A DNA stretch of 62,482 nucleotides, the filler included, from Collodictyon triciliatum (taxonomy: Eukaryota), in assembly GCA_043381765.1 (NCBI GenBank). It is 12 parts of 12 records of this genome, joined end to end, with 100 filler letters (N's around TTAATTAATTAA, not from the genome) between each part and the next. Parts side by side here need not be neighbours in the genome. Positions count along the whole stretch, not along the records: positions 16,658 to 22,106 come from JBHJMP010005189.1; 11 more parts are not named here. One strand, 5' to 3'. A program made the translations under genes and the position numbers. Of the stretch, positions 1 to 62,482 are shown piece by piece. The notes beneath the pieces were generated by a model, which was not told the origin of the DNA, made no database searches, and worked only from the letters and a program-made list of their open reading frames with translations. The first letter of the stretch is position 1; the number at the start of each line of letters is the position of its first letter.

Positions 1-98
1 ATCACTATCACTATCACTATCACTATCACTATCACTATCACTATCACTATCACTATCACTATCACTATCACTATCACTATCACTATCACTATCACTAT
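1..98. repeat. (ATCACT)n microsatellite at contig end, intronic
   Basis: About 16 perfect hexamer copies, lying just past a GT donor (109-108, minus strand) of the BAR-like gene. Confidence 0.95.
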
Positions 99-109
99 TT
101 GTCATGTAC

Positions 110-1213
110 CTTGGCATGCCTAATATCTTGTTGGGTGGCTCTGATTGGTGCCCACACCATGTTTTTCATCGACTGCACCTGTGGCGAGGATATTCCAATA
201 AGAATAAATAATACTCATATGAAAATCGGCATGGTATTAGTGTATATGAGAAAATGGGATGGTTGTATTCCCAAGAAATAAATGCATATACCCATGTTGC
301 TGTGGACTGGTCGAGCTTTACAAAATTTTCCCCATATGTTTTGAAAGCATCTCCTGGTAAAAAAAAATTGGAGCAAGGTTTAGTGGAGCTGATAGTATTG
401 CTTTTGTGTAATGTATACAATGATGATATTGCAGGGATATATTGACAAAATGCAAGATACTTTATCATTATATAGTCTCAGAATGAAACTTAATAACTAC
501 AAATTTATGGATTGCTTTAATTTATCTAAAAATACATGTGAAATTTTTTTTTATTTTGAACAAATCAGTTGTAATTGTGGGTTTTTTTTTTCGTATGGTT
601 TGTGATGATGAGCCGAATTACTTTGCCTTGTCGTTTGCCCTTCATCCGAGAAGTTCATGACGAATTTTGTTAATTCCACCGATGCTTTCTCGTTTGCTGG
701 GCGACAGAATGTATTTAAGTGGTTAAGGAAAGTAGGATATCATGATGGTATATATTTGATGGTTATAAAAAAATTTTAATAAAAAAATTGATATAATAAT
801 GAATAAAATAATGAATGTTAACTTGATGCATTTATTTTATTTTATTTTGCAGTGGCCTTGTCAAAGAAGAAAGGAAAAGAACACAAGAGATGTCCCTATA
901 TCATGCCTTGTTGGCCATGGAGAACATACTTTCTGCTGTAGAGATGTATCCCCGAACACGCGACTCAAGATTATTGTATAGCAACTCGGCAGTTTTTAGA
1001 TCCTTTTTTTTTCAGGAGAGAAAAGCACATAAAAGAAAAAGATTATGTGTGAGGGGAAGCAAACCAGAAGGCCGGACCATTTTGCCAAAGACAAGGCCCA
1101 CAAACCTTTTTCCGCTGTACGATCTCTGGGGGCTCCTGGAACGCATCTAGCCCGATTTTCGTCGAGACAAAGTTTTTTGCCAATAAGAGCTTTGCTTTGA
1201 GGCGCCCTGACAT
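110..1213 (-). CDS. BAR-domain-like helical protein, 5' part (multi-exon, 3'-truncated by contig end)
   Basis: Five phase-compatible GT-AG exons splice to MSGRLKAKLLLAKNFVSTKIGLDAFQEPPEIVQRKK|DLKTAELLYNNLESRVRGYISTAE|TNEKASVELTKFVMNFSDEGQTTRQ|RDAFKTYGENFVKLDQSTATW|VQSMKNMVWAPIRATQQDIRHAK. The amphipathic N-helix followed by long helices resembles N-BAR proteins. The family call is an inference. Confidence 0.55.
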
Positions 1214-1681
1214 AAGCTGGTGCTGCGAAGCGAAAGAGTCTATGTTGCGTGATTTAGGAGAAGAAAAGAAGAAAAAGAAGAAAAAGAAGAAAAAGAAGAA
1301 AACAAAGAAAAAGAAGAAAAAGAAGAAAAGAAGAAAAAGAAAAGAAGAAAAAGACAAAAAGAAGAAAAAGACAAAAGGGAAAAGAGGACAACTCCGCTGC
1401 GTATGTCAAAACTCTCAGAAGCAGACACTTTGGGTAACCACCTTATCCTCACCCGCACCACACTTCAAGACAGAGTCCGAACCGCAACCACCTGCCAACC
1501 ACAGCGCCTGACTGGCCAAACTTCCCTGTGATACATCTGTATTCGCAGGTCAAATACTCAGTGCAAGTACGGTATCTTTATGTCTTCACCCTGCACGTGT
1601 GCCTGTGTTCTGGCACGCGGCAAAGCCAAAGAGATGCCGACAAGGCAACGGCGCACAAGACAAGTTTGCAGCAAGGCGCAT

Positions 1682-2941
1682 TTATCGGAGGCCCAGGAAG
1701 GCAGAGACGCGGCCCTTCTTGAACGGGACAGGCTCGGGCTGCGGAATCCCATTGTAGTTGCGCCAATACTGCAGAAAGGCGTTCTGAACTTCCTTTGTGT
1801 TGATGTCTCGGGTGGTTGTGCTACATGTTGATTAGTTGGGGCGGTCAGAAAAGAGTCAGGGAACATGTGAGGTTGGAGCACAGTACCCAGTCAGCGACTG
1901 AGGCGCGCCAGACATGGATTGTTGGTGTTTGTAAGTGGCTGAGGAAGTGTGTTGGGTTTGGAGTGAAGCACAGAGGGTAATAGGAGCAAGTAGAACGCAG
2001 GCGATGATCGTGGGATGCAAGTGGGCTTCAAGGATGAAAGTGCAGAAAGGGTATCGGTGTGGTGAAATAGAGCAGCTCACAAGAGAGTTACGCCATGGCC
2101 GACTTCGTAGCCGCCAAAGTAGCCCACCACAGCGCCGGCCGCAGCTCCCAACACACTCTTTGTGCGCAAGGCAAAGTAGCCACCAAATATTGCTGCTCCG
2201 GCAAGTCCGCTCTGGTTCGAAAACTTTCCGGCCTATGTAACAAGATGAAAAGACGAGTCATGTAAATAGATATCAGAGGTGTCTTGAGTTACGGTTAGGG
2301 TAGGCCGAGAATTATTAGGCATGATGGCACTATATTGTTCATTAATGCTATTTCCATGACGGATACTGTTTTTTCCCCGGTTATTAAACTTCACTTATTG
2401 AATATATTTCCTTTTATTTTATTTATGTATCTGCTTTAATTGCGATATTTAATAATGTGATAGCCTGAACAAAGCAAAAGGGAACATGGGAGATCCTAGG
2501 CTGCCCTCCGAAAGAGAGCAAATATCCAATAGAGAAGCAAACCTCGCGAACTGCCTTCATTTGTGGGCCATAAATGCGATCAACTTCGATGAAGCGGTCA
2601 AGGTCGGCGCTGTCCCACGCAGGCAGGCTTTCGAACGGGTAGAATTGGCGCGGTGTGGGCTCTGTGAAGTTTTGACATTGATCAGAGTCTTGGTCTACTC
2701 ACTCAATTTCTGCTGCCGAGTCGGGGGTGTATAGTGTGTTTGAGACGTCCCATCAGAAGCAAATAATTATGAATATATATATAAAGGTTTGAGCCTGAGG
2801 ATGAGGCGAGAGGAAGAAAATGGGTTGAAAACGATATATGGTCTTACTTACTGGACATTTGTATGACTTGCTGGTCTTGGCTAGTTTGTATGGATAAAAG
2901 ATAAGTCGACTAAACAATCGGTGGCTCCCTTGTTCTTCCAT
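1682..2941 (-). CDS. SDH6: Succinate dehydrogenase subunit 6 (plant-type SDH6)-like small membrane protein
   Basis: Exons ending at 2543, 2232-2081 and 1820-1682 splice in phase to ..LPAWDSADLDRFIEVDRIYGPQMKAVRE|AGKFSNQSGLAGAAIFGGYFALRTKSVLGAAAGAVVGYFGGYEVGHGVTLF|TTTRDINTKEVQNAFLQYWRNYNG..LGLR*. This is colinear with the recalled plant SDH6 pattern LPxW..D.D.FI..DP..GP..K.ARE, two Gly/Ala-rich TM helices, G.E...H and Q..F..WW. The first exon (ATG 2941) is tentative. Confidence 0.7.
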
Positions 2942-4839
2942 CTCTTGGGGTTGTGTTCGTGTGGGTTTGGTTCGGTGCGCCGCTCCACACACATCAGCTG
3001 ATTTATTTGATGCGGTTGATTCGCGAGGTTTGAATTTTTGTTCGTTTAGATATTTTTTATTGAATGTTCAGTGAAATAATCCATTTTTATTTATTTTCAT
3101 TTGTCAATTGTGGAATAGGGTAATATTTCCAAAAAATAGATGCACGGCCAGCCGTGGCTTTTCTGTCGATAATCGATGTCATATCTCGTCATCAGATTTG
3201 CATAATTTCAAGATGCGATAATGTGCTAGAAAAGCAAGAGAAACCACAAACGAAGTGTTCACCTTGAAATTGTATGCTCCAAATATAATATTTTATTATT
3301 TTCCACTTTAAGATGGATTATTGTGGAAAATGAAGAACAAAGAGTCAGTTTCGCGAAAAGCACATGGGTTTTAATGATTGTGGTATCTTGCTGGCAATCT
3401 GAGACAAAAGTAATAGTTGCACCAAAATTTTAGAGACAAGTATGTGCTAGATCGTAATGCAACGTTTAAACGCTCCATAATTTGGCAGTTCGTTCTGCTT
3501 CAGTCTGCACTCTCCTATGAGTCGTAATCCAAGATCGTTATTTATATGCCCCGGCCCGGTTGCTTAAAAGAGTTATGGTGCAAATCACTTCTACATTTGT
3601 TACTCTATTTCCTTTCCACAAACTAAATTGCTATTAGTATTACTGTTACTGTTGCCTAAAAATGTTGGCCCAGTTTTCTAAAAACAAGCAACAGACAATA
3701 GTCTCTTTCTTCCCTTGCAGTGGGATCACTTCTTTGTCCTTTCAAATATCAAGTCCTCGTTGTTTGCCCGTGCGCACAAATTCAGTTCGGTGTCATTACG
3801 TCCAAGTCGAAGAATTGGAATGTCGAGTAGGGAATACCTTTTGTAACTGACAAACAAACAATGCCAACCGGAAAGAAAGAACGCCAGTAATTCACGATGA
3901 CCGAGTATACCCCATGTTATGTGTATGTTAATGCAATAGATTGAGAGATACTGAACTTATTCTTACTTGTTTAGGTGCGTACACATGCACACTGTTTGCC
4001 CGCCTTCATGAAAAATTGTGGGGTAATTCCACAAGGAATTGCAGAAATTCTCCTTTTGGTTTCTTTTCAACAGTTAATTGAGAGAAAACAAAGCCGAGGA
4101 AACCGCCTTCGCCTCAAGGACAAAAATGAGCTGTGGACAAGACAGTGGAAAACCCCGGATTGTGTGGTTGGAGTTTTTGTGTTTTGGGTGAAAGAGAAGG
4201 AAAAGGAAAAGGAAAAGGAAAAGGAAGAGGAAAGAAAGAAAAAATATAGAAAGGAGAGAAAATGTTTTCACACATACTATTCCACCCGAGGTGAATCAGC
4301 TCCAACGCGATTTCTGGTTGTGTTCGAGACTGACAGAAGAGCGGATAAAGTTGTCGGTCCATGTAAGTACGCGCACGGCAGTTACTTCTCAAATCGATTC
4401 CGACGAATCCTTTCAACCATCTATCTCAGACAAGTATTACACCCTATTTCATTCAACAGGATTATTCTTTTGAGGAGAAACGAGTCTCTTTCCTTGCGTT
4501 TCTTGCTAGGTACTAAGACAGAAAGCGATACATCGTTGTTTGTCTGGTATTCACGGAAGTGGCGCTTGACCATCCCCTGGCATCGGGACCATGCGTAGCC
4601 GACAATGGACTTTGCTTAACCGGAGTATTGATACGCGTTTGTGGTTTTATAAACATACGCTCTTGCTTGCTCGGACTGTCTTCGGTGTTTGATGTTCCAA
4701 GCTTGGATTCGACTTGTGCTGTTTACTCTTGTTCCTTGGTTCTCGGTGCAATGAGCTGGGGCAGGATGTACGCACTATCTTTGGTGGGCGCTGGTTCTTG
4801 TGTTGCCTTCTCTTTGGATATCCTTTCAGATGAGGCCGC

Positions 4840-5450
4840 GCCTGATGGAAAACACAAGCCGAGCGGGGAGATCGGCGCAAGCCGCGACCCGTCGAAGCCC
4901 TGCATGTTGCAACCAGTTCTTCTGGTTCCAACGCTGGTGCAGAAAAACCCCGAGTGGCACGTAAGTCCAGGAAGACCCGCGTAAGGAAGCTGCTTGCAAA
5001 TCTGTCTGGGCGGACAGTATTTTTGTTAGATGTCAAGCAAGTCGCTTACAACAAGAAAAAGGCCCGCAGACTCACAGATGCGCTCGCCTTCTTCTTTAAA
5101 GCGAACAAACTTTGGGAAGAGACCATCTAATTGCGCTTACTGGACAGCGAAGGCCTTTTCCTGATCGCCTTCCGCACTGCAGAAAACGCCCGAAAGCTTC
5201 TGGAGCTGAAGCAAGTAAGTTTGATTGATATTATGAACATCTTCAGCAGAAGTAAACCAGCAGAGACCTCGGTGATGCTTTACCAACTACCGCTGGACGT
5301 GTGGCCGCAATTCCTTCGTGAGGAGCTGAAGCCGTTCAGACCGACCCACGTGGAGATCAAAAAGGACAAAGGCTTCTTCACAGACACGGCCGTGGTGAAG
5401 CTTCTTTGTCACAAGAACCAGCTCCATGCAAAGTTTACGGTCATGGGCAA
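4840..5450 (+). mobile_element. Decayed repeat copy 1, non-LTR retrotransposon ORF1 (RRM-like)-related
   Basis: Clearly homologous to the reverse complement of 5757-6347. It encodes ..FLIAFRTAENARKLL..VMLYQLPLDVWPQFLREELKPFRPTHVEIKKDKGFFTDTAVVKLL..AKFTVMG, a LINE ORF1-like RRM pattern. It is intronless and GC-richer than its flanks, and has an in-frame TAA at 5128-5130 where copy 2 has CAA. Confidence 0.6.
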
Positions 5451-5550
5451 NNNNNNNNNNNNNNNNNNNNNNNNNNNNNNNNNNNNNNNNNNNNTTAATT
5501 AATTAANNNNNNNNNNNNNNNNNNNNNNNNNNNNNNNNNNNNNNNNNNNN
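5451..5550. other. Artificial contig spacer N44-TTAATTAATTAA-N44 (first of 11)
   Basis: The identical 100-bp spacer occurs at 5451, 11001, 16558, 22107, 27656, 33219, 38766, 43146, 48692, 54238 and 59782. TTAATTAATTAA places stops in all six frames. Confidence 0.98.
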
Positions 5551-6347
5551 CGAGATTTCCTTCCATGTCATCGTCGCTGTCGCTGTATGCGCGTATCTGC
5601 TGTGAGTCTTGCGGGCTCAGTTGTTGCCTGGCCTTGGCTTCCTTGACCCAGTTGCTGCTTGTTTGCTTGGAAGGTGTATTCTTTTGCGGGGCTTTTACTT
5701 GTCGTTCGTTGTTCGCGGCTGGCGGACGCTCTTTGAGGATGCGCTTTGGACACTTTTTTGCCCATGACCGTAAACTTTGCAGGGAGCTGGTTCTTGTGAC
5801 AAAGAAGCTTCGCCACGGCCGTGTCTGTGAAGAAGCACTTGTAATTTTTGATGTCTCCATGTGGGTCGGTCTGAACGGCTTCAGCTCCTCACGAATAAGT
5901 TGCGGCCACACGTCCAGCGGTAGTTAGTAGAGAATCACCGAGGTCTCTGTTGGTTTACTTCTGCTGAAGCTGTTCATGATATTGCTCAAACTTACCTACT
6001 TCAACTTCCAGAAGCTTTCGGGCGTTCTCTGCAGTGCTGAAGGCGATCAGGCAAATGCCTTCGCTGTCCGGTAAGCGCAATTGGATGGACTCTTCCCAAA
6101 GTTTGTTCGCTTTCAAGAAGGAGGCGAGTGCATCTGTGAGTCTGCAGGTCTTATTCTTGTAAAAAACGACTTGCTCGACCCCGTGAAAAAATACTATCCG
6201 CTCAGACAGACTTGCAGGCGGCTTCCTTGCACGGGTTTCCTGACTTACTTGAAACTCGGGGTTTTTCCGCGCCAGCGTTGGAACCAGAAGAACTGGCTGC
6301 AACTTGCAAAGCCTTCGACGGGTCATGGCTTGTGTTTTCCGTCAGGC
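5551..6347 (-). mobile_element. Decayed repeat copy 2 of the same non-LTR ORF1-like element
   Basis: Same sequence family as 4840-5450 but with independent lesions: TAA at 5926-5924, frameshifts, and a short deletion between CAAGCC repeats. It extends about 200 bp further 3' into a basic/acidic low-complexity tail. Confidence 0.6.
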
Positions 6348-6829
6348 ACATGCTTCACTACTTCGATCGATCCATATATACGATTGTTAGCTCTTTCGCT
6401 ATTGCTCTATACATTTTCTTTTCTTTTCTATGAGCTACCCTATGTCTCCAATAACAGTACGGACTTGTTATCGATTGCGGAGCTATACCAGCGCATCAAG
6501 TGATTGCTGCAACCATAGTAACTTTTCACCTCGGTCGCCCCAGAGCAGCTAGAAGGGAAGAAAGTAAGCAAAACAAAAACGGGAAAAGGAAACACTTTTT
6601 TTTCTTCGTCCTTCATTCAACATCATATCAACGACACTACAAAGAGGAATCAAGACATCAGAAAATCAAACCAAGATAATCAAATAGCAATTGCTGTGAA
6701 TACATGTAAGATTTGTTTCTCTTTCCTAAACTCTTTGTCAAACACAGGTATAATTCATACCAAAGAAAAAAAAAGAATGTTCGATTGGTATTATTTGAGT
6801 CTTTTATTGGATCGGTGGGCAAGAAAGCT

Positions 6830-9800
6830 TTACGAGGAATCCACAAATGCCACCAAAAAATCCTTGAATCTGTAGGACACTTTATCAGGGATTTTGCCCA
6901 GACTCAATAGCTTTCGCATTTCGTTGTCTGGCTCTGAATCCTCGATTGTCTTTAGAAAGCTATCAACCGACTCTTTCGACGCAACGACATTGTCGCTGTC
7001 AACAACAGTCGCAAATATTTCTGCCAAGTCGTCAATCGTGTTGGCGGATAAGAGGCCACTCTTCATGAGTTGACAAATATAGTTAAACTCTGCTTCGTCT
7101 GCATAAACTGACCAGTTATTTTCGACCTTGTCAAAGTCTGTATCCACACTCTGTGTGTCTTCGAAACTGTCTTGGTACACGCTGTTTTCTTGAGGTACTT
7201 CATGAGAAACTGAAAACTCGTCATTGTGGAAGGAACCTAGCGCATGAGCATCTAGGTAAGATAGCATCTGTGTATTTACTAAACTATATGGTGGTCAAAA
7301 GGTATTGCCGACTAATGACCCGTCGATTAAACACGAGGAAAGGTGACAACAAGAAAAGACAGAGAAATATACCTATGTTTGGTTTAGACGATTCGCTCAC
7401 AAACGTTTCCAGCTTCAGATTTTGATCGAGATGGTGCTCTACCACCGACTCTTTGGTTTTGGTTGTTTCAGTGCCCGTCTCTGTAACCTCAGAGTCGAGC
7501 GCTAACAGATTTTCATTACCTTCGGAGTTGATAGAAACGTTTCTATGTGAATATGGCTCTGTGAGGTTATAATCAAGGGCGGTCTGGCTCTCTGATATAA
7601 AAACATTTGGTAATCCCTTATTTTCAGATTCACCACAATCTTCACTATGATGTGTCTCTTTTGACTTGAGCGAATCCAATTTTTCGTCTTTGCTCTGTGG
7701 CAGTGGATTTCCCGTCAAAGATTGATGATTTTCTTCAAATTCGGCCTCGGAGCTGAACTCGTCACAGCTGCCCTCAGATTCAGGGTCTCTAGTCTACGAT
7801 AAAGTGTAAAGAAAACGTGTGTAAAACCAAAATAATACACCAACTTGATTTATGTTAAATTCATAACCTACAGTATCTGTTTCAAAAGAATCATCGGTGC
7901 TTTCACTTTCATCCTCAGTTGTAGTATGCTCCATTTCTTTTCTACATTCCTGATGAGGTTGTAGCTGGCTATCATTTTCTGAATCGGTCGTATCTGAGAT
8001 TGTGCTTCTCAGATCTGAGCCAAACTTATCCTGCTTATCTGAGAGGTGGTTTGTCTCGGCCAAAATGAATTTGCCTTCACTTTCGGAGAAATACCTTTCC
8101 ACTTTCTCGTTTCCATCCTTTGATGAGGGACTCAGAGTGTCGTCTTCAAAAAATGGACGGGCAAGTCGGCTTGTATCTGGGACGTGTTTACATTCCTCAT
8201 CACCCTGTCCAAATATTGCTCCTTGTTTCTCATCCACAAATTGAGAACTCGATAGAAGCTCGTTTTGCGTAAATATCGAATTTCCCTCTATTAAATAGTT
8301 TGTGGTACCAAAACTACTATTCGAGGTTTCCGTAAGTTTTTCATGTTCTGGTTGTATTTTAGGATCCTCAGATGTTTTTTCCTTTGTAAAAATTGATTGA
8401 ATGCGACTATTTCTATCTATAGGGGTATATAATTATCTTTAGGTAAACTTTTTTTTCCTCTTAAATTTGATTCCAAAAAAGTATCATGTTTTAGTTCAAT
8501 TACTTTATTGATTTCATAATGAAAAATACCTTCTTTGCGTGTTGGATGATGTGCTTGGAGTTTAGAATCTTGATGCAGGCGAGGCTTTGGTGGCTTTCCC
8601 TTCAATTTGGGTTATGAGTGTGTTAAACAAAAAAATAATAATAATTTGGTATTCTATAATGAAAGTATAAAGGGTATTTTACTGGAGATGATTTAACAAG
8701 TTTGTCCAAAATAGGTTTGACTACATAGCCTGTTGATTCGAAGATACTTTCTGCATGGTTTATATATGCTTAATCATTCAGGTCGGGTTCTCAAAAAATG
8801 CAACAATTTAATAATACCTTATTTCTATATTTTTCCCCGTCATTAAAGCTTCAAATGAAAAATTGATATCAATTATCCGAATTACCTTTTGCCTTGATCA
8901 AGTAATTTGTGTAATCTACAAAACTAACATCATGAGGGGTATCGGCAACATCAAAATTCTCCAAGAGTAAAGAAAAGTGCTCTGTCGGGTAATTTCCCTT
9001 GCACGATTCCAACACCCGAGCAACTATAGCCATTCATGTTGAAACTTTGCGAAAGATAACTTGGATGAAAATATTATTGCTTTAATTTTCTGATGAATAG
9101 AGAAGAATAACCTAGATGCGAGAGAATTTTTCCTGCATAGTTGTGTTTCGATGACGTAAAAGCTGCTCGATGAAGCTGAAGCTCGTCTCTACCTATCAAA
9201 TTTTGCATAACTGGTGCTGATTTGATTCCTCTTCCCTGTCGTAAAATCAGAAAAGCCATTTATTTTTACACACTTTTTTTGTTTGCGTGCTACTTTGAGA
9301 AGAAAGGGAGTGAAGTAGCATAGAATTTGACGTTATTTTTTTGTATGTGTTGATTGGTTATTACTATTTCAGTTCTATTATCCGCGCTAGATGCTCTCTT
9401 TTTGAATAAATCACGATCGATGTTACCGGCCTTAGATTTTTCCATTCCTTTATGATCATGTTTCGAAGGTGCTGAAGTTGAGCGTGTGTACCTGAACATA
9501 CAAAGTTCAATCCACCATTGATAAAAGTATTTCAGAAATTTACACGATTGCCAAAATCCATTTGATTATCCTATCATCATTTCAAATCACGAATATAATA
9601 ATGTCAATTAAAAATTATGTCACTAAAAACCAGGAAAATTACAAGAAAAATGAAGCTTATATTTGGTACTCACGTTTTTCCAAGGATATTTGGATTATTG
9701 ACTGTGTCAATCCACTCACGGCTATGCTCAATATCAATCTGACTTCCACCACGCCTTTGTGAGATGTTGCTTTTGTATTTTTCATTCATCTGAAAATCGT

Positions 9801-10804
9801 GTTCCCATTGATATCTGTTGTAGTTAGCTCTTCCAGTAATCAGACGGCGAATCAAATGCTTATTGAATAAAGGAAAAGATAGATGTAATTTAATCATCAA
9901 GCATTAAGAATGGCGATTATGAAAATAATCTTGTCTTATGTCATTTCAAATCACGCACACAAAAATATTCATACTCATACTCATACTCATACTCATACTC
10001 ATACTCATACTCATACTCATACTCATACTCATAATTAGTATCTGGTATGCGAATGATAAGACGCAGTAAACCTGATTTTCTTGTTCTATTTGAGCAAGCT
10101 TCTTTTTTCTGTTAATAGATGTGGAAGAAACAACTTGGCGAGGTTCGTGTCGAGGTCGTACGTATTCGTTGGGTGTTGAATATATTTTCTCCATTTTCTC
10201 TACCATCCTTACATTTTCCTGCTGAATTTCACGAAGCTTTTCTAATTGATGAAAGAAAAAGATAAGATAAGATAATCCGTGTTGCGGTACTTTCATTTAA
10301 TATTATTTTTAATTTTTCTGTGTTGTAAATTAGATTAAAGCATGAAATGCATATACAGCCAGATGAAGAAAAACTGAATGAACCTCTTTCAGTCTCTTGT
10401 TTCTTTTTCTTTTCTGTGAGATGTTGATAAGCCTGGGGTGGTTCTATTAATTGATTTATATGCATTCTTATGTAATTCAGATCTGACATTGTTTGACCTT
10501 TTTTGCACGCCACTTAATAAACTTTATGAGATATAAAAGTTTCTGAAGGAAAAATAGAGAAGTAAAGAAAAGTGGAGGTAAATAAAAGAGATAAAAAGGA
10601 ATGACGATATAATAAGAAAGAAGGCAAGGTAAACAAACGATTATCTACGACGCTCCGTGTGGTGGCTATTCGTAGGTAGTGATTTGTCTGCTGCTGCTCT
10701 TCCTCCCAACGCTGACTATGACTCCCGACACTCAGATTTCCACTGGGCTTTGATGCGCTTCTCTGTATGGGTTGGTTTGCTTCAGTTCCCAAACGCTTGG
10801 CCAT
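6830..10804 (-). CDS. CFAP97/KIAA1430 (Hemingway)-family cilia-associated protein with long low-complexity C-terminal extension
   Basis: Exons from 10804 to about 9670 give RWEEEQQQTNHYLRIATTRSVVDN|PPQAYQHLTEKKKKQETER|EKLREIQQENVRMVEKM..SINRKKKLAQIEQENQ|HLIRRLITGRANYNRYQWEHDFQMNEKYKSNISQ, the CFAP97D pattern. Further same-strand open exons continue to a TAA at 6832-6830. Their linkage to the same gene is less certain. Confidence 0.7.
9969..10033. repeat. (ATACTC)n intronic microsatellite
   Basis: Perfect hexamer run inside an intron of the CFAP97-like gene. Confidence 0.95.
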
Positions 10805-11317
10805 CGCTCCTTAGATAGCCCTTTGCGCCTTCTTCGTGGGGGATCTTGCTAAAAGTGCAATTTTTCTATTTTGAATTCTTTCCTCTGTTTCTTTTCTTTT
10901 TCTCCCTTTTATCTCTTTTTTCTCTTTTTTCTCTTTTTTTCTCTTTTCTCTTTTTTTTTCTCTCTTTTTTTTTCTCTCTTTTTTTTTCTCTCTTTTTTTT
11001 NNNNNNNNNNNNNNNNNNNNNNNNNNNNNNNNNNNNNNNNNNNNTTAATTAATTAANNNNNNNNNNNNNNNNNNNNNNNNNNNNNNNNNNNNNNNNNNNN
11101 ACAAAACAAAACAAAACAAAACAAAACAAAACAAAACAAAACAAAACAAAACAAAACAAAACAAAACAAAACAAAACAAAACAAAACAAAACAAAACAAA
11201 ACAAAACAAAACAAAACAAACATAAGTGTATTCCATCCCTTAGCTAAATCTCGAGTATGAAAACATACACATAACTTTTAAATGTACTTTTGTCATATGC
11301 TATGACTTGATTATTAC

Positions 11318-16377
<5,060 letters not shown>

Positions 16378-16836
16378 GATTGATTAATGAAGGACATAAT
16401 GAGAAAGCTATCTCCTTTTTTCTTTTTTCTTTTTTCTTTTTTCTTTTTTCTTTTTTCTTTTTCTTTTTTCTTTTTTCTTTTTTCTTTTTTCTTTTTTCTT
16501 TTTTTCTTTTTTTCTTTTTTTCTTTTTTTCTTTTTTTCTTTTTTTCTTTTTTTCTTTNNNNNNNNNNNNNNNNNNNNNNNNNNNNNNNNNNNNNNNNNNN
16601 NTTAATTAATTAANNNNNNNNNNNNNNNNNNNNNNNNNNNNNNNNNNNNNNNNNNNNAAAAAAAATAAAACAAAAATAAAAATAAAAAGAGAAAGAAAAA
16701 GAAAGGAAAAAGGAAAAGGAAAAGGAAAAGGAAAAGGAAAAGGAAAAGGAAAAGGAAAAGGAAAAATTGCTAATCTGTAGCATGCATATCTATTTTCTTC
16801 CAAAATGTAACGACATGTATTCATTTCCATGAATAG

Positions 16837-19800
16837 GATTCTCTCATCAGATATGTCAGATTTTTGTCGACTCGGACAGAAAGTTGGAGAGCGGTTCAAC
16901 AGACTCTAGGACTAAGCTCTACAATTCATACGCATATCTTACTGAAGATGCCCCATATGAGTTTACAATATACATACGTGGGTGGGGCTGTCACATAAGC
17001 TTCACGATGGAAAATAATCTTGTTAATTCCACCACTGTTCCTATAAAATGCCAGGTTCGAACCTCCATCCCATTCAAAATCTCCTCATTTATGTAGTGAT
17101 ACTAAATATGTACATTCATAATAACTGTATACTTATACAATAGGCCATTTACAAGACTATTAGTGTGGAGGTCCCATTGAATCAGGTCAGTATATTTTGT
17201 TCAAATGGAAATTATCACTTGATTTTCCCAACACATTTACATAAAATATTTTAATTCATAGAATTATAAAAGCTCAGTAGGTGACTTTGAAGATTTATTT
17301 GGCTTTTATTCCCCTAGGTGGACACACCCACTGAGAAATGGGCTTACACTGTATGGTGTGGCTCAGAAAACTTTGAAAAGTTTCGAGATGTCAAGAAAAA
17401 ACCTGAAGATTACATATTGGGAGGCGGCTTGGATAGTGTGGGTGAAACGCAGGTAGCGTTTGATCCAGTGAGATAATAATTAGCTAAAATCTTATGTACC
17501 AGGAAGAAAATTTATCAGTGCGAAAATTAACCTCAAAAAAGATTATGGACTTTATCGCTGAACCTGGTTGTGATAAGCGCACCATATACGACGCATATAA
17601 AAACAACATGACATCCGTTGTAAATCCCGTTGGAAAAAACATTCTAACAGCTAAAAAGATTTATGAATTGAGCGATATAAAGAGGTAAACAAACTACAAA
17701 ATAAAAGTTTTACCTGCCCATTTTTATTCTTGAATTATTTCATTTTTAAGCAAAATCTGAATTACTGAAACTGTAGTGATACAAGACTAAAAGAACCAGA
17801 TCCTCAAAAAGAAGCATCTCCTTATGATATTATCCTTTTTAAGGTAATTTCCCTTTTTTTTATGCTATATGTTTCGATATAGTAATTCCTTTACGAATAG
17901 GCTATTAATATATGAAATAGAATTTTAAAAGTCAAATGAACCGCAGATGATGGTCAGCGAGGATTTTGTGATTTTTAGGACAGGTTTATCCCGCATGGTT
18001 GAAAATACTAACAAGACGAACGGATTTGACCATGTCGCACTCCAATTATACGTAGACACCGACAATAAGTACACTATAAAAATCCGTTATTACGATGAGA
18101 TAAAATAATTTCAAAGTAATTCGTATAGATTTGATTCAGGCAGTAGAGTGTCACTTTACAACAGCCGATTTACCTTCTACGGGAAAAAGTACCTTTCAGC
18201 TATCATGGATATACCCAATCTGTTTTCTTATATATTTTTTCGCAGTACTTACATTTAAGCCCTCTTATTATAGGGGATGGGAATTCATGGTTTCTGTGGG
18301 ACCTGATGCTCTCTCAATAGTCAAACACATACATGGAGAAAATATTTATATGAATGTATCAAGCCTCGCGTATGTTACTGCCAATAACCGGATTGTGGAG
18401 GTATCGTGTTCCCAAAATGACAAGAACACAGCAGAACCTTGCCCCTGCCTATAGAAAAAAGTAAAAAAGACCAGCAATTAAAAATACCATTGATTGTTCT
18501 TGACGATAGGTTAAGATACCAAAGTCATTTCTTGGAGATGTCTCACAAGCGATAGATTACAAATCATGGCTCATCGCTGTTGTCTCAGGAATATCATCGC
18601 CATATTCATCGAATTTCTCAAATCTGTGCACTGCTAATGTGAGTTTCTCCCTCTGGATTATGTCGTAACAACATGCTAACAAAATCATTTGTTTCTAAAT
18701 CGATTAAGGATTGTGTGGCGTCTGATATCAAACCGAAGTCTTCAAATATTTTGGATTTTTTGAATCCTCATAATCTGATGAATAGTCAGGTACGATGGCA
18801 AAGGTAGAGTGAATTGCAAGCCATAGATTGTAACAGAGACTGAACTATTATAGGTTTTTTCACCCCCAGAATCTGATGCAGTCGCGATACCTTTTGTTGA
18901 TATGAATGGAGAAACCATGGTACATATATTTTCTCACGTCGATGAGATTGGAGATGAACTTGGAATCTATCCACCACAAATGAATGGGACTCCATCTAGT
19001 CAATTGAATGGGCTATTCGATATTGTACTATTTTGATTCCTTATTCAATTAGTAATGAATGAGATAAATAACGTCATTTATTTAAAATACAAAGTTATGA
19101 TAACAATTAATTTGGATCGAATAAAGGATTTTTTTTTTGGTTTAATTCCTCGAAAAAAATACTTTTAGACGGACTTTGGATTGTCATCGAATTCTAAAAT
19201 CATGCAGTTACACATTGGGACATATAAAGTTCGAAATGATGTTGAAGGTTTTCCCATTTCATTTCAAAATCAAAAACTTTTTTGAGCAGTTATCTTGCTT
19301 TCTTTTGAAAAATTTATTGTGAATTTCGTAAATCAGTCTTTCATCAGTTTTTTTACTTAATCATGCTTAAAGATTGTATGCACTTACCTCCTTCTGTATA
19401 TTGAAAACATCGAATAATTAAAAAACATTTAGTAAGACTTGAAAATATTTTGAAGCCAAAAAACAAAAAAAACAAAAAAAACAAAAAAACAAAAAAACAA
19501 AAGACAAAAGACAAAAAACTAAAAAATTGACCATGCAATAAATAACAAGGTATTGAGCCCATTATTCTGGTCCTCATCGACAAAGACAAAAAGTACTGGT
19601 CAGGTTCGACAGAGTCCCCTAGCAATTGTGGCGTTTATATCCACCCGCAAAATGCATGGGAAATTGCCATTTTGATTGACCCATCAAAAAAATCGACAAC
19701 ATTAAGCGTAATCAAATATCTTAACCAAAATAAATCAAATATCAATACCTATGGTTCAATTTTTCTCATTTTCTAATTCCTTTGGATTGTCTAGTATTCA

Positions 19801-21728
19801 GGAACATTATCTTCAACAGTACTACCAGACTCAAATTATTATGAAGGAAACATCTTACTCATAAATATCCCCTCCAATTTTTTTGGCTCTTTATCAAGCA
19901 ACCAGTCTTGGTCTTATGCTATTGTTTCAGGGATTCGCTCAAGTTTGCTCATTTGATTATATAGTATTATTTGTTTTTTCTTTTACTTATTTAATTGTAT
20001 GTTTATCAGTTCTCAATATTAATTCATATTTTCAAAGAGGAAGGTACTTTCTCGGAGCTCCGAGACACTCAGACAAATTCATCATTCCAAAGAAGTCATC
20101 CTGGTTTAGCATACAATATAATGGACTTCGTTTCTTTTGGTAAGTCTAGCCACTGTATCATCAGATAACTTTGTATGCATTTTGCACTGATAATTAATAA
20201 TTTAATAAAGGTCATATGGACAATTACGTTCACACTTCATTATTTGGTGACAAAGAAGGGTTCAGTCTGCCGTTCATAGGATTTCAGAACAACTATTTCC
20301 TCGCCAAACTTCTATACAATGTATCATTTTAACGATTAATTTTTGTTTATGTTATTTTCCCCCTTTTATTAATAAATCGTACAAATGAAGCTAATTGATT
20401 TATAATTTTCCATAATATGATAATAAAAGGACCTCCCTAACGATGAACTTGGAACCTATCCTTTAAGTCCTTACTTTATTGGAAAGAAAGGTAATCTCAT
20501 TACATTCTCAAAACAATTAATGTTACTTTAATTACTGAACTTCGAGTATATTATTGATGATGTTTCATTTAGGTCTCTTCGATATGCTTGCCTTCTCTGT
20601 GCAATATAACTCAAACTGTACCCGTTTTTCTATAAGAATGCAATCAATACCCGAGATTTTCGATATCTCTCTTCCTGTTGGGTTCTTGTCCACACAAATA
20701 TACATAGACTCTAATCGAATTTATAAAAGTGGATGTTCCGAGTCTATTGGAAATTCAAACATATCACCAATTGCGCAATACTACTGGGAATATGCCATCG
20801 TTTCATATGGAAAGACGGCAACTGTTTATCAATGTGATGGTGGTCATTTCACTAGTATAGGCGGAAATTCCAATATTACCCGTCAAAAGGAAATCTTTTA
20901 TTTTGATATTCTCTTTGCGCACATACCAAAACCTTCTGTGTCATGGAACTATGTTGTAGTGAGTGGTGCAGTATACGATCAAATTGAGGTCTGTATTTTC
21001 CTCTTGAAAACAGAAGAGCACTTCTCTTTTATATTGATATGCACTAATTTTTGTCTCTCCTTTTCTCTCTTTTATTTTATTTTGTTTGCTTTTTTTTTTT
21101 CACAGGGGAATCTTGCTCAAGTATCAGAGACTCCCACAAGCTCAAGTTTCGGAGGAGGAGAAAATACTGGCTATGGACCAAATGTTGTGGATATGATATT
21201 ACAAGAGAAATATGCACAGAGTGCAGTTTTTTCGTCCTCAAGGGCCCCAAAGTATAAGTTTATATGAAAGCATTTAGTTACTTTTTTCTTTGAATTTATA
21301 ACAAAATTGTCTTGATTTTAATATTAAAAATAAAAGGAAAATGTATTCAATAATCCCACCGATTGGAATCGGGATATTAAACGGCACAGTCGTTTGGGAA
21401 CAAAGTGATGACATTAGTGATGAGCGAGGACATTATCCTAAGAGCATTGAGCCCTCTGTTTGTTTTATGTTTAAAAGATGACTTCCATTGATTGCTTATT
21501 TTAAGTACTAAATGAACGTTATTTTTTAAGCAGATAAGCGGGATTTTTGACTTGGTTCACTTTTCAATCATCGATGATGATTATTCCATAGTGTATCGAG
21601 TGACCCTTAAATTTTTGATGCTTAATGAAGGAAAAACCATTACCAGCCTGAAACACACATTGATTCACATCTATGTAAATTCAGATGGAATTAAAGAAAC
21701 AGGCATCAAAAGGGTAAGCTACATTTAG

Positions 21729-21827
<99 letters not shown>

Positions 21828-22036
21828 CTTTCGATATTGGAAAGAAGATGGAAATTTTGGCTGTGTTGTATTTTGTATAAAATGAGAACTATACAAAAAA
21901 CCAAAATGTCATATTTCAGACTCTATCAAATGCGAACGCTGAGCTTGGGCCTGGCACCGGTTGGGAATATGCCCTGACAATAGGACCAAATGGACTTGCA
22001 TTATTTTCATATCATCTAATAAACAATACTGTGTTG
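16837..22036 (+). CDS. Large protein with at least 5 tandem glucodextranase C-terminal (DOMON-like) carbohydrate-binding domains, partial
   Basis: Spliced exons repeat the module D..xDE.G.YP / FD...F / GF....(Q)I(Y/F)(V/I)D.D....G / WE(Y/F)A(I/L) / W....VSG / GG....(N)(I/V).D. Examples: GFSHQICQIFVDSD, NGFDHVALQLYVDTD, DEIGDELGIYPP..GLFDI, DLPNDELGTYP..GLFDMLAF..WEYAIV..FGGGENTGYGPNVVDMIL, DDISDERGHYP..GIFDLVHF..GWEYALTIG. Confidence 0.75.
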
Positions 22037-22345
22037 GTAGGATAACTTTTATTTTATTTTTTTTGATATTTTTACAATAACTAATTTATATATAATGAAC
22101 CAAAGCNNNNNNNNNNNNNNNNNNNNNNNNNNNNNNNNNNNNNNNNNNNNTTAATTAATTAANNNNNNNNNNNNNNNNNNNNNNNNNNNNNNNNNNNNNN
22201 NNNNNNCTTTTTCTTTTCTCTTTTTCTTTTCTCTTTTTCTTTTCTCTTTTTCTTTTCTCTTTTTCTTTTCTCTTTTTCTTTTCTCTTTTTCTTTTCTCTT
22301 TTTCTTTTTTGCCTTGATGCATTCAAATTATGGTTCTTTTCTTAG

Positions 22346-22814
22346 TTTGACTTGAGCGGCCCAGTTTCTGGCGTCTATACTGTTGACTTGAAGCAGGGTA
22401 GAGTTTATAAGGTAAATCTATGATATCATTGAAGACCCAACGAAAACGCACCATTTTTCAAAAGAAAAAGAGAGTAAGAAAGAAGAAAATATCGCGGTTA
22501 CTAAAGTGGCGTGCCAACCTAAAACAACCAGGGCCCTGCAGAAAGCAAAGCTGACTGCATTTTTAGCATGAAGGATGACGATTACTTTGATATGGCTACA
22601 GGTGGCATGAATCCCCAAAAGGTTTGATAGTCGATGGAATTGGTTATAAAATATCGTCTTGGATATGATAACGTCCCTTCATCAGCCATTGTTAGTGACG
22701 TTTGTTTTATACTTCTACCCATAGGCGTTTATGATGGGCAAATTAAAAATCAAAGGAAATCTGATGCTGGCCCAGAAGCTTCAACTTCTCCAAGCGGCTG
22801 CTGCGAAGCTGTGA
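22346..22814 (+). CDS. SCP2 sterol-binding domain C-terminus with PTS1 (-AKL), 5'-truncated
   Basis: Exons 22346-22411, 22532-22621 and 22725-22814, all phase 0, give FDLSGPVSGVYTVDLKQGRVYK|GPAESKADCIFSMKDDDYFDMATGGMNPQK|AFMMGKLKIKGNLMLAQKLQLLQAAAAKL*. Confidence 0.92.
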
Positions 22815-23083
22815 GACCAACATCAGCCATGAGTGACAGATGACAAACTTAAAACACACACACACACAAAGAACACGCTACTTGACCTGATTCAAAATCA
22901 ATAAAAGATTTCATGAAAGTTGTGTAGGTTTATATGTTAGCTAAAAATGAGAATTCTTTTTTCTCTGTGTAGTGGAAATGTTTCTAAGCCACGGTTTGAA
23001 TTCATATTTTTTTAATCGGTTTTATTTATATATCGCTATTGGCATTCTTTTTTTCCCTTTCCTTTCCTTTTGCTCGAGCTAGT

Positions 23084-24193
23084 CTACCTTGGGTCAACAT
23101 TGCTACTCGGCTGACCATAAAGGTCAACACATCTAGCCCATCGTTATCACATATGAGACCGATGTTGTGTGATGGCAGTGCAAAATTAGTGATTTATATG
23201 AATAGCAGCTTTGTTATCGATAACTGTAAAGTTTGAGCATTTGCTAAATGTTGTTACCTCAGTAGAAAAGCCTTTCTCATTTTAAGAACCGCCTCTTTGA
23301 AGACATAGCGCATGATTTGATTGTGGAACGACGAGACAAATGAAAATTCGATAGAGAACGAGAGCTTGCATGACCCTGGATTCATATTTGGATTCGGCTC
23401 AAAACGCCAATTCGTCTGCAGCCTATCGAAAATATTTCCCTTCAAAACAGATACCTTAATCATTCATAAGTTAGTCAAGTAATTGTCTACAGTTGGGGTG
23501 CGTTCGCTTACAGTGGTCAATTATTATCATCGTCAATTTGCATACAGTTCATTCTCCAAATGAAAAGTTATTAGTTGACCAGCCACCTTTATTTCGTGTG
23601 GAGCTGAAAGTGTGATACTCGACATGTAAGTTTCGCTGAATGGAGGAAATCCAACAGTCTACATAAGTCATTAAAAATAAATGAAATTAAAGCATAATTA
23701 CAATAACAAGATTCCCTTTCTTGCTTTTTTTTTGTTTTGTTATTGAAATCCATTCACATTAGCATACCAACAAAGCTTCTGCTCGTTCTCCATCCGTTTT
23801 CAATAATTTCGACTCACGGCACCACGGCAGAAAGTCTCTGTATTTTTCCACGTCTGCAACAACAGCATAGATTTGTTCCTGAGAAAACCTTGGGAGTACA
23901 CCAAAGTGAATTTCAACAAGGTCATAAATAATTAGTACCCCTTTTATGCGAGTTTGTAGTATCTTTAGGGTTTACCCAATCAGGCTGCTCTCCTCGTGCT
24001 TGTGTACCATGTGCTTCGATTGTCCTAGAATAGAACCAACCCGACCAAAGAAAGTCCTTGCTGGCTGAGCAAAATGCAAAGCAGTGCCTTCATTTGTCAC
24101 ACGCCATGTAATGTGCTTGATTTTTCCCTGCGTATCACGCGTTTTTGTAAAGAAACCGAGGTGGTGGTGGTGTATTCTCATCATTCCTTGCAT
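23084..24193 (-). CDS. COQ10: Coenzyme Q-binding protein COQ10 (START/polyketide cyclase fold), apparently complete
   Basis: Basic presequence ending RTFF, then FSQEQIYAVVADVEKYRDFLPWCRES, TVGFPPFSETYMS, FDRLQTNWRF, FSIEFSFVS and KAFLLR|CVDLYGQPSSNVDPR*. Five exons; TAG stop at 23086-23084. Confidence 0.92.
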
Positions 24194-24406
24194 TATGAAG
24201 GTATCTGGATTTTACTGTTTTGTTTTGTTTTGTTTTGCTTTTTAGACCATCCAACACGTTTTTCTTAATTTTGTGAGTTCACAAACACATTTTATGCTGC
24301 ACTTTTGAAATGATTATTTATACTTCTTTTTATTTTGATTATCATTGAGGTAATCCAAACACATAAAATTGACAACCATTAAGTGCAGTAATATTGATAG
24401 CTAAAA

Positions 24407-25287
24407 TTAAAATTTAATGAGTTGCAAAGAAAGTTCAATGTATCTCAACCGACCAGATTTTGAGAGTATTGTCCAGTCATCATTGCTTCGCAAGATGCAT
24501 TTAAAAAAACCTTAAGATTCACGTCATTTATCCAAATAAATGGAGCAAAACTCACAAAAAAAAATTTGAGTCAAGAACCAGTCGCTCCAGCTCACTTGCA
24601 TATATATCGGTCATTAAACGCTATGTGGTACCTGGACATAAATGTTGTGTTCATTGACAATCAATTTAAAACCATACATTAAAAAATAAATATGAAAGAA
24701 AAAGAAACTTCAAATGATACATATATGATTTATACCATGATGTTTATGGTATGTATCTCTCATCGTACAATAGATTGTGTATTCATTAAAAAAGAAAAGA
24801 AAAGAAAAAAAGAAGCTTTTATTGAGAAAAAGGTGTTTGACGAGCTAGGAAAATGGTACCAGACACAAATTACACACAAGTATCAGAATCAGTGGCATAG
24901 GTATGCCTCAGTACCAAACTGTCTTCTTCAATATGATTTATCGGCAGCTGCTCATTAAAACGTAGATTGTTTTCTTTATTATTTTTCCCTCCAAGACCAC
25001 CCAACGACATGTTTTTCTATGCGCTTGCATTCTTGCCACCATATCATATTATAGTTGGTGATTTTTCGAGTAAAAAATGAAAAAAGGCAGGTTAATATTA
25101 GTTTCATTGTCATTTTTCAAAAAAACCTGAAGAGTTCTTTTCTATTTGTCAAAAAATATTGAATAAAATCATAGGATTGAACCTTGTCATGACTTTGATT
25201 TGAACGTACATAAACTAGATTAGCCGCCCCAGTAACAAAAATGGGAGAAAATAACCATTGTAAAGGCTCAAATTCTTTGCATATCGC
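24407..25287 (-). CDS. Possible small hypothetical protein (5' exon not located)
   Basis: Four phase-compatible GT-AG exons (25287-25183, 25016-24915, 24620-24556, 24485-24407) give AICKEFEPLQWLFSPIF..|KNMSLGGLGG..EEDSL|RLMTDIYASELERLVLDSNFFF|NDDWTILSKSGRLRYIELSLQLIKF*. No motif was recognised. Confidence 0.35.
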
Positions 25288-25733
25288 CTGCACCCAAGTA
25301 ACAGAAATAAGTCGCTATCAATTCTTTTCTGGTGAAATTGTTTTTGGTCGTTTATTTGATTCTTAGTAGTATTAGAGATATGAATATTTTGACTCGATAA
25401 TATTCTGGCAGTATCACTAATTTTGGCTAAAAATATTAATTATGATTGATGGTTCATTATCACATTATTATTATTTCTTCTCTATCGCCTCTACTTAGCG
25501 GTTACGAAGGCACTCATATTCTATAATCAGTTAATATCTACTTTATAAAAAAAGTAGATACAGAAATAAATCATGATTTAACGTCACAACTCAAAAGCAG
25601 TAGCCTTTTCTCTTTTTTCTCTTTTTTCTCTTTTTTCTCTTTTTTCTCTTTTTTCTCTTTTTTCTCTTTTTTCTCTTTTTTCTCTTTTTTCTCTTTTTTT
25701 TCTTTTTTTTCTTTTTTTTCTTTTTTTTCTTTT

Positions 25734-25764
<31 letters not shown>

Positions 25765-26088
25765 TCAAACGGTTTGTATCTACTAAAAGGATGACGGGAC
25801 ACCCAACTTCGCCCCTTCGCGAAATCGCATCCAGAAACGAAGAAAAGAAAAAAGCAACTTTGGTTTGTTTCTCCAAAATGCATTCAAAAAAAAAACCAAA
25901 AAAAAAAAAAACCAAAAAACAGTCGATTCATCCTATCAGAGTCACAAAATACACGCAGACTGGCGACCTACTCGACTAGAAAGAAAGCAAGAGTGTTTTC
26001 ATTCTGCCAAGAGACCCAACACAAGGGGAATGTAATGAAGAGACAACTGAGGACTAAAGAACAAAAAAAAAAAAAAATTGCAAAAGGA

Positions 26089-26785
26089 ATGAGACTTTCC
26101 CGCACTATCGCGGCGCTCTTCGCTGCGATTGTCGTCTGCTTTGCTGCAACTGCAAAGTGCTCTCTCCAAGTCGACGGCCTTCGCGCAGCCGAACCAACCG
26201 AACTCTACTACGGCCACCATCGCCTGATCAGCGTGCAAATCGCCCAGGAAGAGTTTCATCGCGGCGAAAGCGCTCTTGCCCGCCGCCTCCAAGAGCTGGA
26301 TGTGTGGCAAACTGAGATGGACATCAATGGTTCTTCTTCCTACTCTCTTTTTCTTTTCTATTGCATTTCTCTTGCTTTTTTTTCACTCGCATCCTTTTTA
26401 CTTTATCGCGTTTAGTAACGCTTTACCTAATATTATATATATATATTTCATTCAAATGATGAGATAATGAACAAATAGGCGATTTGCAAGTGACTCTGCT
26501 TGCTGACAACGCTGTCCAGTTTGAGCTCAAGAAGCTGGACGCAAACATGCGCGTGTTGGAAGCAAATATTGCTGAGGCCATTCAGGAGGAGCGCCGCTCA
26601 ATCGTGGAGAAGCAGCTGCTCAAATACTCGGTGAACAACGAGGCGGCCGACCCTTTCTTTAATACGTTCCGCACGCTCTCAGAGTATGTCAACAAGCTCA
26701 ATGAATGGGTTTCTCGCTATCCCAATCTTTTGAAGGTTTGCCACTTGCTTTAAGTTTTTATCTACTATTCATTTTTTCAATCCTT

Positions 26786-26840
<55 letters not shown>

Positions 26841-27447
26841 TTTTCCTTTTACACTCACGCACTCTCATTTTGATACTCTTTACAGCTTAGCGTGGCCGGG
26901 ACATCCATCGAGAGTAGAAGCATTCACGTCCTCGTTTTCAGCAAAGATAACTCTGCCGACCCCAATCGACCAATCCTCTACTTCGAGGCTCTCCAACACG
27001 CTCGCGAATGGTTAGCACCTTCTAGCTTGATGTTTTGCATCGATTCCCTTCTGACTGACTATGCAAACGGCGTTCCTCGCGTTGTGAATGTGAGTAGCTT
27101 TCTGTTGTTAAGTTATTTTATATATTTATAGCAACAGTGCTCTACTTAAACATTACACCAAAAATTAAAAGAAACTAAAATTAGCTGCTGAACTCATACG
27201 ACTTCCACTTTATGCCTATTGTGAATCCAGACGGGTGAATTACATCATGCTCTTCGTTTTACTTTACTTAAATATTTACACGGAATCTGCTCATGAAATA
27301 ATGCACTTCAAGCTCATGTGCTTGCAATAATGATGCATTTTTTTTCTTAGATATGAATACACGTGGAGAAGTGAGCGTCTCTGGAGAAAAAATCGCCGCA
27401 GAAATGCCAACGGCTCATACGGTGTTGACCTCAACCGTAATTGGGAC
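26089..27447 (+). CDS. Secreted zinc carboxypeptidase, M14A family (prepro-enzyme), 3'-truncated
   Basis: Signal peptide MRLSRTIAALFAAIVVCFAATA, a pro-region, GTSIESRSI, zinc motif QHAREW, and PIVNPDG|YEYTWRSERLWRKNRR..GVDLNRNWD. Confidence 0.95.
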
Positions 27448-27795
27448 GTAATGATTATTAAATAACAATTCGTCCATTCTCTCTTTCGAAGCACAATCGT
27501 GCACGCAAACCCAGACACGAAGACATAAAATATTGGTCGTTTTTCAATCTTGCTTTCTTTTCTTTCTTTTCTTTCTTTTCTTTCTTTTCTTTCTTTTCTT
27601 TCTTTTCTTTCTTTTCTTTCTTTTCTTTCTTTTCTTTCTTTTCTTTCTTTTCTTTNNNNNNNNNNNNNNNNNNNNNNNNNNNNNNNNNNNNNNNNNNNNT
27701 TAATTAATTAANNNNNNNNNNNNNNNNNNNNNNNNNNNNNNNNNNNNNNNNNNNNTTTTTTTTTTTTTTTATATTTTTTTTTTTTCTTGTTTCTA

Positions 27796-27845
<50 letters not shown>

Positions 27846-27874
27846 TTTACCGTCCTTTTACATATGCTACATAG

Positions 27875-30056
27875 ATATTTTGATGCTGCCCCAATGAGCC
27901 GCAAATACCTTTCGCGTCCGATTAGCCGACAAGAGTGCTTCATTTTGTTTACAAAAACTGTTCTGATTATTTCAATCGTCTTCTCTTCGAGTAGTGTTGT
28001 TCAATCTACATTACTTTTCCTAATGAATCTCGCCTCTTTGATTGTCTGGCTTGTCTACCCCATGTACCATCGTTTAAGAGCGAACCAGATGGTTTGTTCT
28101 TTTCTACGAAATGAAGGGAACCTTTTTTTAACTCTTATTTTCATACATAATAATTTAGTTTAATCGCACTAAATCATAATTAGCGCTCTGCTCTGTTTGG
28201 TTTGAATACATGGACAGCCTTGATTTGTCTGGTCTACACAAACCAAGGGGGTAATAGTGTTGGTGCGTTTTCCGTTTACATGGTTGGGATTCCCCTGGCA
28301 ATGGGCTCAACATGGTATCTCGCAGGTTTTTTTTTTAAAAAAAAACGAATATTTTTCATTTCACAAGATATTGGATAAAACTCTGAATCTCAGAACGAGT
28401 TACGATAATTTGTATCTTGTTTGATGTCAGGAAGAAGAATGCTGTTGTTGAATGATGACCATATGGAGAACCGAAACGTTGCGGCCGTTGACCAAAAAGT
28501 GTTTGACAATCCCTTTATGGTCGAACTTTCGACCCGAACGCCATTAAATCCATTGAAAGGACAAGTGACACCAGCTACGTACGTTTCACTTTTCTCCATT
28601 CTGTCAATAATTATACATGATGTTTTTATACTCATCGTCAATTTTATCATTCAAACGTGCAGGTTGGAAAACACAAAATACCTCTATCAACAAGGCGTGA
28701 AAAAGTTTCCTAGCTCCATTTATGTTCGAATAAATTACACCTTGTTCCTACTGTGCTATAATACATACACAGACCCGAGCGAAATCCAGATGCACGTCCA
28801 CGCTGTAAGTTTTCCAGATATTTATCTCTGCTTCTTTTCCCTCCCCCTATTTTTCATCCCTTTTTAAATTGCAATATTTTAATACATCTTACTTAAAAAA
28901 GCGACGATTTAAAATTCTATGAATAAATGAGTGCTTAAGTAAAAGATGAATTTCGAAAAAAAAAAGGTTCTTGGAATGAGAAGATCTACAATTGATGAAC
29001 GATACCTCTCCTTTTATCTGCGAAAAATTTGGCAGCAAGACATGGAAACAAAGTATGGATAGCATCCTCACTCTCCTTTGTCTCGCCCTTTTCTCACTCT
29101 ATCTATTTTCATTTATTGATAAATATTAGCATGTAATTTACTACCGTCACTCATCCTCTTTACCATATGATCGATTGATACGTTTGATTAATGGAAATGA
29201 ACATTTCTTTTGATAACCACAACTGTTCCTAATGAAATATTATCATTGACCGAATGATACCAGAATGCAGTACATTTCCTTAACACCGACATCTCTTCCT
29301 TTCCATCATAATTTCATTTTTATTTTTTGACTGAACACTAACAAAAAAAAAAATCTTTCCGTCACATTTTCGCAAACCAAAAAATTAACCAGGGGTTTGG
29401 GATTCATGAATGATGGAATGCAAATCACTGACTTTATGTTCCTCAAGCGTCAAATTATATTGTCCAAGTAAAAAAAATATAAAAATTGTCTTTCTTGTAC
29501 CTTTTGAGAGGGAATGATTTTTTTTATCAACACAATATGTCACTGATTTTTCCCTTTATTCGTACAAATACCAAAACAAAAGTCTCTTATCCAAACTTTT
29601 TTCCATCAAGGCACTTACACAACGAGACGAGGAAATGCCTTCTTGAATTCTGGAGAAACATGCTTAAGCCTGGTATTACTGATGCTGAAATTGAAAGCAA
29701 AGCAGAAGATTTTGAAGCATTAGAACAAATGACTCTTGCATGCTATGAGTCGATATTGCGAAAGTTTCCTCGCAATCGCGAAGTACTGCGCTCGTTTGGC
29801 CAGTTCTGGATGGATATTTACAACAATGAGAATGTGGCAAACGAGTATTTTCTACTTGCCGATGAAATCGAAGAGGAAGAGAGCCAGGTTAATAAAATTG
29901 AAATGTACTTATGTGGATGAATGATATCAAGTGCAAATCATTTCATACAGAATAAAAAAAAAACCAAAAAAAGCAATAAAGGAAAATTAAAAAAAAATCA
30001 TACATATAAGCCATCCCAAACAATTTACCAAAATATTTGTACCTTAAATAAATAAA

Positions 30057-30107
<51 letters not shown>

Positions 30108-32976
30108 CACGCAAAAGCGAGGTTTGAGGGAGCTAATAACGGGATGCAATCAAGCCATTCTATGATATCTGAGACCACAACCGATAGCGACCAGGTGATT
30201 TCAATTTTCTGACGCTCGGATTGGAAAAGAGAGAGAAAAATCACTATATCTATATACAAATAGGCAAATTCAGTGTTGTGCATATTGTTTCTTTTAAAAA
30301 AAATTAAATTATAATACTGATAAATCATGTTATATGAGAAGAAATCTCAATCTTTCAAGGATGACCAAAGTCAAACTGGGAAGAAGAAAAAGAAGCGAGG
30401 CGACCAAGAGAATGCCTCCGAGTATACAACATCAAGTAAAGAGAAAGTTCGGTAAGTGAACCGGCAATAATCGCATATATGCACGTTTTTATTTGGGTCA
30501 TGTACAAACGGAATCAATCTACATATTTTTAATGTTTTTTTTTTCAACTGACTTATTTAATCATCGCACAGGCTGCGCCTTCTCAAGAATAAAATAAACC
30601 GCATTCGAAAAATTGACATCGCTCTTGACTCTAAAGCCGTCAATCGTTTCTCTTCGCTGCTCAACTTACTTCGTGTTATTTTGTTCGTCATACCCATTGC
30701 AGGTAATTTTTCTCGTATACATGCCCCCAAATCTTAATTTCGTATCTACCTCTTTGAGTTCCAATAAAGTAGTTTGCTATGCCTTGTCTGTATATGACTC
30801 CATGCTTTGATTAAAAAAAAATTCACATGAAAATTAGGCTTCGCTGTCTTCACTCACTCAATCAAGCTGCTTCAGTACAACGCAGGAGTTTTGGAAGAGA
30901 CACACATGCAGTTTTTGCGCTTCGACCAAATCAACTACTCTGTCCGTTCTCAGATACTGAATGCAATAGTAAGATTTGTTATAAGCTTTGTGTTTCATCT
31001 ATTGTCAAGAATCTATGAAGTGGTTTAAAATATTAATTTTTTAATTTTCAGAACAAAATAATAATGATAACGATAATAAGGTAACCAACCTCGAGCCAGG
31101 AAACTACGGATGCGCTTCAGACCCAACCTGCATTCAGCAAGCTCGCAATTCTGCACTCGAATATGTCAAAGCATTCAAGGATAATTATGTGAAGATGTAC
31201 ACAACGTTGAATCCTTCGTTTAGCGAGATCAAAGATTTCTGGTCAAAGGGGTCGATGCACTTACAGTTCTATACTGGTGAGTTTTTGAAGCCCGCAACAG
31301 AAACTCTGAGCTTTCTTGAGGCTCTCAATTACTTCAGCACCAGCGCAAATAACGTTTTGAAACTAGGTAAGAGAGCTAATCATTCACATTTCCACTACAA
31401 TTATGTCATTATGAAACAGTTTGAAATAATTTTGACCCAGTCGATCTTTTTATGCAGATGCAAATACAGATTATTCTAAGAATGCAGATTATCTTTTTGT
31501 GACGAAGAACGGTCCTGGTGTTATCTTTGATAGTATTGTCAAGCTGGAAAACTTGCTTCTTGACCAAGAAGTGGTCATCATGAACCAGTTTTTCATTTCC
31601 ATCGGCTGCTTGATGGGTACGATGCTTTCTATAATTATATGGGTCACAGTATTATGGGTTCCGAATTATGAGAAGGTCAGAGAAGAGGTTAGTGCACTGG
31701 GAAAGCTTCGTGAGATTCCACGACCTGGTAAGAACGAAGCATTGTATTCGCGTCCAATATCACCAATATATTAGACAGAAAATTGAATTCATGATGTCCT
31801 CAAAATGATTCAGTTTATTTATGTGCTGATTTCTCTTTTCATGCCTAATCATCTGTTCTAGAAATCATCAAGATGTGCAATTTGTATCGTATGAATCGAG
31901 ACAACCAAGAGGACGAAGAGTTTACATCGTTTGTCATGAGCACTCGAACGATGAAAAAGACTTACACATACCAACGAGTCTCTATGTTGTGCCTTGTTCT
32001 TTTTGCGATGCTTGGATTTGTCATAGTCATTACAGTCGGGATCTACAAAGCCTCGTTGTGAGTGTGAATATATAAGCAAAGGAACAAACTCAGTTCCTTA
32101 TGTTGAATTAGTAGGCTCATGGCTTCATATGATTATTTTTTTTTACACTAAATATGCTGTTGTATAATTACATAAGCTGCTCGCCTTTATTTTTTATACC
32201 TCGGATAAGGTTATCACCGGTTGCGAACGATGCTGCGTTGCGACAGTCATACAGCGCGTCAGCCTACTATAAACTGCGGGACCTTTACTTGACCGAGAAT
32301 GTGACTTCCCACATGCGAGACGATTTGGCAGTGACGCGAGAAGTACAGCTACTTATTGATATCACTATTACGCCATCTTTTTCTTGTTCATTGCATTCCT
32401 CTTATCACATGACAATTCCCTTTCGTGGCTTTATTCGTGAGTTTTATATAAAGAAAGGATTTCATCCGTAGTAATAATATCGAATCACTATGCAGAATGT
32501 GATGACAACAAATAACAAACTTGTTCTTGCTTCATGGGGAAATGCTGAAGAAGAAAAATGGATGTTTGAGCGTTGCAGTGCCAATCTGGCCCTGGGTATT
32601 CAACGGTATATCATCTCGTTGATGTTTAACACCATGCAGGTTGGAAGCCTTTTCGTTGAGACATAAATATTTTCATTGTTCTCAAATGACAATATTTGTT
32701 CATAAATTCAAGTTTTCTTCATAATCGATTGATATTGATACTTATGATGATTTTTTATTCAGGAATCCTACCAAGCTCTTCATTTATCCTTTCCTGATCG
32801 AATCAAAGCCGCTGCCACAAACTATTCCTATGGAAGCTTTGATGGATTCATCATGGAATGCATGGTCAAAATACAAAAGCATTACAACGATGCGGCCATC
32901 CAAACTCGCAGCGACACCAGAACAAGAGGAAATGTGTACTTTTGGCTGGTTTGGCCGGTGTTCTTCTTCACATTCG
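27875..32976 (+). CDS. TmcB/TmcC (tiny macrocysts)-like multi-pass membrane protein, partial
   Basis: N-terminal TM helices (VYPMYHRLRAN), YQQGVKKFPSSIYVRINYTLFL, the TPR-like block LLEFWRNML..YESILRKFPRNREVLRSFGQFWMDIYNNENVANEYFLLADEIEEE, then further TM-flanked helical ectodomain segments. Truncated at both ends. Confidence 0.75.
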
Positions 32977-33318
32977 GTAAAATCATCTAAAAAATTAAAA
33001 TAATTTATTATATTTGATGAATCCATCTCTAATCATTTTGCGTTTCAGAGACAAAACCTCATATTCATTACAGTTTAATATTTTAGAGTTTTCGTTTGTT
33101 TTTTGTTTTATTTTTGTTTGTTTTATTTTTGTTTGTTTTATTTTTGTTTGTTTTATTTTTGTTTGTTTTATTTTTGTTTGTTTTATTTTTGTTTGTTTTA
33201 TTTTTGTTTGTTTTATTTNNNNNNNNNNNNNNNNNNNNNNNNNNNNNNNNNNNNNNNNNNNNTTAATTAATTAANNNNNNNNNNNNNNNNNNNNNNNNNN
33301 NNNNNNNNNNNNNNNNNN

Positions 33319-33601
33319 CCATCGCTCTGTTTTTGCTCATAATATCCATCTACCTTGCCTGCTGTCCGATTATCCTACCGTGTGCCATTTTTGGTGTAAG
33401 TCTCCTCCTCTTTTTTTTCTTTTCCTTATAATCGATTGAAAGGCTATTAGTGAAAGTCTTAATCAAGCTTTACATCACCACATGCTCATCTTTTGTGTTG
33501 CCTAGGACTCTGACACAACTGAATGCATCTTCGCCCCAATCACCGGGCCATGCGAGTTTCTATGTGAAATATTCTGTGAGGATTGCTGTGATGATGACTA
33601 G
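33319..33601 (+). CDS. 3' end of an unknown membrane protein with Cys-rich acidic tail
   Basis: Two phase-0 exons give IALFLLIISIYLACCPIILPCAIFG|DSDTTECIFAPITGPCEFLCEIFCEDCCDDD*, with a GTAAGT donor and TAG at 33599-33601. Confidence 0.5.
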
Positions 33602-34050
33602 AAGCTTTTTGCATCGACTGCAGGCATTAAAAAAAAAAAAAAACGAATATGGCCAAGAAGCTGATTTTTAATACTAAGTATCCACAACAACAAACTTAAG
33701 CGTGAAAACTGATGGGGCCATCAGATTTCTAGCCATTTGTCAAAGTATTTCGAAGTTGTTTATTTTGATAAAATTTTATTGTTGCCGCATCAAAAATAAT
33801 AATACCAATAATAATAATAATAACTATGCAACTGCCTCGATTGTAAGGCGTCGTGCCAAAGAGTGATCAGAAACATGCACAGAAGACAGGAGGAAATAAA
33901 AGAAAGAGAGAAAGAGGCAAAAGAGAGAAAGAAGCATGTCAGGAGTATTTTCTGGCCAAACACATCTGTTATGAAGGGCATCGACTAAATGCAAACAATG
34001 AGACTGTGTAGCTGTCGCCGTAAGGAGAAGGAGGCTCTTCCTCAAGGAAT

Positions 34051-37000
34051 ATGTCGCAGCAATTGGACTGGAGCGGTATGCCACCCGTCTGGGCCGTGTC
34101 CTTTTATCTTTTCTTTCTTCCACTTTGAATCGAATAAAGGAAAAAAAGAAAAATGAAAAAGAAGCTCTCTTGAACGCTTAATCGTTGGCTCATGCAGTGG
34201 TCAACGCAGGCAAACGACCCTTCGTTTTATTAAAGAGGAGCACTTGTGTCTTACACAGGTCAAGGTCGCCGTAAGATCGACTCTATCCCAAATCCCGATC
34301 AGATCAAGTTTCTTAACTTGAGTGGCAATCAGCTTTTAAAGGTGGATAAGCTGGCGCAATGCTCCAATCTAGAGCAGGTATACACGTTTTTTTTTTTTTT
34401 TTAATGGTACTGTTCTAAACTCTCTCAGGCATATTCTACTCCATTAAACTACTAAAAAAAAATTTTTTTTAAAAAAAAATCATTAAGTGCTAGTTTTGTG
34501 CCATAAGTTTATGTTTGCTTTTCTTTTTTGTCTTCCTTGAATATTTATTTTGAGTACCCATCTTCGATATAATATTTAATATATAGTTGGAGCTGCATAA
34601 TAATCGCATCGTTCGAATTGAAGGATTCCTCTCAATGAAATGGCTTCGAGTCTTAAATCTCTCTCAAAACAGCTTGCACCGAATAGAGTGCATGGATTCT
34701 CTCTTAAATTTAGAATACTTAGACTTGAGCAACAATAATATAAAAACGATTGAAGGCCTAGAAAGAAACTTACAGCTATCATACTTGGATCTGAGTAATA
34801 ATACAATTCAGAAATTGGGGAACCTTCTCCCAAATAAAAATCTGCGGGTCAGTAATTAATCAAACTTTATTAAAGGATACCAACTGAGTTTATATATAAC
34901 CCCGCTTACCGCCTGTACCCATACAAAAGGGAAGAAGATTGCGGCGTTATTTATACAAAGGATTTATCATTGAATTGTTGATTTAGACTCTGGTGCTGAA
35001 AGGGAACTTCATAAATGCATTGGCAGACGCTCCAAAGACTCTTCCTCATTCACTTCGTCTTCTAAACCTGGCAAAAAATACAATTGACGATGTAGTCACT
35101 TTGAAGCATCTGGCACATTTGACCTCCTTAGTTGATATTGAGTTGGCCGATAATACATCCCTCTTAATGGCTTCAAAGTCGATGAAGTAACCATCATATT
35201 TTTTTTATTTAAAACGGCATGTGGTTGCGTTTGTCCTTAGTTTTCTTTGGAGATTTTCTCATATCTTGTTTTTGTTCGCATGAACTATTAACTTGTCTCT
35301 CTAATTTGCATTTCTAAAAATTCAGTTTCGTAACCATAATCCATAATGGTAAATCAACAGGATTAACTATCGTGCCTTTTTGTTTTTCCTGATCCCAAGT
35401 CTGAAAACAATCGATGCATTGGAGATCTCTCAACAAGAATGGTGTTTATTTTCTGACTTTCTTTTAATTGAATTATTTAGTGTACATGAATCGAAATATA
35501 TTTTTAATAGTAAAAAAGAAACACACGTATTTTCCAGTCAGAACCATGTTGATTTTTCTACTTAACTTATTCCTATTCAAAGAGCACTGACGAATTTTTT
35601 TCTATCTATGCGATAGGGAAATATGCCAAAATATAAGCTCTAGCCAAGCAGCTCGAATCATTCCCGATCTAAATTCCCTTCTTCATCCCTCGAATGAAAT
35701 GAAGTTGCTGACTTTCTTGATCGAAAATTGCTCCTTAAAACCAGTATGTTAGAACATGTTTATATATCCATCATGCGCTTTGAATCGAATAAAGGAAAAA
35801 AAATATATCCATCATGCGATTGACTTTATTCATGAATAGGTAAAACAAAAGAAATCAGATCCCTCTGATGAGCATCACATAACAACGCCAAGTGTATTCT
35901 TTTCACATATACACACATATAAACACCATTTTACTAAGGAAGTAGACTAATTTCATTTTACATTTTACAAGGCAATCCATCCAAAGAGCCCTGCTCATAC
36001 CGGAGAAAGTAAATCGAAATATTTTAACTTCATCGTACCCCATCAATTTGAAATATTTGTATGGCAGGTAAATCACCCTCACAAAACGATATTCGGACAT
36101 CTTACTCCACGAGAAATCATACTTTAGAATTCGTCACTCCGAATTCATCGAAACACTATACTGAGGTAATCCAATTACGACACTCTTGACCCAAGTCATC
36201 ATTTTGTTCAAAACACAAACGAACTACTAAGAAAATAAATTGTGCTAATTATATCATATTCTCTTACATATGGCAGAGATTCGATTGGAACGAGACTTCT
36301 GAAATAAGGTTTCAACTTGGCAACATATACAATCCTTTATTCGATTCAAAGTAAAAAAAAAATTGTTGGATTTATATTTGACGATTTCATAACAGATTTT
36401 GATGCTGAAGTTTTTTTGTGTCGTTTTTGTATTGTTTTTGTTTATACCCATTTATTCATTAGTTTGCCGAATGCCCATTCTCCAAAGTTCATATCAGTCC
36501 CAGATTCATCTTCCTCCTATATTTATAACGGAGCAGCAGTGCAACTAGACCGAAGAAAGTCAAAATTTTCGGTAGCATTCATACAGAATCGATTTCAACC
36601 TCGATACACTTATTGGTTTAGATTTAAATTTTATTATTTGAATTCGCATCTACTTGAATGATTTTTATATTTCGCTCAACCTTTTTTTTTTTTGTTAAGT
36701 AGATAAACATCTGAATTATTTCTAAAATAGAATCACGATCTGTATGAAAATATATCTGGACCTGGAAAAGACACAAAAATGATTGGTCCCAACTACTCCA
36801 ATCAAAGCTCTTCGAAAAGTGCAAATCAAAGCGCCGTAATCGAGACACCTTATGAAAAGTTGTCGAGGACAGCATCTGACCAAACTTCTGCGAATAAGAG
36901 CCTGTCTAATGTTATGCCAGATTCTATGTTACAAAATCATGAATTTCAAACATTCATAACTGAATTTAACATCTTGAAAAAGAAAGTTGATTACTTACAG

Positions 37001-38197
37001 AAGGCATTATCGGAATCTACATTACAAAGAAAAAACCACACCTTGGTAGAAAAGAAGACACAAACAACTCCAATAATTAAGAAGGTTTCAGGATATGTTC
37101 ATATTTTCATAGAATTCCGTTTCCCTTTATTTCCTTTTTTGTTTCTGTAATATTTTTTTTTTGTTTCCGTATCACTATTGAATTAAATATTTTTTAAATT
37201 AGGTTGGTGCTCGAGAATGGTGTATGGGTTATATTCCTAGCTAAGAGACTAATATTGTTTTTCTTTATGAATTTAGATCCAATATACCCCTCCCAAGATT
37301 ACGAATTTCTCGAAGTAAACCTTTTTTTATACCACCTTGCAAACAGCGTGCTACTAATCTTGCAATAAATATAATAATCATAATCATAATTAGGCATAGT
37401 GCACCTCCACATCCCATGCTTCGCTTGTACGAGAAATTGAATTCAACTCCTCGAATTATGAAAAGTATTATCCCATATTTACATCACCCTAAATGTTCAT
37501 AATGCTGCTATTTTACGTTGTCCGTTTTCTTTCTCTCTCTTTCTCTCTTTCTCTCTTTCTCTCTTTCTCTCTTTCTCTCTTTCTCTCTTTCTCTCTTTCT
37601 CTCTTTCTCTCTTTCTCTCTTTCTCTCTTTCTCTCTGTATTTCTGTATTTCTGTATTTCTGTATTTCTGTATTTCTGTATTTCTGTATTTTCTCTTTCAT
37701 TCCTCTTTCATTCTTCTTTGGTTTCGTTTTGATATTGCTCTAATTTCTTTTATCTTGGTTGCGATCACCGCTAAAAAAAATTTCTTACATCGATTCGTTT
37801 CTAGAGAAATATCGAAGCCAATTGGATTTTTGTGCGATAAAAATTCAATCTTCATTTCGGGGATACTATACAAGAAAAATACTGCGATATTATCTCTTAT
37901 TCTCAAAAGCAGCAATGGTTATTCAATCAATCTGGTACTTGCCTTACTCTGTTCAATTATGAATATATGTCATGTAATTCGCTTCGTCTTTCTCCTGTCT
38001 TTTTGGCATGTACCCCATCTAATTGGAAGACATTCCATTTCATTTGATTATATGCTGGACAGCTGAGTTAAAAATTACATCTTATTTATGAAATGTCGCT
38101 TCGTTAAATCTTATATAGGAGAGGATACAAGACAAGAAAATATAACCCAAAGGTGAAAAAAATTCGTGCCCGTATGCTTAAGGAAAAACGTGCTTAG
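34051..38197 (+). CDS. CEP97: Centrosomal protein CEP97 homolog (LRR + IQ motif)
   Basis: MSQQLDWS|GQG start, SDS22-like LRRs, APKTLPHSLRLLNLAKNTIDD, INYRAFL..LKTIDALEISQQE, and IQ motifs KIQSSFRGYYTR and IQSIW|RGYKTRKYNPKVKKIR. Colinear with recalled human CEP97 (NWSGQG, APAYLPRSL, WRGFYARNYNP). The 3' end may extend past 38197. Confidence 0.88.
35762..35818 (+). repeat. 25-bp insertion flanked by 16-bp direct repeats (TSD-like), intronic
   Basis: ATATATCCATCATGCG at 35762-35777 and 35803-35818 flank CTTTGAATCGAATAAAGGAAAAAAA (35778-35802), which is identical to 34123-34147. Confidence 0.9.
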
Positions 38198-38664
38198 TGT
38201 TAATATAAATGCATGAAACAATTATAAATCATTAAGATTCAAGAAAGCATGCACCCAATTAAGAGAAGTCAATAATTCAGAAATCCTGACATTGTAACTT
38301 AGGAAAGAAGATATGTTCAATTTCCATGTTAGGTGATTTTAAATTGGGGTGTGCTTTTGTCTTTTTCGTTTTATCTTGATTTCTTTGAGGACCATAAAAT
38401 CCTTCCATTAAAATAGCGTCGTGTTGATTTCCAAACGATTGAAGTGAAAAAAAAAATACGCAGTGAAACCACCTATAAAGTTGTAATGTAGTTGAAAAAT
38501 ACTGCTCCTATGCATTTAGAAAGCCAAGCGCTTAATTGTGCTGCTTAGCCAAATGGCGGTGCAATATATACCCAAATTCAAATGATGAGATACTGCCTGT
38601 CATTTTTTCCGTGCGATTCGGTGTGCTTCTGTGATGAGAGGTAATAAATGTAACAAATGTAGTC

Positions 38665-38765
<101 letters not shown>

Positions 38766-39030
38766 NNNNNNNNNNNNNNNNNNNNNNNNNNNNNNNNNNN
38801 NNNNNNNNNTTAATTAATTAANNNNNNNNNNNNNNNNNNNNNNNNNNNNNNNNNNNNNNNNNNNNAAAACAAATTTTAATACAGAAAAAAAAAAAAAAAT
38901 AAAAAGAGATAAAAAAAAAAAAAAAAGAAACACAGGGGGGGGGGGGGGGGGGGGGCCAATAAGCTTTTATCAACGCACTGTAATTTGTGCAGTCCTCTTT
39001 CTTTTTTCTACAAGATGTATAGATCATAAC

Positions 39031-42694
<3,664 letters not shown>

Positions 42695-43245
42695 CTGTTA
42701 GTAGCTTGTGAGACGCAGCGGATTTCTTACCAATACAGACAAGTCAATATGACTATGATGATAACAATAACGATAATAATAATAAAAAATAAAAAAAAAA
42801 GTGGAGGTACTGTTAGCAGTAATCATGATAAGGAGGATTCAGAAGATGAAAAGAATCCTGGCAGGATGAAGAAAAGAAGGCGAATGCCATCCAAAGAGGC
42901 ATGATGAAGGGTGAGGTCAGGCAAAGAAAGAATCTGCACAATTTGGGTTCATTTTCGTGTTGTTTGGTGGCATTACCTTTTTATAATATATTTAATAATA
43001 CCACATGTTGTTTTAACACCGAAGTTGTTTTTTGTTTGTTTGTTTATTTTGTTTTTGTTTTGTTTTGTTTTGTTTTTGTTTTGTTTTGTTTTGTTTTGTT
43101 TTGTTTTGTTTTGTTTTGTTTTGTTTTGTTTTGTTTTGTTTTGTTNNNNNNNNNNNNNNNNNNNNNNNNNNNNNNNNNNNNNNNNNNNNTTAATTAATTA
43201 ANNNNNNNNNNNNNNNNNNNNNNNNNNNNNNNNNNNNNNNNNNNN

Positions 43246-43298
<53 letters not shown>

Positions 43299-43437
43299 AG
43301 CAGAAAAAAAAAAGGAAGAAAAAAAGCTGTGCTTCCATTTTTAAGGCTACCCAAGCAAACGTGAATGTATTTGAACAAAAAAGACGCATGTTCATTAATG
43401 CAAACACTACAAAAAATACATGAGGTAACATTCTTAC

Positions 43438-44657
43438 CATCAACTTTTCATTCTCCTCTGATATTGCCGCAGCTCTACTCCTGATATCCTCTCGCACCCT
43501 TCTCTGGTTTGCAATCTTTGCATTTAATTCTGCGACCTCCAGTTCAACTTGACCCAGAGATTGTCTGGCCTTTTCGATGTCCTCTTCTATTTCCTAAATA
43601 TTTTTGATATACGTGAGATGTTACATTCCCTTTTGCATCAGGCTCAATCATTGCTCTTCATTCTTTCCTTCCTTTTTCTTATCTTTGTTTGTTTGTTTGT
43701 TTGTTTGTTTGTTTGTTTGTTTGTTTGTTTGTTTGTTTGTTTGTTTGTTTGTTTGTTTGTTTGTTTGTTTATTCGTTTCAATTGATTTTGGCGGATAGAA
43801 AAACAAATAAATAGATGCGGATGTCAAGCATTTGAATATAGACACCTTGATACGGTTGCTGAAGTCTTGGCGTCTGGAATCTACTGGTTCATCTTGGGCA
43901 GATTTAAGCTCGTTGAGGGAATTGATAAGACGAAATCTTTCGTTTTGGATATACTTCTGTCGGGACTGTACATGTTTTGCATGATTATTAAAGTAAATCA
44001 CCAGCAACCATGGGTGTGAATTGTCATGTTGCATACATACACATTTTCAGAGACGTAAACAAATATGTAGCTTCTCAAAACGTCTGTCGTTAAGAAAAAA
44101 AAATTACGATGGATTGCTCATGTTGTTGTTTCCAATTCCTTTCAGATTGTAATACATTTAGATTTTATGTTAGAAATACACACCGATTGAAGATGGATTA
44201 ATGCACACTCTTACTTTTTTTCCGATAAAAAACTTTTGGAATCAATCTAATTACGACATAGAAATTCCTAATTATTCATTCTTTTAAAAAAAAACAACAA
44301 GAATCAAATTTGCTTTCAAACGAGTACCGTTGAATGCTCGTCAGTTGACTTTGTCTCTTTTCTAAATCAGCCTTCACAGCTAAAAGACGGGTGAGGTCAT
44401 CAGACAAAGACCTAGAAACCAATGGTCAAACTTAAGAAACATCACATTCAAATGGTTTAAGTCAACCGAGTCAATTAACAGGATCGCATGACTCTTACTT
44501 CTATTTAAACATTTGTTAACTACATTTCAAGAGGACTGCGATAATTTGATATTCTGCGAATTACCTTATGGCAGAGGCTGTGTCGTTTAGGATGGCTGAT
44601 AGCTGAATCTGACCCGGTGCTGGCTGAACGATGAATGTGGACCCTCTGTAATAGTGA

Positions 44658-44753
<96 letters not shown>

Positions 44754-47700
44754 CGAAGAATTAAAGATAAAGATAAAGAGTATTCAATAATCAAACAGCC
44801 AATTATTATCGAACAGCAAATAATGATAAACGGAACGAATTGATTTTCACTTAATCGAACATCTTCTTCCGTCTTTCAGAAGGACCTCAGAGAATAATCT
44901 GCGTTTTCGTACAACGTCATCTGCAACCTACAAAAAAAATAAATTAAACGTTCAAATCAAGTAACCAAAATTTTAATGTCCTCAAAGTTAAATGAATACT
45001 TACACTATAGTCCTCGCAAATACAAGTTCTCTCAATTTTACTATTATGATTAAAAATGATTTAAAATTCTCATAAATGGCCAGATCATAAAAGAAATAAG
45101 CTTGCGTCACTGAACGCGGTTATTTGAAGCTAGTATGGCTCTTAGAAAAGAGGTACATTACAATTTACATCCACTACAAAGTAGATTACACGAAAGCAAC
45201 TCACCACAAATCGATTAGAGCGTTCTTGATGACCTGGTTTTCAATCTTAAGCAACGACATTATCGAGGTACATCCGGGGTAGGTCTGCAAAGGCGGAAAC
45301 TCATACACTTGGTCGAAATTCATAATAATTGTGTTGACTCGGCTGAAAAATCGACGTGTGAAATTATGATTAAGCAGTCAATATTTGACGGAACGGATAT
45401 CTTCTGTCAATTAATTACGAAAGCTAGTGCCTTATATATGCATATTATATACATTTCAAACTTACATCCCTACTCTCGATGCTATCCGCTTTAATATGTT
45501 CTCATCTTCAAACGAGTTGACAACGAAAGATGATATGGCACTAGAAATACAACTGAACACTGCGCAAGAATACTCGCTCCGAGTCACCGACACGTGCAAG
45601 CCTGATAGTTATAATTGAGGGTGACTGTATATGTTGAAATGGGAAAGTATTGTTTCGCCAGAGTCAAATATTCTTTCTTTCTAATTGCTTAAATTTTATA
45701 TTCAAAAGAGGAAGGCATTAGAGGAATCCACACTGAAAAGTCGTAACTGCTGATAAATGAATTCATCTGTATTGTAATAAGCATCACCTATTGGGCCCTG
45801 GGGGATATGCCGAAACTCTTTTTGCCGACTTCTTATTTCCGATATCAATTGAGGCATTTTTTCGTGAATCATGTATTCTTTCCGTTGACCGTCGCGTGCG
45901 ATGGCGTCTCTTTGCCTCGTTGTTCTTTGTAAATTTTCATTTACACGATTCAGCTCACCTCTTATTTCGGCATCCTGCGTTTGTGCGTCTGGGCGATTCT
46001 CCTCTAATTTTCTTGTCTCTTCCTGGGCCTTTAGAGTGAAGGGAACCAATTAGCTAATTGACTCTTGTGAAGCTGTAAACTTTTATCAATCTCTAAAAAA
46101 TAAAGGTCGAGTTCGAGATGGTTGTGGCTAGAAAAACCTTCAACCTTATCTGAAGGTTAACCACAAAAGTCTTTACACACCTCATCTAACTCCTCCCCCT
46201 TCTTTCCAATTTCTGCTTGTACACGGATGATTTTTTCTGCTGCTTCAGCTTTTTTCTTCCTGGAATAGAACATTTCATTATCGCAAAAATGAGTTTGGCA
46301 CAACAACATATAGTTGATGATATCAATAAAAAGAGAGGGCGATTGAAAAAAAAAAAAAAAACTCACTCGAGCTGGCTCTGTCTTTTCTCAGCTTGGTTGA
46401 TGGTTTCTTGCAGTTTTCCGATTTCACGAGTTTTCTCTTTGATTTCGTCATTTTTTCGTTTCATCGCTCCCTTATTTATATTTTTAAAGAGGTATAGAAT
46501 CATCTTCTCGTCATACATGTCATCCGATAGAAAATTATAAATTTATTTTGGACACTTCATGCAAAATATAATCATATTCATTTTAATTGAAACCAAAGAA
46601 ATTTTTGCCTCAAATGATCATTTGCTATACATACTTCTCTCTCGCTCCTCTCTCGCGCTATCGAAGTAGTGGCTTCATCACACTCTGCCATTTCTTTCCT
46701 TGCACTTGTAAGTCTACTTTTTATTTCTTCTGCCTCTTTGTCAAACTGAGATTGGTAATTCTGTTCAGATGAGCTTAGAGCCTGAGATTTTGCAGAATAA
46801 AATAAGAAAAAAAAGGAATGTCAGTAACTGATTTTCCATTTTTGACGATGTTGCGCAAAACTAAAAAAAATTCTATAAAAAAATTCTATAAAAAAATTCT
46901 ATAAAAAAATTCTATAAAAAAATTCTATAAAAAAATTCTATAAAAAAAACTGTAAAAAAAAACTACAAAAAAACTACAAAAAAACTACAAAAAAACTAAA
47001 AAAAACCAAAAATAAAACAAGAAACCAATGCCCTAATAATCTAATGAATAACCCAACGTATTTATATATAAATATAAAAATGACGCAAACCTGTGCTTTT
47101 ATGAGCTCCACATCGACCGCATTAATTTTGGACCGCAAATCCTCTTTCAGGGCCAGGACTTCCAATATTTCCTGTAAATTAAGCAAATGAGCTTCGTTAA
47201 AAATCAGTGTGGACTAAATCTGGGTATGCATTTGATGAAGTTGGTGTGGATATCAATATGTATGTTTTAAAAAAAATGAAGCAACGGTGAAAAGTGAACA
47301 AATATATTGATAGTAACTATAGTTTGAACGAACCTTTTGAACTTCAGATACCAATGCCCAAGCGTACTCTGCTTCCATCCCTTCAATCTGAAGTCAATTA
47401 TCCCAAAAATGCATAAAAATTATAAGAGTCTTATTGAAATGTTTAAAACGTTTTGTTCTTTCGTAACAAAAATGCATATGGACCAGTAAAAAATTTATTT
47501 TGAGGTTGATTGCACCTCTGATTTTAGGCGCGACAACGTTTCCATCTCTTTAGACTGCTGTTCATACTTCTTAACCCTCTCTTCCAAGGATTTCAGAGAC
47601 TGCCATGATTCAAGCAAATCATTTTTTTTTTAATTATAGTTGATAGTCCATGAATTTCGAACAGTTGGAAAATGATAGGCTGCAAATGCAGTACATGAAT

Positions 47701-62482: not shown

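What the first reader, a model, noticed from the sequence alone, without database searches (positions are those of the whole stretch)
1682..2941. Plant-type complex II accessory subunit SDH6-like gene in an apparently non-plant flagellate
Seen: a compact spliced gene, missed by the ORF track, whose product is colinear over about 110 aa with my recollection of plant SDH6. Known: SDH6 is described as a plant-lineage accessory subunit, proposed to replace a helix missing from the membrane anchor subunits. Inference: the other genes here (CEP97, CFAP97-like, Dbl GEF, TmcB-like) are not land-plant-like, so SDH6 may be older or more widespread than usually stated. It may also predict truncated SDH3/SDH4 in this organism.
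Basis: partly seen in the sequence, partly recalled or inferred. Interest (0 to 1): 0.72.

Follow-up and report, generated by a model that had tools for sequence, protein, structure and literature searches.

The report
Trans-spliced SDH6 gene in diphylleid protist
A freshwater protist close to Diphylleia has a real, expressed relative of the 'plant' respiratory complex II subunit SDH6 next to full-length membrane anchors, and its message appears to be capped with a spliced leader, a kind of RNA processing I found no report of in this branch of eukaryotes.

Summary
The gene is real, spliced and polyadenylated, but starts at 2858, not 2941: 138 aa. Its closest relative is a Diphylleia rotans protein (78/130 identical); by eye it matches Arabidopsis SDH6 at 30 of 99 columns, and the Atlas ranks an SDH6 cluster first. 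SDH6 outside land plants, and probably in LECA, is already in print; the one table I could read lists it only in a plant, a red alga and a cryptophyte, so CRuMs would be a new branch. The predicted truncation fails: mitochondrial SDH3 and SDH4 each keep three helices. The 'neighbours' are unlinked contigs. Unplanned result: one transcript contig carries a non-genomic 5' leader joined at a TAG acceptor; 19 genomic copies look like SL RNA genes (51-nt leader, GT donor, hairpin, U-run, U2 nearby) and 20 head dispersed retro-copies. I found no paper on spliced leaders in CRuMs. An earlier scan note on other DNA of this genome names a trans-spliced mRNA; none mentions SDH6.

The parts
2881..2883 (-). 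TAG trans-splice acceptor; the leader's last two bases (AG) coincide with it
   Evidence: table 7-8: X1 contig matches to 2882, then 21 non-genomic bases
2884..2941 (-).
   Evidence: outron is inference
2852..2880 (-). Exon 1: 22 nt of 5' UTR, ATG at 2858, 7 coding bases
   Evidence: N-terminus agrees with P0006
2662..2851 (-). Intron 1, 190 nt, GT..AG, phase 1
   Evidence: (X1 only)
2543..2661 (-). Exon 2: the conserved SDH6 block W-x3-D-x3-FI-x2-D-x3-GP
2233..2542 (-). Intron 2, 310 nt, phase 0; same position in the paralogue on C896
   Evidence: (3 runs)
2081..2232 (-). Exon 3: Gly/Ala-rich two-helix hairpin, the likely membrane part
   Evidence: (Gly-zipper, under cut-off)
1821..2080 (-). 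Intron 3, 260 nt, phase 2; same position in the paralogue
   Evidence: (3 runs)
1682..1820 (-). Exon 4 coding part: Q-x2-F-x3-W helix shared with plant SDH6, then a diphylleid-specific tail of about 25 aa, stop TAA
1558..1681 (-). 3' UTR; poly(A) added at 1558 (X1) or 1565 (X3)
   Evidence: table 7
1..5450 (.). The only contig physically linked to the gene (G000:C5186)

Best explanation
A nuclear gene of a diphylleid (CRuMs) protist encoding an SDH6-family protein of 138 aa. Shown: exon structure, expression, start codon, orthology with D. rotans, a paralogue, sequence likeness to plant SDH6, full-length mitochondrial SDH3/SDH4. Inferred: the protein enters the inner membrane without a cleavable presequence (first 30 aa hold 3 basic and 6 acidic residues), forms a two-helix Gly-rich hairpin flanked by two amphipathic helices, and packs against the SDH3/SDH4 anchor as a stabilising accessory subunit. 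Because both anchors are complete here, SDH6 is not a replacement part by origin: it came first, and plants later lost anchor helices under its cover. The pre-mRNA is matured by spliced-leader trans-splicing: a 51-nt leader from multicopy SL RNA genes (about 100 nt, GT donor, GNRA hairpin, U-run, U2 genes interspersed) replaces the outron at the TAG at 2883-2881, which removes the upstream out-of-frame ATG and leaves a 73-nt 5' UTR. My odds: SDH6 homologue 0.9, stable complex II subunit 0.65, vertical inheritance 0.7, SL trans-splicing 0.9.
For: Splicing and poly(A). Orthologue: 1 real hit of 2 among 1.84e9 proteins, named EP00002_Diphylleia_rotans_P024291; 78/130 identical, ungapped, score 428 against a maximum of 51 in 1000 shuffles. 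SDH6: Atlas first hit 'Succinate dehydrogenase subunit 6, mitochondrial', 0.92, 183 of 256 features; by eye 30 of 99 columns with Arabidopsis SDH6, 15 of the first 32 (sequence as printed). Anchors: SDH3 138 aa covers Pfam Sdh_cyt 5-121 of 122; SDH4 116 aa; three hydropathy peaks above 2.0 in each, whereas Arabidopsis SDH3 as printed ends before the third helix. Leader: 0 matches in the window, 39 in G000, reversed control 0; 19 of 39 are followed directly by GT, 18 of those 19 start at the same A, 28 nt behind a TATA; U2 genes lie 1.2-1.4 kb away in all 4 gene-type loci scanned at length; hairpin paired in 40 of 40 cells with 3 one-sided changes; 17 of the other 20 copies begin sharply at the same position, 14 of 20 precede one retroelement 5' end.
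Against: No tool-made reciprocal search against Arabidopsis was possible; three word-seeded searches and the PDB gave no plant SDH6. Atlas recognition 2136 is under its 2300 mark and Cox20, OCIA, TMEM141 and NUXM clusters follow at 0.87-0.89. Hydropathy of the hairpin is weak (1.16 in the window protein). Nothing here shows binding to complex II. SDH5 was not found (control silent). The leader joint on this gene rests on 1 contig of 1 run; X3 and X4 stop short of exon 1. The U-run starts with C where U2 has A, the hairpin has no two-sided change, whole-RNA folding z is -0.5 to -1.7, and the likeness of SL and U2 upstream DNA is not significant (228 of 2000 shuffles). Linkage of the nuclear contig to mitochondrial contig C834 is by shared likeness to D. 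rotans, not physical.
Confidence: 0.62

Rival explanations
1. The gene is a true SDH6 homologue but came sideways from green-algal prey into the diphylleid ancestor, so it says nothing about LECA.
For: In the conserved 29-residue block, by-eye identity to Arabidopsis is 18 for D. rotans and 14 for the window protein, against 11 for Guillardia and 8 for Cyanidioschyzon (sequences). Table S7 has no SDH6 in Obazoa, Amoebozoa, Malawimonada or Discoba. Diphylleids eating algae is recalled, not from a call.
Against: Present in two diphylleids and as two paralogues 53-60% identical with shared introns, so any transfer is old; the protein lacks the N-terminal stretch that the plant, red-algal and cryptophyte proteins have. 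Slow evolution would give the same pattern. No tree could be built.
Confidence: 0.2
2. The protein is homologous to SDH6 but works as an assembly chaperone of the Cox20/OCIA/TMEM141 hairpin type, or in another inner-membrane complex, and is not a stable part of complex II here.
For: Table S7 gives Cox20 (PF12597) as the best profile hit of SDH6; the Atlas lists Cox20, OCIA, TMEM141 and NUXM clusters close behind; a review warns that SDH5-8 may bind only transiently (PMC10231475, passages); the anchors here need no patch.
Against: Pfam finds none of those families in P0006 at E up to 1; plant SDH6 is reported tightly bound to the membrane domain.
Confidence: 0.22
3. The likeness is generic: a Tim17-like or other Gly-zipper hairpin protein unrelated to SDH6.
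For: Exon 3 hits only Gly-zipper families, under cut-off; Tim22 and a TIM23 chain rank 2-3 in the fold search at Z 6.8 and 6.6.
Against: Those Z values tie with unrelated hairpins and come from a model of mean pLDDT 52.7; the strongest likeness to SDH6 is in the non-Gly block of exon 2 and in exon 4; no Tim17 Pfam hit.
Confidence: 0.06
4. The 5' leader on the transcript contig is an assembly or template-switch chimera with an abundant repeat RNA, and the multicopy locus is an ordinary snRNA-like or retroelement sequence.
For: One contig only; 20 of 39 genomic copies head dispersed repeats; Rfam names no family for the locus.
Against: The joint uses exactly the base before the GT in 19 gene-type copies and exactly a TAG in the gene (YAG occurs at 1.4% of upstream positions); contig depth 43.5.
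Confidence: 0.08

Closest known systems
Plant SDH6 (Arabidopsis At1g08480, NP_563819.1) and its listed homologues in Cyanidioschyzon (XP_005537485.1) and Guillardia (XP_005841411.1)
   Same: Size (138 against 142 aa), order of elements, W-x3-D-x3-F block, Gly-rich hairpin, terminal F-x3-W; 30 of 99 columns by eye
   Different: Lacks most of the 37-residue N-terminal stretch, adds a conserved tail of about 25 aa; occurs with complete three-helix SDH3 and SDH4; two paralogues
Diphylleia rotans EukProt EP00002 P024291 (unannotated)
   Same: 78/130 identical, no gaps, same start
   Different: Different species or clade; its 5' end and introns were not seen
Spliced-leader RNA systems, nearest in design: cryptomonad SL (Roy 2017, PMC5619915, first third of the text read) and long animal leaders such as Hydra SL-B (46 nt; PMC7986045, passages)
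   Same: About 20 gene copies in small clusters on both strands, GT donor, U-rich site, AG acceptor at the target gene
   Different: Unrelated 51-nt sequence (Guillardia's is 17 nt); inverted gene pairs about 2.7 kb apart with U2 between; U-run preceded by C; lineage not in the lists read
Dinoflagellate relict-SL retrogenes (PMC5585692 and others; search listing and abstract starts only)
   Same: DNA copies that begin with the leader, one with a second partial leader in tandem (C509)
   Different: Here the carriers are mostly one LINE-like family, the leader is followed by 0-35 AG units and its first base reads T instead of A
Trypanosome/diplonemid 'SDH6' and yeast Sdh6 (SDHAF1)
   Same: Name only
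   Different: Separate row of about 330 aa in Table S7; yeast Sdh6 is an LYR assembly factor

Membership tests
Plant-type SDH6 | Colinear sequence homology to At1g08480 | tested here: met
   30 of 99 columns by eye against the sequence printed; Atlas first hit 0.92 for the D. rotans orthologue (recognition under the tool's mark)
Plant-type SDH6 | Reciprocal best hit in the Arabidopsis proteome | not testable with these tools
   No plant SDH6 came back as a usable protein
Plant-type SDH6 | Small protein with two Gly-rich membrane helices | tested here: met
   Hairpin at pLDDT 67-77 in residues 41-80; hydropathy peaks only 1.16-1.42
Plant-type SDH6 | Co-purifies with the complex II membrane domain | not testable with these tools
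Plant-type SDH6 | Host SDH3/SDH4 lack helices that SDH6 would replace (proposed role, not a sequence criterion) | tested here: not met
   SDH3 138 aa and SDH4 116 aa, three helices each
Plant-type SDH6 | Accompanied by SDH5 and SDH7 | tested here: inconclusive
   PF14290 found nothing, control silent, exon-wise search; SDH7 not searched, no profile at hand
Tim17/Tim22/Tim23 | Pfam Tim17 profile and four membrane helices | tested here: not met
   No hit at E up to 1; two hydrophobic helices at most
Tim17/Tim22/Tim23 | Fold likeness | tested here: inconclusive
   Z 6.6-6.8, rmsd 2.1 over 62 and 15.7 over 92, tied with unrelated hairpins
Spliced-leader trans-splicing | 5' sequence absent at the gene, joined at an AG acceptor | tested here: met
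   one contig
Spliced-leader trans-splicing | Multicopy SL RNA genes with a GT donor right after the leader | tested here: met
   19 of 39 copies
Spliced-leader trans-splicing | Sm-binding site 20-60 nt after the donor | tested here: inconclusive
   U5-G run 39 nt after the donor, same as in U2 but preceded by C, so it misses the default A-T4-6-G rule of PMC7986045
Spliced-leader trans-splicing | Stem-loops in the SL RNA | tested here: inconclusive
   8-bp hairpin kept in 5 of 5 distinct rows, no two-sided change; z -0.5 to -1.7
Spliced-leader trans-splicing | Same leader on many unrelated mRNAs | tested here: inconclusive
   Indirect only: leader heads one repeat family and two other sequences in DNA; no further RNA lay-on was left
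Spliced-leader trans-splicing | Hypermethylated cap, SL snRNP | not testable with these tools
   Bench work

The most novel reading that the evidence does not exclude
Diphyllatea, the CRuMs branch beside animals, fungi and amoebozoans, run a spliced-leader trans-splicing system not described for that supergroup, with a 51-nt leader, SL/U2 gene clusters and a LINE family whose copies record it: each begins with the leader (first base miscopied as T, as a modified cap-adjacent A would be) and gains AG units as it is re-trans-spliced and re-inserted. The same organism keeps SDH6 beside complete SDH3/SDH4, which puts SDH6 on both sides of the usual eukaryote root and makes the plant 'replacement' role secondary.
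Probability: 0.5. Interest if true: 0.72.

Novelty: new member of a known kind. Interest (0 to 1): 0.55.

Why it matters
For complex II: the LECA claim for SDH6 in the table I could read rests on a plant, a red alga and a cryptophyte only; a CRuMs member supplies the other side of the tree, and the full-length anchors separate 'accessory subunit' from 'replacement helix', in a culturable organism where this can be tested. For RNA biology: whether spliced-leader trans-splicing is ancestral or arose many times is an open question (PMC5619915, PMC7986045); a new lineage next to Amorphea bears on it, corrects gene starts across this genome, and gives a lineage-specific primer for full-length cDNA from lake samples.

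Tried and rejected
Start at 2941: rejected; it would need a donor at 2847 that the RNA does not show. Neighbour-gene argument: rejected. Word-seeded protein searches gave nothing for exon 2 (9 candidates) and only P0006 for the full-length query and the profile (56 and 1454 candidates). P0005 (snail zinc-finger repeat protein, no matched stretch) dropped. Metagenome scan: 1 of 381 candidates passed, a wrong-frame match over a bacterial gene, dropped. PDB sequence searches: nothing significant. Atlas with exon 2 alone: only leads under 0.9. Structure models poor (pLDDT 41.1 and 52.7); Foldseek no match at E 0.001; wide fold search no Z of 8 or more; no complex II chain listed, which excludes nothing. 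Complex prediction with SDH3/SDH4 was not available. Cryptophyte prey as source of the leader: Guillardia's leader is a different 17-mer; only one nuclear 18S and one SDH3 in G000 (strict search). Shared SL/U2 promoter element: not significant. Leader in viral contigs: 0. Leader sequence in print: 0 papers. The paralogue's last exon was first joined one base off and corrected. Huang 2019 and Schikowsky 2017 are not held.

Full report
Observation. The minus strand of 1558-2880 holds a four-exon gene. Contigs of four public runs were laid on 1300-3300: three carry the joints 1820|2081 and 2232|2543, one of them also 2661|2852, two end in poly(A) at 1558 and 1565, and the DNA run reads into introns without joints. 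The introns are GT..AG, 190, 310 and 260 nt. The window itself is a chain of 12 pieces of up to about 5.45 kb with N spacers; the gene lies on the first, G000:C5186. CFAP97, TmcB and Prp19 domains are real (3 of the 16 ORFs scanned) but lie on other contigs and say nothing about this gene's host.

Host. A phmmer search of exon 2 against 1.84 billion representatives gave 2 hits. One is a repeat-driven snail protein and was dropped; the other is EukProt EP00002_Diphylleia_rotans_P024291, 139 aa, 78 of 130 identical to the window protein without a gap, score 428 against at most 51 in 1000 shuffles, and starting at the same place. G000 holds a mitochondrial contig (C834) with sdh2, sdh3, sdh4, atp4 and ccmF-like ORFs (sdh3 and sdh4 by Pfam, the others recognised by eye), the rare set that Kamikawa 2016 reports for D. 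rotans (PMC4779616, passages; that culture was fed a cyanobacterium). One nuclear 18S and one SDH3 were found. Earlier scan notes had pointed to a Diphylleia relative. So the host is a diphylleid (CRuMs). A second gene on C896 is a paralogue, 77/131 identical, with introns 2 and 3 at the same positions.

Is it SDH6? Pfam has no matching family, and no plant protein came back from word-seeded searches or the PDB. The ESM Atlas ranks a streptophyte cluster named SDH6 first for the D. rotans protein (0.92, 183 of 256 features; recognition 2136, under the tool's 2300 mark). Table S7 of Prokopchuk 2023 prints Arabidopsis, Cyanidioschyzon and Guillardia SDH6 (PMC10952624, supplement rows). By eye, window residues 15-112 align with Arabidopsis 39-137 with one 1-residue gap and 30 identities in 99 columns, 15 in the first 32, which are not Gly-rich; the match returns at the last helix. 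My hand-summed BLOSUM62 score is about 118, not a tool result. I put homology at 0.9. A low-confidence model shows a hairpin at residues 41-80; fold searches were uninformative.

What is known. Gray 2020 cites the identification of Sdh5, 6 and 7 homologues outside land plants and argues for a larger complex II in LECA (PMC7050145, passages); Prokopchuk 2023 says the same of SDH5 and SDH6. What is left: the SDH6 row of Table S7 is empty for Obazoa, Amoebozoa, Malawimonada and Discoba, and the supplements name no CRuMs taxon. Huang 2019, which lists the homologues, could not be read and may close this gap; four papers hold both SDH6 and Acanthamoeba, all already seen; passages of a 2026 Acanthamoeba proteome name no such subunit (PMC13632651).

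The truncation prediction. [quoted passage not shown] Here SDH3 is 138 aa and covers Sdh_cyt 5-121 of 122, SDH4 is 116 aa, and each has three hydropathy peaks above 2.0. The prediction fails. If the protein is in complex II, SDH6 predates the plant helix losses. SDH5 was not found, with a silent control. A caution for the LECA reading: in the 29-residue conserved block the diphylleid proteins are closer to Arabidopsis (18 and 14 identities) than Guillardia (11) or Cyanidioschyzon (8), by eye, which fits slow evolution or an old transfer from green algae.

The spliced leader. The X1 contig matches the gene up to 2882 and goes on for 21 bases that are absent from the window; the gene has TAG at 2883-2881. 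The 21-mer occurs 39 times in G000, the reversed control never. All 39 were fetched. Nineteen are gene-type: a 51-nt leader without ATG (L013:6-56), then GT; 18 of 19 begin at the same A (one is cut by a contig end), 28 nt after a TATA; the intron part has an 8-bp hairpin with a GCAA loop, paired in all 5 distinct rows with three one-sided changes and no two-sided one, then a U5-G run as in this genome's U2 but preceded by C. They stand in inverted pairs about 2.7 kb apart, with U2 between in three pairs and downstream in a fourth locus. Rfam names only U2 there. The other 20 lack the donor: 17 start sharply at leader position 1 with T for A, carry 0-35 AG units, and 14 run into one repeat whose one long copy has an ORF1-like frame and an endonuclease-like piece (PF03372, E 0.004, under cut-off); 4 end with the contig, 2 precede other sequences; C509 has a second, partial leader in tandem. 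All 12 repeat copies inspected carry a leader, six of them diverged. These are best read as DNA copies of trans-spliced LINE RNA. That T reflects a modified cap-adjacent A, and that AG units are added per cycle, are inferences; a T in the master element and slippage are the plain rivals. The direct evidence on mRNA is one contig.

Novelty of the leader. Lineage lists in Roy 2017 (first third read) and Wenzel 2021 (passages) do not include CRuMs. Full-text searches: leader sequence 0 papers; spliced leader with Diphylleia 0, with Collodictyon 3, with CRuMs 1; in two of these three papers the mention concerns alveolates, in the third it lies beyond the held text. A Diphyllatea transcriptome paper has no 'leader' or 'splic' (PMC11603278, term search). 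Subscription papers and preprint supplements were not searchable. An earlier scan note on another piece of this genome has 'trans-spliced mRNA' in its title; I could not see its evidence.

Verdict. Real gene, corrected start, SDH6 homologue of a kind already known outside plants, new for CRuMs as far as I could read, with the replacement prediction refuted. The finding as written would score about 0.35; the spliced-leader system found through it raises the score to 0.55.

Noticed in passing
G000:C4254, C5890, C3106, C532 (L013-L015, L042): SL RNA-like genes in inverted pairs about 2.7 kb apart with U2 snRNA genes between or beside them
   Followed up: yes
G000:C1535, C509, C331, C8022 and others (L039-L041, L053-L064): LINE-like family whose copies begin with the leader plus 0-35 AG units; older copies carry diverged leaders, and four share a further upstream block
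   Followed up: partly
L041 about 150-400 (minus strand): The endonuclease-like frame is interrupted by an insert that by eye has TG..CA ends and a 5-bp duplication, like a solo LTR
   Followed up: no
G000:C896:17496-18310 (L049:1501-2315): Second SDH6-like paralogue, 59% identical, first exon not found, expression not tested
   Followed up: partly
window 1-98: Tandem ATCACT repeat at the contig end; simple repeat or telomere-like, not tested
   Followed up: no
window 4878-5450 and 5551-6350: Pieces of a repeat 86-90% identical to each other and to DNA beside a reverse-transcriptase ORF (L051) and in L039
   Followed up: partly
window 212-1150 (+): Exon-like ORFs of a gene converging on SDH6; no Pfam hit
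   Followed up: no
run X4 record 7: A lake metatranscriptome holds a spliced relative under 90% identical, so further diphylleids express the gene
   Followed up: no
rank 2: An unnamed 128-aa cluster, mostly ciliates where known, scores 0.91 with the D. rotans protein: possible alveolate SDH6 relatives
   Followed up: no
window 20539-21267 (+): ORF matching the bacterial-type Glucodextran_C domain (E 7e-11) on an intron-rich contig
   Followed up: no
L044 (G000:C1045:6387-8539): The nuclear 18S spans 2153 nt, with AT-rich expansions
   Followed up: no

What the first reader, a model, noticed from the sequence alone, without database searches (positions are those of the whole stretch)
16837..22036. 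Intron-rich eukaryotic protein built from at least 5 tandem glucodextranase-C/DOMON-like domains
Seen: about 20 spliced exons repeat one module of roughly 200+ aa five times (approx. 16837-17640, 17660-18790, 18930-20320, 20430-21250, 21400-22036), open at both contig ends. Known: this domain (Pfam Glucodextran_C, CDD DOMON_glucodextranase_like) typically occurs in one or two copies in prokaryotic amylopullulanases, glucodextranases and sugar-binding proteins. Inference: an old prokaryote-to-eukaryote transfer was intronised and amplified into a multivalent alpha-glucan-binding surface or secreted protein, possibly for prey capture or sensing. The copies are strongly diverged and differ in intron positions, so the amplification appears old.
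Basis: partly seen in the sequence, partly recalled or inferred. Interest (0 to 1): 0.8.

Follow-up and report, generated by a model that had tools for sequence, protein, structure and literature searches.

The report
Spliced eukaryotic gene of tandem sugar-module repeats
A 5.4-kb contig of an unidentified intron-rich eukaryote carries the middle of a gene built from five diverged copies of a bacterial-type, probably sugar-binding module, and its only detectable relative, in the flagellate Diphylleia rotans, is a membrane receptor kinase with six such modules outside the cell.

Summary
Contig 16658-22106 carries 22 GT..AG exons (16837-22036, + strand). Spliced, they give a 990-codon frame with no stop, open at both ends. 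Contigs of run X1 show 11 of the 21 introns spliced out, and a loose end shows a twelfth.

The product is five Glucodextran_C (PF09985) modules, 18-27% identical to each other. The model of module 4 has glucodextranase 1UG9 as its best PDB match.

The only relative found among 1.84 billion representatives is a Diphylleia rotans transcript family. Its longest isoform has a signal peptide, six modules, one membrane helix and a kinase. The two genes align module by module, and 4 of 5 window modules pair with their positional counterpart. The array is therefore older than the split of the two genes.

All 11 eukaryotic modules form one group next to stand-alone bacterial modules that sit beside GH15 and glycogen-debranching genes.

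My best reading is the ectodomain of a glycan-sensing receptor-like kinase. The kinase end, the ligand and the direction of transfer are inferred. I rate it a new variant of a known kind.

The parts
16837..17054 (+). Exon 1. It starts with 2 nt of a split codon. It codes the core of module 1 (QIFVDSD...).
   Evidence: AG acceptor at 16835-36 and a stop just upstream in frame. Pfam PF09985 scores 20-25 bits. tblastn to P0001 residues 90-161, 36% identity. No RNA cover.
17144..17185 (+). Exon 2
   Evidence: GT..AG and frame. Aligns to module column 'isVevPl'. Inferred.
17318..17452 (+). Exon 3, with the motif WAYTVWCGSENF
   Evidence: 69% identity to P0001 residues 177-212. Pfam 13 bits. Splice sites inferred.
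17503..17684 (+). Exon 4: end of module 1 plus linker
   Evidence: The donor at 17685 is seen in X1 joint 17682>17775 (cut +2). The acceptor is inferred.
17777..17843 (+). Exon 5: start of module 2
   Evidence: Both ends are seen as X1 joints.
17947..18068 (+). Exon 6
   Evidence: Both ends are seen as X1 joints. tblastn to P0001 residues 293-336, 45% identity.
18129..18188 (+). Exon 7
   Evidence: Both ends are seen as X1 joints.
18274..18400 (+). Exon 8
   Evidence: Both ends are seen as X1 joints.
18510..18638 (+). Exon 9
   Evidence: Both ends are seen as X1 joints.
18709..18789 (+). Exon 10
   Evidence: The acceptor is seen. The donor joint was reported as 18791>18855 with AC..GG ends. 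The GT..AG placement 18790-18853 differs by one T in a T-run and keeps the frame.
18854..19024 (+). Exon 11: end of module 2, linker and start of module 3
   Evidence: X1 contig covers 18855-19024 joined to 19169.
19169..19247 (+). Exon 12
   Evidence: X1 joints on both sides. One X1 contig also runs on unspliced to 19418.
19550..19707 (+). Exon 13
   Evidence: The acceptor is seen as a joint. The donor is shown by the loose end at 19707, whose 16 letters equal 19795-19810.
19795..19942 (+). Exon 14
   Evidence: The start is shown by the loose end. The end is inferred.
20038..20139 (+). Exon 15
   Evidence: Inferred from frame, GT..AG and the module alignment.
20211..20320 (+). Exon 16: linker after module 3
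   Evidence: The donor is seen as X1 joint 20320>20430. The acceptor is inferred.
20430..20490 (+). Exon 17: start of module 4 (DLPNDELGTYP)
   Evidence: The acceptor is seen. The donor is inferred.
20573..20988 (+). Exon 18: core of module 4, 138 codons
   Evidence: phmmer E 4.1e-27 to P0001. Pfam. X1 contigs cover 20575-20754 and 20804-20968.
21106..21251 (+). Exon 19 (FGGGEN...PNVVDMI)
   Evidence: Pfam 23.7 bits. Intron 18, upstream of it, is inferred: the 39 in-frame codons have no counterpart in any relative and have pLDDT below 50 in the model. One X1 contig is unspliced there.
21337..21457 (+). Exon 20: linker and start of module 5
   Evidence: tblastn to P0001 residues 934-978, 40% identity. 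Splice sites inferred.
21534..21713 (+). Exon 21
   Evidence: Pfam 23.2 bits. An X1 contig starts at 21534 and joins 21712>21919 (cut +1).
21920..22036 (+). Exon 22, the last exon on the contig. Module 5 is cut here.
   Evidence: The acceptor is seen. A GT donor lies at 22037. The contig ends at 22106.
21732..21826 (.). (TTA)x31.7 microsatellite inside intron 21
   Evidence: Tandem Repeats Finder, 100% matches.
16661..16765 (.). A/G-rich low-complexity repeat at the contig's 5' end. It is probably why the assembly broke here.
   Evidence: X1 reads are cut there.

Best explanation
The contig holds the middle 990 codons of a nuclear, intron-rich gene. Its product is an extracellular chain of Glucodextran_C modules. 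These are DOMON-like beta-sandwiches of the type that forms the C-terminal domain of bacterial glucodextranase. Modules 1 (partial) to 5 (partial) are present.

The gene is the positional counterpart of a Diphylleia rotans gene that encodes signal peptide, six modules, one transmembrane helix and a cytoplasmic Tyr/Ser-Thr-type kinase. The window gene therefore most likely encodes the ectodomain of a type-I receptor-like kinase. The module chain would bind an extracellular polysaccharide, with alpha-glucan as the first guess. Binding would be passed on through the kinase.

The module probably entered eukaryotes once from bacteria. It was multiplied to at least five or six copies before the two genes diverged, and it acquired introns independently in each copy.

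Shown: exon structure, splicing, module identity and fold, colinearity, and the single grouping of the eukaryotic modules.

Inferred: the missing ends of the window gene (signal peptide, module 6, membrane helix, kinase), glycan binding, and the direction of transfer.
For: - Gene model: 22 exons, all introns GT..AG, 990 codons without a stop. Twelve of 21 introns are seen in X1 contigs.
- Module identity: Pfam PF09985 on window pieces, up to E 6.7e-11. All 5 of 5 modules match a profile of the Diphylleia modules, E 2.9e-21 to 4.7e-46. A profile of alignment A1 finds glucodextranase 1UG9/1ULV residues 780-1016 at E 8.1e-43.
- Fold: the AlphaFold model of module 4 has pLDDT 79.7 and pTM 0.78. 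Its best PDB match is 1UG9, E 1.1e-5, TMq 0.58. CBM9 entries appear at E 0.015-0.028.
- Relative: P0001/P0003/P0004 of Diphylleia rotans. P0003 has 6 PF09985 stretches (E 8e-134) and PK_Tyr_Ser-Thr at 1493-1602 (E 1.5e-21). It has only two hydrophobic stretches, at 6-32 and 1445-1469.
- Colinearity: model 3-977 aligns with P0003 90-1059 at 424 bits. Alignments shifted by whole modules score 167, 142 and 104 bits.
- Module tree: W1-D1 100/99, W2-D2 97/81, W4-D4 95/89, W5-D5 92/91.
- Ectodomain character: the window model has no hydrophobic 19-mer and has 14 N-x-S/T sites.
- Origin: the eukaryotic modules form one group at 97/93, next to four bacterial rows at 95/91.
- Bacterial context: two of those rows are stand-alone 297-307-aa module proteins. 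They lie beside GH15, and in L053 also beside glycogen-debranching genes.
- Literature: in passages read from PMC10074034, kinetics suggest that the Glucodextran_C domain of a dextran-debranching enzyme recognises alpha-glucan chains.
Against: - The window contig ends inside module 5. No signal peptide, membrane helix or kinase was seen for this gene. tblastn with P0003 1177-1633 found nothing elsewhere in the window.
- Identity to the Diphylleia protein is only 29%, so the two may be distant paralogues with different tails.
- Two Diphylleia isoforms (P0001, P0004) end before the membrane helix. These may be real secreted forms or unspliced Trinity contigs.
- The kinase in P0003 is cut after its N-lobe.
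- The same paper says that no Glucodextran_C domain has been shown to bind sugar directly.
- Module 3 does not pair with D3 in the tree.
- Window modules 2 and 3 reach only 11.6-14.7 bits on Pfam as single exons.
- The structure model leans on an alignment of prokaryotic modules.
- The Diphylleia transcriptome comes from a fed culture (my own knowledge), so a contaminant source of P0001 cannot be excluded.
Confidence: 0.55

Rival explanations
1. The protein is a secreted or wall- or surface-bound multivalent binder with no kinase. In this reading it is an adhesin or prey-capture protein whose module chain sticks to polysaccharide.
For: Diphylleia isoforms P0001 (1389 aa) and P0004 (1163 aa) stop before the membrane helix. 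The window contig shows only modules. The nearest bacterial relatives are stand-alone exported or anchored modules with no enzyme or signalling part.
Against: P0001 differs from P0003 by a 21-residue insert and a short odd tail. This looks like retained introns (my reading). In P0003, module 6 runs on in one frame into the stalk, the helix and the kinase.
Confidence: 0.25
2. The modules bind something other than a glycan. Candidates are a protein ligand, a haem or another small ligand as in other DOMON domains. Alternatively they act only as a rigid stalk or spacer.
For: Direct sugar binding has not been shown for any Glucodextran_C domain (PMC10074034, passages read). The eukaryotic modules lack parts of the prokaryotic consensus: the GPGxYxYP loop is shorter and QDGF is absent. 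Most Foldseek hits after 1UG9 are immunoglobulin-like domains.
Against: The family context in prokaryotes is consistently alpha-glucan enzymes. The CBM9 likeness is weak but present.
Confidence: 0.15
3. The family is old in eukaryotes, or moved from eukaryotes to bacteria. It would then not be a bacterial import.
For: The tree is unrooted, and the eukaryotic group is one side of one branch. The eukaryotic branches are long and their composition deviates (warnings).
Against: Only one other eukaryote turned up in all the searches. The nearest Atlas clusters are 100% bacterial.
Confidence: 0.12
4. It is an artefact: bacterial contamination, a dead pseudogene or a chimeric assembly.
For: The contig is short and is flanked by low-complexity repeats.
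Against: There are 21 spliceosomal-type introns. Spliced X1 contigs include one that spans seven introns. The frame stays open over 990 codons after splicing. An independent freshwater metagenome run holds DNA pieces 90-100% alike across exon-intron borders.
Confidence: 0.02

Closest known systems
Diphylleia rotans TRINITY_DN156 proteins (EukProt EP00002 P006329/P006332/P006311; P0001, P0003, P0004 here). They are unannotated.
   Same: The same module in the same order. The alignment is colinear over 975 residues at 424 bits, and 4 of 5 modules pair by position. Both are eukaryotic.
   Different: Identity is only 29%. The Diphylleia protein is known from end to end (signal peptide, six modules, helix, kinase N-lobe), whereas the window gene is known only for modules 1-5. 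The window's module 2 has a shortened N-terminal loop.
Domain C of Arthrobacter globiformis GH15 glucodextranase (PDB 1UG9/1ULV), founder of Pfam PF09985 Glucodextran_C
   Same: The same Pfam family and the same fold. The profile hit is E 8.1e-43 and it is the Foldseek top hit.
   Different: There it is a single C-terminal accessory domain of a bacterial enzyme. Here there are five or six tandem copies, no catalytic domain, a eukaryotic host and introns.
Stand-alone exported Glucodextran_C proteins of bacteria (for example L040 1090-2013 and L053 3275-4168), and the module arrays beside GH2 noted earlier in this scan
   Same: They are the nearest prokaryotic branch in my sample (95/91). The module stands without an enzyme. 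It has an N-terminal hydrophobic anchor.
   Different: Each protein has one module, and multiple copies are separate genes. They sit in operons with GH15 and debranching enzymes. There is no kinase.
CBM9 (for example Thermotoga maritima xylanase 10A CBM9, PDB 1I82)
   Same: A distantly similar beta-sandwich. PMC10074034 states the likeness.
   Different: The structural hits are only weak, E 0.015-0.028 and TMq 0.21-0.28. It is not the same family.
Receptor kinases with carbohydrate-binding ectodomains: plant LysM, lectin and malectin-like receptor kinases (recalled, not tested here)
   Same: The same working logic if my reading is right: a glycan-binding ectodomain, one helix and a cytoplasmic kinase of the Tyr/Ser-Thr-like type.
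   Different: The ectodomain fold and origin are unrelated. No ligand is known here. The kinase is seen only in the Diphylleia relative.

Membership tests
Pfam PF09985 Glucodextran_C | Score at or above the curated cut-off of 22 bits against the family model | tested here: met
   Only contiguous exons could be scanned. Module 1 piece scored 25 bits, module 4 piece 42.6 bits, a module 4 C-terminal exon 23.7 bits and a module 5 exon 23.2 bits. Exons of modules 2 and 3 scored only 11.6-14.7 bits alone. Both modules match a profile of the six Pfam-positive Diphylleia modules at E 2.9e-21 and 1.9e-25.
Pfam PF09985 Glucodextran_C | Beta-sandwich fold of glucodextranase domain C | tested here: met
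   Tested for module 4 only. The model has pLDDT 79.7. Its Foldseek top hit is 1UG9, E 1.1e-5, probability 1.00, TMq 0.58. The model used an alignment of prokaryotic modules.
Pfam PF09985 Glucodextran_C | Conserved core positions (FD, the Trp of W-E/D, W-x-Y-x-V-x-SG, FGGG, PN-I/V-x-D) | tested here: met
   The alignment of 11 eukaryotic modules was compared with the consensus of 90 prokaryotic modules. Most positions are kept. The GDDxGPGxYxYP loop is shortened to GDExGxYP, and QDGF is lost.
Pfam PF09985 Glucodextran_C | Binding of alpha-glucan or another sugar | not testable with these tools
   This has not been shown directly even for the bacterial founders (PMC10074034, passages read).
Receptor-like kinase (type-I membrane protein with cytoplasmic kinase) | N-terminal signal peptide | not testable with these tools
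   The 5' end of the gene lies off the contig. It is present in the relative: P0003 residues 6-32 are hydrophobic.
Receptor-like kinase (type-I membrane protein with cytoplasmic kinase) | Single transmembrane helix after the ectodomain | not testable with these tools
   The contig ends in module 5. The window model has no hydrophobic 19-mer. P0003 has one at 1445-1469.
Receptor-like kinase (type-I membrane protein with cytoplasmic kinase) | Protein kinase domain | not testable with these tools
   No kinase part is found anywhere in the window with P0003 1177-1633. P0003 matches PF07714 at E 1.5e-21, N-lobe only.
CBM9 | Sequence or strong structural match to CBM9 | tested here: not met
   There is no Pfam CBM9 hit. 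Foldseek hits to 7NWN, 1I82 and 7NWO are only E 0.015-0.028.

The most novel reading that the evidence does not exclude
This may be a so far undescribed class of eukaryotic receptor kinases. Its ectodomain would be a six-fold array of a bacterial-derived Glucodextran_C module, conserved module by module between Diphylleia (CRuMs) and a second, unidentified freshwater-associated eukaryote. Such phagotrophic protists could use it to sense polysaccharides of prey or bacteria.
Probability: 0.35. Interest if true: 0.7.

Novelty: new variant of a known kind. Interest (0 to 1): 0.55.

Why it matters
Glucodextran_C is a common prokaryotic accessory domain whose ligand has never been shown directly. 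In these two eukaryotes it appears in a different role: a conserved five- to six-module extracellular chain which, in the one complete relative, is wired to a kinase.

If that holds, three things follow:
- It adds a new ectodomain type to eukaryotic receptor kinases.
- It gives a clear case of a bacterial module being imported, multiplied and then filled with introns independently in each copy.
- It offers a handle on how little-studied predatory flagellates recognise polysaccharides.

It would also give a eukaryotic, enzyme-free setting in which to test what the module binds.

Tried and rejected
- Whole-genome search: no genome is held for this window.
- Word-index protein searches found no further relative: exon 18 against longer proteins, P0001 against proteins of near length (self only), P0001 against shorter proteins. 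These searches are insensitive, so they are weak evidence of absence.
- The only exhaustive search used one diverged 138-aa exon and found P0001 plus a spurious ankyrin protein, P0002.
- Scans that found nothing: genome contigs with P0001, metagenome contigs with exon 18, and metagenome contigs with a degenerate WAYTVWCGSENF pattern.
- phmmer of P0004 against PDB found nothing. Only the profile found 1UG9 and 9X81.
- Sequencing runs: no listed holder is on record as RNA. X1's RNA nature is my inference from its spliced contigs. X3 laid nothing. X4 laid one 37-nt piece.
- No X1 cover was seen for 16658-17203, 17386-17567 and 19752-20115.
- Rfam found nothing in the window.
- Earlier notes of this scan: none on this genome and none by sequence.
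- I did not identify the organism.
- I did not fold modules 1, 2, 3 or 5, or any spliced product, because only contiguous translations can be handed to the folding and family tools.
- Supplementary files of papers were not consulted.


Full report
**1. What the window is.**
The 62,482-base window is not one molecule. It has eleven spacers of the form N44-TTAATTAATTAA-N44, which cut it into about twelve contigs of about 5.45 kb. The finding lies on contig 16658-22106. This contig begins with an A/G-rich low-complexity repeat and has 31-37% G+C. No whole genome is held for the window. This scan has no earlier notes on it.

Stop-to-stop ORF pieces on the + strand already matched Pfam PF09985 (Glucodextran_C). 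Five of 10 pieces matched at E <= 1, and two were above the 22-bit cut-off (25 and 42.6 bits; best E 6.7e-11).

From the three-frame view I built a 22-exon model from 16837 to 22036.
- All 21 introns begin GT and end AG. They are 50-302 nt long.
- The spliced frame runs 990 codons without a stop. The other two frames hold 48 and 75 stops.

Independent support comes from public runs. Run X1 is labelled only 'RNA?'. Its contigs show joints that remove exactly my introns 4, 5, 6, 7, 8, 9, 11, 12, 16 and 21, all with GT..AG ends.
- For intron 10, the joint was reported one T off, with AC..GG ends. The GT..AG placement keeps the frame.
- A loose end at 19707 has 16 letters equal to 19795-19810, which is intron 13.
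- A single 684-nt X1 contig carries seven of these joints. Exons 4 to 11 therefore sit in one molecule, spanning the end of module 1, all of module 2 and the start of module 3.
- Another joint links module 3's linker to module 4 (20320>20430).

X1 also holds unspliced pieces at 19169-19418 and at 20939-21146. The second crosses my intron 18. Spliced and unspliced forms occur side by side, and one loose end looks like a cDNA template-switch primer (recalled). I therefore read X1 as RNA with some pre-mRNA or DNA in it.

Nine introns (1-3, 14, 15, 17-20) rest on frame, signals and homology alone.

Run X2, a freshwater metagenome, holds DNA contigs 90-100% alike that cross exon-intron borders, for example 18518-18668 with no difference. 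The locus therefore exists as DNA in an independent sample.

**3. What the product is.**
Only contiguous exons can be given to the family tool. Seven of 9 exact exons hit PF09985, two of them above the cut-off. Exons of modules 2 and 3 reach only 11.6-14.7 bits singly.

A profile built in a script from the six Pfam-positive modules of the Diphylleia relative scored all five window modules at E 2.9e-21 to 4.7e-46. It also scored at least 100 of the 108 prokaryotic modules extracted, E <= 1.3e-14; the printed list was cut at 100.

The five modules are only 18-27% identical to each other.

For the fold I aligned window 20575-21249 with 90 prokaryotic modules, as alignment A1. This stretch is module 4 without its first exon, read through the in-frame intron 18.
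- A profile of A1 finds glucodextranase 1UG9/1ULV residues 780-1016 (E 8.1e-43), and an 'alpha-amylase' chain, 9X81 (E 1.7e-20).
- The AlphaFold model has mean pLDDT 79.7 and pTM 0.78. Residues 138-174 are below pLDDT 50. They lie within the intron-derived stretch, which fits its being an intron.
- Foldseek against PDB gives 1UG9 as the only hit at E <= 0.001 (1.1e-5, TMq 0.58). CBM9 entries follow at E 0.015-0.028, among many immunoglobulin-like sandwiches.

The CBM9 likeness is weak.

**4. The only relative, and what it adds.**
phmmer of exon 18 (138 aa) against 1.84 billion representatives gave two hits. P0001 scored E 4.1e-27 with six matched stretches. The other hit was a spurious ankyrin protein.

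P0001 is a Diphylleia rotans Trinity transcript in EukProt. Its cluster has three isoforms.
- The longest, P0003 (1633 aa), has six PF09985 stretches (E 8e-134).
- It has a PK_Tyr_Ser-Thr match at 1493-1602 (E 1.5e-21; N-lobe only, after which the frame degenerates).
- It has just two hydrophobic stretches: residues 6-32 (signal peptide) and 1445-1469 (membrane helix).
- Module 6 runs in one frame into the stalk, the helix and the kinase. I therefore do not think the fusion is an assembly chimera.
- P0001 and P0004 stop earlier, with odd short tails. I read these as retained introns, but they could be secreted isoforms.

The spliced window protein aligns with P0003 colinearly: residues 3-977 against 90-1059, 29.4% identity, 424 bits. 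Alignments shifted by one to three modules score 167, 142 and 104 bits.

In a module tree (11 eukaryotic modules plus 44 of the 108 extracted prokaryotic modules), W1 pairs with D1 (100/99), W2 with D2 (97/81), W4 with D4 (95/89) and W5 with D5 (92/91). W3, on a long branch, sits next to the W2-D2 pair and not with D3. The small 11-row tree agrees for W1, W2 and W5.

The five- to six-fold array thus predates the divergence of the two genes.

The window protein has no hydrophobic 19-mer and has 14 N-x-S/T sites, as expected of an ectodomain. Nothing like module 6, the helix or the kinase lies elsewhere in the window, so the window gene's tail is unknown.

**5. Introns.**
I mapped the introns on the module alignment. 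No two modules share an intron at the same column and phase. The closest pairs are 2-4 columns apart, two of the three with different phases. This fits intron gain, or extensive sliding and loss, after the duplications.

**6. Origin.**
These lie in many bacterial and archaeal phyla. The nearest ESM Atlas clusters to a Diphylleia module are 100% bacterial PF09985 clusters.

In the tree, all 11 eukaryotic modules form one group (97/93; present in 96% of 200 bootstrap trees). This group sits next to four prokaryotic rows (95/91): two Bacillota MAGs, an Acetothermia MAG and a betaproteobacterial MAG.

The two Bacillota genes encode 297-307-aa stand-alone modules with an N-terminal hydrophobic anchor. 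They lie directly beside a GH15 gene, and in L053 also beside a glycogen-debranching enzyme.

This fits a single import from bacteria followed by internal amplification. There are limits:
- The tree is unrooted.
- The prokaryotic sample was chosen by one motif and thinned to 44 of 108.
- The eukaryotic branches are long and compositionally odd (warnings).

**7. Function.**
What is established about the module comes from bacteria. It is a DOMON-like, CBM9-like sandwich attached to alpha-glucan enzymes. Kinetics of one enzyme suggest that it recognises alpha-glucan chains, but direct sugar binding has never been shown (PMC10074034, passages read).

Combined with the Diphylleia architecture, my best reading is a receptor-like kinase whose six-module ectodomain binds an extracellular polysaccharide. 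My odds for the separate parts are:
- 0.95 that this is a real spliced gene of tandem Glucodextran_C modules.
- About 0.55 that the window gene has the membrane helix and kinase.
- About 0.45 that the ligand is a glycan.
- About 0.6 for bacterial origin.

The rivals are a kinase-less secreted binder, a non-glycan ligand or spacer role, an old eukaryotic family, and an artefact. The last is excluded by the splicing data.

**8. Is it known?**
Four full-text searches found only prokaryotic enzyme papers for the domain names, and nothing linking glucodextranase-type domains to eukaryotes or receptor kinases. The Diphylleia-plus-kinase search listed nothing relevant by title or abstract.

The further searches for relatives found none. 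They are either insensitive or limited to the collections on hand.

Earlier notes of this scan describe only prokaryotic arrays of the module, for example one fused to GH2 plus three stand-alone copies.

I rate this a new variant of a known kind. The domain is ordinary. Its tandem, intron-filled eukaryotic form and its link to a receptor kinase are not described in what I could search.

Noticed in passing
window 1-62482: The window is about 12 unrelated contigs of nearly equal length (about 5.45 kb) joined by N44-TTAATTAATTAA-N44 spacers. Several contig ends are A/G- or T/C-rich microsatellite-like repeats. G+C differs between contigs: about 0.43-0.48 at 1001-8000 and 60001-62000, against 0.27-0.38 for most other 1-kb windows (a few reach 0.40-0.45). 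The assembly may therefore mix sources.
   Followed up: partly
window 20989-21105: Intron 18 is 117 nt long, in frame and free of stops. One X1 contig (20939-21146) covers it unspliced. A retained-intron isoform with a 39-residue hydrophobic insert is therefore possible. The insert has pLDDT below 50 in the model.
   Followed up: partly
window 17339-17375: Contigs of X1 (organism A) and X4 (organism C, same study) match only these 37 nt, the WAYTVWCGSENF motif, and then diverge on both sides. This suggests further paralogues or orthologues of the family in those samples.
   Followed up: no
window 48792-54237: A Prp19-type splicing factor gene lies here: a U-box piece near 48900-49130 and a Prp19 WD40 exon at 51288-51638 (PF24814, E 4.6e-50).
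   Followed up: partly
window 60981-62384: An uninterrupted 467-codon ORF matches DUF229 (E 8.9e-31) and has weak sulfatase and phosphodiesterase hits. It lies on a contig of higher G+C, with no sign of introns, unlike the finding's gene.
   Followed up: no
window 29483-29920: An ORF piece matches TmcB-type TPR repeats (PF25474, E 2.7e-11).
   Followed up: no
L040 2-2013 and L053 2-4168: In two Bacillota MAGs, a stand-alone anchored Glucodextran_C protein sits directly upstream of a GH15 gene. In L053 a glycogen-debranching enzyme follows. A HAD phosphatase and uvrC/uvrA lie on the other side.
   Followed up: partly
window 21732-21826 and 19457-19526: A perfect (TTA)x31.7 microsatellite lies inside intron 21, and an A-rich repeat lies inside the 302-nt intron 12.
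   Followed up: yes
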